From the NCBI GenBank assembly GCA_963696295.1, contig CAVOJR010000001.1, positions 384,001-448,000 on the forward strand: a stretch of DNA of 64,000 nucleotides, in the 5' to 3' direction. The notes beneath the pieces were generated by a model. It was given only the letters and a program-made list of their open reading frames with translations. It had not been told where the DNA came from and searched no databases. The position numbers and the translations under genes are program-made. The stretch's first letter is position 1. Each line of letters begins with the position of its first letter. Shown here piece by piece: positions 1 to 64,000 of the stretch. The stretch is from an uncultured Chlamydiae bacterium (lineage in GTDB: Bacteria; Chlamydiota; Chlamydiia; Chlamydiales; JAJFMB01).

Positions 1-60
1 ACTTTCCCATAAATAATATTCAGGTTAGAATAAAACATCAAAAATAAGGAGAATTGCGCC

Positions 61-1893
61 ATGGTTGTCGCCAGAAATGAAGTCCCTCAGCAAGATCGCT
101 GGAATGTAGAAGCGCTCTACCCGTCTTTTGAAGCGTGGAATAAAGAATTTGAAGTGGCAAACCGTTCGAAACAACAGCCCAAATGGCCCGAAATTTTAGC
201 CTTTCACGGACATCTGCATGAAGGTCCGGAAAAGGTTTTCGAGGCCTTTAAACAAATTTTCGACGTTTCCCGCCAGCTTGAAAAACTCTACACCTACGCC
301 CACCTGAAGCATGACGAGGATATCGCCGAAGAGCGCTATAAAGCAGCGCTTGCCAAAATTATTTCCCTTTATCACGAATTTTCCAAAGAAACATCCTGGT
401 TTGAACCGGAGCTTTTGGCGATCAACCAGGAATTAATGGACGGCTTTCTGATATCTCCTGAGCTCAAAGAGTTCCGATTCTATCTGGAAAAAATCCTGAG
501 AAGGCGCAAACACACCCTTTCCCTCAAAGAAGAGAAACTGCTCGCCCTGGCAGGCCCTGCCCTGACGGGCCCCAGCAAGGCCTTTAGCGCATTAAACGAT
601 GCCGACTTTAACTTCGGCACGGCTAAAGACAGTCAGGATTTTGAACAGGAAATCACCCATGGGACCTATGCCCTTTTTATCAGAAGCCAGGACCGTGTTT
701 TGCGTAAAAACGCCTTCGAACGGTATCACTCCCAGTACAGGAAATATGAGAACACTCTGGCAGAACTGATCAACGGCCAGGTGCAAACTCACCTCTTTAA
801 TGCCACTGCGAGAAACTACTCGAGCTGCCTGGAAGCTGCCCTTTATCCAAAAAACATCGACACCCATGTCTACCATTCCCTTATCCGGGCCGCCACTGAC
901 AGGATGGATTCCCTGCATAAGTATGTCGCTTTAAGAAAGAAAGCTTTAGGCGTCGACGTGCTCAACTATTACGATTTGCAAGTGCCTCTCATAAAAGACG
1001 TTGAAATCAAAATGCCTTACAAGGAAGCCGAAGAGATCGTGATCGAATCGGTCGCTCCCCTTGGCGCTGAATATCAAAACTTACTCCGCAAAGGGTTCAA
1101 AGAGGACCGCTGGGTGGACCGCTATGAAAACAAAAATAAGCGCTCCGGCGGCTACTCATCCGGCTGCTTCGACAGCATGCCCTATATTCTGATGAACTAC
1201 AAAGACCTTTTAAGGGATGTCTTCACCCTGGCCCATGAAGCCGGCCACAGCATGCACAGCCTCTACTCGCGCAACAGCCAGCCCTACTGGTATTCCGACT
1301 ACCCGATTTTTATCGCCGAAGTCGCCTCCACCTTCAACGAAGATCTGCTTATGCGGCTCCTTCTCGAACGGGTCAAATCCAAGGAGGAAAAGATTTATTT
1401 GATTAACCAGAAGATCGACGACATCCGCGGCACGCTGTTTAGACAGACCCTGTTCGCCGAATTTGAACTGGCCATCCATACTTTTGCCGAGAACCACACG
1501 CCGATCACCCCTCAGCTGCTTAGGGACACTTACAGAGGTTTAAATAAAAAATACTTTGGCGAGGAGCTGCATTTAACCGAAAGCTCCGATATCGAGTGGG
1601 CGCGGATTCCCCATTTTTATTATAATTTCTATGTCTTTCAGTATGCTACCGGCATCAGCGCCGCCCTTGCCCTGACCGACCGGGTCCTGGGAGGAGGTAA
1701 AGCGGAGAGGAACGACTACCTGAACTTCCTGAAGTCGGGCAGCAGCCTCTACCCCATTGATACCATGCTGCTCGCGGGAGTGGACATGCGCTCCCCTGAG
1801 CCGGTGATCAAGGCGATCGACAAGTTTTCGGCGCTGGTGGATGAGCTCGACAAACTTATGTTCAGGGACAGCCAAAAAATAAATGCCCCTTAG
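61..1893 (+). CDS. pepF: Oligoendopeptidase F (M3B)
   Basis: HEAGH zinc motif, KRSGGYSSG, AEVAST, WARIPHFYYNFYVFQYATG; AGGAG RBS upstream. Confidence 0.95.
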   Translation: MVVARNEVPQQDRWNVEALYPSFEAWNKEFEVANRSKQQPKWPEILAFHGHLHEGPEKVFEAFKQIFDVSRQLEKLYTYAHLKHDEDIAEERYKAALAKIISLYHEFSKETSWFEPELLAINQELMDGFLISPELKEFRFYLEKILRRRKHTLSLKEEKLLALAGPALTGPSKAFSALNDADFNFGTAKDSQDFEQEITHGTYALFIRSQDRVLRKNAFERYHSQYRKYENTLAELINGQVQTHLFNATARNYSSCLEAALYPKNIDTHVYHSLIRAATDRMDSLHKYVALRKKALGVDVLNYYDLQVPLIKDVEIKMPYKEAEEIVIESVAPLGAEYQNLLRKGFKEDRWVDRYENKNKRSGGYSSGCFDSMPYILMNYKDLLRDVFTLAHEAGHSMHSLYSRNSQPYWYSDYPIFIAEVASTFNEDLLMRLLLERVKSKEEKIYLINQKIDDIRGTLFRQTLFAEFELAIHTFAENHTPITPQLLRDTYRGLNKKYFGEELHLTESSDIEWARIPHFYYNFYVFQYATGISAALALTDRVLGGGKAERNDYLNFLKSGSSLYPIDTMLLAGVDMRSPEPVIKAIDKFSALVDELDKLMFRDSQKINAP

Positions 1894-1916
1894 CACTCAA
1901 AGATGAATACTGCTAA
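1890..1916 (+). promoter_or_regulatory. CIRCE element (HrcA operator) upstream of groES
   Basis: TTAGCACTC-N9-TACTGCTAA versus consensus TTAGCACTC-N9-GAGTGCTAA; overlaps the pepF stop codon. Confidence 0.9.
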
Positions 1917-1990
1917 CTTTAAAGTTGCTATTTAATAGCCACATCGGTTATTTTTCTAGACGACAAACAACAACCAAGGAGATGCCAGCC

Positions 1991-2336
1991 ATGTCTCAGA
2001 CAGCACTAAAAAATACAAATCAACAACAGAAAGCACATGGAAATCCTAACTTGCAGCCTATAGGAAACCGCGTGCTCGTAAAGCGTTTAGAAGCGGAAGA
2101 AACCCTGAAAGGGGGAATCATCCTGCCCGATACCGCCAAGAAAAAACAGGAGCAGGCGAAAGTGATCGCCATTGGCACAGGCAAAAAAGATAAACAGGGC
2201 AATCTCATTCCCTTTTCCGTGAAAGTCGGAGATATCATCTTGATGGAAAAATATTCCGGACAAGAAGTGACTGTGGGACGATCAAGAATATGTAATCGTT
2301 CGAGCCGATGATCTCATTGCTATTATTGAAAATTAA
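1991..2336 (+). CDS. groES: Co-chaperonin GroES, one apparent frameshift (extra G near 2276)
   Basis: LQPIGNRVLVKR...GGIILPDTAKKK; removing one base restores VTVDDQEYVIVRADDLIAIIEN*. Confidence 0.9.
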
Positions 2337-2342
2337 TTTTAA

Positions 2343-3981
<1,639 letters not shown>

Positions 3982-3989
3982 AAAAAGTG

Positions 3990-4011
3990 AGGCCCGGTGC
4001 AAATCGGGCCT
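3990..4011 (+). terminator. Hairpin after groEL
   Basis: AGGCCCG-N8-CGGGCCT stem directly after the stop codon; weak U tail. Confidence 0.5.
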
Positions 4012-4040
4012 TGCCAAAAAAATAGCCAATCGGCTATAAC
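4011..4040 (+). promoter_or_regulatory. Housekeeping sigma promoter for tRNA-Asn
   Basis: TTGCCA-N18-TATAAC about 15 bp upstream of the tRNA. Confidence 0.55.
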
Positions 4041-4054
4041 TGATGTTTCTTTAT

Positions 4055-4126
4055 TCCGGATTAGCTCAGCGGTAGAGCAGTGGACTGTTAATCCATTGGT
4101 CGCTAGTTCGAATCTAGCATCCGGAG
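4055..4126 (+). tRNA. tRNA-Asn (GTT), CCA not encoded
   Basis: Acceptor stem TCCGGA/TCCGGA, D arm AGCTCAGCGGTAGAGC, anticodon loop CTGTTAA, T loop GTTCGAATC. Confidence 0.96.
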
Positions 4127-4140
4127 AAGTCTAAGATTAA

Positions 4141-4178
4141 GGCAGTTGCGACGAGAGTTGTAACTGCCCTTTTTGTTT
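4141..4178 (+). terminator. Intrinsic terminator after tRNA-Asn
   Basis: GGCAGTTGCGAC-GAGA-GTTGTAACTGCC followed by CTTTTTGTTT. Confidence 0.8.
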
Positions 4179-4221
4179 CAGATGCCCTCTTAACTAGACA
4201 GCAAGAACCTCTAGCCGGAGT

Positions 4222-4372
4222 TTACAAACTCTGAGCTTCTTCCACATTCCGAAGAGCGATCAGCAAAAGATTTTTTGATTCCTCCCTTAAGACTTTCTTC
4301 CAAAGCGTCATTTAGATAAACAGCGGCCTCATCTTGATTTTTTAGCAGAAATTCCTGATATTTTCTTATCAT
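4222..4372 (-). pseudogene. Truncated, frameshifted addiction-module antidote (HI1420-like antitoxin)
   Basis: MIRKYQEFLLKNQDEAAVYLNDALEES, then in another frame LLLIALRNVEEAQ; HTH half is missing. Confidence 0.6.
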
Positions 4373-4502
4373 GTTCTCACTCTAAAATAATGAAATTCTA
4401 ACATCAAATTTTATGTTACCAAATGTAGCATAAAAAATATCCCTTTTAGAATAAATGGAATTATAATATCATTATACTCCAAATATATTTGCATGTGAAA
4501 TA

Positions 4503-6068
4503 ATGGCAAATCAAGTACAAAGCTTTCTTAGAAATCAGTGTTTTCTTATTTGGCATAACAATAGAGGACTCATTGCCACCCCACGTGTTCCTTCTGAAAA
4601 CCCGCCCAACGACATTTTTGAGTCGATCAAGGCGATAGCCATGGCTATTCAGGCTAACGTACCGCTCAATTTGGATGCACAGGAGGAAGGAGCTCTGCTA
4701 AAACTCACCTATCCTTTAGCTGGAAGTTATTTAAGCCCATCAGTCCAAAAGATTAACACTTATATTAGACAAAAGTGGCGCAATTCTTACTTGGGTACTC
4801 ACGCAGATCAAGGGAACGTTGTTTTATGGTTCGTTGCGTTTATGGGGCAACGTAATTCCTATTTATACAAAGACCAGGCCTATTTCTACAGGAGTATGGA
4901 TGGCTTTCTAAGCTTTTATCAAAATGTGCCGGCTACCCTAAAGCCCCTTATCAAAGATCTTTGCAAGGCATACCCGCAGGTATTTTCTGCTTGCGGCGAC
5001 CCGGAATCGCATGGCTATTTCCTGGCCCGCCTGCTTGAAAAAAACGATCCTCTCACAGAGCCTTGCCTTAGAAAAATTCTCTCCGGTAAAAACTCGAAGG
5101 AGAACCTTTTAAAAAACTGGCTTAATGTTCCGAGAAGGCTCTACTGCATCCCGTTTAATTCCTCTCTCAAAGAGCTAAGGGATCTTGCTTCAAATGAAAT
5201 TCCCCCCGAGTGGATTCATCGCACCCTGCAACAACTGCTCTTTTTTACAGATGCCACCCTCCCCAACAATTCGGTCAATCTGCTCGCTCTAAATCCATCT
5301 TTCTTCGATTTTTACTACTATTTAAGGGTAGGCCACCCCTATGACCATGAGCGTTTGAAGCAGACATTCCCATTGCCCAAGGAGTTTAACCAGGAAAAGC
5401 AAACACAGTATAGAGCGCTTCTTCATCAAAGCGTCTGTATGGCTGCAGAATGCCTTCGAGACAATAATTGGAACCTGGATCAAATCCTGGCCTATTTTAT
5501 GCTGCGGAGAAACTTTATCGCGCATTATTTAGGTGAAAAGGATCCGGAAGAGACGGCCATACCCGGACCGGTCGAAGGAAAATCGCTAAAAACGCCTTGT
5601 CATGGGCCTTTATGGGCTGATCTCCGTGCGCTACTCTCCAATCCTCAAAATTGGAACGGATTTGTCCATCAGGAAGGAGATGCTTATCACCTTCAGGCCG
5701 CTCTTGGCAATCAACAGTTCACACACTCCACAATTGTCTTAAGCGGTGAGGATGTGATAGTGGAGCACGGCAAGAACCCCCAAATCAGGAAAGAGATTCT
5801 TAAAGGGGTGGGAATCCTGTTTGAACGCGCAAAAAACGAACAGGGCCTGCCGTTTATGAAAAGTCTGGGACTGATTTTTTGGTGGATCATCCGATCGAAA
5901 CAGTGGCTTTCCGGAGAAGTCGGAATCGCCGAGGGGGTTGTTCGATCCCTCGCCTTGACAAAGGGGGTTCTCCCTCCCTGGAAACCGGGCGTTGCGCCGG
6001 CTGATGAGGTGATGAAGCATTTCGATCCAAATGAGTTTGCAGAGAAATTCCCGAGTTTCTTTCTTTAG
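4503..6068 (+). CDS. Putative effector with C-terminal AvrB/AvrC-like (Fido-fold) domain
   Basis: C-terminus FWWII...AEGVVRSLALTKGVLPPWKPG...EFAEKFPSFF; paralogous to 44098-45975. Confidence 0.55.
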   Translation: MANQVQSFLRNQCFLIWHNNRGLIATPRVPSENPPNDIFESIKAIAMAIQANVPLNLDAQEEGALLKLTYPLAGSYLSPSVQKINTYIRQKWRNSYLGTHADQGNVVLWFVAFMGQRNSYLYKDQAYFYRSMDGFLSFYQNVPATLKPLIKDLCKAYPQVFSACGDPESHGYFLARLLEKNDPLTEPCLRKILSGKNSKENLLKNWLNVPRRLYCIPFNSSLKELRDLASNEIPPEWIHRTLQQLLFFTDATLPNNSVNLLALNPSFFDFYYYLRVGHPYDHERLKQTFPLPKEFNQEKQTQYRALLHQSVCMAAECLRDNNWNLDQILAYFMLRRNFIAHYLGEKDPEETAIPGPVEGKSLKTPCHGPLWADLRALLSNPQNWNGFVHQEGDAYHLQAALGNQQFTHSTIVLSGEDVIVEHGKNPQIRKEILKGVGILFERAKNEQGLPFMKSLGLIFWWIIRSKQWLSGEVGIAEGVVRSLALTKGVLPPWKPGVAPADEVMKHFDPNEFAEKFPSFFL

Positions 6069-6892
6069 ATCGCTAAGCAGACGTAGGCTACAGCTGAGAC
6101 GGCCAGGAAGCCCTGCAAAGTTCTCTCCTTCTTTTTGAGATTCAGGCCGTAAATGGAGATTTGGAGGGCATTCAGGCTCAATCGCGGTTTATTCTCCTCA
6201 GGAGCGGCGTTTTGCAGTTCGAGGTTTTCCCGGATAAGATTTTCTTTGCTCTCTTGAAGCTCTTTAATGCTCTTGACGAGGTCTTCGCACACGGCTTTTT
6301 GCTTCCAATCGAAAACGTCTAGAGAGGCTAGTTCCATTTCTTCAAAAACTTCCCTGGCGGCGCTGGCAGCTGTTGCCGAGGGTCTTGTCGACACTATCCG
6401 GTCGATGCGGCTTAAACCCGATTCCCGGGGGAGCTGCTGAAATAAACGCTCGGTTCGCTCGGGATGGAAATGGAGCCTTAATGTCTTCAGCCACGGGACC
6501 AGGAATCTGACGATCGTGTGAGGCTTTTTCGTGAAGAGTGCGGGATTTTGCGGAGAAACGGGGGAGCGCGTTTTAAATTCTTCAGGGGCGTGATGGTGAT
6601 AAACTCTTAAGAATTGGTTTCCGTAAGCAAAACCGTCGCTGCCGAGCCAGGATTTGTCGTCGAGCGGTTCGTGGGTAATGGGATTGGTTAACAGCTGCTC
6701 CAGGAGATCGAGAAACTGGGAGGCAGCGGCCTCTCCCCTTAGGGTAAATTCCCGGTGCCACACCCGAAGCGCTTGCGAAAGATCGTCTTGCAAGGGGGAG
6801 CTGCTCAGTAAATTCCCAATCTCTTCCAATTTGCCGGGAAGAGGGAGTGGGGTCAAAATTTGGGGTGAAGGGTAAAGGGAAATTCGGTTCAT
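6065..6892 (-). CDS. Hypothetical protein with degenerate U-box-like segment, coiled coil and C-terminal hydrophobic tail
   Basis: NPITHEPLDD...SDGFAY...RSPVS...PHTIVRFLVPW; tail FLAVSAVAYVCLAI; start placed at the ATG just after the upstream stop. Confidence 0.5.
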   Translation of the reverse strand: MNRISLYPSPQILTPLPLPGKLEEIGNLLSSSPLQDDLSQALRVWHREFTLRGEAAASQFLDLLEQLLTNPITHEPLDDKSWLGSDGFAYGNQFLRVYHHHAPEEFKTRSPVSPQNPALFTKKPHTIVRFLVPWLKTLRLHFHPERTERLFQQLPRESGLSRIDRIVSTRPSATAASAAREVFEEMELASLDVFDWKQKAVCEDLVKSIKELQESKENLIRENLELQNAAPEENKPRLSLNALQISIYGLNLKKKERTLQGFLAVSAVAYVCLAI

Positions 6893-6893
6893 T

Positions 6894-7772
6894 TCATGAA
6901 AATAATTGGGAAAATTCTTGCGCGGGCATGGCGTAATTAAATGCCGTTTGATGCGACTGCATATTTCCAAAGTCTTTTTTCCGGTATTTCGGAAAGTTTT
7001 CTAAAGTGATGAAACATACCATCGAATATCGGCCTGTATGGGCTGTCTGATTGGTGGCTACCACCCGGTGGTAAAGGGCTTTCAGCTCTCCCTTGGAAAT
7101 AAGCTGCAGCTGCATCGAAGGGATGATGACCGTTTGCTTTTCATTCACGGGCATATCGTTCCATTCCGGCTTATCGAGGGAATAGTATTGCAAGCCTTCA
7201 TCGCTTTCATACAGATGGAGGGTAAAGCCCCCTTTATCGGCATGGGGAGCGGCGATTTCGGCGCCCTCACTTTGATTCCCAAAGTAGTGAAGGTAGCGCA
7301 AAGTCCAGTAGGGCTTGCTTAACTTCACTTCCTCCTCCAGTCCTTTCAGGCCAAACTCCTTTTCAAGGCTTGCCGCGTACTGCAAAATAATGGGCTCCAT
7401 CCGGTCCAGAAGATTTTTGGCATCCTGTAAAAAAAGGAAGGAGCGCCCTAGCGCGATTTTTTCCAGGCGTTCGGATTGATGCAGAGTCACGTGGAAATTT
7501 TCCTTGAGATCTTTCCCGGCCCCCTTCTCCTCCTTCAATTCATACCCGCAGCCATCCCCATGGGTATCTTCGAGGAAAGCAAAAAGCCCTTTTTCCTCAC
7601 GGGTAAGGGAGCAAAAATCCTTCCAGGAAGCCACCGCCCTCTCTACTATCCCCCTCAAATTGTCGGGATAATCCACATTACTGAGGCCGAGCTTGCGCAG
7701 CTCCTGCATGGAATTTGAAGATTGCGTATCCAATACAGCGCCTGGACGAGATAAGGATGTTACCGCACTCAT
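6894..7772 (-). CDS. 2-oxoglutarate/Fe(II) oxygenase, isopenicillin N synthase-like
   Basis: LRYLHY, HAD (HxD), YHRVV, RYS (RxS) motifs. Confidence 0.85.
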   Translation of the reverse strand: MSAVTSLSRPGAVLDTQSSNSMQELRKLGLSNVDYPDNLRGIVERAVASWKDFCSLTREEKGLFAFLEDTHGDGCGYELKEEKGAGKDLKENFHVTLHQSERLEKIALGRSFLFLQDAKNLLDRMEPIILQYAASLEKEFGLKGLEEEVKLSKPYWTLRYLHYFGNQSEGAEIAAPHADKGGFTLHLYESDEGLQYYSLDKPEWNDMPVNEKQTVIIPSMQLQLISKGELKALYHRVVATNQTAHTGRYSMVCFITLENFPKYRKKDFGNMQSHQTAFNYAMPAQEFSQLFS

Positions 7773-7818
7773 ATGATGTCCTTTAAGAAATAGCAAAATT
7801 TTAGCTAATCTCACTTTT

Positions 7819-8286
7819 TTAAAGATAGGAAATCTTTCGAAAACGGCTGCTCAAGCGCGCTCCATCGTGCCGATCTTCCCAGGAAGGATCTGCTTTTGAA
7901 AGGACCATAACTTCACAATTTTCTTCCGTTTTCAGGTGGGAAATCACTTGATTGTCTTCGGAGAGAAGACAGGCATTGAGCTGACCGGGGGTAAGCTTAT
8001 ACTTGCTTCCCGTTACCGCATCCACAGCAATACCGATGACCCCACCAAACACCAGGTTTCCAAACACCCATCCGCTCACTGTAGGAACAATTTGGGCATT
8101 ATACGGTTTAAACACTTCGAGTTCGATCTGCACCATATAGGGCTCTGCGCGCTTTAAGCAAACATACATCGGGGTCGTTCCCATTAATTGCTGATTTACC
8201 CAGACATTAGCGCCTTGCGGCTCGCTGTTGAAAGCTACCTGCTGGTATTTCCCATTCTTAATAGTAGCGCAGCTGGTTAAAATCGT
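7819..8286 (-). pseudogene. PEGA-domain lipoprotein, 5'-truncated and frameshifted near the 3' end
   Basis: ILTSCATI lipobox, NSEPQGANVWVN, GTTP, GWVFGNLVFGG; in-frame stop just upstream and no start codon; shifted end WE/KIGTMERA*. Confidence 0.65.
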
Positions 8287-8422
8287 TTATTGGCACCGGC
8301 TGACAGTCGCCCAATTTGTGGAGAATGCCCTCAGAGAAGCAATCACCAAGGCTGAGAATGAAAATGGGGGAACATTTAAGAAGCGGGCTTCCAAGCTGAG
8401 ACCTGGACGACCTTTGAAGTAG
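8285..8422 (+). pseudogene. C-terminal fragment of a small mobile-element DNA-binding/partition-type protein
   Basis: VYWHRLTVAQFVENALREAITKAENENGGTF...LRPGRPLK*; abuts the truncated PEGA gene at a deletion junction. Confidence 0.4.
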
Positions 8423-8430
8423 GGTCGCCG

Positions 8431-9249
8431 CTATCCCCAATGATACCACTTTTTCTTTACCCTTCCGCAATAAAAACAAAAAGTGTGTCTCTCCTCACCG
8501 AGATCATAGGTGAACATGACATATTGAAGCTCTTTTGCGATATTCTTGGGTATTTCGATTCTAAAGTCTGCAGTGTAAGAAGTACCAGGGAATATTGTAG
8601 TTGAATCAAAATAATTATTATTTAGTTGAAATAAAACCGCATCATGTTTTGCGTTAATATTATTACCAATGACTGCTGCATCATAGGCGACTTGTCTTTG
8701 AGCCTGTTGACGAAGAGCTTCAACGTGTATCGTGCCGCTAGTGGTAGAAGAGCCACTACCATATACAGAACCATTGGCCCATTCATTTGATCCAATAACA
8801 TTAATGTTGGAATTATAATTCCCATAGGTTTGTGATTGGTAATTGATATCACCTGCGGATTGAGCATTAGCCGCCTGAAGGCCAACGCATAATGCTGCCC
8901 CAAATTGTCTCCAGGACCTGGAGCTTTCGTTCTCAGCTATTAATTCCTTTTTACGAATACATTTTATAGAACGCCCTAATTGATCAGAGATTCGTAAATT
9001 TGAAACATAGAAATTGATGGGTTTATCCGAGAAGTTAGATATGCCAAAAGAAAAATCTGCTTTTCTATCAGCTATCGTTTCACTTATTTGGCACATCATC
9101 ACTAAGTTATTCTTTTGCGAGGAAATAATTGAAACCCCTTTATCTAATATTTCATTCTGATAATCGTATTTCGTCGATTTTATGTATCTCTCAGCAAAAC
9201 AAGCATTAACAAATAAGCAACTTACTATAAAAAAAACTGTAGCATTCAT
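8431..9249 (-). CDS. Exported hypothetical protein, AT-rich
   Basis: Signal-peptide-like MNATVFFIVSCLFVNACFA; long uninterrupted ORF. Confidence 0.6.
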   Translation of the reverse strand: MNATVFFIVSCLFVNACFAERYIKSTKYDYQNEILDKGVSIISSQKNNLVMMCQISETIADRKADFSFGISNFSDKPINFYVSNLRISDQLGRSIKCIRKKELIAENESSRSWRQFGAALCVGLQAANAQSAGDINYQSQTYGNYNSNINVIGSNEWANGSVYGSGSSTTSGTIHVEALRQQAQRQVAYDAAVIGNNINAKHDAVLFQLNNNYFDSTTIFPGTSYTADFRIEIPKNIAKELQYVMFTYDLGEERHTFCFYCGRVKKKWYHWG

Positions 9250-9335
9250 CTTCAATCCCAGATCCATTATCATAATTGAAGGTATTATCAGAAATGCTGG
9301 TATTTACTGTAAATTGATATGATTTTTTGAGAGGC

Positions 9336-9739
9336 TTAGAAGGGAATGCCGTCTTCCTCGATCTTCTCTTGAGCCCCTGAATGGATGGACATGCTTGCGG
9401 CATATTCACCTTTTTCAGCTGGCTTTGAGGATGGCAAGAAGTTCACGTCAGAGACAAAGATTGTTAGGTCGATTTCATGGTAACCATTCCTACTCGTAAA
9501 CTCTTGGCTTTTGCAGTCTATCTACCTACAACACAAATGGAGCTGCCTTTATCTTAATAGGTGGTGGCTATGGCAGAGTTATCTCCATTCATCAACATGC
9601 AGCGATACCAGGTGGTTTCTTCCTTCTGCCCTTTCTTCTCTGAAAATGCCAAGCTGAAAGAGAGATAGTTTGTTCCATTTTTGGATTGCTTTAACTCAGG
9701 CTTATTGACCATGCGACCGTTAGCCATAATCAATGTCAT
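9336..9739 (-). pseudogene. ssb: Single-stranded DNA-binding protein pseudogene (mobile-element type)
   Basis: GRMVNKPELKQ...FSLA...ETTWYRC...KGSSICVVGR, then after stops and shifts ...EEDGIPF* acidic tail. Confidence 0.8.
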
Positions 9740-9845
9740 TCTGCGGTTAAAGAGAGAAGTAATGCTATCAATAAATTAAATTTCATTTCCTGCCTCGTTT
9801 AAGGATCATTTTGAGAGAACAGTCTATCAGTTTCTCATTTCCAAT

Positions 9846-10156
9846 GCAATCACGGCTATTGGTATATTTTCGTCCACTTGGTATTTCGGAGCGAGACCTA
9901 AGGAATCGCAATACTTGTGAGGAGTTCATAGCTTTAGCTATGGAAGACGAGGCCGCCGGTCGCAGCCGAAATGCCACTGGACGAAATTATACCAGTAGCC
10001 GCAATCACGGCTATTGGTATATTTTCGTCCACTTGGTATTTCGGAGCGAGATCAAGGAATCGCAATACTTGTGAGGAGTTCATAGCTTTAGCTATGGAAG
10101 ACGAGGCCGCCGGTCGCAGCCCGAAATGCCACTGGACACCAGTAGCCGCAATCACG
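9846..10156. repeat. Tandem duplication: 155-bp and 147-bp units plus a 9-bp third start
   Basis: GCAATCACG recurs at 9846, 10001 and 10148; the two units are nearly identical. Confidence 0.95.
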
Positions 10157-10221
10157 ATTTTTTATTTGCTAAACTAAAGACTCATTTTATAAAATGGCGC
10201 AAATCCTTACCCGGGAGCATC

Positions 10222-11868
10222 ATGAAAACTTTATATAAAATCTGTTTCTTCTTCGCCCTTCTCATCACCTCTTTGCACGCTGCTGAAAGCGATTATTTAT
10301 TTTCGTTCGGAACCTCTAATCAGGGAAACGGCCAATTTTCTCAGCCTGACGGAGTCGCTGTTTATGGGGAGGAAGTTTTTGTGGCCGACTCGGGCAATGA
10401 CCGTGTGCAAGTCTTCGATAAGGCCGGTAATTTCTTGCGGAAATGGGGAGAAAACGGGAATAAGGCAGGGCAATTTTCAAATCCGGGGGATATCGCTGTC
10501 TACGAAGGGGAAGTCTTTGTCGTAGACCAAAACAATAACCGGGTCCAAGTATTTGATACCTCGGGAAACTTCTTGCGTCAATGGACCAGAGACTTTTTTG
10601 GCGAATTCAGACCGGCCGGCATGGCGGTGTTCGAAGGTGAAGTTTATATTACAGATACTCTCAATGATGGTATCCACGTCTTCGACACTAAAGGGACTTT
10701 TTTAAGATATTGGTCCGCCATAGAACCCTCCTCTATTGTGGTTAATAAATATCACGTGTGCGTCTCTTCCAAAGATAGTTTTATGATGATTTTTGACCGC
10801 AAGGGAAGGCTTATAAGAGAGTGGAATAATGAGGATGACGATTTATTTCGCAGGTCGCCAAACCACATCACTTTTTATCAGGGACGGATTTATGCCTGTG
10901 ACGAGTACGACAGCCGAATTCTATGTTACAACTTGGATGGAAAACTTAAAAAAACTTTTGAAATCAAAGGGCATCCGATTGGGATCACCATCCGGCAGGA
11001 TGAAATTTTCGTGACAAGCGAGGATCAGGTTTTTGTCTATAATTTGGAGGGCCATTTCTTGCGGAAATGGGGAACTTCTAAAACAAAAGAGGGGGAACTT
11101 AACAGGCCAACAAACATAGCCGTAGAGGGGGAAGAAGTTTATGTCCTCGACACAGGCAATCATCGCGTGCAAGTTTTCGATCAATTGGGCAATTTCTTGA
11201 GAAAGTGGGGCGCTAAGGGAGAAGAGGAAGGGGAATTTGATTTTCCCTTTGGGATAGCCGTAGAGAAAAGCAAGGTGTTCATCGCCGATACGTTCAACAA
11301 CCGCATACAAGTATTCGATAAAATGGGCAATTTCGTGACTCAATGGGGCGAGGAAGGAGATGACGAGGGGGAATTTGACTTCCCGGTATCCATTGCCGTC
11401 GATCAAGGCGAAGTCTATGTGGCGGATGTAGAAAATAAACGCATTCAAGTCTTCAATCAATCAGGCAAATTTTTGCGCGAATGGGAAGTTATCTGCGAGG
11501 GTATAAGATCCATCGCCGTTCACGCAGGCAGGGTATATCTCACAGACGTAGAAAGCCACCTGATCAAGATCTATGACACGAGCGGGGATCTTCTGGATGA
11601 ATTCCTGCATGATAATTTCTTCCCCTGGGGTCTCGCTGTGCACCAGGAGTCTCTTTTTGCGATAGATGCTGATACGGTGCAAATACTGGATCTTTCGGGA
11701 AATCTGGCTGGAAAATTGGAAAATAAGGAGGTCATTGGAAATCCTTATGGCTTAGCCGTGAATGACCATTTGATCTATATCACTGACACCAAAAAGGATA
11801 AAGTGCATGTCTTTTCTAATCCGTCCGGCCAAGCCCCTTTATGCGGCTTTTTTCAAACATCCAAATGA
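10222..11868 (+). CDS. Secreted NHL-repeat beta-propeller protein
   Basis: Signal peptide MKTLYKICFFFALLITSLHA; repeated DxxNxRVQVFDxxGNFLRKWG / PxGIAV units. Confidence 0.9.
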   Translation: MKTLYKICFFFALLITSLHAAESDYLFSFGTSNQGNGQFSQPDGVAVYGEEVFVADSGNDRVQVFDKAGNFLRKWGENGNKAGQFSNPGDIAVYEGEVFVVDQNNNRVQVFDTSGNFLRQWTRDFFGEFRPAGMAVFEGEVYITDTLNDGIHVFDTKGTFLRYWSAIEPSSIVVNKYHVCVSSKDSFMMIFDRKGRLIREWNNEDDDLFRRSPNHITFYQGRIYACDEYDSRILCYNLDGKLKKTFEIKGHPIGITIRQDEIFVTSEDQVFVYNLEGHFLRKWGTSKTKEGELNRPTNIAVEGEEVYVLDTGNHRVQVFDQLGNFLRKWGAKGEEEGEFDFPFGIAVEKSKVFIADTFNNRIQVFDKMGNFVTQWGEEGDDEGEFDFPVSIAVDQGEVYVADVENKRIQVFNQSGKFLREWEVICEGIRSIAVHAGRVYLTDVESHLIKIYDTSGDLLDEFLHDNFFPWGLAVHQESLFAIDADTVQILDLSGNLAGKLENKEVIGNPYGLAVNDHLIYITDTKKDKVHVFSNPSGQAPLCGFFQTSK

Positions 11869-12598
11869 AAAATAGAATGGCTAAGGTGAGATAGATCAGA
11901 TTCAACAGAAGGCTATAGCAAAGATAGGATACAGGAAGGGGTGAGCCGCTTAACAACTTTCTCATCCCTTCAAAGACATAAGTCGTGGGCAGACACCAGG
12001 AAACCTTCTGCGCCCAAGGAGGAAGGATTTCCACCGGATAGAAAACGGCGCTAAACGGGGCGAATAAAAAGCCCATCGTCCAGGCCAGCATTTCCACCTG
12101 GTGCCCGAAATAGATGATGAACCCGGAGGAGGTAAAGCCAAGCGCCCACCCGAAGATAAGCAACAGGGCGGCAAAGGGGAGGAATACCCATCCGATGGCA
12201 AAGATATTCAATGAGTAAAGAACCCACACCATCAAGGTTCCAAAGGCGATCGTCACGGCTAATTTACCTAAGCAAAGCAGGATCACTCCCCCAATCCATT
12301 CGGAAATTTTCACAGGTGTCGAGAAGAGGTTGACCAGATTGCGGTGCCAAAATTCCTGGAGGATGTTGATCGAGATATCCATCGAGCCGCGCAGCGCAAT
12401 CTGCCAAAAAATAAGCGCTGTCATCAAAACCAGCGGAAGATTGGAAATGTGACTTTGATTTGTTATCCAGATGGAAGTTAAACCCCACAACAGAATGTCA
12501 ATCAGGGGCCAATAAAAAAGGTCTGCCAGCTGGATGGGTCCTTTCAACAGGTTGTAATAATACCGTAAAAATACCCCTTTTATTCTGCTTAGTTTCAT
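11816..12598 (-). CDS. ABC-2 type transporter permease
   Basis: Six hydrophobic segments, FSAVFYPVEILPPW motif; ATGA-coupled to the ATPase. Confidence 0.9.
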   Translation of the reverse strand: MKLSRIKGVFLRYYYNLLKGPIQLADLFYWPLIDILLWGLTSIWITNQSHISNLPLVLMTALIFWQIALRGSMDISINILQEFWHRNLVNLFSTPVKISEWIGGVILLCLGKLAVTIAFGTLMVWVLYSLNIFAIGWVFLPFAALLLIFGWALGFTSSGFIIYFGHQVEMLAWTMGFLFAPFSAVFYPVEILPPWAQKVSWCLPTTYVFEGMRKLLSGSPLPVSYLCYSLLLNLIYLTLAILFFIWMFEKSRIKGLGRTD

Positions 12599-13527
12599 GC
12601 GTTCTTCTTGGCGATTTGGAGGAAAAAGTTCTCTAAAGAGGGTTCCTCGATTTTTATGGAAGCGTAATTGACGTTATTTTGACTGAGAGCGTGTAAAAAT
12701 TCAGGAATCACCTCTTCGTCTATCAAAATTTCGACCATCCTGTGATCGACGGTAGAGGGGAGTTTCCTCTCCTTAGCCAGGGCGACGGTCCTCTTCAATC
12801 CGTCGGTTATGAGCAATCGGATACTATATGTAGAGACGCTTTTCGCCAGATTTTTGGGAATATCATCCGCTATGATTTTGCCCTTCTTTAAAAAGATGGC
12901 GCGATCGCACACTTCCATCACCTCTTCCATTTTGTGGGAAGTGAAGAGGATCGACACTCCCCTTTTATCTCTTTGCTCCAAAAGAAAGGAGCAGATATCG
13001 CGGGCGATGTCGGGATCAAGCGAGGCGGTGGGCTCATCCAGAAGAATGATTTTCGGCAGCGTGAAGAAGGCTTTAACCAGCATCAGGCGGGTCGCTTGCC
13101 CGGCTGACAGGGAGGTCACCTGATGGTGTTTTTTCTCCCCAATGCCGAAGCGCTCAAGGAGGGGTTCATAGCTTTTCCGGCTCTCATGCTTATTCATCCC
13201 GTAAAGATAGCCGAACACTTCGAGATTCTCGGCAATCGACAACAACCCGGGCAGGCTGGTGTAGGTGCTCGCAAAAGAGACATGCTGCAGAACTTCGGAG
13301 CGATGCCGAAAAAAATCTTTGCCAAAGTAGGTAATGCTCCCGGAGGTTGCCGTCAAGGTTCCCAGCAGCATTTGAATCGTGGTCGTCTTTCCCGATCCAT
13401 TGGGCCCAAGAAGCCCTAAGATCTCCCCCTCTTTCAAATCAAAGGAAATATCATCTACGGCAATGCAGGGAGTCTTGCCGGCATACGCCTTCCTCAAGTT
13501 TCGAATAGATAAGACAGGTGGTTTCAT
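12595..13527 (-). CDS. ABC transporter ATP-binding protein
   Basis: GPNGSGKTT, LSAGQ, ILLDEPT, TSH. Confidence 0.95.
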   Translation of the reverse strand: MKPPVLSIRNLRKAYAGKTPCIAVDDISFDLKEGEILGLLGPNGSGKTTTIQMLLGTLTATSGSITYFGKDFFRHRSEVLQHVSFASTYTSLPGLLSIAENLEVFGYLYGMNKHESRKSYEPLLERFGIGEKKHHQVTSLSAGQATRLMLVKAFFTLPKIILLDEPTASLDPDIARDICSFLLEQRDKRGVSILFTSHKMEEVMEVCDRAIFLKKGKIIADDIPKNLAKSVSTYSIRLLITDGLKRTVALAKERKLPSTVDHRMVEILIDEEVIPEFLHALSQNNVNYASIKIEEPSLENFFLQIAKKNA

Positions 13528-13625
13528 GATTGTGAGATATTTTACGAAAAGGGTTCCATAATATTCAATCTTTATTTCATGCTCTCAGCGTAATAAATTT
13601 CGAAGGATTGAGTGTTCAGGAAGCC

Positions 13626-15236
13626 TCAATCGGAAGGTGAGTTCATAAATTTTACAAAGTCGAGTAAGGCCTCGCTCGCAGAAACACGCTCTTCCGGATC
13701 GACTCTCAGCATTTTAGAAATAAGCCCCCAAAGGGAAGCATAGTCGGGGGTTTTTACTTTCCAGGCAGCGATATCCCCGTCGATGGAATCTTGCTGAAGG
13801 TCGGATAAATGACCATCATAAAAGCCTCCTTTTGAACCTTTTAAAAAAAGATCATTAATAGACTGTAATGGAGGAGTAATTATTCCAACAATTCGATCTT
13901 TTTTTGATATTTGAACAACATCTATTCTTCCAGTGAGAAGAGACGTGAAAATAAGTCCCAATGCCCATACATCCCTTTTTTGACCGATGGGAGGGAGTTT
14001 TTTCTTAAATTCATCACTCACAGCAATAGGAGGAGTACCGGGGCCGTTAGGATAAACCTGGCCTCGCAATTTCACCTCTGCAGGCGAAAGATACCCGATC
14101 GTCCCATTTCCAGGAGCAAAATTTCCCGAAACCCCAAAATCGATAAGCACAGCTTCCCATTTCCCCTCTGACTTCCGCAATAGAATATTGGAAAGATTGA
14201 TATCTAAATGGGTGGCTTTAGGAAAGGTTCTTGTTGTAATACCTTCTAAATCAATTGTGACTTCAGTTGGCGTAAAGGCATGGAGCGCGGAAAGACCCGT
14301 CAGCAGCTGCTGCATGATGGAGAGCACATCTTCCTTTTTTTTTATATGCCCCAAGAGATTTCGAAGGGTTCCTTCAAAAACCGGCTCAATGATATGATCG
14401 CTTTTAAATCCCGGATCTTTTGATAAAATATCCTGCACCGGTTCGATACCGGGCACCGGATTTTTTTTAAAATGGAGCAAAACAAGTTTTTCGATAGAGT
14501 TGGAAAGACATTTCTTTCGGACTGAGAATTCCCCGGTCATAAGGTCGTAACACCTTTTCACCTTTCTTTCCCCCCCTTTGGCAATGATCTCTTTGCTCCA
14601 TAACATAATCCGGCTCAATCTCCTGGGAGATTCCCTAATCACTTTGACAGTAATGGGAACATCAAACTCATTTTTAAGAGTAGTGTTATGAAACAGTTGT
14701 AATTTACGCTTAGTTCCCCCCTCTGATTTGACTTTGCTGCATATAAGAGTATGATTGTCCCCTTCTTCTCCAAAAGCTAATGGAACAACCTCGGAAAGGG
14801 CTTTTTCAAGGAAAGTTTTTTGACTATCAGTAAGACCGAGTTTGGCAGCATCAGCCGGCCATTTCATGGGTAATGGGGGAAGCAGACTATCAAAATCACA
14901 CGAGCCGACCTCATATTTGTAATTAGTTTTTTTCAGTAAAGGTTCGTAAAATTTTTTCTTAAAGCCTTCAAGAGAGGCATCGTCCAGAAATTCTTTATTA
15001 GCTTTGAAATAGGAAAAAAGGCTCTTGGCCACATTATTGACACGCACATGGCTGTATAGATCAATGCCAATTAGAGCAAGAAAGGGGCGGAACAGGCAAA
15101 GCAGCCTCCACTTAAAGCCCCCTTTTTGGACCACCTCCAGACGGTCGTTAATGAGTTGGCGCTGGTTAAGAGCGTTTTCGAACCCTGTTATCTTTCTTAA
15201 AAAATCATCTTTATTTTTTTCGGCAGAAAAAATCAC
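13626..15236 (-). CDS. Hanks-type Ser/Thr protein kinase, putative effector
   Basis: AKGGERKV, HLDINLSNIL, DFG, GTIGYLSPAE, DVWALG, PEERVSA; GTG start overlaps the upstream TGA (start uncertain). Confidence 0.85.
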   Translation of the reverse strand: MIFSAEKNKDDFLRKITGFENALNQRQLINDRLEVVQKGGFKWRLLCLFRPFLALIGIDLYSHVRVNNVAKSLFSYFKANKEFLDDASLEGFKKKFYEPLLKKTNYKYEVGSCDFDSLLPPLPMKWPADAAKLGLTDSQKTFLEKALSEVVPLAFGEEGDNHTLICSKVKSEGGTKRKLQLFHNTTLKNEFDVPITVKVIRESPRRLSRIMLWSKEIIAKGGERKVKRCYDLMTGEFSVRKKCLSNSIEKLVLLHFKKNPVPGIEPVQDILSKDPGFKSDHIIEPVFEGTLRNLLGHIKKKEDVLSIMQQLLTGLSALHAFTPTEVTIDLEGITTRTFPKATHLDINLSNILLRKSEGKWEAVLIDFGVSGNFAPGNGTIGYLSPAEVKLRGQVYPNGPGTPPIAVSDEFKKKLPPIGQKRDVWALGLIFTSLLTGRIDVVQISKKDRIVGIITPPLQSINDLFLKGSKGGFYDGHLSDLQQDSIDGDIAAWKVKTPDYASLWGLISKMLRVDPEERVSASEALLDFVKFMNSPSD

Positions 15237-15910
15237 GACAACCCCCCGCCGCCGTAGTAGTAATAGCGGCAACTCTCATAATAACTTTCCAGCACGCTCT
15301 GTTTGAACGTGGCATAAAGCAGGGAAATATGGGGGTAAAATTCTTTTCTCTTTTCTAAGACAAAGGCTCTCATCTGCTGCGCCTTTAGATAATTGTCATT
15401 TTGGAAGCTCCGCATAGGACTTGCAAAGTTATTGTCCGGCTGAGAGAGAATTTCCAGCCCTTCAGTGACATCTATCCAGCCGAAGAGGAATAGGGCGTCA
15501 TATAAACCCCAAACTTCGTGCACTAAAGTTTTACCCGTCAAATCGTCCACCTTCATTTTCAACAGGCTGACAACTTCCTGTTGCGAGAAATTTTCGAGTC
15601 TCCACTGCAGAGTCCGGCATATAAAACAATATCCTTCTATCAAATCCTCGCTTATATAAGGGGAGGAATTCCGGCTCGGAGAGGGTAAACCTCTGTCCCG
15701 AAAAAATTGGTCATTTGTCAGTTCGTATATTTTGTTGTTTTTCCACTTCCCCAGCTCTTTCCATCCAGCGGTAATTAATTCGCTGATTTCTCTGTTACTG
15801 AAATTTTCAAGCAAGGGCCTGAGCGACCCTTCCGCTCCAACGACATCTTTAGCCGATAGGGGAAAATAATCAGTTCCGTAAGGATGGACGAGGAGCTCCT
15901 TGAGAACCAT
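15233..15910 (-). CDS. Hypothetical protein
   Basis: 225-aa ORF co-oriented with and coupled to the kinase; no recognised motif. Confidence 0.55.
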   Translation of the reverse strand: MVLKELLVHPYGTDYFPLSAKDVVGAEGSLRPLLENFSNREISELITAGWKELGKWKNNKIYELTNDQFFRDRGLPSPSRNSSPYISEDLIEGYCFICRTLQWRLENFSQQEVVSLLKMKVDDLTGKTLVHEVWGLYDALFLFGWIDVTEGLEILSQPDNNFASPMRSFQNDNYLKAQQMRAFVLEKRKEFYPHISLLYATFKQSVLESYYESCRYYYYGGGGLS

Positions 15911-15958
15911 AAAACCCCATTAAATTAACCCGGAGGAGGGCATAATAATAGTGTTCAA

Positions 15959-16495
15959 TTAAAAACTCAACGGTATTTTCAACTTCATTAAGGACAGCGT
16001 AACGGGGCGTTTTAATGCGTCCTCCGAGGCGATGTTTTTATGGAATTCAAAACCGCATTTTTGGAACATCCTTTTCGAGGCGCTGTTGCGCTCATCGGGG
16101 TCGGCAAAACACCAGGAATATTTGGGCCAGATCTCTTTTTCAAGAAATGCTAAGACGATTTGGGAGCCGAGCCCCTTCCCTATCATTTCCGCCTCGCCTA
16201 GAAAAAGATCCAGACCCGCCGCCGTTTTGCTGACCTCCTCCCTGATCTCCTGATCCGGCCAGGGGTGCTCCTCTATGGGGCAGTATTGAATGTACCCGAC
16301 CGGTTTTTTTCCCATATAAATGATAAAGGCGAACACGCTCCTTTCTTTCTCGAGGACGGGCTGGAGCTTTTTCAGGACCTCCTCTTCGCTCCATTCGCGC
16401 AAGGAAAAAAAGGCCTGCACATGGGGCGTATTGAACCAGCGGTGGATCAAGGGGATATCCTCATAGGTTATGGGGTGGAAAGTAAACTTTTTCAT
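15959..16495 (-). CDS. GNAT acetyltransferase, AAC(6')-like
   Basis: WFNTPHV, VGYIQY, LDLFLGE, GKGLGS, DPDERN...FQKCGF. Confidence 0.85.
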   Translation of the reverse strand: MKKFTFHPITYEDIPLIHRWFNTPHVQAFFSLREWSEEEVLKKLQPVLEKERSVFAFIIYMGKKPVGYIQYCPIEEHPWPDQEIREEVSKTAAGLDLFLGEAEMIGKGLGSQIVLAFLEKEIWPKYSWCFADPDERNSASKRMFQKCGFEFHKNIASEDALKRPVTLSLMKLKIPLSF

Positions 16496-16539
16496 GTTTA
16501 TGATATTACCAAAATTGGAAAATTTGATATACTATTAAT

Positions 16540-17355
16540 ATGCTAAACTGGAATGAGATAATTAAAAATTATATTATTAAACACTCCAACCGGATAAGTA
16601 AAACCACGCGCCCATTGCACGATCACTTCGGCATAGCCTATTTCACCTATCACCGCATCGACAACGCCGGGAAATACACCGTCCTGGTAGACCGCCCCAA
16701 CTGGGCGGAATACTATGTGGGCGCCGAGATTTTTCGGATCGACCCCTACTTGAAGCACCCCTCGGTCTATCAAGCCGGCATGAGTCTTTTCGACAGCCAT
16801 GGCTCGAAGGAATATAAAGAAAATGTGACAAAAGCGGGAAAAGAGGTACTCGATGTCGATCTTGGAGCAATCCTTATTCAAAAAAACAATCAATGTGTGG
16901 AGTTTTTTGGATTCTCTGCCAATAAAGAGAGAAGCTCGCTGCAAAACCTCTTCCTCAACCATTCCCATCTCTTAAAATCGTTCGCCCAGCATTTCAAAAA
17001 TGAGCTTGGCAGCGTGCTGAATCAGATGGAACAGGAGGCCGCCTCGCTGCTCGACCTGGGGACGGACTTCAATAATCCTGATCCCATCGCACCCGACATC
17101 TCCTCCGACGTCCGCCTGGCTTATTATAAAGACTTAGGAATGATAAGCGGCGCGGAAAAGCTCTCCCCAAGAGAGCGGGAATGCCTGAAATTGCTCATCG
17201 AAGAGAAATCGGCCAAAGAGACCGCCGTTGCCCTTGGTTTAAAGCCGAGGACTGTGGAATTTTATTTTGAAAACATCAAAGACAAACTCACCTGCTGGAG
17301 CAAGCAGGAAGTACTAAAAATTGCCCGAAATTGGAATGAACTAGGGCTTCTCTAA
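16540..17355 (+). CDS. LuxR-family transcriptional regulator
   Basis: C-terminal LSPRERECL...SAKETAVALGLKPRTVEFYFENIKDKL; N-terminal ligand-binding-like domain. Confidence 0.9.
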   Translation: MLNWNEIIKNYIIKHSNRISKTTRPLHDHFGIAYFTYHRIDNAGKYTVLVDRPNWAEYYVGAEIFRIDPYLKHPSVYQAGMSLFDSHGSKEYKENVTKAGKEVLDVDLGAILIQKNNQCVEFFGFSANKERSSLQNLFLNHSHLLKSFAQHFKNELGSVLNQMEQEAASLLDLGTDFNNPDPIAPDISSDVRLAYYKDLGMISGAEKLSPRERECLKLLIEEKSAKETAVALGLKPRTVEFYFENIKDKLTCWSKQEVLKIARNWNELGLL

Positions 17356-17549
17356 CTCGTTTGGTCAGATTTCAAACTTTTGTTTGTTTTTACCGCTGCC
17401 CTGTGCTGGTCGCCCAGCTCGATTGCTTTGGCTAATTGGGATTGATAAACATTGGTAACACGGTTTGCATAGTCGGCTTTGCTATATTGACCCGTATCCA
17501 TTTTAGGAACAGCAGACTCACGGGCTATTAATCCTCTCAAGGCTTCCAT
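17352..17549 (-). CDS. Small hypothetical protein, paralog of 17615-17839
   Basis: MEALRGL...GQYSKADY...QLAKAIELGDQ; GAGG RBS. Confidence 0.65.
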   Translation of the reverse strand: MEALRGLIARESAVPKMDTGQYSKADYANRVTNVYQSQLAKAIELGDQHRAAVKTNKSLKSDQTS

Positions 17550-17614
17550 ATCCGAACCCTCTAGTTGTGATTCGGAAATATGATAAAGCATCCCCCTAGT
17601 TAATGCAAGAAGAA

Positions 17615-17839
17615 TCAGTTTAAAAGTAAATTAACCTTACAGTGGCAAGCATTTGCAATATTTTGTTTTTGTTTATTCATTTGCCTGGTGGCTTCTATGT
17701 TTTGGTCTCCTAAAAGAATGGCTTTTCCTATTTGTTCTGCTCTTTGATTTACGAGTTGCTTTTGGTACTCATCCTTAGAATATTGACCTGAAAAATGTGT
17801 CGGCGGTTCTGAATCTACTAAACCTCTAATGGCGTCCAT
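17615..17839 (-). CDS. Small hypothetical protein, paralog of 17352-17549
   Basis: MDAIRGL...GQYSKDEY...QIGKAILLGDQ; AAGGA RBS. Confidence 0.65.
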   Translation of the reverse strand: MDAIRGLVDSEPPTHFSGQYSKDEYQKQLVNQRAEQIGKAILLGDQNIEATRQMNKQKQNIANACHCKVNLLLN

Positions 17840-17909
17840 GTTTTTTCTTCCTTAATTTTTAAAGGGATGGTTTGAGCAAGATACTGTTGATATCCCATGC
17901 TGTTTGCTC

Positions 17910-19637
17910 TTAATAACTCTTTACATTATAATCTTCTTCCATGGCTATCTGGACCAATTCTTTGGTAAACTGAAAAACATCGGTAATCGATCCCGGATAA
18001 TGAATCATCGTCGATATGGCAAGGGATGCTAATTCAGGGCCGCATTCTTTAATGGTTTGAATACATTTTTTTCTTCTGGCGGGATCGTTTCTATATTCCT
18101 CATCCGCCCATCCGATAAGAGAACGAAGTTGTTGAGGAGGAAGGACTTTTCCTTTAGCGGCAACATCTTCGAACAGCTCCACCACATTCTGCGGCTTATG
18201 TCCCAAAAGCAACTCTAAATTGGAATCGGACACATCCATAGGATGAGCCATTTGACTCTCCACTCCCCTGTAAGCATAATTAGTGGCATGTCCAATATTG
18301 ATAGTATCGCAAATTTTTTCTGTTATTTTCAGCGGAAGAACAAAGGGGCGTGGCTGATTTCCATAAGCTTTAGTCATCGCTTCTGTCAATTCGGCGGAAT
18401 TGGTCATGTGCCCAACAGCTGTTACAACAAATTTTCCATCGACACAAGCTGAGAAAGCTTCTCCAATATCATTAGATGAGGTGACGGGCAGCGGGATATT
18501 CCCGCCCCCTAAAGGCTGAATGGGGAGAAAAGCTGTGAAGGCAAGGCCGAAGGCTGTTGATTTACGAGTAGGAGCTCCGGGGCCGTCAATATAAGGCACT
18601 CTGATGAGGGTGCAATTGGTCGGCCCATATTGCAGCACTCTTTTTTCTTCTTCCTTTTTGAACTTTGCATAAATATCATCGGGAAGCATATCGACAACGG
18701 GGGAAGAAGCCGCATTCAATTGTATTCTTATGCCCATTTTATTTCCCTGGGTAGTTTCAAATTGGGCAGCCGCTTTGGCAATCATTTCACTCCGGTTAAG
18801 AGCTTTATCATAAGCTTCCTTGCAATTTTGCTGTACGGGTACGCCTAACAGGTTGTTAAATTGAACCTCTTTTTTCCCGGTTGAAACTTTTGTTATTAAA
18901 TTGACCCACTCATCTTGGCTGGTTGGAGTTAAGACATAATGGAGGCGTTCTAACTGCTTGGGTGTCAATTTTTTGATTATCTCAGCCATTTCAGGCGTGT
19001 CATAAGGGTTTTCCTTTCTTGAAGTAAAAGTCACATCAAAACCGCTTTTCAGGGCCTGAATGATACTATAATAGGCAATGTCTCCCGTTCCCCCTGCAAT
19101 GAGGACAGCCACTTCTTCTGGATGGTTAACATAGTGGTTTTGATGAATGACAGCAGAGGAAGCCGATCCATCCGGAAGCTTGGAAACAACGGCAACATCT
19201 TTTTCAGGTTTGAGCTCTACAGGTTTAATCTCCTCTTCATAGATATCAATTATTTGAGCTATCCCTTTATGCCTGGCATTAGAATTGGCATAGTCATGGG
19301 CAAGGGCTGCGGCGCCTAAAAGACCCACTCCAGCGGCCGCTTTGGTCCCGGTACCGGCGCCCTTCCCCGATTGTTTGGGGTTGGGGAGTCCTGTAGGGAA
19401 TTTGACTTGCGGTTTAATAAGCTCGAGCTCTTTTATTCTGAAATTGAAGGGGCGGGCTTGTGGTATACTGAGAGGTGTAGCGTGGAAATTTCGGGCGCTG
19501 TTTTCGAAGAGAGTGGTTTTGGCAACCTTGCCCGTATTGGTTATTGTTCTGGGAACCCCTTTTGTTAGGCCGTTTCTAAGGGCGTAGCCCATGGTGACCA
19601 TTATTCTTTCTGCCGGACCTCTGATAATATTTAACAT
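17910..19637 (-). CDS. Atypical SDR/NAD(P)-binding protein with long N-terminal extension
   Basis: VLIAGGTGDIA Rossmann motif, YAKFK (YxxxK), TLIRVPYIDG. Confidence 0.65.
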   Translation of the reverse strand: MLNIIRGPAERIMVTMGYALRNGLTKGVPRTITNTGKVAKTTLFENSARNFHATPLSIPQARPFNFRIKELELIKPQVKFPTGLPNPKQSGKGAGTGTKAAAGVGLLGAAALAHDYANSNARHKGIAQIIDIYEEEIKPVELKPEKDVAVVSKLPDGSASSAVIHQNHYVNHPEEVAVLIAGGTGDIAYYSIIQALKSGFDVTFTSRKENPYDTPEMAEIIKKLTPKQLERLHYVLTPTSQDEWVNLITKVSTGKKEVQFNNLLGVPVQQNCKEAYDKALNRSEMIAKAAAQFETTQGNKMGIRIQLNAASSPVVDMLPDDIYAKFKKEEEKRVLQYGPTNCTLIRVPYIDGPGAPTRKSTAFGLAFTAFLPIQPLGGGNIPLPVTSSNDIGEAFSACVDGKFVVTAVGHMTNSAELTEAMTKAYGNQPRPFVLPLKITEKICDTINIGHATNYAYRGVESQMAHPMDVSDSNLELLLGHKPQNVVELFEDVAAKGKVLPPQQLRSLIGWADEEYRNDPARRKKCIQTIKECGPELASLAISTMIHYPGSITDVFQFTKELVQIAMEEDYNVKSY

Positions 19638-19743
19638 ATAATCTCATTAATTACTTACATACATTATACAAATTAATCATTAGCAAAAAAACAATACTAG
19701 ATTAATTTATAATAAAGATATTAAAGTAATTAATGAGGGGTGG

Positions 19744-20844
19744 TTAATGGCGGCAGAGATCTTCCTGCATCCATTGTAACGCTTTTCTTAAATCCGGTTC
19801 CGCGACTTCAGCACAGTAGTGCTCCCCGCAGCTCAAAGAAGAGCCGATCCCGTCGATCATCACAAAACGGGGCTTGCCCTGGCGGGCTTTCTTATCCAAC
19901 GCCATCGCCTCCAAAATAGATTCCACAGGCAACCGGCAAGGCAAGCGCAAAGGAAGCCCGTACTGACTGAGAATCTGTCTGATTTTGTCGCTCAAGGAAA
20001 GGCCGCCAGGCGAAAGGCGGCTTTCGACAAGAAGCCCGATCGCCACGGCTTCCCCATGGGAGAGGGCGTAATGGGTCAGCCGCTCCAAGGCGTGTCCGAT
20101 CGTATGGCCAAAATTCAATAGATGCCGCCTCCCTTTCTCCTTTTCATCTTGCTCCACGATCTCTTTTTTGATGCGGCAGCTCTCAAAAATCGCCTTTTCC
20201 AGAGTCGGGGGATCTAAGCTCAAAATCTGATGGGCATGAGTGTCAAGATACTCAAAAAAAGCGCGGTCTGCGATCAAACCGTGTTTTATCATCTCGACTA
20301 CTCCGTTGGAGAGCTCGTTTGCAGGCAAGCTTTTAAGGGTGGAGGGATCGATTACCACTTTCTTGGGCTGATAAATACATCCCAGCAAATTTTTTCCATA
20401 GGGAACATTGACCCCTGTTTTCCCCCCGATACTGGCATCCACCATCCCAAGGAGGGAGGTGGGGACCTGGACATAGGGAACGCCGCGGCAAAAGGTGGCG
20501 GCGAGATACCCGGCCACATCGGTTGCCACGCCGCCCCCAAGGGCGATCACACAGGTGTCGCGGCCAAGCCCCTTTTCAAACAGCCGATTTTCCAATTGCT
20601 CCTTGGTCTCCCGCGTTTTGTTCTGCTCCCCATGAGGAAAGGGGAAGAGATAGGCTTCCAAACCCAAAGAGGCAAAGGCCTCGCGGAGCGCTTCTCCATA
20701 CAAGGCCGCCACAATGTCATCGGAGATGATGGCTACCCGCTCCTTCAATATAGCGAGGCTCTGAGGGAGCTGCTGCAGCGCTCCGCTGCGGATTTCAATT
20801 TCATAAGATTCGGATTCATGTGGGATGTTACAAATCAATTTCAT
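19744..20844 (-). CDS. aroB: 3-dehydroquinate synthase
   Basis: GEQNK, ALGGGVATD, PTSLLGMVDASIGGKTGVN, LNFGHTIGHA, HGEAVA. Confidence 0.96.
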   Translation of the reverse strand: MKLICNIPHESESYEIEIRSGALQQLPQSLAILKERVAIISDDIVAALYGEALREAFASLGLEAYLFPFPHGEQNKTRETKEQLENRLFEKGLGRDTCVIALGGGVATDVAGYLAATFCRGVPYVQVPTSLLGMVDASIGGKTGVNVPYGKNLLGCIYQPKKVVIDPSTLKSLPANELSNGVVEMIKHGLIADRAFFEYLDTHAHQILSLDPPTLEKAIFESCRIKKEIVEQDEKEKGRRHLLNFGHTIGHALERLTHYALSHGEAVAIGLLVESRLSPGGLSLSDKIRQILSQYGLPLRLPCRLPVESILEAMALDKKARQGKPRFVMIDGIGSSLSCGEHYCAEVAEPDLRKALQWMQEDLCRH

Positions 20845-21932
20845 AGTTTCGCGCACCTGTTTAAGAGGAGGGCATCCGCAATCACTAAAGCGGCCATCGC
20901 TTCCACAATCGGGACAGCGCGTATCGCCACACAAGGATCGTGCCGCGACCCTATTGTGAGTTGAAACGACGCCTCTTCTTTGGACGTGGAAAGAGTCTGC
21001 TGCGGTTTCATGATACTCGAGGTGGGTTTGAAGGCTACCCTGCCGACGAGGGGCATCCCCGTGGATATCCCCCCTAAAGTCCCTCCCGCGTAATTGGTTG
21101 CGGTCTTCACTTCGCCCCCCACCTGTATGAAAGGATCGTTGTGTTCCGATCCCGGCATGGCGACCGACCTGAATCCCGAGCCGATTTCAAACCCCTTGGT
21201 GGCAGGCAGGCTCATCATGGCGTGCGCCAGATTAGCCTCCAATTTTTCATAAACCGGATCGCCAAGACCGGGCGGAAGCGAGAGAGCCATAAACTCGATC
21301 AGGCCCCCCAGAGAATCCCCTTCCGCTTTTGCCCGCTCTATCAGAGCCGCCATCTCAGACGCGGCCCTGGCATCGGGACAAAATAGGGGGCTTTGGTATG
21401 TTAAGGTGCGGATTAACTCGATATTGTCCCCTTCGACGATAGCCTCGACAGGGCCGATCTGCCTGATATAGGCCGTGAGCTTTATGCCATAGTGATCGAG
21501 CAGCTTCCTAGCCACAGCCCCGGCGGCCACGCGGCAGGCCGTTTCTCTCGCGGAGGAGCGGCCTCCCCCCCTGTAATCAAAAATCCCATATTTTTCCAGA
21601 TAGGTATAATTAGCATGCCCGGGCCGCAGCAAATCTTTGATCGGCTCATATTTGCTGGAATCGGCGTCTTGATTAGGAATAAGGATGCAGATCGGCGCGC
21701 CGGTCGTTTTCCCTTCAAAGACGCCCGAGAGAATTTCCGCTTTGTCCCCTTCTGTCCTCGGGGTGGTATAGGGGCTTTTTCCGGGGGCCCGCAATGCCAG
21801 AGCCGCATTGATTTCGCTCTCCTCAATGGCCAGGCCGGCCGGGCATCCGTCGATCACAACGCCTATCGCCTTGCCATGGGATTCTCCCCAGGTGGTAATC
21901 TTAAAAATATTCCCAAATGTATTACTTCCCAT
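20841..21932 (-). CDS. aroC: Chorismate synthase
   Basis: GESHG, RPGHA, GGGRSSARET, KPTSS, RHDPC. Confidence 0.97.
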   Translation of the reverse strand: MGSNTFGNIFKITTWGESHGKAIGVVIDGCPAGLAIEESEINAALALRAPGKSPYTTPRTEGDKAEILSGVFEGKTTGAPICILIPNQDADSSKYEPIKDLLRPGHANYTYLEKYGIFDYRGGGRSSARETACRVAAGAVARKLLDHYGIKLTAYIRQIGPVEAIVEGDNIELIRTLTYQSPLFCPDARAASEMAALIERAKAEGDSLGGLIEFMALSLPPGLGDPVYEKLEANLAHAMMSLPATKGFEIGSGFRSVAMPGSEHNDPFIQVGGEVKTATNYAGGTLGGISTGMPLVGRVAFKPTSSIMKPQQTLSTSKEEASFQLTIGSRHDPCVAIRAVPIVEAMAALVIADALLLNRCAKL

Positions 21933-22425
21933 AAGACAATTCCTTTAGGATGGCGGCCACAACTTCACTTTCGCTTAAGCAGCCTGTGTCAATAATCGCA
22001 TGCGCGGCTTTCTCATAAAGCGGTAAGCGCCTTTTTGCGAGTTCGGCAAATGATTTTTCCGGATCCCGGCGATCCAGATAGGCCGGGATCTCCTGCATTC
22101 TTTCAAGGAGCCTGTTTAGCGGAGCTTGAAGGTAAACCAATTTCCCGTTTGCCTGGAGGTTTCTCACATTGTCAGGATCATTCAGGCTTCCTCCCCCTAC
22201 TGCGATCACACTCTTTGAAACCCCTTGCAAAGAGGCGATTTGCTCTTTTTCCAGTTCCCGGAACGCCTTTTCCCCCTCTGCGAGAAATATGGCGCGGCAA
22301 GGGCTTCCCCTGACTTGCTCGATCAGCCGGTCGGTGTCGATAAAATTCCAGCCAAGCTTCTCTGCCACCCTTTTTCCGATCGTCGTTTTTCCGCTCATCG
22401 GCAGTCCGCACAAAATAATGTTCAT
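21922..22425 (-). CDS. aroK: Shikimate kinase
   Basis: GLPMSGKTT, DTD, GEKAFRELE, GGG, RLPLY. Confidence 0.95.
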   Translation of the reverse strand: MNIILCGLPMSGKTTIGKRVAEKLGWNFIDTDRLIEQVRGSPCRAIFLAEGEKAFRELEKEQIASLQGVSKSVIAVGGGSLNDPDNVRNLQANGKLVYLQAPLNRLLERMQEIPAYLDRRDPEKSFAELAKRRLPLYEKAAHAIIDTGCLSESEVVAAILKELSYGK

Positions 22426-23717
22426 AAAAGCTCCTCAATGTCAGCGCCCAGGGCATTGAAATCGCGCTTGAAGGTCGGGAACGTTTTGGAAACGCATTCC
22501 ACAGAATCCACTATCGTTTCCCCCTCGGCGCCCAAGGCGGCCACAGCGAGCGACATCGCCATCCGGTGGTCGTGGTGCGAGTGCACATGCGCTCCCTTGA
22601 GCGAGGATTTCCTGATGCATAAACCCTCTTCTGTTTCGGTGATGTCCGCCCCCATTTTCCTCAATTCTTCGGCAATGCAGCGGATCCGGTTGCACTCTTT
22701 TTGCTTCGCGACGGCGGCATTGACGATGCGCGTCTCCCCTTCGGCATAGCACGACACCACGGCTAAAATAGTGATGGCATCGATGAAGGCGTTGATATCC
22801 ACCTCAAGGCCTCTTAGAGGGCCCCCTTTTTTGACATGCACCGTTTTGTTTTCCTCGTCGATTTCGATCGCGCCCCCCATCTTCTGAAATACCCTCAGAA
22901 GCTCTTTATCTCCTTGAGAATCGTTCATATCGATATTGTGCACAGTCAATTCCGATTGGGTGATTAAGGCCGCCGCAATCGGAAAGGCAGCGGAACTGAA
23001 ATCGCCTGGAACCGTGTATTCAAAACCCTCGATCCTGCTATTTCCCAAAAGGCGGTACCGCTCAAATGCCCGATTTTCATAAGGGATGCTAAGCTTGTCA
23101 AACCAATCCAATGTCAGCGAAATCCACGGTTTTTCCCCGGGATTTTGAACCTCAAGCTCTACGGGGCCTTCGGCGAAAGCGGAAGCGATCAGCAGCGCAG
23201 ACACCGGCTGTGAATCTTCCCCGTTGAGCAAGGCTCTTCCCGGCTTGATTGGGCCTTGAATGATCACCGGCGCATAGCCGTCCCCCCGCATGGAGGCGGT
23301 TGATACGCCGAGCTGAGCGAGGCCGCCTAGCAGCGGTTTCATCGGCCGCTGATGGCGAATAGAATAATCTCCTGTGATGACGACCGGTTTTTTGGCGAGC
23401 GCGCCGATGGCGGTACAAAACCGCAGCACAATGCCTGAGTTGCCGGCGTTGATCACATCTTCCGTATGATCGACTTTGCCGCTGATCCCTTCAATATCGA
23501 TGTGATGAGGGGAAACATCCAAAGCGGCCCCGAAAAGGCGGCAAGCCTCGATCATGGCGTGCGTATCCGAAGAGGGGAGATAGCGGTTAATCCGGCTCTT
23601 TCCCCTTCCCAGCGCTCCGAAAAGGAGGGCTCTTAGCGTATGGGATTTGGAGGCAGGGACCGAAATCCCTCCCTTCACTGTCCCTTGTTTTATTCTGTAT
23701 CTCATTTTTGACATCAT
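22422..23717 (-). CDS. aroA: EPSP synthase
   Basis: SKSHTLR, GNSG, RPM, DSQ, GDFSSA, KECNR, DHRMAM. Confidence 0.96.
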   Translation of the reverse strand: MMSKMRYRIKQGTVKGGISVPASKSHTLRALLFGALGRGKSRINRYLPSSDTHAMIEACRLFGAALDVSPHHIDIEGISGKVDHTEDVINAGNSGIVLRFCTAIGALAKKPVVITGDYSIRHQRPMKPLLGGLAQLGVSTASMRGDGYAPVIIQGPIKPGRALLNGEDSQPVSALLIASAFAEGPVELEVQNPGEKPWISLTLDWFDKLSIPYENRAFERYRLLGNSRIEGFEYTVPGDFSSAAFPIAAALITQSELTVHNIDMNDSQGDKELLRVFQKMGGAIEIDEENKTVHVKKGGPLRGLEVDINAFIDAITILAVVSCYAEGETRIVNAAVAKQKECNRIRCIAEELRKMGADITETEEGLCIRKSSLKGAHVHSHHDHRMAMSLAVAALGAEGETIVDSVECVSKTFPTFKRDFNALGADIEELL

Positions 23718-24727
23718 ATCATCCCTGCCTTTAAATAATCCAGCCATCGCTCCAAGTAATAGCGGATGAGAGGCTGGTTTTCTATTTCCCCATTGTCGCG
23801 AGCCAGGCGGGTAAAGGATTGAAACCCGGGTCCGGCTATCCTCAAGCTCTCCTTGTCGTGGGCGCTCACAAAATCGAAATACGATTTCGATAATACAGCG
23901 GGAAGGTGGGAAACCAAAGCCGCCTGATGGTCATGGACGGCAGCCTCTAAAAAGACGGGTTTGCCCCCCAAGTACTTGATCCACTCGATGATGCTGTCAA
24001 TACCATTTCCCTGGTGAGGCACAACCACCCATGGCCTGTTAACAAACAAAGTCGCCTGGCTATTGGCAAATCCCCCGTTCTCCTTGCCGGCCATCGGGTG
24101 GGTGCTGATATATTCCAAGCCCTCCCCCGACAGCTTTTCAAAAGTTGCCGCGATGGCCGTTTTCACACCGGCAATATCGATCACGATCAATTTTTTCTGG
24201 CAGTGCCGCTTAATCTCCTCTGCCAAAGGGATTATCGTTGAGAGAGGGGAAGCTAAAACAATCAGCTCCGCGTTCTGAACCAGCTCTTGCATCCCGGAAT
24301 ACACCTTGTCAATCCATCCCCCTGCCAGCGCCTCCTCATCCACAGCGCCGCTGACCGTCCCGATCTCAATAGAGGGATCTTTCGTTTTGAGCGCTTTAGC
24401 GAGCGACCCCCCCATCAGCCCCACCCCCACGATGCCGATGCGGCGGAACGGTTGAGAAAGGTGTTGAAAAAAATGTTGCGCCACCTTCGATTCCTGCATG
24501 ATTTCCCTATAGATATGTCCGATATTCTCTTTTAAAACCGGATGCCGGACGACCCTCTCCACCTGATCCAGAACTTTCTCTTCCCGGGAAAAATCGGTCA
24601 CATCCTGGTGCCGCTCGGCCTTGATTTTTCCCGCCTGATCGGCCGCGCTCATCCTTTCATTGAGCAATGAGGCAATTTGAGCATCCAGCCAATCGATCCT
24701 TTCCCGCAATTTCTCTAATTTGTCCAT
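23714..24727 (-). CDS. tyrA: Chorismate mutase / prephenate dehydrogenase fusion
   Basis: N-terminal LRERIDWLD...RE (AroQ); GVGLMGGS, DIAGVK, HPMAG, HD...SHLP. Confidence 0.9.
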   Translation of the reverse strand: MDKLEKLRERIDWLDAQIASLLNERMSAADQAGKIKAERHQDVTDFSREEKVLDQVERVVRHPVLKENIGHIYREIMQESKVAQHFFQHLSQPFRRIGIVGVGLMGGSLAKALKTKDPSIEIGTVSGAVDEEALAGGWIDKVYSGMQELVQNAELIVLASPLSTIIPLAEEIKRHCQKKLIVIDIAGVKTAIAATFEKLSGEGLEYISTHPMAGKENGGFANSQATLFVNRPWVVVPHQGNGIDSIIEWIKYLGGKPVFLEAAVHDHQAALVSHLPAVLSKSYFDFVSAHDKESLRIAGPGFQSFTRLARDNGEIENQPLIRYYLERWLDYLKAGMI

Positions 24728-25524
24728 CCCAATCCTCTTTGATATAAACCCAATAATTTGTGTTTTTTAAGTTTCTCCAAAACCTTTTCAATCTCTATTC
24801 CCCTAAATTCGAAGTCGAGATAGAACAGATACTCAAAAGGGGAGCCCTTTAAAGGGCGGGACTCCAGCCTGGTTAAATTAATCCCAGCCTCGGCGAAAGG
24901 ATTCAGTATTTCAGCAAGAGCTCCCGGAACATGGTTCAGCTGCAACAGCAGCGAGCACTTATCGGCAAGTTCCCCAGGCTCTGCTTTTTTTGCGAGCGTC
25001 ACAAAGCGGGTATAATTCCTCGGATCGTCTTCAATCCCCTTTTCAATCATTTCCAACCCATACAGCCTTTGCGCGCTTGCGCTGGCAATGGCTGCGAGGG
25101 AGGGATCTCCTAAAGAGGCGATCTCTTGCGCTGCGGCGGCCGTATCGATAAAGACGACCGCTTCCATCCAGGGATGCCGCTCAAAAAAGTTCCGGCATTG
25201 ATCCAGCGCTTTTGGGTGGGACAGCACCTTTTTTATCCCCTTTAAATCCTTTTGCACCCCAAGCAGGCACTGTTCGATTTTAGTGTAATGCTCTCCAATA
25301 ATCTGCATGTCAAAGGCGTTCAGAAGATCGTAGTTCTCGCAGATGGAGCCGATCAGACTGTTTTCGATGGGGATCACCGCATAATCAGCCGCCCCCGTCT
25401 CAATATGCTCAAAAACGGCTTTAAAGGTGGGCAACCCTAAGTAATTGTGCCCCTCGCCAAACGCTTTTAAAGCCGTCATATGGCTGAAGGCTCCCTCAAC
25501 TCCCTGATAAGCAATCGTTTTCAT
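24715..25524 (-). CDS. pheA: Prephenate dehydratase with ACT domain
   Basis: YQGVEGAFS, PIENS, SHPKALDQC, NYTRF, NLTRLESRP. Confidence 0.95.
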   Translation of the reverse strand: MKTIAYQGVEGAFSHMTALKAFGEGHNYLGLPTFKAVFEHIETGAADYAVIPIENSLIGSICENYDLLNAFDMQIIGEHYTKIEQCLLGVQKDLKGIKKVLSHPKALDQCRNFFERHPWMEAVVFIDTAAAAQEIASLGDPSLAAIASASAQRLYGLEMIEKGIEDDPRNYTRFVTLAKKAEPGELADKCSLLLQLNHVPGALAEILNPFAEAGINLTRLESRPLKGSPFEYLFYLDFEFRGIEIEKVLEKLKKHKLLGLYQRGLGWTN

Positions 25525-26288
25525 GCCGCCTCTAGCTTTTTTAACAAATCTTGCAACTGAGGCGGAGAAAGCTGCTGCTTCGCATCGGTTATCGCATTTC
25601 CGGGATCGGAGTGCATTTCGATGAGATACCCATCAAAATCATACGCCAGGGCGCTTTGACAAATCGCGAGGACATTCTCTTGAGTGCCTCCGATATGGGA
25701 GGGATCGAGAATCATTGGGAGACCTGTCTTTGCCTTGACCCGCATGGCCATCTCAAAATCGGGCAGGTTGCGGTAACCGTTCAGATTTGGCGCCTTGCCC
25801 GGAGAAAATCCCCGATGGCAGATCATCAGCCGTTCCCGGGGAAACCCCTCGGAGAGAATATGTTCGTGGATCCCCAGCCAATGCTTTTCATCCTCCCACA
25901 TCTGGTTCTTGAACATCAAGGTGATCCCCTCAGGCCCGGTGGAAAGTATTTTAGAGATCTTCTGCTGCTCCATGTGATTTTGATTGCGGGATCCGAGCCA
26001 CACGACCATCCGCGCCTCAGGCCCATAGTGCTCCATCGCGTGCACCACCATCAGGGCGTGTTCCGCCGTCATGATTTCCGTGGCCGGCACTAACCCGTAA
26101 GGGATCGTTTCCTCAAGCAGAAGGGGAAGGCCCATCCTTCCGAACCCCTCCCACCCGGGCTGTGTGCGGGGCTTCCACAAAGAAGCGCGCACCATCGCGA
26201 CCCCCATCCGCCTCAAGACCTGCACACACTCCTTCAGCTGCTGCGGGGACTCCAAGGCGCACGGTCCTGCTATGACCATTTTATTCAT
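25521..26288 (-). CDS. DAHP synthase (class I-beta, catalytic barrel only)
   Basis: IAGPC, WKPRT, CHRG, DPSH, IEMH...D..QQL; first gene of the aro operon. Confidence 0.85.
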   Translation of the reverse strand: MNKMVIAGPCALESPQQLKECVQVLRRMGVAMVRASLWKPRTQPGWEGFGRMGLPLLLEETIPYGLVPATEIMTAEHALMVVHAMEHYGPEARMVVWLGSRNQNHMEQQKISKILSTGPEGITLMFKNQMWEDEKHWLGIHEHILSEGFPRERLMICHRGFSPGKAPNLNGYRNLPDFEMAMRVKAKTGLPMILDPSHIGGTQENVLAICQSALAYDFDGYLIEMHSDPGNAITDAKQQLSPPQLQDLLKKLEAA

Positions 26289-26314
26289 ATAAATTCTCCT
26301 GTTTATTTTTGGGC

Positions 26315-26343
26315 AAAAAAAAACCCCGCTTTTGGCGGGGTCT
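26315..26343 (-). terminator. Attenuator terminator upstream of the DAHP synthase gene
   Basis: Minus strand ACCCCGC-CAAAA-GCGGGG followed by U9. Confidence 0.9.
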
Positions 26344-26371
26344 GTTTTTAGCTTGTCTTTTTTTACAAGCG

Positions 26372-26440
26372 TCAGTCAGCCTCCCGCCTCATGGGTTTAG
26401 TAAAAAAGAAAAAAAAGGCGGTAAAAGACAAACGGTTCAT
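26372..26440 (-). CDS. Phe-rich leader peptide (PheL-like), MNRLSFTAFFFFFTKPMRREAD
   Basis: 22 codons, 6 Phe (5 consecutive), AAGGA RBS, located between promoter and terminator. Confidence 0.88.
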   Translation of the reverse strand: MNRLSFTAFFFFFTKPMRREAD

Positions 26441-26464
26441 GTAAAATTCCTTCATTTAACTATA

Positions 26465-26493
26465 ATTCTATATTATAATAAATTAATTGTCAA
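26465..26493 (-). promoter_or_regulatory. Promoter of the aro/phe/tyr operon
   Basis: TTGACA-N17-TAGAAT. Confidence 0.8.
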
Positions 26494-26609
26494 TATAATA
26501 TTACATTAGTTGAAATAAAATAAAACAAAAGCGCGGATGCTTTTGACCAAAAGTTACTCAATTGATAAGACTCTTTCCGATGAATTTATCTTTCTGCTAA
26601 ATTGCAAGC

Positions 26610-28346
26610 GTGAATTCTCGGACTCAAAAATTTTTGTCGTATTATAAACCCCATTTGGGATTGTTTTGCGCTGACATGGCCTGCGCCATTATCGTTTCGG
26701 CAATTACTTTGGCTCTTCCCCTAATCGTCAGATACATCACCAAAAATTTGCTGGAACCCGACACGCCCGATGCCCTCAGTCAAATCTATGCGATGGGCGC
26801 CCTCATGCTTTTGCTGGTGGCCATTCATACGGCATGCCACGCCTTCATCGACTATAAAGGGCATGTGATGGGCGCGCTGATGGAAGGGGACATGCGCAAT
26901 GATTTGTTTGAACATTACCAAAAGCTCTCGTTCAATTTTTATGATGAGCAAAGAACGGGACAGCTGATGACCCGGATCTCAAACGATTCGTTCGACCTTT
27001 CCGAATTATACCATCACGGCCCTGAGGATATCGTCATTTCCCTGCTGAATTTTATCGGCGCGTGCATCATCTTATTCTACATCAATGTCAAGCTGACCCT
27101 TATCGTCCTGCTCTTTGTGCCCGTCATGGGTGCGTATGGCTATTATTTCAGCCGTAAAATGAGAATCGCTTTGAGAAAAAGCAAGGACCGCATCGGCGAT
27201 ATCAACGCTCAGGTGGAAGATACCCTTGCGGGCATTAGAGTGGTCAAGTCATTTACAAACGAAGAAATTGAAAAGCAAAAGTTCGCCGAAGAAAACCGCC
27301 GTTTTGTCGAAAGCCGCAAAGAAGGATATAAAAGCGAGGCCTATTTTTATGACGGATTGATCCTGTTCACGCAGCTCATGACCATTGCCGTTGTCATTTT
27401 TGGAGGAGCCGGCATTGTTAAAAAGTCGATCGATTTAGCCGATTTACTGACATTCTTGCTTTATATCGGCATTCTCATTGAACCCATACAGAGGCTCGGC
27501 AATTTTACGAGGCTATACCAGGAAGGGTTTACCGGTTTTGAAAGATTTATGGAAGTCTTGGAGGTAGCGCCCGATATCAAAGACGCGCCTGATGCCATGG
27601 AGCTTACAGACGTAAAAGGGAATATAGAATTTAAAAATGTGAGCTTCAAGTATAAAGAAGGTTATGACCATATCCTGAAGCATATTAATCTGCAAATAAA
27701 AGCCGGAGATTATCTGGCCTTGGTCGGGCCCTCGGGCGCCGGGAAAACAACTCTTTGCTCCTTGATTCCCCGGTTTTATGAAGTCAGCAAAGGGGAAATC
27801 CTGCTTGACGGCAAAAATATCAACAGCCTTACCATGCGCTCGTTAAGAAGAAATATTGGCATCGTCCAGCAAGATGTCTATCTCTTTGCCGGAACGGTTT
27901 CCGACAATATACGCTACGGCAAACTCAATGCGGGCGAGGAGGAAATCATAAGGGCCGCCAAAAAGGCCAATGCCCATGATTTTATCATGGCGCTGCCGAA
28001 GGGATATGCCACAGATATCGGGGAGCGGGGCGTAAAATTATCGGGAGGGCAAAAGCAGAGACTGAGCATCGCGCGCGTTTTCCTGAAAGACCCCCCCATT
28101 ATCATTTTTGATGAAGCTACGAGCTCTCTGGACAATGAAAGCGAAAAAGCCGTGCGGGATTCTCTGGAGACATTGACGCATAACCGCACCACCATCGTCA
28201 TCGCCCATCGTTTGTCAACCGTCCGAAACGCCAGGAAAATTCTGGTATTAACCGACAATGGAATAGAGGAGCAAGGCACCCACGAGGAGTTGATTGCCTT
28301 GAATGGCACTTATGCGAGTTTATACAAACTGCAGCTAAGGATTTAA
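26610..28346 (+). CDS. ABC exporter, fused permease and ATPase
   Basis: N-terminal TM domain; GPSGAGKTT, LSGGQKQR, FDEATS, IAHRL. Confidence 0.95.
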   Translation: MNSRTQKFLSYYKPHLGLFCADMACAIIVSAITLALPLIVRYITKNLLEPDTPDALSQIYAMGALMLLLVAIHTACHAFIDYKGHVMGALMEGDMRNDLFEHYQKLSFNFYDEQRTGQLMTRISNDSFDLSELYHHGPEDIVISLLNFIGACIILFYINVKLTLIVLLFVPVMGAYGYYFSRKMRIALRKSKDRIGDINAQVEDTLAGIRVVKSFTNEEIEKQKFAEENRRFVESRKEGYKSEAYFYDGLILFTQLMTIAVVIFGGAGIVKKSIDLADLLTFLLYIGILIEPIQRLGNFTRLYQEGFTGFERFMEVLEVAPDIKDAPDAMELTDVKGNIEFKNVSFKYKEGYDHILKHINLQIKAGDYLALVGPSGAGKTTLCSLIPRFYEVSKGEILLDGKNINSLTMRSLRRNIGIVQQDVYLFAGTVSDNIRYGKLNAGEEEIIRAAKKANAHDFIMALPKGYATDIGERGVKLSGGQKQRLSIARVFLKDPPIIIFDEATSSLDNESEKAVRDSLETLTHNRTTIVIAHRLSTVRNARKILVLTDNGIEEQGTHEELIALNGTYASLYKLQLRI

Positions 28347-28642
28347 ATCGTCGCTTGAACAACCCTCCAGGGGGCGAATGCCTGGTCCAGAAGATATCCC
28401 TAACATTCATTCAATAATGGCGGCAAGGCCCGGGGGGGCTGTTTTAGAGCTATCAGAGGATCCCGGCTCCGGTAATACAGCTCAATTCTAAGGAATAATA
28501 ATCATTCTCTGAGACCGGTTCCATAACGCCAAGGAAAAGCCCGCAAAAAAGAAGGCAGACGGCTCTTGAGGCATGCTTAGAGAGCGTCATCCAGCAATTC
28601 GGCAATACCCTTAATTTTCATCCCCATTTCCACTTGACTCGT

Positions 28643-28734
28643 GATCCACCCCACTGGATTGATTAGACTTTAAGAGAAAACGACCTCTGCCGGCAGTGGG
28701 AATAGATCACTCTACAAATAATTGCTTTTCCCCA
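28643..28734 (+). repeat. Direct repeat A, copy 1
   Basis: Matches 29806-29901 with 2 substitutions and a 4-nt indel. Confidence 0.95.
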
Positions 28735-28769
28735 GCAGAGTGGGTAAGGGGGCGCGCTTTATCTTGTGC

Positions 28770-29213
28770 CTCAAAGATATCGTCTGCTGGAATGAACTCC
28801 TGAAAGAAGTGAAAAACTCCGTCCTCATCCTCTTTTTGATGTTTTCGCAAAAGGCGAAGGAAAACCTGATCAAACGGTTCGACCCTGAGGTGCGGAACAG
28901 GATCTATTTCGTCGGCGCCGCCCCCAAGTGGCTCCATTTGCACAGGCTTCGCGGCATGGATCTCATCCTCGATTTCTTTTATTACGGAGCGCATACCACT
29001 GCCGGCGACGCCCTTTCGCAAGTCCCTATTGCGACCGGCCTTGGCGAGGCAATGGAGTCGAGAGTGTGCAGCAGCATGCAGCGGGCCTCAGGGCTTTGGC
29101 GGCAGGAGTATGCCGAGTTCGCCAGGCGGTGCGCGAGCGACCCCGATTTCTATAGGCAGATCAGGGAAAGCCTTAAGGGGGGTGAGGGATATAAAATCTT
29201 AATAAGAAATTAA
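28770..29213 (+). pseudogene. C-terminal remnant of an O-GlcNAc transferase / SPINDLY-like (GT41) gene
   Basis: WNELLKEVKNSVL...HLHRLRGMDLILDFFYYGAHTTAGDALSQVPI..LGEAMESRVCSS..ASGL. Confidence 0.75.
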
Positions 29214-29253
29214 TAAATAAAAGATATAATTAAAGGAAAAAAATGAGGTTTTT

Positions 29254-29613
29254 ATGTCAGCAAGTACTCATGCGGCTGTGGGACAGTGTTCCATCTGTTT
29301 ATTAGATATCGTGCCCAACGCCACCCAGGCAGGTGAAAAAAGCCGGAAGCTAAACTGCTCCCACGTGTTTCATCAGCTTTGCATCGGGGAGTGGATGAAA
29401 GTAAGCCACACGTGCCCTTTATGCCGGGCAGCCGTGGATGATGATACCCCGCTGACAAACCGCCCTAGCCATGACATGAGCTGGGAGGAGCTTATAGCAT
29501 TCACGAGCGATCGCGTTCGGGAAATCAGAGTGTTAAACCTCAATGAGAATACCCAAGTCGCGAGAACTGCGAGAAAGGTGAATTCGCTTGCGGCCTTTAT
29601 ATTCAGACAATAA
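29254..29613 (+). CDS. RING-H2 zinc finger protein, putative E3 ligase effector
   Basis: CSIC...CSHVFHQLC...W...CPLCR; GAGG RBS. Confidence 0.9.
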   Translation: MSASTHAAVGQCSICLLDIVPNATQAGEKSRKLNCSHVFHQLCIGEWMKVSHTCPLCRAAVDDDTPLTNRPSHDMSWEELIAFTSDRVREIRVLNLNENTQVARTARKVNSLAAFIFRQ

Positions 29614-29805
29614 ATTATGTGTAGAATATAAGCGGCCAAACAGGTGCTGGAGACAGAAGGGTATCCCGTTTTGAGTTTGATCTACCCTATAACTTTTCTG
29701 AAAAAGAGATCTGCCAATTAATACCCGGAACTGCATGGATTCCCCGAAGAGGCATTCTATTTTCTAGAAGAGAGAGGGCCAGACCCTCCCTTCTTAGAGA
29801 CATAC

Positions 29806-29901
29806 GATCCTCCCCACTGGATTGATTAGACTTTAAGAGAAAACGACCACTGCCGGCAGTGGGAATAGATCACTCTACTTCAAAATAATTGCTTTTCCCC
29901 A
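29806..29901 (+). repeat. Direct repeat A, copy 2
   Basis: Matches 28643-28734; contains the perfect palindrome CCACTGCCGGCAGTGG at 29847-29862. Confidence 0.95.
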
Positions 29902-29977
29902 AAAAAAACTTTTAATGACTATTTTACATCAAAAGCGATTGAAACTTGGCATTTATGACAAAAAAGGGTGCAAAGAG

Positions 29978-30044
29978 AGGAAATTCAAGAGTGGTCTGGT
30001 CTGCATTCCCTCGGTTCGCAGACCAGACCACTCTTGAATTTCCT
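29978..30044. repeat. Palindromic element, copy 1 (27-bp perfect arms, 13-nt loop)
   Basis: AGGAAATTCAAGAGTGGTCTGGTCTGC-N13-GCAGACCAGACCACTCTTGAATTTCCT. Confidence 0.95.
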
Positions 30045-30096
30045 ATACTTAGGAGCGCCGATCCCGTATATTTTCCGGCTTTACGAGGAAATACCC

Positions 30097-30918
30097 ATGA
30101 AAAGAATTTTATGCCTGTTAGCTATCCATCTCAACGTCTATGCCCATACCAACTGGCATGGAAACTATTATGCCGATCATTCCGATATGCAATATAGAAT
30201 GGCCATTGAAACTCTCAAATACCTCAATTTCCCCGCAAAGGCAAAAATTCTCGATATTGGATGCGGCGACGGACGCGTGACAAAATATATCTCCGATCTG
30301 GTTCCCGGGAGTCAAGTGATTGGCATTGATCGTTCTGCTTCAATGATAACGAAGGCTCAGCGCCACGCGCATAACCGGCTCTCCTTCATTCAAGCCGATG
30401 CCGTCGCTCTTCCCTTTGAATCGCAATTTGATTTTATCGTCTCTTTCAATTGCCTGCACTGGGTAGCCGATATTCAAACGGCGCTTACAAAAATTAACGA
30501 CGCTTTAGTGCCCGGCGGACTTGCGTGCATTTTAATCGCTCCCACCCAAGCCAGATATCCTATCCATCATATCATTGACAGCATAGCCAAGCAAGACCCC
30601 TGGAGCGCCTATTTTGGGCCTGCGCCCAGCGTCTTCACTCTTTATACCTTCGCAGAATGGGCCCGGCTCATTGAAGAGGCGGGCATGATTCCGGAACAAT
30701 TGCAGCTCGTGAGCGGCTCATTGGATTATCAAAACAAAACAACCTTTGGCAACTGGCTGGCCGGCTGGATCCCTTTTGGCACAATCCCTGAAAACCGCCG
30801 CAGCGAGTTTCTTCAAAATATCGTCGATGCCTACACAGCAATAACCCCATGTGAAGCAGATGGGACGGTGCATTTTTATCTGGATGAGTTAATGATCCTG
30901 GCTTCCGCCAAAAGTTAA
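30097..30918 (+). CDS. Class I SAM-dependent methyltransferase (trans-aconitate methyltransferase-like)
   Basis: ILDIGCGDG, GIDRS, FDFIVSFNCLHW, LVPGG; GAGG RBS before 30097. Confidence 0.9.
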   Translation: MKRILCLLAIHLNVYAHTNWHGNYYADHSDMQYRMAIETLKYLNFPAKAKILDIGCGDGRVTKYISDLVPGSQVIGIDRSASMITKAQRHAHNRLSFIQADAVALPFESQFDFIVSFNCLHWVADIQTALTKINDALVPGGLACILIAPTQARYPIHHIIDSIAKQDPWSAYFGPAPSVFTLYTFAEWARLIEEAGMIPEQLQLVSGSLDYQNKTTFGNWLAGWIPFGTIPENRRSEFLQNIVDAYTAITPCEADGTVHFYLDELMILASAKS

Positions 30919-31000
30919 GCTTTTGATATAGTACCGTAATCGTTACGGTAATCCGCCAATCCTCCTTTGATCTATACTGGTATGTTCACAGGAGATCAAG

Positions 31001-31864
31001 ATGGTACGAAAAAATATCCCGGTTCACTCCCATAAAGTCGCCACTTTTTCCGAAGGAGAGGGGGAAGCTGTCCTGCTGCTGCACGGCGGTCCCGGCTTTC
31101 CCAGCAACTACCTGGTCGATACCCATTCGTTTCTGGTAGAAGCGGGATATCGGATAGTCACGTGGGACCAGCTCGGTTGCGGAGAGTCTGATAAACCAAA
31201 TGATCCCGCCCTTTGGAACCTCCCCCGCTTTGTGGAAGAGGTGGAAACGGTCAGGGAAGCCTTAAATTTGGGCCCGGTGTATCTGCTGGGGCAATCGTGG
31301 GGCGGCGTGCTGGGTCTGGAGTATTGCTTAACCTATCCAGATAAGGTTAAAGCCTTTATCGCAGCCGACACCGCCTTTGACCTGATTCAAATGCAAAGGG
31401 GTTTTGAGCGAAAAAAACTATCTCTTGGGGAAGAGACGTGCACCATGATGGCCAGGCGGGAGGCTGAAGGGACCATCCAGCACCCCGAGTATCTGGCTGC
31501 GCAAACCCTGCTGATGTACCGCCACATGTGCCGGGCGGAAAAGTGGCCGGAAGTGCTCAATTACTGCTTTGCCAACATCGCCAAGCCCGTGATGTCAAAA
31601 ATGTTCGGCCCCCACTTCTTTAACTGCACCGGCAACATCAGAAATTACAACCGGATGGATCAATTGCCGGATATGCAGATCCACACCCTCATCATCCATG
31701 GGGAGCACGATTATATCCTCCCGGAAATCGCAACCAAAGCGTGCGATCTGCTGCCGAACGGAGAGCTCGTCCTGCTCCGCCACTGCTCCCATCTGCCCTT
31801 TTATGAAGACCCTCAAGCCTACAACCAGGCGGTCCTTAACTTTTTAACCCGGATGAAAAAATGA
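31001..31864 (+). CDS. Proline iminopeptidase-family alpha/beta hydrolase
   Basis: HGGPG, DQLGCGES, GQSWGG, GEHD, SHLP. Confidence 0.9.
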   Translation: MVRKNIPVHSHKVATFSEGEGEAVLLLHGGPGFPSNYLVDTHSFLVEAGYRIVTWDQLGCGESDKPNDPALWNLPRFVEEVETVREALNLGPVYLLGQSWGGVLGLEYCLTYPDKVKAFIAADTAFDLIQMQRGFERKKLSLGEETCTMMARREAEGTIQHPEYLAAQTLLMYRHMCRAEKWPEVLNYCFANIAKPVMSKMFGPHFFNCTGNIRNYNRMDQLPDMQIHTLIIHGEHDYILPEIATKACDLLPNGELVLLRHCSHLPFYEDPQAYNQAVLNFLTRMKK

Positions 31865-32526
31865 AAACTTTGCAAGAACTGGAAAACTTTTACCACATGA
31901 TGCACCCCGCCCAAGAGAACACTGAGGAGGCTTTCGCCTGGTTTACCGGCCTGCCACACCCCCTTTTTAATGCCGTCATGCATCTCAAAGAGGAAAAAAA
32001 GATTGATCATTTTATCGCTCCCCATATCTCTTTTTGGGTGGAAGGGGAAAACGCCTTGAGCGCGGCGCTAAAAAAGCGGGGATTCCAGGCGGTGATGAGC
32101 TGCCCTCTCATGACCTGGCAGACTGCCTCCCTGCCGGCGCCAAATCAGACCATCGCTCCCGCCGACGCCGAATTTCATTCTATCGTTGCGAAGACTTTTC
32201 AATTTGACCAAACTGTCAAAGAGGGGTTTGCCAAATTGGTCGCGAATGTCGAAGCGGAGAACTATCTCATTTATGCGGAAGGCAAACCTGTCGGGACGGG
32301 CACGCTCATCCCCAATGGGAAAACCGGGGGCATTTTTAATCTCGCCGTCCTTCCCGAATATCAAAGAAGGGGCTTGGGACGGGCCATGATGCAGTTTCTC
32401 ATGCACAGAGCCGCCAAACTTCACCTGGAAAAAGTGGTTTTGCTAAGCTCCCCCATAGCCGAAAAGCTTTACGCAAGTCTTGGTTTTACAAAATCTACGG
32501 CACTTGATATATACATTAGCTTATGA
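31861..32526 (+). CDS. GNAT acetyltransferase
   Basis: GIFNLAVLPEYQRRGLG, LYASLGF. Confidence 0.9.
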   Translation: MKTLQELENFYHMMHPAQENTEEAFAWFTGLPHPLFNAVMHLKEEKKIDHFIAPHISFWVEGENALSAALKKRGFQAVMSCPLMTWQTASLPAPNQTIAPADAEFHSIVAKTFQFDQTVKEGFAKLVANVEAENYLIYAEGKPVGTGTLIPNGKTGGIFNLAVLPEYQRRGLGRAMMQFLMHRAAKLHLEKVVLLSSPIAEKLYASLGFTKSTALDIYISL

Positions 32527-33320
32527 AGAACGATGAAAGCTATTGGGACGAAAAACTGGTCAGAACCTATGTCCACAACTCCGAAATGCAGCGGCGCTGG
32601 GCTATCGCCTTCTTAGCTGATCATTTGAAGGGGTTGAAAGGGGATGAACGCGTGCTGGATGTCGGCTGCGGGGATGGCCGGATTACGGCCGACCTCTCCC
32701 GGTTCGTTCCCGGAGGTTTTGCGACCGGGATAGACCCTTCAGAGGCGATGCTGGATTGGGCCGGAAAGCAATACCACTCCCTGGAATACCCCAACTTGAG
32801 CTTTAAAAAAGGGGGATTTTTAAATCCCGGAAAAGACCAATTCGATCTCGTCATCAGTTGCTGCGCCTTCCAACAATGCCCAGAACAAGAGAGAGGTTTG
32901 AGCCGGCTGGCTGATCTGGTGAAACCGGGCGGCAAATTGCTCCTTACAATGCCCGCCTCTTTCAATCCCGCCTGGAATCAAGCCGCAAAAAATATCCAGG
33001 CTGCCCCCAAGTGGTCCCGCTACTGGCAAGGAGGGGCGCAATGGGCCAGACTGAGCGCCAAGGAAATCGCCTCAATTCTTGAATCAAAAGGCTTTACTGT
33101 GCATGCGCGAGAGAATCATACCAAAGACCCCTTTATCGACCGGGAGGAATTAGCGGGCATGCTGCGAGGCATTTATCCCTCCGTTCTACCGGAGGAGTTG
33201 GAAGGACAATTTTTTCAGGAGTTGATCGACGAATATCTCCGCTTACGGCCTGAGGGAATGGAGAGTTCAGGCGTCATTTATCTCGAATGCGGCTATATAA
33301 GCATCGCAGCGAATCTGTAA
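32523..33320 (+). CDS. Class I SAM-dependent methyltransferase
   Basis: VLDVGCGDG, GIDPS, FDLVIS, VKPGG. Confidence 0.9.
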   Translation: MKNDESYWDEKLVRTYVHNSEMQRRWAIAFLADHLKGLKGDERVLDVGCGDGRITADLSRFVPGGFATGIDPSEAMLDWAGKQYHSLEYPNLSFKKGGFLNPGKDQFDLVISCCAFQQCPEQERGLSRLADLVKPGGKLLLTMPASFNPAWNQAAKNIQAAPKWSRYWQGGAQWARLSAKEIASILESKGFTVHARENHTKDPFIDREELAGMLRGIYPSVLPEELEGQFFQELIDEYLRLRPEGMESSGVIYLECGYISIAANL

Positions 33321-33343
33321 ATGGTGCAATTTTCGCACACTTC

Positions 33344-33372
33344 TTGCCATAAATTGACAAATATAGTACACT
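33344..33372 (+). promoter_or_regulatory. Putative promoter of the XRE-ImmA/PIN pair
   Basis: TTGCCA-N17-TACACT. Confidence 0.5.
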
Positions 33373-33385
33373 TAAGCCAGAGTAC

Positions 33386-34615
33386 ATGGAAGAAATTATG
33401 GATAAAAAACACCTGGGAAAAAAAATTCAACTCGAGAGAAAGAAAAGGGGTTTAACTCAAGAATATGTCGAAAAACACTTGGGACTTCCTCAAAAAGCTA
33501 TGTCTCGAATTGAAGCAGGGGAAAGAAATCCTTCAACGCTCGAACTAGCAAAATTGAGCGAGTTATTTCATTTATCCATTGCAGATTTTTTCAAAGGTGA
33601 TGAATCTGATGAAGATCCTCTCATTGCTTTGCATCGGATAGCACCTGGATTAGAGCAAGACCCTGTCATTCAAGAAGAAGTAAACCGCTGTGTTCTTCTT
33701 TGCAAAGAAGCAATTTTTTTGGAAAAACTATTAGAGCAACCTTCAAGACCCTGCGTGACTTTTTCTTCATTTGCAAAACCCTCTAATCTTTCCGAAGCGA
33801 TCAGACAAGGGGATCAAGCTGCAAAAGAAGAACGTAGAAGGCTAGGTTTGGGCGGCATTCCCCTTTCGGAGATTTTTGAACTGCTGACTTCACAAGGAGT
33901 TTGGTGTGCAGCAACTCAATTGCCTCCTGAAATGTCCGGCCTTTTTATATACCACTCCTCGATCGGAAGGGTAATCCTTGTAAACCTTTTCCATAATAAA
34001 GCAAGACAAAAATTTTCATGTGCTCATGAATACGCACACGCACTCTTCGATACGGATCATCAGGTTATGATTTCCAATAGCCAAAATTCTTCAGAATTTA
34101 TAGAAAAACGAGCCAACGCCTTTGCCGCATCCTTTCTGATGCCTGAAGAGGGGATTCAGGAAATAATGGCTTTTTTGAATAAAGGATCACAGAGTAGAAA
34201 TCTTAGTTCCATCTATGATGTGTCTACGCAAGGAATTATCGAGAATGAAGAGCGGCGGCTGGTGAAAAACCAAAAACTTTTACCCCAAGATATAGCGGTT
34301 ATCGCTAACCGTTTTGGAGTCAGTTACCAAGCGGCAGTCTATCGTTTACACAGTTTGCGCTTTTTATCTCAAAAGGAACGGGAGGACTTAATGGGAGAAG
34401 AAAGCAAAGGAAAGGATTATCTTCATCTTTTGGATCTGGATTTAGAACAAACGGGTCAGAATCAATCTAACTTGCGCGAGCTAAGAACTTATGTTTCACG
34501 TTTAGTCATAGAAGCTTATAGGCAAGAAAAAATATCACGCGGCCGAGTTATTGAGATAAGTAAACTTCTGAAATTGCCCCCTCAAAAACTGATAGAACTC
34601 GCTAATAATGAATAA
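33386..34615 (+). CDS. XRE-family HTH fused to ImmA/IrrE (M78) metallopeptidase
   Basis: RKKRGLTQ...SRIEAGER HTH; RQKFSCAHEYAH, EKRANAFAASFLMP, FGVSYQA. Confidence 0.92.
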   Translation: MEEIMDKKHLGKKIQLERKKRGLTQEYVEKHLGLPQKAMSRIEAGERNPSTLELAKLSELFHLSIADFFKGDESDEDPLIALHRIAPGLEQDPVIQEEVNRCVLLCKEAIFLEKLLEQPSRPCVTFSSFAKPSNLSEAIRQGDQAAKEERRRLGLGGIPLSEIFELLTSQGVWCAATQLPPEMSGLFIYHSSIGRVILVNLFHNKARQKFSCAHEYAHALFDTDHQVMISNSQNSSEFIEKRANAFAASFLMPEEGIQEIMAFLNKGSQSRNLSSIYDVSTQGIIENEERRLVKNQKLLPQDIAVIANRFGVSYQAAVYRLHSLRFLSQKEREDLMGEESKGKDYLHLLDLDLEQTGQNQSNLRELRTYVSRLVIEAYRQEKISRGRVIEISKLLKLPPQKLIELANNE

Positions 34616-35132
34616 GCCCATCTCCCGCGACTCTTCTGTTCTTATCAATTTTCTTCGGATCAATCGTCTCGATCTGTTTGAAAAATGTTCCTATTCCTTT
34701 TTTATTACAGACCACGTTCAGGATGAAATTTCTACTTGTTTCCCCGATCAACTTGATTGCTTAATGAGAGGTTTAAATCAAAATACTCTTCAAAAAGTCA
34801 ATGTAGAGTCTCCAAAAGAATTTTCCGTTTTTGCCGACTTATGCCAAAGCGGGCAACTGGGCGCAGGTGAATGTGCTGCAATTGCTGTCGCCAGTTGTCG
34901 AGAGTATTGCTTGGCGATTGATGACACTCAGGCAATCAAAAAAACTAAAGATCTTCTCCCTCCATCCAGTCTAGTGCGTACTCAAGATCTCATATTAATT
35001 ATGATTCAAGAACAATTACTAGATATAGAAGAGGCGGATAAACTGAAAGAAACATGGGCAATGCAACATCGATTTAAATTGAAAATTAAAAGTTTTAGCG
35101 AATTAGTTCATTCAATAAAAATTCATACTTGA
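34608..35132 (+). CDS. PIN-domain protein
   Basis: DSSVLINF, VQDEI, LGAGECAAIAVA, LAIDD. Confidence 0.8.
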   Translation: MNKPISRDSSVLINFLRINRLDLFEKCSYSFFITDHVQDEISTCFPDQLDCLMRGLNQNTLQKVNVESPKEFSVFADLCQSGQLGAGECAAIAVASCREYCLAIDDTQAIKKTKDLLPPSSLVRTQDLILIMIQEQLLDIEEADKLKETWAMQHRFKLKIKSFSELVHSIKIHT

Positions 35133-35178
35133 AAACTAATTTATTTTTTGTTATAATTTTAGCTTTTTTGGAGTTTCT

Positions 35179-36720
35179 ATGAAAACCAGCTTCAATATAG
35201 ATTTTTATCGCACCCATTGGGAAAAGCAATTAAACGACATTCCCATGGGACGGCTTGATAAACTTTCCGCTTTCGCCAAAAATTTGTTTAAAGATGTCGC
35301 TTTTCTCAGCGGTATTGGCGCGGCGGGATACTTGCTGGCTACTCGAGTCGTAACACCTGCTTTTCTTGGATTAAGCGCCCTGACCGTCTCATTGGCGGCC
35401 TTAAGCTCTCTCTTTAAGGACAGGAAGCAGGAGGACAAGAAGCTTATTAAGAAAGGAATGGACATCGCTATCGATATTTATACGTACACCCGCAGCTATG
35501 TCGAACTAAAGGAAAAGCTTAAGAATTTGCCAGAGGTAAAACAACTTTTTAGCGGCAGTGTGGTGCTCAATGAGCTGTTCAGAAAGTATATGGCCGATAG
35601 TCGAAAATATACGGAAACAAGAGACGGATTGCTGGTTGATCATAAATTCGAATTTGAATTTGACGATACAAATAAACAAAAGCTGGTAGAAAAGATCAAT
35701 AAACAGATACGCCTGGAAAATTTCCCAATACTCGCTGCCGATCACGGATTGGGAATCAAGAGCCAGCTCCAAAATATGGGGGCCGACTTAGAGCTCGTCC
35801 GTCAAAAAGCCTACAAAGGGTCTGACATAAGCGGCTACGACGAAGATGTGGTAAAAATTCTCCAAAAGGCCATTCTGGAACAGTGCTTTGATGCAAAATA
35901 CTCTATTGCTGAAGCCATGAAGCAAGAAGCCGTAATCAAGCTGAATATCTCAAAGCAACAGATGGTAAACTTCTATTTAGAAAAAGTTTACGTTTCTCCG
36001 GAGGAGGATTGGCTCCCCTTCATTGACAAAACTTTGCTCGTGAAGCGCTTTCTGGCTTTGGATTTTAAGCAAATGAACCAATACAAAGCCGACGCTCAAA
36101 AGATCGGGGTGGATAACATCGAGGAGCTGCTGCAGGAAAGGTTCAATAGTGACATGCTGAAAATCACAAACTTTAGTCAAATACCACCGGGGAGTGATCA
36201 ATACCTCGCCGTTTTCGCCAATGCCCATAAAGCGCATATGCATAAAATCGTCATCGGCGATCTCGTGACAAAATCTTATCTGCTCGATGCCAATGACCCG
36301 GTTTGCGCCTATCTCACACCGGAAATGAAAGCCGTGATTGAGAAAGCTTGCGAAAGCCACAAGAAAGAACTGGAATCGTATGAAAAAAATATAGCGAAAG
36401 TTGAGAAAATAAGAGGGGAACACCTCGACGTCCTTCCTTATACTCAAGGTCTTGAAGACGCCCTCGAGGTGACAAGAGCGAACATAAAAAACCTCTCTCA
36501 CAATCCTATAAAGCAAAAAGAGGAAGAGGAACAGGCTGAGCTTTTAGAAAAACAGATCAAGAAAATGAAAGCCGCTACGGCTGAGATTAATCAGAAGGCT
36601 AGAGACAACTTAAATAAACGATGCGATGAACAATTAGCCTTTTGGAAAACTTGGTTTGAGGGGAATACGCAGAATATTCAATACAGCTACCAGGCCGAAC
36701 TCCGTAAATTAAAACCCTAA
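35179..36720 (+). CDS. Inc-like protein: bilobed hydrophobic segment plus coiled coil
   Basis: About 40-aa hydrophobic stretch VAFLSGIGAAGYLLATRVVTPAFLGLSALTVSLAALSSLF; charged helical C-terminus. Confidence 0.55.
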   Translation: MKTSFNIDFYRTHWEKQLNDIPMGRLDKLSAFAKNLFKDVAFLSGIGAAGYLLATRVVTPAFLGLSALTVSLAALSSLFKDRKQEDKKLIKKGMDIAIDIYTYTRSYVELKEKLKNLPEVKQLFSGSVVLNELFRKYMADSRKYTETRDGLLVDHKFEFEFDDTNKQKLVEKINKQIRLENFPILAADHGLGIKSQLQNMGADLELVRQKAYKGSDISGYDEDVVKILQKAILEQCFDAKYSIAEAMKQEAVIKLNISKQQMVNFYLEKVYVSPEEDWLPFIDKTLLVKRFLALDFKQMNQYKADAQKIGVDNIEELLQERFNSDMLKITNFSQIPPGSDQYLAVFANAHKAHMHKIVIGDLVTKSYLLDANDPVCAYLTPEMKAVIEKACESHKKELESYEKNIAKVEKIRGEHLDVLPYTQGLEDALEVTRANIKNLSHNPIKQKEEEEQAELLEKQIKKMKAATAEINQKARDNLNKRCDEQLAFWKTWFEGNTQNIQYSYQAELRKLKP

Positions 36721-37482
36721 AATCGCCCGGGCGACCTCTTGGGGCACCTCCAGCGGGCTGGAATGCCCCCCCTGCAGGCTTTTTTGCCCTGCCTGCAAAA
36801 AATGGGGCGCCAGTTGGGCGCACTCCTCAGGCAGACAGACAATATCCTCCTTCGAGGAAATAAGAAGGGACGGCACGGAGATGGGCTTGGAAAAACGGGA
36901 GATGTCAAACCCTTTAATGGCCTCTAATTGCCGCTCCAGATCCTCAATTTTTTGGGGGTAGGGATTGTTCATAATGCTCTTTTTAAAAGCGGCGATATTT
37001 TCCTTATTCTCCAGGTAGCGGGGAGAAAAAAACCAGGGCGCGCTGGTTTCTATCACAGTTTCTATGCGGGCATTTTCTTTAAGCAGCTTAAGAAAGCTTT
37101 CCAGAGCCATCAAGGTGCGCCGGTTTGTTTTTCCCGCGGAATTGAGGAGGATGAGCTTGCTGATGGCCTGAGGATATTTTTTTCCTATGATTTGCGCGAT
37201 CATTCCTCCCATCGACTGTCCGACGATGACGGGGCGGGTGATTTTGAGGGCCGAAAAAAGCTTTACGGTTTCATCGGCCATGAGCTCCAGGGAAAGGGGA
37301 GCGCCATCATCCACGGTCCGCCCGACCGCTCTATTGTCAAAAGCCAAAACCTGATGCTTTTTGATGAGCTCATCGAACACGGCGTTCCAAAAAGTGTGGT
37401 CGCAGGCATATCCGGCTATCAGGACAATGGGTTCTCCCCGCCCTTCCAGCCGGTAAAAGTAGCTAGCTTGATTGATGTGCAT
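36709..37482 (-). CDS. Alpha/beta hydrolase
   Basis: FDNRAVGR, GQSMGG, ED, GGH. Confidence 0.9.
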   Translation of the reverse strand: MHINQASYFYRLEGRGEPIVLIAGYACDHTFWNAVFDELIKKHQVLAFDNRAVGRTVDDGAPLSLELMADETVKLFSALKITRPVIVGQSMGGMIAQIIGKKYPQAISKLILLNSAGKTNRRTLMALESFLKLLKENARIETVIETSAPWFFSPRYLENKENIAAFKKSIMNNPYPQKIEDLERQLEAIKGFDISRFSKPISVPSLLISSKEDIVCLPEECAQLAPHFLQAGQKSLQGGHSSPLEVPQEVARAILGF

Positions 37483-38665
37483 ACTTGATAAACACCCAGT
37501 AGACGAAGAGGTTCACTAAAGTGAAGGGTATGCCATATTTGGCAAATTGAAAAAAGGAAAATGCCTTTTCCCCTCTTTTTTCGGCGTTTTGAATGATGAT
37601 AATATTGCTCGCGGCGCCAAAGATCAAAAAATTTCCGGCTATGGTGCTGCCGCAGGCCAGGGACATCAGCGAGGCGACTTCCTGCGATTGCTCCTGCAAA
37701 ACCGGAAGATAGAGCGCCACCATGGGCACGTTGGAAATCAGCTGGCTCAAAAGGAGGCTCACCAGCATTATCTCATACTGTTCCCCTTCAAAAGGGGGCA
37801 GGTAATGCTTTAAGGCGGATGTGCGCCAGACGCTCTCCATCAAAATAAACATCGCCATAAAGAAAACGAGCGTATGCCAGTCAATGAAAGAGAGAATCCG
37901 CTTTCTTTCCGGGCTGAAAAAAAGGATGAGGGCGGCGGGTATCAGCGCAATCAAAGAAAGGGGCAGGCGCCAGGGGGCCGCGATATTGAAAGCGATCAAG
38001 AGAAAGATCAGCGCGAGGGCTATATAGGCTAAATTTTTAAGGGGGGGATTGACAGGAGGCGCTTCGATTTCGAGATGGGCCGGTTTTTCTTTGCGCATGA
38101 GAAAAAAAAAGAGGAAGAATAAAAGTAGCAAGTTGATCAAAGTCGGCAGGGCTAGATAGCGAAAAAAGGCCTTAAAAGGGGAGGAGAGGTCCGCATTGAC
38201 GGCTATAAAGAGATTTTGCGGGTTTCCGATCGGCGACATCACGCTGCCGATAGTGACCGAAAAGGCGAGCAGCAGCAAAAGCCGCTCCAATGAAAGCCCC
38301 CTTTGACGGGCCACCGCCACCAATAATGGGGTGCCGATAATCGCCACGGTGTCGTTCATCAAAATGGCCGAAAGGAGGCCGGAGCCGAAGATAATGAGCA
38401 GTCCCAAAACGGGAAGGGAACATTTTACAACCCCAAAAGCCCCCGACTCTTCCAGCGCCTGTCCGACAACAAACATCCCGAACAAAAAAAAGATGACATT
38501 CCACTCAATGGACTCCCAGGCTTGGGGAAGAGATATTTGCCCGGTCAGCAGAACGACGCCTGCGCCAATCGTCATCATTTGCCAAATTTGAAGGGGGATG
38601 CGGAAGAGCTGCCTTAAGGCAATTCCCAAAAAAACGGCGAGCAACACAATCAGAGAAATAGACAT
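37463..38665 (-). CDS. ArsB/NhaD/CitMHS-type anion permease
   Basis: SAILMND, GSVMSPIGNPQN, LISNVP, STIAGN...GAASNII. Confidence 0.9.
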   Translation of the reverse strand: MSISLIVLLAVFLGIALRQLFRIPLQIWQMMTIGAGVVLLTGQISLPQAWESIEWNVIFFLFGMFVVGQALEESGAFGVVKCSLPVLGLLIIFGSGLLSAILMNDTVAIIGTPLLVAVARQRGLSLERLLLLLAFSVTIGSVMSPIGNPQNLFIAVNADLSSPFKAFFRYLALPTLINLLLLFFLFFFLMRKEKPAHLEIEAPPVNPPLKNLAYIALALIFLLIAFNIAAPWRLPLSLIALIPAALILFFSPERKRILSFIDWHTLVFFMAMFILMESVWRTSALKHYLPPFEGEQYEIMLVSLLLSQLISNVPMVALYLPVLQEQSQEVASLMSLACGSTIAGNFLIFGAASNIIIIQNAEKRGEKAFSFFQFAKYGIPFTLVNLFVYWVFIKYAHQSS

Positions 38666-38741
38666 AGGACAATTTTAACTGATTTTTATTTTCAGAAAAA
38701 GTCTAATCTTGTATAATAATTGCTTTTTGTTGAGTGTTATT

Positions 38742-39482
38742 TTGAAACTGATCAGTTCCATTAAAGATCCCGCCTTTGAAGAATTAAGGAGAAACCGCAC
38801 CGTAAACGGGCGGAGGGAATTCCACACGTTCGTGATAGAAAATGAGGAGATGATCGCTCAGGCCGTTGAGGCCGGATTCGCGCTCAAAGCCGTTTATGCC
38901 GCTCAACCCCTATCCAGGAAACTGGCAACGCCGAATTTGTATGAGATCTCTCAGGGGATGATGGCGAAAGTCTTCAGCAATGAAACTCCCGGCGTGGCCG
39001 CCCTGGCCTTCAAAAAAGAAACCTTTTTGTCAAAAAAACCTTTGCTGCTCGTGCTGGATCAGATCCAAAACTGCAACAATATGGGCATGATTTTGCGCTC
39101 GGCCGAAGCGTTCGGCGTGGAAGGGGTGATTGTCATCCCCCATCCGACGGCCGACCTTTATGACCGCAACGTGATCAAAGCCTCAATGGGATCGTTTTTT
39201 CGCCTGCCCATAACTCTCTGTTCGGCCGATGAGGCTATAGAGTTTCTGAAAAAGAATAAAATTAACATCATCAGCACGGTTCCCGACACCGAACTCACCC
39301 TTGAGGCCGTGGGCAACGCCCTTCCCGCGGCTTTAGTGGTCGGCAATGAAACCCATGGCGTTTCAGACCCCTTTATCCGGGGCGCGGACACCTTGATCTC
39401 CATTCCGATGAAGGGGAAAATTCAGTCGCTGAATGTCGTTGTCGCCGCGTCGCTTTGCCTTTATCACTGGGGTATTAAATGA
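38742..39482 (+). CDS. TrmH/SpoU-family RNA methyltransferase
   Basis: NMGMILRSA, ASMGS, GNETHGVS, IPM...SLNV; start uncertain. Confidence 0.9.
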   Translation: MKLISSIKDPAFEELRRNRTVNGRREFHTFVIENEEMIAQAVEAGFALKAVYAAQPLSRKLATPNLYEISQGMMAKVFSNETPGVAALAFKKETFLSKKPLLLVLDQIQNCNNMGMILRSAEAFGVEGVIVIPHPTADLYDRNVIKASMGSFFRLPITLCSADEAIEFLKKNKINIISTVPDTELTLEAVGNALPAALVVGNETHGVSDPFIRGADTLISIPMKGKIQSLNVVVAASLCLYHWGIK

Positions 39483-39850
39483 ACATACCGGATGAATTTT
39501 ATTGTCCCATCAATTTAACCGTCATGACGCGGCCGAGAAAGCTGCCTTGCGGTCATAATTTTGAAAGCAACGCCATTTTGGAGTGGTTGGCTGAAAACCC
39601 TACCTGCCCCCTTGACCGCTCGGTAATTCACCACAACGTACCATTAAGAAGAAACAGGATGCTGCAAAGAAAAATTGTGCGCTTTTTTGATCAACATCCT
39701 GAACTGGAAAAGCCTCCAGGACTGATAAGGTCATCCAGAATAATAGACCTATTGAAAGATTTGAGAGACAAGATTTTGTTTACCGATATCTTTATCTCTC
39801 CCTCCAGCGACTTTTTTTGGAATCCGCATATATCTGTCCCTGAATATTGA
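39479..39850 (+). CDS. U-box domain protein, putative E3 ligase effector
   Basis: IPDEFYCPINLTVMTRP...CGHNFE..AILEWL...TCPLDR...NRMLQRKI. Confidence 0.88.
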   Translation: MNIPDEFYCPINLTVMTRPRKLPCGHNFESNAILEWLAENPTCPLDRSVIHHNVPLRRNRMLQRKIVRFFDQHPELEKPPGLIRSSRIIDLLKDLRDKILFTDIFISPSSDFFWNPHISVPEY

Positions 39851-39859
39851 GTTCGACAT

Positions 39860-40717
39860 TTAGATTTTTCGCTTATGCCATAGTTGAATCACCCGGCCCG
39901 CCAAATAGCTTAGCCAAAAACCGGTAAATAGGGGCTGGAGGCAGGAGGTAAAGAAAAAGTTGAGTCCAAAAACGCCTGCGATTCCAAGAGCCGCCCGGCA
40001 AAAGCCCTGTTTGAATGAAGCGGACGGCGCTAAAAAACAGTTTTGCAGCGCCGAGAGGCACAATCCCCAGCCGATCGAAAGAAATGAAAGAGAGATTATC
40101 ATGGGCGTCTTTAACCCTTTGGCATAGGCGATGGCAAAAGCGATAAGCGGAATTTGGCTGAGCAAAAAGCGGCCGGCGAGGGGCATTTTTTCCAAAGCCT
40201 TCTCAATTTTTGGGAAAAGGCGGTAATACACAAGGACTAAAAGAGCCCCGACCATCCATCCTCCGGCCAAATCGCTTGGGAAATGAACGCCGAGATAGAC
40301 GCGGGAGAGGCTGAGCAGAAAAAAAAACAAAAAGCCCAAAATCCAGGCCCAGGCGGTGCGGAAGGTGCCGATCAGCAGGCAGGCTAAAATCATAGCGGTT
40401 TGCGCCGCGCCGCTCGGGAATCCGTAGATGCTTTTCATAGAGATCAGGTTTAAGCCGGGCTCGATAATAAAGGGTCTCGGCTCCTCAAATAGGACTTTAA
40501 GCGTATAGTTGATCAGGCCCGAAAGAGAAAGTATGTAAAAAACCCGGGCTCCGGAGCGCCAGTTACTCCCCAGCCAAACAGCCGGAATGAGCAGGGAAAA
40601 AAAATAGTAAGTGTCGAAAAAGTTCATAAAGATGAAAAAATCATCCAGCCACGGTGTTCTAAAAGTGTGGAGCCAATGGATGAGCGGCAGCTCTAACTGA
40701 TGAAGTCTTTCAAACAT
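39860..40717 (-). CDS. PAP2-family membrane phosphatase
   Basis: KVLFEEPRP, FPSG, SRVYLGVHFPSD. Confidence 0.88.
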   Translation of the reverse strand: MFERLHQLELPLIHWLHTFRTPWLDDFFIFMNFFDTYYFFSLLIPAVWLGSNWRSGARVFYILSLSGLINYTLKVLFEEPRPFIIEPGLNLISMKSIYGFPSGAAQTAMILACLLIGTFRTAWAWILGFLFFFLLSLSRVYLGVHFPSDLAGGWMVGALLVLVYYRLFPKIEKALEKMPLAGRFLLSQIPLIAFAIAYAKGLKTPMIISLSFLSIGWGLCLSALQNCFLAPSASFKQGFCRAALGIAGVFGLNFFFTSCLQPLFTGFWLSYLAGRVIQLWHKRKI

Positions 40718-40725
40718 AACTCTCT

Positions 40726-42102
40726 TCAAATTTTGATGAACTTCCACTTTTGGTTCCGGTACCTGATGAAATAGATGACCAGGATCAAAAACGCGCTGAT
40801 CACGATCAGCATCCAGGCGGTATCTACGCCGAGCCCCAAGTAGCGGATAGCGATGTAGACAGGGAGGAAATAGCAGAGCCACTGAATGATCACCCCGACG
40901 ATCATGATAAAGCGGGTGTCGCCCGCCGCGGTCAATAATCCGATAAATGCCCAAACCAGGCCGTCGACCAGAAAGAAACAGGCCACCCAAAACACCGTTC
41001 TTTTAAATAAGGGAAAAAAGAGGGGGTCTTTGAGCAAGTACATATCATTTTCGGAAAGCAGCAGGGAGAGGAGACGGTCGGGAAAGAACAAGGCCACAGA
41101 TAACACAAAGGCAGCAAAGAGCGATTGGAGCCGGCATGCGGAAAGAAGCACCTTCCCGATCGGTTTATAGACGGAAGCCCCGATCAGGTTGGAGGAAATG
41201 GCCGTCACGGCTTTTGACAATCCTTCAACCAGAAAGAGTGTCAGCAGATAGAAACTTTGCATCATGGAGGCGATGATCATGTAGTAGGGATCCGCTAAAA
41301 TCATCAGCCGGAAAAAGGCCATATGCCCGATCATTTCGCTCACATGCGCGATGCCGGCCGGAAAACCGATCTTGATGCAGCGAAAAAAATCGCCGAGCCT
41401 TAAAGCAAAATGGGTCGTTCCATTGTTTTGACGGTCCTCTTTGCGGAAAAAAAAGAGCAGAAAGAAGAGGATCTGGCATAATGAGGCGATCACCGTGCCG
41501 ATGGCAGCGCCAAGAACGCCGAGCTCGGGGATGCTCTTCCAGCCAAAGATCAGGACCCAATCCAATAGGCCGTTCACCACATTGGCGAGAATCGCTGCGA
41601 TGGTGATGATTTTCACTTTGCCCTGCCCGGCAAAATAGCCCATGAGCGCCGGAATCATTGTCACCAGCGAGCCGAAGTAGACAAGCGTCTGGAAATAAAT
41701 CGTTTCATTGGCTTCATTGCCCGTTCCGTGAAAGATAAGGCCCGGCAAATATTTGGCGATGAGAAAAAAAGCGGGAGTTAAGAGAATCGAAAGCCAAATC
41801 ATCTGCCAGGTGAATTGCCCCATGCGGTAGCGTTGTTCGTCGGCATGATACTGTCCGACAAACACTTCGGTGATACCCGCTACCGTGATGGGCGCGACGA
41901 AGATGGCGTAGGCCGCCGTTCCCCCGTGGGCCGCCGCCGTCAAAGCCTCGACGGAATATTGAGCGAGCAGCAGCCGGTCCACGAACATCATCACGCTGGT
42001 GGACAAAAGAGCCAGGATGAGAGGCCAGGCAATAGTCCACATCTCCAAAAAAGAGCCGAGAGGATATCGGGTTAATTGATAACTTTTTAATTCACTAGTC
42101 AT
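40726..42102 (-). CDS. MATE efflux transporter
   Basis: FVDRLLL, VGQYH, NGLLDWVLIFG..IPELGVLGAAIGT, AGDTRF. Confidence 0.92.
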   Translation of the reverse strand: MTSELKSYQLTRYPLGSFLEMWTIAWPLILALLSTSVMMFVDRLLLAQYSVEALTAAAHGGTAAYAIFVAPITVAGITEVFVGQYHADEQRYRMGQFTWQMIWLSILLTPAFFLIAKYLPGLIFHGTGNEANETIYFQTLVYFGSLVTMIPALMGYFAGQGKVKIITIAAILANVVNGLLDWVLIFGWKSIPELGVLGAAIGTVIASLCQILFFLLFFFRKEDRQNNGTTHFALRLGDFFRCIKIGFPAGIAHVSEMIGHMAFFRLMILADPYYMIIASMMQSFYLLTLFLVEGLSKAVTAISSNLIGASVYKPIGKVLLSACRLQSLFAAFVLSVALFFPDRLLSLLLSENDMYLLKDPLFFPLFKRTVFWVACFFLVDGLVWAFIGLLTAAGDTRFIMIVGVIIQWLCYFLPVYIAIRYLGLGVDTAWMLIVISAFLILVIYFIRYRNQKWKFIKI

Positions 42103-42259
42103 AAATTCAGGAGTGTAATTTTAACCGGTCCAATTTTCAATCTTAATCTTGCAGGAACCCTCATAATATTTTTAAATCATGCTTCTTCCGAAAATTATTG
42201 AAAAAAAACTCATATAGAGCGACAATGCTTCACAAATTTCCCGCTTGGAGACAAAGTTT

Positions 42260-43099
42260 ATGTTCCCTTCCGAACTGGTATGTGAAATCAATCAGAAAGA
42301 ATCCTGCAAATCCCTGCACCAGCACTTTAACCTGTTCTACCAAATCCTCTCCGAAAACCAGCCCTATACCGCCGGAACAAACACGTGCGGCGTCAACCAC
42401 TGTCTTTCCGGCATTCCGGACAGCTATCACAATGCCGTTATCGGCTGTCCCGATAAAAACTGGGATGAAGGGATCGAAGGAGAGCTGGAGCAGTTCAACA
42501 AGGCCAACCTCTCTTTTGTCTGGTATGTCGATGAAACGGCCAATCCGGAATTTAAAGAAAAATTGAAAGAGCACGGCTTTCTCGATTCGGGCATTTTTCA
42601 AGGGGTGATCGGCGAGCTGACCGACAATATCCCCACCCCGAAGATACCGCCCGGCTGCGAACTGGAACGGGTCATGGATGAAAAAACGATGGACGCCTTC
42701 AGTGAACTCGTCTGCTCCACTCTCGCCATCTCCGACAAGGCGGGCGCCGCCTACAAGAAAGCTCTATGGCAGGCGGCTCAAGGAGATAAGCCCCTCTTAT
42801 TTCACTGGGTTGCGCGCCAGGACGGCAAGGTGGTCTCCGCCTTAACTACCTTGGTGAGCGGCGAGGCTGTCAGTTTTTGGAACGGGGCGACCCACCCCGA
42901 TTACCGCTGCCACGGAATCAATACGGCGCTCCGCTGCCTGGCGCTAAAAGACGCCGCATCGAAAGGGTGCCATACCGGCATCTCCTTTTTGATGGGCGAC
43001 GGGATGGCCTTTGGCATTTGCAAGAAACTGGGCTTCCAGACCAAATGGCGCTTCCACGCCTTTCAATCTCCCAAGGCAAATCAGGAAAAAATAATTTAA
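42260..43099 (+). CDS. GNAT acetyltransferase
   Basis: WNGATHPDYRCHGI, KKLGF; GGAG RBS before 42260. Confidence 0.8.
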   Translation: MFPSELVCEINQKESCKSLHQHFNLFYQILSENQPYTAGTNTCGVNHCLSGIPDSYHNAVIGCPDKNWDEGIEGELEQFNKANLSFVWYVDETANPEFKEKLKEHGFLDSGIFQGVIGELTDNIPTPKIPPGCELERVMDEKTMDAFSELVCSTLAISDKAGAAYKKALWQAAQGDKPLLFHWVARQDGKVVSALTTLVSGEAVSFWNGATHPDYRCHGINTALRCLALKDAASKGCHTGISFLMGDGMAFGICKKLGFQTKWRFHAFQSPKANQEKII

Positions 43100-43103
43100 A
43101 TTA

Positions 43104-44045
43104 ATGGAATTACCAATTATTGCCGATGGGGAAGACAAGAGCTCCCCTTTCAAAAACCGGATCAGAAAAAACTACCGCCACGTCCGCAAATGGGCCAAAA
43201 GAACGGCGACAAACTGCTTCCGCATCTACGACCGGGATATCAAGGAATACCCTCTCACCATCGACTTCTATGCCGGCCACTTTTATGTGCAGGTCTTCAC
43301 AACCGGCGACGAAATCCCCGAGGAGCTGCAAAAAGAAACTGAGGAAGCGCTCTGCTCCATTTTTGAAACTAATACCTCTCTTATTTTTTGGCGCGCGCGC
43401 GTCAAGCGGAAAAAAATCGAGCAGTATGAAAAAGTGAACGATTTGAAAAGCTTTTTCATCGTGCAGGAATATGGGGTCCTCTTCTATGTCAATCTCCACG
43501 ATTATCTCGATACCGGCCTCTTTCTCGACCACCGGGAAACAAGGCAGATCGTGGCGGCCCGGGCCAAGGGGAAAAGAGTCCTGAACTTATTTGCCTACAC
43601 CTGCGCCTTCAGCGTGCATGCGGCAAAAGCCGGCGCCTCCTTTACCAAAAGCGTCGACCTCTCCAACACCTACACCGAATGGGGAAGGGAAAATTTTCTT
43701 TTAAACTCCCTCTCTTTGAAAAACAACGAAATCGTCCGGGCCGACTGCTTAAAATTTTTATTCGAGGAGACCGCCAAATACGACCTGATTATCATCGATC
43801 CCCCTACCCTTTCCCGCTCCAAGAAGATGGATCAAATGTTCGACATCCAGCAAGATTATGTCCCGCTCATCCAGCAAGCCTTAAAATTGCTAAACGAGGA
43901 GGGCACCCTCTATTTTAGCACGAATTTCAGGCAATTCTCCTTTGACGACGCCCTCTTTTCGGCCAAAGAGATCACTAGGAGAACCATTCCGATCGATTTC
44001 CACAACCAAAAAATCCACCGCTGCTGGGAAATAATAAACAAATAA
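43104..44045 (+). CDS. RlmK/RlmI-like rRNA methyltransferase
   Basis: RIYDRD, DYLDTGLFLDHR, LNLFAYT, VDLSNTY, IDPPT. Confidence 0.9.
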   Translation: MELPIIADGEDKSSPFKNRIRKNYRHVRKWAKRTATNCFRIYDRDIKEYPLTIDFYAGHFYVQVFTTGDEIPEELQKETEEALCSIFETNTSLIFWRARVKRKKIEQYEKVNDLKSFFIVQEYGVLFYVNLHDYLDTGLFLDHRETRQIVAARAKGKRVLNLFAYTCAFSVHAAKAGASFTKSVDLSNTYTEWGRENFLLNSLSLKNNEIVRADCLKFLFEETAKYDLIIIDPPTLSRSKKMDQMFDIQQDYVPLIQQALKLLNEEGTLYFSTNFRQFSFDDALFSAKEITRRTIPIDFHNQKIHRCWEIINK

Positions 44046-44097
44046 GAATATCCAGATATTTACATTGTTATAATCAATGTGCTACAATCTTGCAACA

Positions 44098-45975
44098 ATG
44101 CAAGCAATAATTAAATATAATTATATCAATCCACCCCAACCCCTCCAGGACCCGGGAAGTTCAAGCGGAGCCTATGATGTCCCGGGCGAATATTATCAAA
44201 ACGTTCACCAGCTAAAGACCCCCGGCACGAAGGTTGATCTCCTGGCCGAAACATTTCCCCTTCCCTTCGATGCCCTGTGCAGGCTGGAAAATTACTGCTG
44301 CCTGGCTGAGATCGATGTGGCGGATCTTTGCGCGGAGTATGCCGGGTTTCATGCGGCGCTTGGTGAGAACGAGTGCGCGAGGCTAGGGCTTTTTCTTGTC
44401 TCAAAGCTTTTGAAATTTACGGTTTATGAAAAAAAAGGAGTCTCCCTTTTTGAAGCCTTTGAAGATTATAAAATGTCGGAGCTTTTTATGGAAAATTGTG
44501 GGAGTTTCTCCGATTTCCTTGAAAGTTATACAAAAAAGCCGATTTTCGAGGCCCTGAAATGCGCTTATGCCTCAAGTATTGATTATTTACCGCGTGGATT
44601 TAAAGAAAAGATTGAGGAAGCTTTGCGGGCAGGCCCTACCGACCTCTCTGAATTTTATGCCCTCTTAAAGGCTTTTCCGGGCGTTTCCCCGATGACCCTA
44701 GTCAATTTGCAAAGGGAGGGAAGGACCCCCTCGCTCCTTAAAGCCTTGCATACGCGCGATCCGGATTTTCCTCCCTTTCCTCTTGTTTTCCAGGAGATGG
44801 AGGGATATGCAAAATGCGCTCCTCATATCGACAGCAAGCTCATGTACGTCGCGTACGAAATTATGGGAGATAGAATCGAAAATGCTTTTGAGATGTTGGA
44901 GGATATCGAACCTTCGAAAATGGAGAGTCTTCTTGCAAGCTTCACCCTCGGGTGCATGAATGGGGAGCTTTGCACGCTCATGAATACGTACGGCTACCCA
45001 TTGGATGCGCTTGTTGAGCTGCGAAAGAATGAACTTTTAAAAAAAATGCATGATTTCCGCATCCCTTACGAAATGGTAAAAGATTGCCTGCCTGAATTTA
45101 TTGCCTTTTTAGGATCTGAAAAATGCGATCAGAGGGCAAGACTCTTTTTTGCCTTGAAGCCCGATTTTAGCCTTCTCAATAAGAGCATCGCGATTCCGTA
45201 TGGGATATGGGAGAGCTATGTCGTTCGGATTGAGGGGTGGGGCGACGGTTATAATGCGATCGACCGGCAGCAAGCGTACGGCGACCTCATGCACCGGGCG
45301 GTGATGCTCACGGCAGAGGCGATCAAGCGGAAGCTCCCCTTTTCGGCCGTACTTGACTTCGCAGCTTACCAGCGGTTTAAGATCGCAGAAACTCTAGGGC
45401 ATGAGGGCGCGGAGAAATTTGGACTGCGTCTGACTCCTGATGATATTCCGATTGTGACCCCATGCGTGAATCGGTATGCATTCCTTGCAGATGAGCTGCT
45501 AAAGGCTCCATTTGAACCGCTATCTTGCGTTCAAAGCGAATTATCCCCTCCCACAACACAAAAACTGGCAAAGAGAAATCGAACCTGGAAAATCCTCAAG
45601 ATGCGCTATGAAGAGAGCTATCAGGAGCTGATCGTGGCAGATTCCATCGGAACTTTTTATCACTCAGCGCCATCGCAAATAGCCGCCATGGAAAAGAGGG
45701 GGGAGAACGCGTTCAAGGAGGCCTTTGCGGCCAAGGAAGAAGGATCGATTTTCTCACACAATGGGGAAGTTTTCTGGTGTATATGCACAGGAAAGTTTTG
45801 GCATCGCGCCGACCCGAGCATTGCAGAGATCGTTACCAAGGCCTCCCTTGCCCTTCAGGGCTATACCAATCTTCGCTGGAAAAAGGGAAAGATTCCTTGG
45901 GCGGAAGTGATATTGACCCCCACCCCGCAGCAGTTCGGCGCCAAATTCCGCACTCTCCTAGAAATTTTAGCATGA
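44098..45975 (+). CDS. Putative effector with C-terminal AvrB/AvrC-like (Fido-fold) domain
   Basis: WGD...AYGDLMH...VTPCVNRY...FW...HRADPSIAE...FGAKFRTLL; paralogous to 4503-6068. Confidence 0.6.
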   Translation: MQAIIKYNYINPPQPLQDPGSSSGAYDVPGEYYQNVHQLKTPGTKVDLLAETFPLPFDALCRLENYCCLAEIDVADLCAEYAGFHAALGENECARLGLFLVSKLLKFTVYEKKGVSLFEAFEDYKMSELFMENCGSFSDFLESYTKKPIFEALKCAYASSIDYLPRGFKEKIEEALRAGPTDLSEFYALLKAFPGVSPMTLVNLQREGRTPSLLKALHTRDPDFPPFPLVFQEMEGYAKCAPHIDSKLMYVAYEIMGDRIENAFEMLEDIEPSKMESLLASFTLGCMNGELCTLMNTYGYPLDALVELRKNELLKKMHDFRIPYEMVKDCLPEFIAFLGSEKCDQRARLFFALKPDFSLLNKSIAIPYGIWESYVVRIEGWGDGYNAIDRQQAYGDLMHRAVMLTAEAIKRKLPFSAVLDFAAYQRFKIAETLGHEGAEKFGLRLTPDDIPIVTPCVNRYAFLADELLKAPFEPLSCVQSELSPPTTQKLAKRNRTWKILKMRYEESYQELIVADSIGTFYHSAPSQIAAMEKRGENAFKEAFAAKEEGSIFSHNGEVFWCICTGKFWHRADPSIAEIVTKASLALQGYTNLRWKKGKIPWAEVILTPTPQQFGAKFRTLLEILA

Positions 45976-46015
45976 ACAAAATAATATCATGATGGTATCA
46001 TCGTGAGGTATTATT

Positions 46016-46231
46016 ATGTCTACTTCTAACTTTAATTTGAGATGCATCCCGCATAAGGTCATGCTAACTCTAAAACAAAAAGCAAATATCAGCAGAATAG
46101 GCTATTCCAGACCAAAAAAGAAAATTTACCACGATTTAGATGAACTGGCAGGAACCTGGTCAGCCCGGGAAGAGAAAGCTTTTAAGAAAAATCCAAATAC
46201 TTTGAACAAATTGACAAGGATCTTTGGATAA
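46016..46231 (+). pseudogene. Degraded antitoxin of a VapBC-like pair
   Basis: NFNLRCIP, YHDLDELAGTWS, then shifted FEQIDKDLW. Confidence 0.65.
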
Positions 46232-46451
46232 CCAGATCCTCACTATTCTGCAACATGCTGATGAGATAGGGATGAGCGTTATCGTTTTGAATCTTCAAAC
46301 ATCAGAAAAAAAGGGGAAACCAATACCCACAAATGATATTTGGATAGCAGCTCAAGCGTTAGAGCACGGCTGTATCTTCTGTTCCTATGATGCCCATTTC
46401 AGAGAAATTGATGGCTTATTAGTCGCCACGACATTAGAGGACTTCCTTTAA
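46224..46451 (+). pseudogene. vapC: VapC PIN toxin remnant
   Basis: KKGKPIPTNDIWIAAQALEHG...YDAHF; N-terminal DTN motif and middle helices are missing. Confidence 0.8.
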
Positions 46452-47515
46452 ACTTTGGGCCGCTGCTCATGCCACTTGTTGAAAATGTAAGCATCTCCAT
46501 ACCAGCCTGTTGCGCACATAACAAAGTCGGCGTACTGCAAAAACTCATCGAAATGCCCCTTTTCTGTAATCCCTCCGCCTGCGATGAGAATGAGACTTAA
46601 GCCTTTCTCCGTAATGACTTCCCGGGCATCTCTCGCAAAGGCGAGAGCAGTTTCCCGGATCGGAAAGCCGCAAACACCGGACACCTTCCGCTTCTCATCA
46701 AGTGCAGGCGATCCGTCCTGATTTCGGATTTCCACCGGAACGGTGTTGATCCCGCTCACAGCCTTCACACCGGCATTTTCAGCGGCAATCAAGGTCTTTG
46801 CGAGCTGCTCTTTGCTCTCAAACCGGCCGACTTTGATAATCAGAGGGATTCCCTCAAGCGCCTCGACGATCGCATGACTGACTGTCGCCACCCCTTCAGG
46901 ATCGAGATAGAGCTGCCCCTCTTTGGAACAAACATTGGGACAGGAAAAGTTAGCTTCGATAATTTTCGCTCCACAATTTTTGGCGAGGAGCGCCGCCTCG
47001 ACAAAACCGGCAGTATCGGTTCCGACGACAGAGACTATCAGCACCTGCCCCTCTTTCGCCTGCGCGATGGCCTTTGGTATGTCTTCCCGCAAATAGTCCG
47101 CTCCTTTTGAGGGCATGCCAAAGGAATTCGTGATAGCTATCTTGGAGGGGTCTTCAGGGGGTTCATCCAGCGCGTACAAAACTTTTGGCGGATTTTTCGG
47201 ATCGAACATCTCCAACACATCGATATAGCGCACATTGGGGAAGCCATTGACAGGTTTCGGTTCCGCCCTGATCGTTTTGTAGCAGCAGATATCGGCGCCC
47301 AATTGAAAAGCTGCCTCCGTCCACTTGGAATTCAGCAGGGGTCCGGCCGGTATCCCGAGGCGGGAAGCGACGGGCACTCCCAGGAAATCGACAAAACCCT
47401 CTTTGGAGGGAAATTCCCTTGCCGGCAACTCCCCGGAAAAAACAGGCCCGCTTTCGCAATTGTCATCATAGGCAGCATTCACATTATATAAAAAAAGCAG
47501 ACCAAGGATCCACAT
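46448..47515 (-). CDS. Dihydroorotate dehydrogenase-like FMN protein
   Basis: GIPAGP, YKT, NSFG, EANFSCPN, INT, GGGI. Confidence 0.8.
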   Translation of the reverse strand: MWILGLLFLYNVNAAYDDNCESGPVFSGELPAREFPSKEGFVDFLGVPVASRLGIPAGPLLNSKWTEAAFQLGADICCYKTIRAEPKPVNGFPNVRYIDVLEMFDPKNPPKVLYALDEPPEDPSKIAITNSFGMPSKGADYLREDIPKAIAQAKEGQVLIVSVVGTDTAGFVEAALLAKNCGAKIIEANFSCPNVCSKEGQLYLDPEGVATVSHAIVEALEGIPLIIKVGRFESKEQLAKTLIAAENAGVKAVSGINTVPVEIRNQDGSPALDEKRKVSGVCGFPIRETALAFARDAREVITEKGLSLILIAGGGITEKGHFDEFLQYADFVMCATGWYGDAYIFNKWHEQRPKV

Positions 47516-47588
47516 ACAGCAACCTCTTTTTTTTAAAGCAGCCTACCATAGCTCAACATTCAAAATGTTGCAAGAAAATCCGAAACTG

Positions 47589-47611
47589 TTGACAAAAGGC
47601 AGACATTGTCA
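47589..47611 (+). promoter_or_regulatory. -35 box with overlapping inverted repeat, probable TA operator
   Basis: TTGACA at 47589; TGACAA-N10-TTGTCA. Confidence 0.45.
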
Positions 47612-47634
47612 TCTCATTAAACTTGAGAATTGAT

Positions 47635-47880
47635 ATGCCCGTTTATACTTATTCCCCAGAAAAGAACATCAAACTAATTTTAGAGCGGAATATTAGTTTC
47701 GAAGAAGTTATTGTTGCGATTGAAAATGATCAAATTTTAGATATTCTTGAACATCCAAATCAAGATACGTATAAAGATCAAAAATTGTATGTAATTAATA
47801 TAAAAGGTTATTTTTATATGGTTCCTTTTGTAACGGATTCTAATGGTAATATATTTCTTAAAACCATTATTCCTAGTTGA
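47635..47880 (+). pseudogene. BrnT-like toxin with premature stop
   Basis: EKNIKL..ERNISFEE...HPN...VPFV...FLKTIIPS*KAKQNY; the stop replaces the expected Arg of SRK. Confidence 0.7.
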
Positions 47881-47914
47881 AAGGCAAAACAAAACTACAG
47901 TGAGGAGAAAGAAA

Positions 47915-48199
47915 TTGAAAAAAAGTAAAGAATCAGATCATCTTGACGATGAAGAAAAAGAGATTTTAGCTTCTTTTGAAAAAAAGGAATGGAAAACTGT
48001 AAAAAAAGTTAAAAAGGAAAAAGCTGCCGCTCGCAAAGTTGCAGAGAAAACTCTCCAAAAAGATATTCGAATAAATATCCGCATATCAAGCAGTGACATC
48101 TTCAGCATCAAACAAAAAGCCGCTTACGAGGGAATACCTTATCAAACGCTTATTGCAAGCATTTTACATAAATATGCTGCTGGACACTTACACCTTTAG
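47915..48199 (+). CDS. BrnA/CopG-like RHH antitoxin
   Basis: LDDEEKEIL, KDIRINIRIS, EGIPYQTLIASILHKY; TTG start with GAGG RBS. Confidence 0.8.
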   Translation: MKKSKESDHLDDEEKEILASFEKKEWKTVKKVKKEKAAARKVAEKTLQKDIRINIRISSSDIFSIKQKAAYEGIPYQTLIASILHKYAAGHLHL

Positions 48200-48245
48200 C
48201 TGCATGTCGGTACATTAATATTTACGAAATTTCTTTGTTCCTGAT

Positions 48246-50786
48246 ATGATGTCCGCGATGAACGAGGAAGAAAAAAAGACCACTCCGATGATGGCTCAGT
48301 GGCAGGCCTGCAAAGAGGCCGCCAAAGACTCTCTCCTGCTCTTTCGCATGGGAGACTTCTACGAGGCGTTTCACGACGACGCCTCCGTCATTGCGCGGGA
48401 ACTCGATCTCACCTTAACCAAAAGACAAGATATCCCTATGTGCGGTGTGCCCTGGCACACCAGCGATAGCTATATCGACAAACTCGTCGGCAAAGGGTAT
48501 CGCGTCGCTGTCGCCGAGCAGACCGAAGACCCGAAATTCGCGAAAGGCCTGGTGAAGCGGGGCATTGTGCGCGTCGTCACCCCGGGAACGCTGATCGACT
48601 CCAGCTTATTATCCGAAAAGCGGAATAACTTTTTTGCCTCCATTACCCGCGTGGGCTCGATTTTCGGCCTCGCCTATCTCGATCTGACGACCGCCGAATT
48701 TCGCGTCATCGAGTTTCTCGATCTGCAAGAGTTGATCAATGAGATCCACCGGCTGAAACCCGCGGAGTTTCTCACGCCGCAAAGGTTCTACAACCAGCAC
48801 CTCAAACTTTTTGAAGACCTGCGGCAAAGCTTTGACACTTTGATCAATACGCGGGACGACTGGACCTTCGAGCATCAGACGACTTACGAATTTCTCGTGC
48901 AGCACTTCAAAGTGCACAATCTCGACGGCTTCGGCCTCAAAGGGATGGTGGTCGGAGTCAACGCCGCCGGGGCCCTTCTCCACTTTCTGCAAAGCGATCT
49001 TTGCCTGCCGATCGAACATATCCAGGATATCTCCACCTACTCCACTTCGGAGTTCATGACTTTGGACCGGATGACGATGCGCAATCTGGAACTGACCGAA
49101 GCCCTGTATGACGGCGCCCGCAAAAACACCCTGCTTTATATCCTGGACCAGACGTTGACGCCGATGGGCGGAAGGTTAATCCGCAACTGGATCAAACAGC
49201 CGCTCCTTTCGGTGGAAAAGATCCAAAAAAGGCAAAACGCGATCGAGGCCCTGATTGCCAACCCCTTCTCCTTCAAAGAGCTCAGGCTGCATCTCCGCCA
49301 TATCAACGACCTGGAGCGGCTGATGATGAAAATCTCGTCGGGATACGCCTCGCCGCGCGACTTATACGCTCTTCGCCAATCCCTGGAAGCGCTCCCCCAT
49401 CTCAAAGGGGTTTTGCTTTCGATACTCTCTAAGCCCGGGCTGCTCGATGAGCAGATGCGCCAGCTGAACCCCATTCCAAGCCTCACCCAGCTGATCGCCG
49501 CCGCCATCGCCGACGATCCCCCTGTCAGGCTCAGCGACGGCCAGGTGATCCGCGACGGTTATCACAAAGAGCTCGATGAACTCCGCACTATTTGCCACGA
49601 CAGCAAAGCGTGGATGATGCGCTACCAGCAACAGGTGCGGGATGAAACCGGCATCAGAACCTTAAAAGTCGGCTATAACAAGATTTTCGGCTACTACATC
49701 GAAGTGAGCATCGGACAGGCTCATTTGATGCCGAATTCCTTCCACCGCAAGCAGACGCTGGTTAACGCCGAGCGTTTCATCTCTCAAGAATTAAAGGACT
49801 TTGAACATAAAGTCCTTACCGCCGAAGATAAAATTGCGGCCATCGAAAGCGAGCTGTTTACCCTGGTGAGAAAAGAGGTCGCCGGATTTGCCAAGGCAGT
49901 GATGCAAATGGCGCAAGGAATCGCCTGCATTGATGTGATCCAGTCCCTCGCCACAGCCGCCAAGGAAAATCATTATATCAAACCAGTTATCAACGACGGT
50001 GACACCATTTCCATAAAAGAGGGCAGGCATCCGGTGGTGGAAGTTGTCAATAACGCCGAACCGTTCGTCCCCAACGACACTTTCCTGGACGCTGAAACTC
50101 AGCGCATGATGCTGATCACCGGGCCCAATATGGCGGGCAAGTCGACCTATATCCGGCAAGTGGCCATGCTGGCCATCATGGCGCAAATCGGCTCCTATAT
50201 TCCGGCAAAAGAAGCGACGATCGGCCTGGTCGACAAAGTCTTCACCCGCATCGGCGCTAGCGACGACCTCGCGCGCGGCCATTCCACCTTCATGGTGGAA
50301 ATGACCGAAACGGCTAATATTTTACACAACGCCACCTCCCGCTCTCTGGTCATTCTCGACGAAATTGGAAGAGGAACGAGCACTTACGACGGCATTTCGA
50401 TCGCCTGGGCTGTGGCAGAGTATTTGCTGCTGACCGAAGGGAAACAGGCAAAGACTCTCTTTGCCACTCACTACTTCGAACTCACCAAATTAGAAACGAT
50501 CGCTCCCGGCGCTGTCAATTACCATGTCGCCGTGCATGAAGCGAATGACCATATCCAATTTTTGCGTAAAATCGTCAAGGGAGACACCGACAAAAGCTAC
50601 GGAGTCCACGTGGGACGCCTGGCCGGCCTGCCGGGAACGGTGATTTCGCGGGCCAAAGAGATCCTGCTCCATCTGGAAGAAAATGGCAGCCGGGTCAACG
50701 CCTTTGAGCCTTCAAAACCAAAAAAACGGGTCAAACAGCAAGCCCCGTACGAGCCTCCGCAACAAATTCAATTGACATTGTTTTAA
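48246..50786 (+). CDS. mutS: DNA mismatch repair protein MutS
   Basis: TPMMAQ, FRMGDFYE, TGPNMAGKST, STFMVEM, DEIGRGTST. Confidence 0.98.
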   Translation: MMSAMNEEEKKTTPMMAQWQACKEAAKDSLLLFRMGDFYEAFHDDASVIARELDLTLTKRQDIPMCGVPWHTSDSYIDKLVGKGYRVAVAEQTEDPKFAKGLVKRGIVRVVTPGTLIDSSLLSEKRNNFFASITRVGSIFGLAYLDLTTAEFRVIEFLDLQELINEIHRLKPAEFLTPQRFYNQHLKLFEDLRQSFDTLINTRDDWTFEHQTTYEFLVQHFKVHNLDGFGLKGMVVGVNAAGALLHFLQSDLCLPIEHIQDISTYSTSEFMTLDRMTMRNLELTEALYDGARKNTLLYILDQTLTPMGGRLIRNWIKQPLLSVEKIQKRQNAIEALIANPFSFKELRLHLRHINDLERLMMKISSGYASPRDLYALRQSLEALPHLKGVLLSILSKPGLLDEQMRQLNPIPSLTQLIAAAIADDPPVRLSDGQVIRDGYHKELDELRTICHDSKAWMMRYQQQVRDETGIRTLKVGYNKIFGYYIEVSIGQAHLMPNSFHRKQTLVNAERFISQELKDFEHKVLTAEDKIAAIESELFTLVRKEVAGFAKAVMQMAQGIACIDVIQSLATAAKENHYIKPVINDGDTISIKEGRHPVVEVVNNAEPFVPNDTFLDAETQRMMLITGPNMAGKSTYIRQVAMLAIMAQIGSYIPAKEATIGLVDKVFTRIGASDDLARGHSTFMVEMTETANILHNATSRSLVILDEIGRGTSTYDGISIAWAVAEYLLLTEGKQAKTLFATHYFELTKLETIAPGAVNYHVAVHEANDHIQFLRKIVKGDTDKSYGVHVGRLAGLPGTVISRAKEILLHLEENGSRVNAFEPSKPKKRVKQQAPYEPPQQIQLTLF

Positions 50787-51031
50787 ACGAATTGCATTGC
50801 TATTCAGTCACATGCAATGTAAATTAAAATTTTATTTTATTTTTTTCCCTTTAAAGTGTATCAATAAAAACAGCTGCGAATCCTAACCCTTAGGATTTGT
50901 TTGCTAATTGAATACTCATATAGTTAATCTTAAATAGAGGAATGAAAATGACCTGTTTGTTAAATGGCATTAATATGTTTGGGGGAACAGAGCCATTTAT
51001 ATTTAATATAAGTTTGACAGAGGAGGGGGAT

Positions 51032-51133
51032 ATGTCAACAAAAAAAACACAACAACAAAAAAAAACGCGCAGTGCGACTACCCGTAGAAAAGCACTCGTC
51101 AGGACGGAGGCTTCAACACCAGCTTCTCAATAA
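51032..51133 (+). CDS. Possible small basic peptide (33 aa)
   Basis: Strong GAGGAGG RBS; MSTKKTQQQKKTRSATTRRKALVRTEASTPASQ; hairpin follows. Confidence 0.4.
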   Translation: MSTKKTQQQKKTRSATTRRKALVRTEASTPASQ

Positions 51134-51316
51134 GTGTCGGTGGGCCTGTGGGAGGGGGGCAATAAGCCCTCCGCTTCCTACTAAAATTTTTATTTCACTA
51201 ATTAATCCATTTTGTTACTTTTAAACTTTACTCGACTTTAAACTGGAATTTATGCCATTCTTGTTTCCTTCGAGTTTTTTGAGAGTGTGATGTGAATCAA
51301 TTGTGGAACTTAGAAG

Positions 51317-51976
51317 ATGCTTAGACCAAAGGGGTATTTCAAAGCCTTTCATCAAGATACTCCCTTGCTATTCCAGTTCATTTACACGGAATATTTATCC
51401 ACCCAGCGCGAATTGCTCTCCCTCATCAACCTCATCCAGCGCGCTAAGAAAAAAGCTTCTATCGAAGTCGTCTCCGCCGCTTTGATCCGGTTAACCGGCG
51501 CCGCCAACGATTATATGCGCCTGTTCAACTGGAATCACAACGACGGAATCTTGACCAAATTGAAAAATAACTGCATCCATTTTGTCCAAAATTCCCCCAT
51601 TCCGGGAATAGACATCTCATTGCTGCACGTTTACACCGACCAGGCGTGGCTCTTAACGGCGAAGTGTCTGCATGGCGTGCAACAAGGCGCTATCGAAGGG
51701 AAGCTATTACAGCAATCCTATGATACGCTCCTCTTGCTGGGTGAAATACTCAGACAGATGATCGCTCATTTTAAAGAGGATGAAAATGTCATTTTTTTCC
51801 TCTTGCGCCACAAAGAACCGCTCGACTCGCTTTATCAAGAGCCCTTCGTGCGAAATTGTTTTGAAAAAATCTATCCCGAAGGGTTACGCTCAGTTTCTCA
51901 ATTCCTCATTGCCCGTTATACGGAAAGAGGCTTTGTGCATTTAATCCCTATCATAGAAAAATTATGCCGCACATAG
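51317..51976 (+). CDS. Hypothetical protein
   Basis: 219-aa ORF at the head of the priA run, overlapping the next gene. Confidence 0.7.
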   Translation: MLRPKGYFKAFHQDTPLLFQFIYTEYLSTQRELLSLINLIQRAKKKASIEVVSAALIRLTGAANDYMRLFNWNHNDGILTKLKNNCIHFVQNSPIPGIDISLLHVYTDQAWLLTAKCLHGVQQGAIEGKLLQQSYDTLLLLGEILRQMIAHFKEDENVIFFLLRHKEPLDSLYQEPFVRNCFEKIYPEGLRSVSQFLIARYTERGFVHLIPIIEKLCRT

Positions 51977-52755
51977 ATGAACTGAAAGAGTTGATTTCGT
52001 TGACGAAACTCTTTCTCCTCTCAGAATATTCTCCCAAGGAATGGAAATTTTGCGACGAAGCGTCGTACCGCTTTTTTAAAGAGCGGGCGCAAAAACTTCC
52101 CCTTCCGGAAAAAGCTCCGGCCCCGGCTCCAAAAATCGAAGCCGCTCAGGAACCGCCAAAAATCGCAATCCCTCCAAAGGAAGCGCCAAAAGCCATCACC
52201 CCTCCAAAGGAAGCCCCAAAAAAAGAAGAAGCGGCGGTCATTAATCTGGAACCGGTGCGGCAAACCGACGCGAGCGACTTTAGCGACATCAAAAAGATAT
52301 TGCAAGCGCGTTTTCCCGCTTTGACTCTGCTGCCCGCGCCGCCGGATGACAGCGAAGCGAAAAAAGAAAGCAAAGCCGCTTTTGGCGAAATCGTGATCCT
52401 CTCTTTTGAGCGGCAGACCTCTCCTTTCATAAAAAACCTCGCCTGCGCGATTCAACAGGAGATCGCCCCCTGCACCATCGTTTCCGCGGCGCGCCTGGAG
52501 AGTGAAAAAGAGTGGGAAAACCTCTTGCGGCAGGAGCAGCTGAAACTGATTCTCTCTACCGACTACGGGCTGTTTTCCCTGCCCGGCGCGATGCCCTACT
52601 TCCGGGAAATCCCCAAACAGGCAAAATCATTTTTGGGCAACGTTCCGCTGCTGCTTCTCACTGATCTCTCCCTCTATCTTAAAGAGCCCAAATTGAAACC
52701 GACCCTTTGGCGCGCGATTTGTCAGATGTTAAGCTCCGGGATGAAACGATCGTAA
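51964..52755 (+). CDS. Hypothetical protein upstream of priA with Pro/Lys-rich linker
   Basis: PPKEAPK repeated twice; C-terminal KPTLWRAI; coupled to its neighbours. Confidence 0.75.
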   Translation: MPHIDELKELISLTKLFLLSEYSPKEWKFCDEASYRFFKERAQKLPLPEKAPAPAPKIEAAQEPPKIAIPPKEAPKAITPPKEAPKKEEAAVINLEPVRQTDASDFSDIKKILQARFPALTLLPAPPDDSEAKKESKAAFGEIVILSFERQTSPFIKNLACAIQQEIAPCTIVSAARLESEKEWENLLRQEQLKLILSTDYGLFSLPGAMPYFREIPKQAKSFLGNVPLLLLTDLSLYLKEPKLKPTLWRAICQMLSSGMKRS

Positions 52756-52757
52756 GA

Positions 52758-54992
52758 ATGAAAGAATATCCCCTATACGCCTCCGTCATCACCGATCTTG
52801 CGATTCACAAGCCGCTCGATTACGGCATCCCCGCCCACCTCGTCGACGGCATTCAGAAGGGGGTCCTCGTAGAAGCCCCCATCAAGGGTTTTTTAAGGAA
52901 AGGCTATATCTATGAGGTGAAGGAAAAACCCGATTTCCAGCCGGTCCTTCCCATCGCCAAAGTCCTGACCGATAATCCTCTGATCCCGGCCGATCTTTTC
53001 GAACTGGCTGTCTGGATGAGCGGCTACTACTGCTGCCCTTTAAGCCAGGTGCTCAAAATAATGCTGCCCCCAAGCGTCAGAAAAAATGAGCGGCCTAAAG
53101 AGCAGAAGATGGTGCTGCGGCTGAAAACCAAAGAGGAGCTGAAAGAGGCGGCCATCGGCCTCAGAAACAAAGCGACAAAACAGGCCGAAGTGCTCGATGT
53201 GATGCTGCAGGTGACGAAAGGGATCTTCTTTACCGAGCTGATAGAAAAAGTCCCCGGCGCCGAAAAAGCTATCGAGGCCCTCTGCAAAAAAGGATACCTC
53301 GCAATCGAAAGAGTCCATGTCGACCGCTCGCCCCTCGCTAATGCCGAGTATTTCAAAACAAGCAAAAAAAATTTAAGCGAGGAGCAATCGTCCGCTTTCG
53401 CCAAAATATGCGCCACCATCGAAGAGGCGCGGTTTTGCACCCATCTGCTGCATGGGGTGACCGGCAGCGGCAAAACGGAAGTCTACCTGCAGGCGATCGA
53501 TTACGCTTTGCAAAAGGGTAAAAGCGCGATCATGCTCGTCCCCGAAATTTCCCTCACCGGGCAAACCATCGAGAGGTTCCGCTCCCGCTTTGAAGGGCAC
53601 ATCGCCATCCTCCACCACCGCTTGAGCCATGGAGAGCGCCTTGACGAATGGAAAAGGGTAAAGATGGGAAGAGCCAGGATTGTGATCGGCGCGAGATCCG
53701 CCGTCTTCAGCCCGGCCAAGGACCTGGGGCTCATCATTGTCGACGAAGAGCATGAATCCTCCTACAAACAAAATGAGGAAACGCCCTGCTATCATGCGCG
53801 GGATATCGCCGTTATGCGCGCGCATTTCGCCAAGGCCGCTGTGGTTTTAGGCAGTGCGACGCCGAGCATCGAAAGCTACTACAACGCCCAAATCGGAAAA
53901 TACACCCTCTCCACGCTCACCTGCCGGGCTGACAGCGCCAAAATCCCGAAAGTGAAAATTGTAGACATGAAGCAGGAATTTGAGCGGCAGCAGGGCTACA
54001 CCAATTTTTCCGAACCCCTTATTGAAGGAATTAAAAAGCGGCTCGAAGCCGGTGAGCAAACCATCCTTTTCCTCAACCGCCGCGGCTACCACACGACGCT
54101 CTTTTGCCCCTCCTGCAGCCAGGCGGTCCAGTGCCCCCACTGCGACCTCGCTCTTACCTTCCACCTCAACGCCAAAACTCTGTCCTGCCACATGTGCGGC
54201 TTTGCCATCTCCCCGCCCCCCTTGCACTGCCCCCATTGCAAAACGGGCGTGCCGATGAAATTCCGCGGCGTGGGAACCGAGCAGATCGAAAGGGCGCTGC
54301 ACGCCATCTTCCCCGAAGTCCGCACGATCCGCCTCGACGCCGACACGACCCGCCACAAAGGAAGCCACGAGAAGCTGCTCCGGCAGTTTGGCACCGGCAA
54401 AGCCGATGTGCTGATCGGCACGCAGATGGTGGCAAAGGGACTGCACTTTTCCGAAGTCACGCTAGTCGGCGTCATCAACAGCGACGCCGGCCTCTATTTC
54501 CCCGATTTTCGCGCCTCGGAATCGGTCTTTCAGCTGATTACCCAGGTGGCCGGCCGGGCAGGGAGAGGCGCGCTGCCGGGCGAGGTGGTCATCCAAACCT
54601 TTATGCCGGACAACCGGATCATCCAGCTCGCCGCCGCCCAAGATTTCAATACCTTTTACAAGGAAGAGATCGAAACCCGGAAACTCTTTCACTACCCCCC
54701 TTTCACTAAAATGGTGAAGATCACCTTTTCTGGCAAAGAGAGCGCCCTCACCAGCACAGTCGCAAACCAGGTGCAGATTTACTTAAGCCAGACCCTCCCC
54801 GCCCACTTTGCGGTGCATCCCATCATTCCTTCGGGGTATGCCAAGCTGAAAGACTTCTTCCGCTTTCAGTGCCTGATAAGGGGGCCTTCGGTCATCCCGA
54901 TCAATAAAGCGCTTGGATCGGTCAGGGAAAAGCTCAACATCCCAAGCAAAATAAAAATATTAATAGATGTGAACCCAACCTCGACGTTCTAG
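52758..54992 (+). CDS. priA: Primosomal protein N'
   Basis: GVTGSGKTEVY, DEEH, SATPS, four CxxC pairs, QVAGRAGR. Confidence 0.97.
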   Translation: MKEYPLYASVITDLAIHKPLDYGIPAHLVDGIQKGVLVEAPIKGFLRKGYIYEVKEKPDFQPVLPIAKVLTDNPLIPADLFELAVWMSGYYCCPLSQVLKIMLPPSVRKNERPKEQKMVLRLKTKEELKEAAIGLRNKATKQAEVLDVMLQVTKGIFFTELIEKVPGAEKAIEALCKKGYLAIERVHVDRSPLANAEYFKTSKKNLSEEQSSAFAKICATIEEARFCTHLLHGVTGSGKTEVYLQAIDYALQKGKSAIMLVPEISLTGQTIERFRSRFEGHIAILHHRLSHGERLDEWKRVKMGRARIVIGARSAVFSPAKDLGLIIVDEEHESSYKQNEETPCYHARDIAVMRAHFAKAAVVLGSATPSIESYYNAQIGKYTLSTLTCRADSAKIPKVKIVDMKQEFERQQGYTNFSEPLIEGIKKRLEAGEQTILFLNRRGYHTTLFCPSCSQAVQCPHCDLALTFHLNAKTLSCHMCGFAISPPPLHCPHCKTGVPMKFRGVGTEQIERALHAIFPEVRTIRLDADTTRHKGSHEKLLRQFGTGKADVLIGTQMVAKGLHFSEVTLVGVINSDAGLYFPDFRASESVFQLITQVAGRAGRGALPGEVVIQTFMPDNRIIQLAAAQDFNTFYKEEIETRKLFHYPPFTKMVKITFSGKESALTSTVANQVQIYLSQTLPAHFAVHPIIPSGYAKLKDFFRFQCLIRGPSVIPINKALGSVREKLNIPSKIKILIDVNPTSTF

Positions 54993-55032
54993 AACATTTA
55001 CAAAAAAAATCCCCTCTGCTACCATGTCGCAT

Positions 55033-55194
55033 ATGTTTAAATGGGTCGATCAATTTACCGAAGCTAAGTTTCAAACAAAATTTTTTATTTTTACCGCCAT
55101 CTTGTTTGGTCTGCTGATTATCGGTTCCATGTTATATTGCTATACCCGAGTAGAAATCATTCACAACCAGAAAATATATGATTCAAAAGCCTGA
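55033..55194 (+). CDS. Small single-pass membrane protein (53 aa), below the ORF-track cutoff
   Basis: MFKWVDQFTEAKFQTKFFIFTAILFGLLIIGSMLYCYTRVEIIHNQKIYDSKA*; fills the priA-lysS gap. Confidence 0.55.
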   Translation: MFKWVDQFTEAKFQTKFFIFTAILFGLLIIGSMLYCYTRVEIIHNQKIYDSKA

Positions 55195-56761
55195 TTATCA
55201 CAGCCACGAAGAGTTTCAAAACCGCTCGCGCAAACTCGCTGAAGTACGAGCCAGCGGCATCGACCCCTACCCCCACCGCTTTGAACCGAGCGAAACAGCC
55301 AAGGATCTGCACCAGAAATTTCACGAGGTGGAGATCGGACACAGCGACGACGCCATCGCCGGCAACACCCAGCCCGTCTGCGTGGCCGGACGCCTGGTGC
55401 TCTTCCGAGCTATGGGAAAAAACGCTTTCGCCCATATCCAGGATAACACCGACCGCATTCAAGTGATGTTCAACCGCGATGAGACCGAAATGGTCGGCCT
55501 GAACGATCCCGAGACAAACGCGCTCAAATTCCTCGAGAAAAAAGTCGATCTGGGAGACATTTTAGGTATTGAAGGCTATCTCTTCCGCACGCAGAAAGGG
55601 GAACTCACCATTTTCGCCAAAAGGGTCACCCTTCTTTGCAAAACGCTTTTACCTCTCGCTGACAAACACGCCGGCCTTACCGACAAAGAGCTCCGCTACC
55701 GCAAACGGTGGCTCGACCTGATCTCCAACCAGGAGACCAAAGAGCTGTTCCGCAACAGAAGCCGGTTGATCAAAATTTTGCGCGATTTCTGCCATGAACA
55801 AGACTTTCTGGAAGTGGAAACACCTGTTTTGCAAAGCATCTACGGAGGCGCTGAAGCCCGCCCCTTTATCACCAAATTAAACGCCTTAAATCAAGAGATG
55901 TTCCTGCGCATTTCTCTCGAAATCCCCCTGAAAAAATTGATTGTCGGCGGAATGAACCGCGTGTTCGAACTGGGCCGCGTTTTCCGCAATGAAGGGATCG
56001 ACCGCAACCACAACCCCGAATTTACCCTCTTTGAAGCCTACGCCTCCTATTGGGATTACAACGATATGATGCGCTTTGTGGAAAACCTGGTCGAGAGGAT
56101 GGCCATCGAAATGCACGGCACGACGCTGATTAAAGGGACCTCCCCAAAAACGGGTGAAAGGGTCACTGTCGACGTGAAGGCCCCCTGGAAAAGAATGACG
56201 ATGAAAGACGCCATCCATACCTATGGCCACCTCAATGTCGATGAGCTCTCCGACGAAAAATTGCGCGAGATTTTGGAAAAAAGCGGAGACGTGGAACCGA
56301 AGAAGCTCGCCCACCTGAACCGGGGTCTGATGATTGCCGCTCTCTTTGAAGTCGTTGCCGAACCCCACCTCATCCAGCCTCATCACATCATCGATCACCC
56401 GATCGAAACGACTCCCCTTTGCAAACTGCACCGCGACCCGAAAGCGCGGCAAGAGCGCCTCGTGGAGCGGTTCGAGAGTTTTGTCTTGTGCGGCGAACTT
56501 TCCAACGCCTATTCCGAGTTAAACGATCCGGTCCTGCAGCGGGAATTGCTCGAAGAGCAAGCCAAGCGGCGCGACGCCGGCGATGAAGAGGCGAGCCCGC
56601 TGGATGAAGAGTTTATCGAGGCGATCTGCCAGGGTATGCCCCCTACGGGCGGTCTTGGCATCGGCATCGATCGTCTGATAATGCTAATCACCGAAACGCA
56701 TTCGATCCGCGACGTTCTTTATTTCCCCTGGATGAAGCCATCCCATATGGAAGAAGAATAA
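55178..56761 (+). CDS. lysS: Lysine--tRNA ligase, class II
   Basis: YGGAEARPF, FRNEGID, HNPEFT, GMPPTGGLGIGIDRL. Confidence 0.98.
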   Translation: MIQKPDYHSHEEFQNRSRKLAEVRASGIDPYPHRFEPSETAKDLHQKFHEVEIGHSDDAIAGNTQPVCVAGRLVLFRAMGKNAFAHIQDNTDRIQVMFNRDETEMVGLNDPETNALKFLEKKVDLGDILGIEGYLFRTQKGELTIFAKRVTLLCKTLLPLADKHAGLTDKELRYRKRWLDLISNQETKELFRNRSRLIKILRDFCHEQDFLEVETPVLQSIYGGAEARPFITKLNALNQEMFLRISLEIPLKKLIVGGMNRVFELGRVFRNEGIDRNHNPEFTLFEAYASYWDYNDMMRFVENLVERMAIEMHGTTLIKGTSPKTGERVTVDVKAPWKRMTMKDAIHTYGHLNVDELSDEKLREILEKSGDVEPKKLAHLNRGLMIAALFEVVAEPHLIQPHHIIDHPIETTPLCKLHRDPKARQERLVERFESFVLCGELSNAYSELNDPVLQRELLEEQAKRRDAGDEEASPLDEEFIEAICQGMPPTGGLGIGIDRLIMLITETHSIRDVLYFPWMKPSHMEEE

Positions 56762-56832
56762 ATATAGGACATGAGCGGCCAAAGGCAATTTTATTTTTCC
56801 GCTCACCTTCAATGTTGAATTTCTGATTGCTC

Positions 56833-57069
56833 TCAAGTAGTAAATTTAACACCGGGAACTTTATACTCAGGAACACAATAGGTAACGCCGTCCAAAGTCA
56901 CGATACGTGACGACATGGGTGTGGCGTTTATTTGGATGTTCTTAAAAATATCTCTTACGTCAAGAGTATTTCCTATCAAAGGGATTTGTGATCCCATTGT
57001 ATGATGGTGTGTTTCCACTGTAATAATAGAGCTTGTTGATGGATTTACATTATTTACATTTGCTGTCAT
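56833..57069 (-). CDS. Small hypothetical protein, AT-rich
   Basis: 78 aa with AGGTG RBS; Asn/Ser/Thr-rich N-terminus. Confidence 0.5.
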   Translation of the reverse strand: MTANVNNVNPSTSSIITVETHHHTMGSQIPLIGNTLDVRDIFKNIQINATPMSSRIVTLDGVTYCVPEYKVPGVKFTT

Positions 57070-57224
57070 AATTTCACCTAAGTTATTTTTACAACTTAAT
57101 CATAAATAAATTAACAATAAAAATCAATAAAATTAATCTTAACAAAATATTAATATAATATTAATAATAAACACATACGCTTGGATGAAAATTTTGAGCC
57201 AGAAGCTTGTAAAATAATAGGCTC

Positions 57225-57431
57225 TCAACCTGCGCGCTTCCTCAGCGTCAAGCCCTCAAGCCTTGTGAGAAGCTTGTCATTCACTTCGCCCCTTTTCCAA
57301 AGTTCCAGCAATAGCTGCCGCTCCGCTTGCAATACTTTAGTCCTTGCAAGCTCAAGCCAGGGACTGGGGCGGCTTTTTAGAGGATTCTTGCTTGTCCGGA
57401 TTATGAAGATGACAAGCACTTGGGTCGCCAA
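57225..57431 (-). pseudogene. C-terminal fragment resembling a CPA1 Na+/H+ antiporter tail
   Basis: ARTKVLQAERQLLLELWKRGEVNDKLLTRLE. Confidence 0.45.
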
Positions 57432-57514
57432 AGACTCGATGAACCAGCTAGTATGAAAAAGAGACTCTCCTGCTTATGATTTTAGTACATCTAAACCAAT
57501 ATAATGATATTTGA

Positions 57515-57543
57515 TTGACACACCCCAGCATTTATTATATTAT
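57515..57543 (+). promoter_or_regulatory. Promoter of the desaturase-HTTM operon
   Basis: TTGACA-N17-TATTAT. Confidence 0.6.
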
Positions 57544-57556
57544 TTCCATTAAAAAA

Positions 57557-58789
57557 ATGGTTGATATAATGCTATTTCCTATAGTTATTATTTTAATTGC
57601 GCTTATTATGATCTGCTTTGAAAAAAGCAGGCCGGGCAGAAGCTGGCCTCAAGTGAGCCTCTGGTGGCTGCGCGCCGGCTTTTTGAATGGCCTCCAAGCG
57701 GGAACTGTCTTCCTGGCGGGTTTGAGCTGGGATCGCTGGATGATAGAGCGGCATCACGGCGCCCTTGCCGGCCTAAGCAGTTTCTGGGGCGGAATCGCCG
57801 GCTACCTCGTTATCACCTTTGTGTTCTATTGGTGGCACCGCTTAAGGCACTCCAGCGATTTTCTCTGGAGATGGTTTCACCAAATGCACCACAGCCCCCA
57901 GAGGCTGGAAATTATCACCGCCTTTTACAAGCACCCTTTTGAACTTGTTGCCGACAGCATTCTCTGCAGCGCTATCCTTTATATCGGCTTAGGATTGTCC
58001 CCGGCTGCTGCCGCTAATGCCGTTTTACTCTCCGGACTGGCAGAGCTTTTTTATCACTGGAACATCAAAACCCCTTATTGGCTGGGCTTTATTTTCCAAA
58101 GGCCTGAAAGCCACTGCGTCCATCACCAGGATGGAGTGCACGCCTATAATTATGCCGATCTCCCCCTTTGGGATATGCTTTTCGGCACCTTCAGAAACCC
58201 CAGGCAATGGAATGAAAAATGCGGTTTGGGAGAAAATGAACATCGCTTCGCAGAAATATTAGCGGGCCGCGATGTCACCAAAAGGAAGAAACAAAACCCC
58301 GCACAAGTTTTTATTTCCGCATTCCTGGTTATCTTCGCCCTGCTTCAGATGACGGGGGATCTGTGCCAGCAAAACTGGATGAAAGCCATAGGCGCTGCGT
58401 GGGGAGCATCCCCCGCCCCGAAAGTATTTTCATCCGCCGAAGGGCTGGAAACATTTTCTTCTCAATTTTTCTTGATCTGGGAAGATCAAAACGGTGTGAC
58501 ACAGCGCACGCCATTGACCCCGAAGCTCGCTAAACGAATGAAAGGGCCTTATAACCGCCGCAATGTGTACGGGGCCATTTTATCGTACGGACCCCTGCTG
58601 GCCAAAAATGAAGCGCTGCGGGACGCCTATGAGTCCATCTTGAATTATGCCATCTGTCGAAATGGGCCCCTTTTAAAAGAATTGGGAATAAATGCCGAGG
58701 CGCTATCAAAAGGGATCATCATCGAAGTGGCCCCTAGAATGGGCAACGACTATTCTCATTTGGAATTATTCAAAGAAGTAACGCTATGA
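57557..58789 (+). CDS. Sterol desaturase / fatty-acid hydroxylase fused to an unknown C-terminal domain
   Basis: His boxes HRLRH, HQMHH, HCVHH; second domain ASPAPKVF...GPYNRRNVYGA. Confidence 0.85.
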   Translation: MVDIMLFPIVIILIALIMICFEKSRPGRSWPQVSLWWLRAGFLNGLQAGTVFLAGLSWDRWMIERHHGALAGLSSFWGGIAGYLVITFVFYWWHRLRHSSDFLWRWFHQMHHSPQRLEIITAFYKHPFELVADSILCSAILYIGLGLSPAAAANAVLLSGLAELFYHWNIKTPYWLGFIFQRPESHCVHHQDGVHAYNYADLPLWDMLFGTFRNPRQWNEKCGLGENEHRFAEILAGRDVTKRKKQNPAQVFISAFLVIFALLQMTGDLCQQNWMKAIGAAWGASPAPKVFSSAEGLETFSSQFFLIWEDQNGVTQRTPLTPKLAKRMKGPYNRRNVYGAILSYGPLLAKNEALRDAYESILNYAICRNGPLLKELGINAEALSKGIIIEVAPRMGNDYSHLELFKEVTL

Positions 58790-59598
58790 AAAATAAGTGG
58801 ACTTACAATCAATATGCCCTGTTCAGAATCATCTTCGGACTCTATTTGATGATCCATTTTATCAACTTACTGCCTTGGGGAAGCGAGTTGTTCTCAAACC
58901 AGGGAATGCTCCCGGAAGCCTCTTTAAGCCCCTTATATAATTTATTTCCAAGCCTTTTACTCATCAACGACTCTCCCCTTGCCGTGACTGCTTTCATTGT
59001 AATGGGGATCGCAGGCAGCGCTTGCCTGATGTTGGGAAAATGGGATCGTTATGCCGCCCTATTGAATTGGTATATCCTCACTTCGCTTTTCGATCGCAAC
59101 CCGCTCATTGCCAATCCTAGCCTCCCCTATATAGGATGGCTGTTGATTGCTCACGCCTGCTTACCGCGGAACCGAGGGGATGAGTGGAGAATGCCTCCCG
59201 GCATATTTTTTGCCGCCTGGCTGGCAATGGCCCTGGGATATTCCTACAGCGGATATGCCAAACTGACCAGCCCCTCTTGGGTGGATGGCAGCGCATTTCA
59301 TTATGTCCTGACAAATCCTCTTGCCAGATCCAATCTGCTGACAACCTATCTCTTGCACTTGCCGGAAACAGCTATCAAATGTTTGACCTGGGGCGCGCTT
59401 GCCGCAGAGCTGCTGTTTGCGCCCTTAGCCCTAGTTTCGCGCGCCAGGCCGTGGATCTGGCTGACGCTTTTTGGAATGCACGCGGGCTTGCTTTTCATCC
59501 TGAGATTTGCCGACCTGACTTTCGGGATGATTATTTTGCATCTCTTCACATTTGATCCCGGCTGGATAAAGCCCAAAGCCCAAAAAGGTTTTTTATGA
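58786..59598 (+). CDS. HTTM-domain membrane protein (vitamin K-dependent carboxylase-like)
   Basis: FRIIFGLYL, RNPLIANP, YSYSGYAKL.SPSWVDG, FGMHAG. Confidence 0.8.
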   Translation: MKNKWTYNQYALFRIIFGLYLMIHFINLLPWGSELFSNQGMLPEASLSPLYNLFPSLLLINDSPLAVTAFIVMGIAGSACLMLGKWDRYAALLNWYILTSLFDRNPLIANPSLPYIGWLLIAHACLPRNRGDEWRMPPGIFFAAWLAMALGYSYSGYAKLTSPSWVDGSAFHYVLTNPLARSNLLTTYLLHLPETAIKCLTWGALAAELLFAPLALVSRARPWIWLTLFGMHAGLLFILRFADLTFGMIILHLFTFDPGWIKPKAQKGFL

Positions 59599-59779
59599 TA
59601 GCTCCTCAAGCTTATGCCGCGCCTTTGTTCTAGGCCGTTTTCGCCCCTCTCCAGGATCCGGACGGGGCCATTGTCGTTTCCGGCGCCGCGCTGTTTCAGG
59701 GAGATGCCATTGTTTGCGTTTTAGAATTCTTCGGGGGAATCTGGAAATGCGCAGCAAAATTTCATTCAGAAATTCAATA
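59585..59779 (+). pseudogene. Degraded DCC1/DUF393 thiol-disulfide oxidoreductase domain
   Basis: VFYDSSSSLCRAFV, then shifted FAPLQDPDGAIVV...DAIVCVLEFFGGIWK. Confidence 0.65.
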
Positions 59780-59884
59780 ACACGCTTGCTTTTAACCTAT
59801 TCACAATGATAGCTGCTGGCATAATAATGCAAAAGGGGCAAATCCGAAGATAAATCTTTGAAGAGCCTTGCTTCTCCCGGGCTG

Positions 59885-59964
59885 AAGGATAGGAAATTCA
59901 AGAGTGGTCTGGTCTGCGAACTTAAGGGAATGCAGACCAGACCACTCTTGAATTTCCTATCCTT
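59885..59964. repeat. Palindromic element, copy 2 (33-bp perfect arms, 14-nt loop)
   Basis: Same 27-bp core arms as 29978-30044; loop resembles the reverse complement of the copy 1 loop. Confidence 0.95.
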
Positions 59965-60069
59965 AAAGATCCGCTCCAGTTATTATTCCGGTAATTTTTC
60001 TATGGATAACTTTTGCAGCGTGGCGTTTGGTTGCTTATTTGAGGATTTTCAACCCTTTTGCCTGTCGTT

Positions 60070-60198
60070 CTACACCTTCTAGAGTCCCCGGTCGGGCAGG
60101 CGGCTATGCAGGGGTAATCCTCGCAGCGCCCTTTTCAGGGTAAATAACCGGATATCTTTTTTGCAGGTCGTCCACTATAATGACGTTGACCGGGCAGG
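60070..60198 (-). pseudogene. Displaced, diverged copy of the ferredoxin gene 3' end
   Basis: Aligns to 60732-60871; encodes CPVNVIIVDDLQKRYPVIY.../RCEDYPCIAACPTG with indels. Confidence 0.9.
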
Positions 60199-60292
60199 GT
60201 TTGGGTATAATGGCTCAAATATACTTTTTATATTGTTTTTTTATGCTATATGCAATATAAAATGTGCTTTCAAATATAATTGAGGAGATAAT

Positions 60293-60727
60293 ATGACGAC
60301 TAATACTGTAACTTACCCGCGAATGGAATTTTTGGAAACCTGCCATCAGTGCGACGCTTGTCTGGTAAAGGATACTTCTTTACTGGTAACCGGCGAAAAC
60401 AACAAAGTTCTTGCCACTGTGAATAAACTCATGGCCTGCGGCCGGTGCTTAATCACTCAGTATTGTTCCACGGAATGTCAAAAAGCCCATTGGGCTGAGC
60501 ACAAAAAACTGTGCCATCTCCCACCAAGTACAAGAACCAAAGAAGAATATAGGAGCTGCATCAACGCTTCCATTCAAAAGACTGAAAGGGTCGACATCCC
60601 TCACTGTTACGGTAAAGCTCAGGCGGGTTTTAGTTTCGCTGCGGTGGCATACGTCGACTTTGCAGGCACTAGAATTGTCCACACCAGAACTTATGTGAGA
60701 GCTTGGGTGCAGCCTGCCCAAAAATAG
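60293..60727 (+). CDS. MYND zinc finger protein
   Basis: CDAC...CGRC...YCSTECQKAHWAEHKKLC; GAGGAG RBS. Confidence 0.9.
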   Translation: MTTNTVTYPRMEFLETCHQCDACLVKDTSLLVTGENNKVLATVNKLMACGRCLITQYCSTECQKAHWAEHKKLCHLPPSTRTKEEYRSCINASIQKTERVDIPHCYGKAQAGFSFAAVAYVDFAGTRIVHTRTYVRAWVQPAQK

Positions 60728-60731
60728 AAAC

Positions 60732-61049
60732 TCAGACTTTGGAGAGGGCCCCGGTCGGGCAGGCGGCTATGCAGGGATAATCCTCGCAGCGGATGCAAGG
60801 GGCCTTTTCAGGGTAAATAACCGGATATCTTTTTTGCAGGTCGTCGACCATAATGACGTTGACCGGACAGGCAATCATGCAGGCGTCGCAGCCGGTGCAG
60901 GTTTGCTGAAACCGGGCATCGTCCGCCAGCGCCCCGGGAGGCCTCTCCCGCTTATCGGCTAATTTCTCCAAGGAGTCCAGCAGGGGATGGGTTTTCATCC
61001 AGTCAAAACCCAAATGGAAGAGCTCTTTAAAAAAATCGCGCCGGTTCAA
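60732..61049 (-). CDS. NapF-like 4Fe-4S ferredoxin
   Basis: MNRRDFF, RPPGA, CTGCDACMIACP, CIRCEDYPCIAACPTGAL. Confidence 0.88.
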   Translation of the reverse strand: MNRRDFFKELFHLGFDWMKTHPLLDSLEKLADKRERPPGALADDARFQQTCTGCDACMIACPVNVIMVDDLQKRYPVIYPEKAPCIRCEDYPCIAACPTGALSKV

Positions 61050-61291
61050 TGCAGTAAACTTTTTACAAGGTTAAAACCGTTCGGGGTGAGATAAATATCA
61101 TCCCCCTCTTTTTTTATAAAATTGGTTTTCAGCAGCTGATTGCAGATAGAATCGACCACGCGCGTGTGCACATTGGAGGCATGCCCTATCTCATAGCGGT
61201 CGACGGGAGTGTCGTAACTGCCCTTTCGACTCGCAGCCTCAAACAATCTTATTAAAAAGCGTTCCTCTTTAGTCCTTTCACCCCGGCTCAT
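61046..61291 (-). CDS. Small hypothetical winged-helix-like protein
   Basis: ATGA overlaps on both sides; FIKKEGDDIYLTPNG wing-like end. Confidence 0.7.
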   Translation of the reverse strand: MSRGERTKEERFLIRLFEAASRKGSYDTPVDRYEIGHASNVHTRVVDSICNQLLKTNFIKKEGDDIYLTPNGFNLVKSLLH

Positions 61292-62715
61292 TGGATAGCT
61301 TTCACTTTAGAGCCCTGTGGAGTATCCTCCAGCACGAATCCTTTGCTTGTGATAAATTCCCTAAGCTCATCAGCGAGGGACCAGTTCTTGTCTTTTCGCG
61401 CCTGCAGCCTTCTCTCAACGGCTTCATAAATCTCTTGCGGGATCTCGTCTTTGCGCGGTTCAAACGACATAACGCCCAGCACGGAGTCAAAGCGCTTCAG
61501 GCAGTTCAACACCTCCACAGCCTCGCCGGAGCTCAATTTCTTCATATCGCAAAGGGCGTTGACTTCGCGAAGAAGGTCGAAAAGGGCCGCCAGGGCCACT
61601 GAAACGTTCAAATCGTCCGCTAAGGCCTCGGTGAAATGGGTGAGGGCTTTATCTAATATCGGCTGCACCGCATTGCCAGGCTGCTGCTGATTGATTTCCA
61701 GCAGTCTTTGTATAAACTCATTCAAACGGTGCAACGTCGATTTGGCCGCTTCCAGACCGTCTACAGTGAAATTCAGCTGGGTTTTGTAATGGGTTTGCAT
61801 CAGCATGTAGCGGATCTGAATGCCGGTCCATCCTTTATTCAACAAATCGCGCAAAGTGAAAAAATTGCCAAGGCTCTTGGACATCTTTTTATTGTCCACA
61901 ATGAGGTGTTCGGTGTGCATCCAATACCTGACAAAACGCTCTCCGGTATACGCCTCGGATTGAGCGATCTCATTTTCATGATGGGGAAAAATATTGTCCA
62001 CGCCGCCCGCGTGCAGATCGATCGAGTGGCCGAGCAGCTTCAAGGCCATCACAGAGCACTCCAGATGCCATCCGGGGCGCCCGGGACCAAATGGGCTTTC
62101 CCAAAAAATCCCCCCATCCCGCTCCTTGTCATACGCTTTCCATAAAACAAAATCAGCGACATGATCCTTCTCATACTCATCAGAGGCTACCCGTTCCGAA
62201 GCCCCGGCCTGCAGCTCGCCCAAATGAAGGTGGGAAAGGCAGCCGTACCTTGGAAATTTGTGGATGGAATAGTAGACGCTATTGTCCTTTCCCACATACG
62301 CGAGCCCCTTTTTGACCAGATCCTGAATCACGACAATCATTTCGTCAATGTAATCTGTAGCGGCCGGATAGAATTCCACGGGCTCGATATTGAGCGTCTT
62401 GATATCGTCAAAAAAAGCGTCCTTATAGATTTTTGTAAAATCATTGAGGCTCATTTCTTTTGCAATCGCCCCTTTGATCGTCTTGTCATCGACGTCGGTG
62501 AGATTCATCACCTGCGTCACTTGATACCCAAAAAACTTTAAAGTGCGGCGAAGTACATCTTCGAAAACATAGGCGCGGAAATTGCCGATATGGGCGAAAT
62601 TGTAAACCGTGGGTCCGCATGTGTACATCTTAACATGCTTAGGATCAATCGGTTTAAAGACTTCTTTAGCTCGGGTTTCAGTATTGTAAAACTTGAGTTG
62701 GCAGCTTGTTTTCAT
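61288..62715 (-). CDS. cysS: Cysteine--tRNA ligase
   Basis: CGPTVY, HIGN, GRPGWHLEC, FPHHENE, KMSKS. Confidence 0.98.
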   Translation of the reverse strand: MKTSCQLKFYNTETRAKEVFKPIDPKHVKMYTCGPTVYNFAHIGNFRAYVFEDVLRRTLKFFGYQVTQVMNLTDVDDKTIKGAIAKEMSLNDFTKIYKDAFFDDIKTLNIEPVEFYPAATDYIDEMIVVIQDLVKKGLAYVGKDNSVYYSIHKFPRYGCLSHLHLGELQAGASERVASDEYEKDHVADFVLWKAYDKERDGGIFWESPFGPGRPGWHLECSVMALKLLGHSIDLHAGGVDNIFPHHENEIAQSEAYTGERFVRYWMHTEHLIVDNKKMSKSLGNFFTLRDLLNKGWTGIQIRYMLMQTHYKTQLNFTVDGLEAAKSTLHRLNEFIQRLLEINQQQPGNAVQPILDKALTHFTEALADDLNVSVALAALFDLLREVNALCDMKKLSSGEAVEVLNCLKRFDSVLGVMSFEPRKDEIPQEIYEAVERRLQARKDKNWSLADELREFITSKGFVLEDTPQGSKVKAIQ

Positions 62716-62976
62716 TGAGACCTTTCTTCGTGTTAACAGGTCCAGTTTAAAACAGACCTTGAAAATGCGCAAGAAATTCCGAACCTAAAATTTAAATTTT
62801 TAATTTTCCTGTTTTGCATCTCACCTATTTTGTGCGTTTTACGAAAATTTATCGCATAAATGAAATTTTAATTTACACAAAATACCAAAAAATGTTTTAC
62901 TTTTGATTTCTGCAAAGCCATTCTGGGCACAGCTTGAAGATGATTTTAAATAAAATAATATATTGAGGAAGCAGTC

Positions 62977-63567
62977 ATGACAATCCCAAATACCAATGAA
63001 CAGGATATCATTCTAAATCTGATGACAAGACCTTTTGAGTCATTATCTATGCCGCAAAGCCGCCTGTGCGGGCTTTTTGTCTTTATCGACCATTTGATGA
63101 GCAAGCATCAAAAAGCTCCCTGCCGCGAAAAGCAGTTAAAAATAATCGACACTCTGCTCCAAAGCGGTCCGCGCATGCATGTAGCCATACATCATCCCAA
63201 AAATGAGGATATTCAAACATTTTTGCAAAAGATGATCAAAAGCGCCGATCAAATCGAAGAAGATCCCGCCACGCATCAACCCCTTATTCAAAAATGCGCA
63301 AAAAGGTTCAAGGAAGCCTTTCAAGCCTTTTTCAGCCTGATCAAAAACAAAATTGCTAAGACACAGGGTACGCTTCAGGATTTATGGAAACAGCTCGACA
63401 CGCAAAATGAAATTCGCCTCTTTGCCAGCACCTTTGTCAATAGCCTGGTTAATTTCACCTATCTGTTTTATCAGGAAACCATCGGCCGTTTGCTCAAATT
63501 AAACCCTATCCAGGTTGAAGGACGTCTGCATCACGCTCAATGCCTCTGCGCCAAAGCGATCATGTAA
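62977..63567 (+). CDS. Hypothetical protein
   Basis: 196-aa ORF with GAGG RBS, divergent from cysS. Confidence 0.65.
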   Translation: MTIPNTNEQDIILNLMTRPFESLSMPQSRLCGLFVFIDHLMSKHQKAPCREKQLKIIDTLLQSGPRMHVAIHHPKNEDIQTFLQKMIKSADQIEEDPATHQPLIQKCAKRFKEAFQAFFSLIKNKIAKTQGTLQDLWKQLDTQNEIRLFASTFVNSLVNFTYLFYQETIGRLLKLNPIQVEGRLHHAQCLCAKAIM

Positions 63568-64000
63568 ATTTTTTTGTCGGATACCCCGGAATTTTTTGGG
63601 GTATCTGAATTATCGCCTCGTAAATTCGCTCCAATTGCTCATCGGTGATGCAATAGGGAGGTATCAAATAGAGCACATTGCCAAGGGGCCTGATCAACAC
63701 GCCCCGCTCCAAAAAATAACCCCTTAGATCAAAATTATCAGCGGCTTCCATGGCGACAATGGTTCCGCATACGCGAACCTTTTGAAACTGAGCTGTCAGG
63801 GCCTCCAGATAGGGCTGATGCCTTTTTTCCATTCCTTTAAAGCAGGCAGGATCTTTCTCTAAAAGATCCATCGTCGCTATGGCGGCGGCGCATCCCAAAG
63901 GATTAGCCGTGTAGGAGTGGCCATGATAAAACGTGCGGGCGGCGTTATCACTGCAAAAAGCCTCATAAATCTCATCGGTGCAGACAGTCGCAGCCAGGGG
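63560..64000 (-). CDS. bioA: 7,8-diaminononanoate aminotransferase, 3' part (runs off the window)
   Basis: FYHGHSYTANPLGCAAA, RVCGTIVA, GVLIRPLGNVLYLIPPY. Confidence 0.9.
   Translation of the reverse strand, partial: PLAATVCTDEIYEAFCSDNAARTFYHGHSYTANPLGCAAAIATMDLLEKDPACFKGMEKRHQPYLEALTAQFQKVRVCGTIVAMEAADNFDLRGYFLERGVLIRPLGNVLYLIPPYCITDEQLERIYEAIIQIPQKIPGYPTKKFT

Follow-up and report, generated by a model that had tools for sequence, protein, structure and literature searches.

Among described systems, the one closest to the element presented here is the pheL leader of E. coli pheA. For this leader, the accessible text of Gurvich et al. (PMC3082878) gives a basal read-through of about 10% when phenylalanine is plentiful, and its survey names Bacteroides and Desulfobacterium as the only occurrences outside the gammaproteobacteria. 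In the aroR-aroF system of Corynebacterium glutamicum, an experimentally supported Phe/Tyr leader precedes DAHP synthase and responds to phenylalanine limitation; tyrosine did not act, according to the available portions of PMC11802643, which summarises Neshat et al. 2014. A predicted phenylalanine uORF with a terminator, uORFC-13-1, stands before DAHP synthase and is attributed, in the accessible sections of Brewer et al. 2021 (PMC8632094), to Acholeplasma and unnamed environmental sequences only, the Chlamydiae genome named there for the screen being Chlamydia pecorum. Excerpts of further papers mention attenuators predicted in other phyla at the head of supraoperons that contain tyrA (PMC1173090), a predicted aroF attenuator in Shewanella (PMC2659441) and the tandem attenuators of Salmonella mgtCBR, where two leader ORFs lie in series on one transcript (PMC3641672). 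Within the Chlamydiae, the accessible text of PMC7755916 and PMC3937554 concerns tryptophan control, through a putative trpL of C. trachomatis and C. felis and through YtgR trans-attenuation, and describes the C. trachomatis trp leader as an unvalidated, atypical one that is expected from prediction to attenuate poorly. A reading of the present DNA from sequence alone had known of no phenylalanine attenuator in Chlamydiae, and a literature search likewise found no published Phe/Tyr attenuator in Chlamydiae or Patescibacteria; the chlamydial papers found treat, in their available text, tryptophan alone, and older surveys (Panina 2001, Vitreschak 2004, Lopatovskaya 2010, the Merino database) may list one.

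The locus analysed here lies in a 64,000-nucleotide stretch of DNA from an uncultured Chlamydiae bacterium, referred to as a whole as the window. The genome is taken as that of an environmental chlamydia; an OmcB-like match in it falls below the relevant cut-off. A series of signals on its minus strand very probably constitutes a ribosome-mediated transcription attenuator of the pheL type that senses charged tRNA-Phe, as judged from sequence and folding models. All of the following coordinates are on that strand. A putative promoter of the sigma-70/sigma-66 type, TTGACA-N17-TAGAAT (26465..26493), matches the consensus at 11/12 positions, with a 17-nt spacer between the TTGACA box (26493-26488) and the TAGAAT box (26470-26465); promoters of similar type occur 5′ of the first unit in two relatives (L087, L092) and 5′ of a paralogue of the element. 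The Shine-Dalgarno sequence AAGGA (26448..26452), complementary to the 3′ end of the 16S rRNA found in the same genome, lies 7 nt 5′ of the ATG of a 22-aa leader ORF (26372..26440), which reads MNRLSFTAFFFFFTKPMRREAD up to its stop, contains six Phe and no Tyr codons, and has homologous F/Y ORFs in 52 units. Its presumed control codons are F6 and F9-F13 (26425-26402). A second in-frame ATG at 26455 (26441-26455), overlooked in the sequence-only reading, would prepend MKEFY to the leader; it was taken as the less probable main start because it lies ∼3 nt from the likely transcription start and has no Shine-Dalgarno sequence.

Four pairing segments are distributed along the leader. Segment 1 (26415..26421) is the anti-antiterminator arm, partnered with segment 2 in the predicted fold; segment 2 (26383..26390), the antiterminator arm, is placed at +14 nt relative to the last Phe codon and ends 7 nt short of the stop codon; segment 3 (26334..26340) is the 5′ arm of the terminator and is also used by the antiterminator; segment 4 and the U9 tract (26315..26329; segment 4 at 26329-26324, the nine U at 26323-26315) complete the intrinsic terminator. 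The latter, a 9-pair hairpin followed by U9, is located between the leader and aroG, 27 nt 5′ of the aroG start. A spacer hairpin, GCUUGU/ACAAGC (26351..26370), is contained within the 2:3 loop and is typical of first-position and permease units. Promoter, ribosome-binding site, leader ORF, the four segments, spacer hairpin and U9 tract were all found where the sequence-only reading had placed them.

That reading had also proposed mutually exclusive 1:2, 2:3 and 3:4 pairings, and upon folding of both conformers all three helices form as described. Predicted energies are -15.2 kcal/mol for the terminator (z -4.1), -23.4 kcal/mol for the 2:3 pairing with its inner hairpin (z -5.1) and -17.4 kcal/mol for the 1:2 region (z -2.5), whose helix is a clean 7 bp; the whole-leader fold has a z of -3.6. 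In masked folding, a ribosome footprint is imposed on the nascent RNA, here in four sizes reaching +11 to +17 nt. For every A-site position between S5 and T14, all Phe codons included, segment 3 is sequestered at 0.99, as against 0.04-0.10 over the four footprint sizes with the ribosome at the stop. The spacing agrees in these folds and in the geometry, a stalled ribosome leaving segment 2 free and a ribosome at the stop masking it. At equilibrium, terminator probability is 1.00 with the ribosome at the stop or with none and averages 0.51 when it is stalled; with the terminator about half formed in that state, read-through would rely on 2:3 forming before segment 4 exists. Without a ribosome, segment 2 occupancy is 0.82 on a transcript ending 14 nt past segment 2, and 2:3-type pairing still takes segment 3 at 0.78 on the truncated transcript, which counts against the model.

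According to the proposed mechanism, RNA polymerase would start near 26458 and a ribosome would load on the leader. When Phe-tRNA is plentiful, the ribosome would reach the stop and cover segment 2, allowing 3:4 and the U9 tract to end transcripts near 26315-26318. When Phe-tRNA is scarce, it would wait at F6 or F9-F13 and cover segment 1, and the exposed segment 2 would capture segment 3 before segment 4 is made, so that the seven-gene aro-pheA-tyrA operon would be read. In the absence of translation, 1:2 and 3:4 would form and transcription would end. The earlier claim that the seven genes are read only when phenylalanine is scarce stands as regards the Phe-sensing logic; its 'only' is too strong, given the basal read-through of E. 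coli pheA.

Related leaders provide a wider view of this logic. The 52 units considered were hand-picked from RNA-model matches and ORF scans and are related to each other, so that all counts drawn from them are non-independent. By masked folding, 39/52 switch by more than 0.3. The start of segment 2 lies at a median of 12 nt (range 2-18) past the last control codon, and its end falls within -20 to +12 nt of the stop in 52/52. The 2:3 duplex is better than in shuffled sequences (p<=0.05) in 44/52 units, a unit's own terminator arm is better than the median foreign arm in 41/52, and in two divergent units (L002, L070) the antiterminator is rebuilt with other letters. The start-codon frame holds 327 F+Y codons in total, the other frames 154 and 168; it is strictly highest in 44/52 units, and the control codons TTT/TTC/TAT/TAC occur in frame 142/42/92/51 times.

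These codon counts bear on the idea of a general sensor of translation speed or of the aromatic pool, in which ribosomes are slowed or shifted in frame by a slippery U-rich run and the operon opens upon any delay ahead of codon 15, whether from the stringent response, antibiotics or low initiation. Such a sensor would explain why the switch is equally open for a ribosome at any point between S5 and T14, and the window copy itself has features that suit it: the Phe run is near poly(U), with an F/Y count of 7 in the +2 frame vs 6 in the leader frame, so that the run alone proves nothing, and leader stops in two frames fall after segment 2; several homologues also terminate in another frame. The relatives, however, alternate TTT/TTC with TAT/TAC in frame, which breaks the poly(U), and their F:Y ratio tracks pheA content and permease context, a correspondence needless for a non-specific sensor. 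We regard this explanation as very unlikely.

The sequence-only reading had asked for conserved Phe codons and for covariation among relatives. The former were obtained, F/Y codons being conserved in frame together with leader ORFs and terminators in orthologous upstream regions, but column-wise 2:3 covariation in a MAFFT alignment was no better than in shuffles (0.050 vs 0.074; 470/500 shuffles as high). With so little variation in the core, and with register shifts in the divergent units, this column measure is unsupportive. The 2:3 helix has a two-sided change in only one pair, although 83% of its cells pair vs 49-60% in slid registers. RNAalifold on a 24-unit alignment recovered the terminator alone. 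Segment 1 is the least conserved part and the position of the 1:2 partner varies across the family; in first-position chlamydial units segment 1 overlaps or precedes the control codons, the window copy being a case of overlap, and in many others it follows them. What is conserved at the core is the masking of segment 2 by a ribosome at the stop codon. With these details, the pheL/trpL logic first attributed to the leader holds in the computational tests of geometry and of leader conservation (masked folding, leaders and terminators of relatives, permease copy).

A recurrent C-terminal tail, PxRRE[AVI][DCNG], is present in many Chlamydiales units, as would suit a TnaC-like nascent-peptide arrest, in which the peptide with its P-x-x-R-R-E tail stalls the ribosome on free aromatic amino acid. 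The tail is, however, the GGCGGGAGG segment 2 read in frame. A change of frame removes it in the paralogue (…THEAGG before the stop), L091, L093a and L130, and it is absent from Roizmanbacteria units whose stop precedes segment 2. The C-terminal peptide is not conserved across these frame changes, which argues against arrest; TnaC-like leaders differ in having a conserved C-terminal arrest sequence, missing here, where homologues change their C-terminal frame. In masked folding, moreover, a stall at the tail would close the switch, not open it. Peptide arrest is scarcely credible on this evidence, and stalling at Phe codons through scarcity of charged tRNA-Phe remains the preferred reading.

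The genes downstream agree in identity with the shikimate-to-Phe/Tyr operon of seven genes that had been assigned. On the minus strand, these are aroG, a DAHP synthase I-beta of 255 aa (25521..26288, ATG at 26288), which consists of the catalytic domain only and would be the first regulated gene; pheA, a prephenate dehydratase with an ACT domain (24715..25524); CM/tyrA, a chorismate mutase-prephenate dehydrogenase (23714..24727); aroA, EPSP synthase (22422..23747); aroK, shikimate kinase (21922..22425); aroC, chorismate synthase (20841..21932); and aroB, 3-dehydroquinate synthase (19744..20934), at the end of the run. The seven overlap or abut, an arrangement consistent with their co-transcription. 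No intrinsic terminator was found 3′ of aroB; a 575-aa ORF without Pfam match (17910-19637, minus strand) follows after an AT-rich gap of 107 nt, itself without an intrinsic terminator. In relatives an aroDE fusion closes the aro operon; the initial reading overlooked that here aroDE lies elsewhere, at C1:1524686-1526030 on the minus strand, where a small zinc-ribbon gene and a groEL-like gene precede it.

When an RNA model trained on 24 units was searched against the genome, it gave two full-length matches, the window element and a second copy, overlooked earlier, at C1:2563233-2563355. This paralogue has its own promoter and the leader MPSYLFTPFFFFFTTHEAGG up to the stop, and lies directly 5′ of a gene of the Trp/Tyr permease (TyrP) family, of which the 3.4-Mb genome holds seven. 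Its equilibrium terminator probability is 1.00 even with a stalled ribosome, so that it relies wholly on kinetics. The paralogous copy would act on the permease in the same way, giving a small phenylalanine regulon of synthesis and import. Orthologues of this permease occur in 23/400 genomes of the order, and the RNA model finds the element 5′ of the permease at 10/23 orthologous loci, all ten as single units; in G047 it lies two genes further upstream, before an aminotransferase. An orphan 3′ half, made of spacer hairpin and terminator with no leader ORF, sits at the end of an unrelated gene (L065:1501-1571, plus strand; G140), which suggests that the cassette has been copied around. At L056:1204-1371 (minus strand), and also 5′ of the permease gene in L125 and L133, are Phe-rich ORFs of 44-60 aa with a run such as YFFFFSFFRFSPFFS at their end before the stop and no obvious intrinsic terminator; in L056 and L133 this ORF comes after a standard unit, forming a mixed tandem.

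The amino acids encoded in the control region vary with gene content. Measured over the 9 codons richest in F+Y, the fraction contributed by Phe is 0.57 for 16 units of nine pheA-containing chlamydial operons and 0.23 for six units from four genomes in which no PDT domain was found, one of them 61% complete and two without a completeness figure (per-genome Mann-Whitney p = 0.007, uncorrected for kinship). It reaches 0.88 in the 10 permease leaders, and L094, fetched after the comparison, has no pheA in its operon and a leader with YYYYY. The 26 Roizmanbacteria units have a share of 0.55; an exception to the codon rule, suspected when tblastn found no pheA in that group, was ruled out, as the PDT domain is present in 5/5 genomes tested. 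At the level of sequence, the sensing codons follow what the downstream genes make. The window copy is an outlier that counts against the model: it is Phe-only, though its operon has both Phe and Tyr branches. A phenylalanine hydroxylase would have been a possible reason, but none was found in the genome, which is 97% complete. An inactive TyrA may be another; CM/TyrA (23714-24727, minus strand) keeps its catalytic motifs and, compared with four relatives, lacks 6 residues of the C-terminal dimerisation region and 3 residues of a loop.

The distribution of the element was followed through its first gene. The short DAHP synthase occurs in 15/400 genomes of the order as 19 gene copies, nine with the leader, nine without and one at a contig edge; seven of the nine leaderless copies have no other aro gene in the 1.5-kb flank. 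In a collection of named genomes, the leader is present at 13/15 loci (Parachlamydiaceae/Chlamydiales, Oligoflexia and Roizmanbacteria records), including one Oligoflexia genome with the leader 5′ of the same DAHP synthase. In the Roizmanbacteria order, 19/201 genomes have the gene and 18/19 loci an RNA-model match, one of them weak; four of these loci duplicated earlier loci and were counted from those. Among metagenome loci, 32 were found and five gene fragments left out; the model matches 26 of the 27 searched, a set in which some Roizmanbacteria-type loci repeat training sequences and L087-L095 are new. New metagenome loci at 75-81% identity have two units in 6/7 cases. Roizmanbacteria-order loci, too, mostly carry two units in series, 20-250 nt apart, several leaving no space for a second promoter.

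Single units in other lineages are represented by L027, L033, L041 and L070, and in L091 and L028 a lone leader is succeeded by a pair of abutting terminators, as though a deletion had been caught midway. A FastTree of 51 DAHP synthases places the window gene among two-unit loci as sister to L024 (support 0.87), and the window unit is of the first-position type in a weakly supported unit tree; loss of a second unit is therefore the simplest history. The window copy would descend from the first unit of a two-unit Phe/Tyr array such as those of related operons, and seems to have lost the second unit and the Tyr codons, so that Phe-only sensing by a single unit is, from this placement, the derived state, its closest relatives having a series of two Phe/Tyr units. 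The idea that the Phe-only leader arose by gene conversion from the permease copy was rejected as unsupported: the window unit scores best against L056 and against L092a, L088a, L090a and L087a, the last four being first units of the closest aro relatives and all outscoring any permease unit, and the unit tree has weak support. Loss of the second unit, the two small deletions in CM/TyrA and the displacement of aroDE could also be taken as signs of a degenerate relic that has lost a unit and its Tyr codons, with a hairpin that just damps basal expression or yields a constitutive small RNA. Yet promoter, Shine-Dalgarno sequence, frame, Phe run, spacing and all four segments are intact, the clean 1:2 helix included, and single units are common elsewhere (the four loci above and all 10 permease copies). 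A relic is thus extremely unlikely in our estimate, and a working attenuator is the reading retained.

Chlamydial DAHP synthases surround that of Oligoflexia, with the Roizmanbacteria genes as a clade next to them, a pattern that suggests horizontal transfer of the gene among these groups. Loci L031 and L034, from records titled uncultured Gammaproteobacteria, belong to genomes of 0.8-1.2 Mb in the same order as Roizmanbacteria. Patescibacteria, usually said to lack such aromatic pathways, have at L032:7986-15452 (plus strand) and at related loci a complete shikimate-to-Phe/Tyr operon that includes a TyrA-PDT-type fusion; a class IV aminotransferase-like gene lies on its 5′ side and a TyrRS-like gene on its 3′ side. 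Two other Chlamydiales genomes have different leaders before a long-form DAHP synthase, ending in F/Y-rich stretches at their stops (L006:2540-2650, minus strand, …RFFMSYYFGV; L007:2560-2680, minus strand, …FSFYFFYFGA). These are unmatched by the RNA model and carry a short GC hairpin over the stop codon and no U-tract terminator, possibly for Rho-dependent or translational control.

Against the genomic background, the combination of features is rare. A short ORF with 5 or more F/Y in 9 codons lies upstream of just 3/349 terminator-like sites, namely those of the window element, of its paralogue and of a third case, antisense within a coding gene. Duplexes matching the 2:3 pairing in strength occur upstream of 32/349 sites, and antiterminator strength alone is unexceptional. 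Curated Rfam matches in the whole 64-kb window are to tRNA only, with no T-box or riboswitch. No convincing leader attenuator was seen 5′ of the trp operon, pheS or four other permease loci, an inspection that covered permease genes other than the second gene of a tandem pair (one of the seven). One short candidate was noted by eye at C1 ∼1574140-1574200 (plus strand), 5′ of that tandem pair: a promoter-proximal ORF, MLNLSFFWPQG…, over a GGCCGCAAGGCC hairpin, resembling the terminator-less leader type. The trpR-permease-trpD-C-F-B-A-kynureninase operon (C1:1224600-1231473, plus strand; names from translations) has no visible leader peptide, and tryptophan appears to be repressor-controlled while phenylalanine is attenuator-controlled in this genome. 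With regard to transcription-translation coupling, the distance from terminator to stop is no more than 12 nt in 5/25 cases, with a median of 26 nt, a test with too few sites to carry weight; Chlamydiota do not figure among the phyla classed as runaway-transcribing in the available text of PMC13323073.

A broader interpretation, held tentatively and with slightly less than even confidence, is that of a portable aromatic-sensing cassette of environmental chlamydiae, Patescibacteria and Oligoflexia, copied before genes of synthesis or import, arranged as serial units that would multiply the response where the DAHP synthase has no feedback domain, and re-tuned by Phe/Tyr codon swaps to match downstream supply. 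If so, the leader would read out function, and the members of the TyrP subfamily found in 23/400 genomes of the order would import phenylalanine. For this branch of the TyrP family, which is expanded in chlamydiae, the substrate would thereby be predicted in a form open to testing. Obligate intracellular chlamydiae would then gauge host phenylalanine supply by a classical cis attenuator, which is apparently missing from pathogenic Chlamydia. Attenuation of this kind would imply tight transcription-translation coupling in these symbionts, with phenylalanine as a monitored nutrient. The natural single, tandem and collapsed arrays, with their varied Phe:Tyr ratios, offer a test of whether tandem attenuators multiply dynamic range and whether specificity is set by codon content.

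Compared with known systems, the window element resembles E. coli pheL-pheA and the Rfam family Phe_leader (RF01859) in its short leader with a Phe run, its 1:2, 2:3 and 3:4 hairpins and its U tract. Phe_leader is the best full-model Rfam match, at 36.5 bits (E 1.6e-4) and including the CCC…GGGAGGC stretch. Membership was rejected, the score being below the 55-bit threshold, the first gene encoding DAHP synthase and pheA coming second; no gathering-level Rfam match was obtained in the window or at 10 related loci. Unlike pheL, the window leader precedes a whole shikimate-to-Phe/Tyr operon and its paralogue a permease; it is without the UUC_CCC_UGA end, and its relatives mix Phe and Tyr and come in tandem. 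The likeness to aroR-aroF, taken from descriptions, is one of position before DAHP synthase; that system has an FYF motif in one unit in a different phylum, and aroR holds both Phe and Tyr codons, whereas the window copy has no Tyr codon and its relatives do. By analogy with aroR, Tyr codons in the relatives may not sense tyrosine, a caution for the codon comparison. With uORFC-13-1, likened by description, the element shares a Phe uORF, a terminator and DAHP synthase. The chlamydial trpL belongs to the same phylum and likewise represents amino-acid-sensing control of a biosynthetic operon, but the window element has a textbook anatomy and conserved homologues, and would be a well-formed, conserved cis-acting leader-peptide attenuator in the Chlamydiota, where the sole proposed case, C. 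trachomatis trpL, is atypical and unvalidated according to the available text of PMC7755916. The ORFs of mgtCBR are unrelated to aromatic synthesis, in contrast to the relatives of the window element, which consist of two paralogous units sensing the same amino-acid pair, the window having one. The mechanism is already known from textbooks; the family is uncatalogued, and is set apart by its tandem arrays, its permease branch and its codon tuning.
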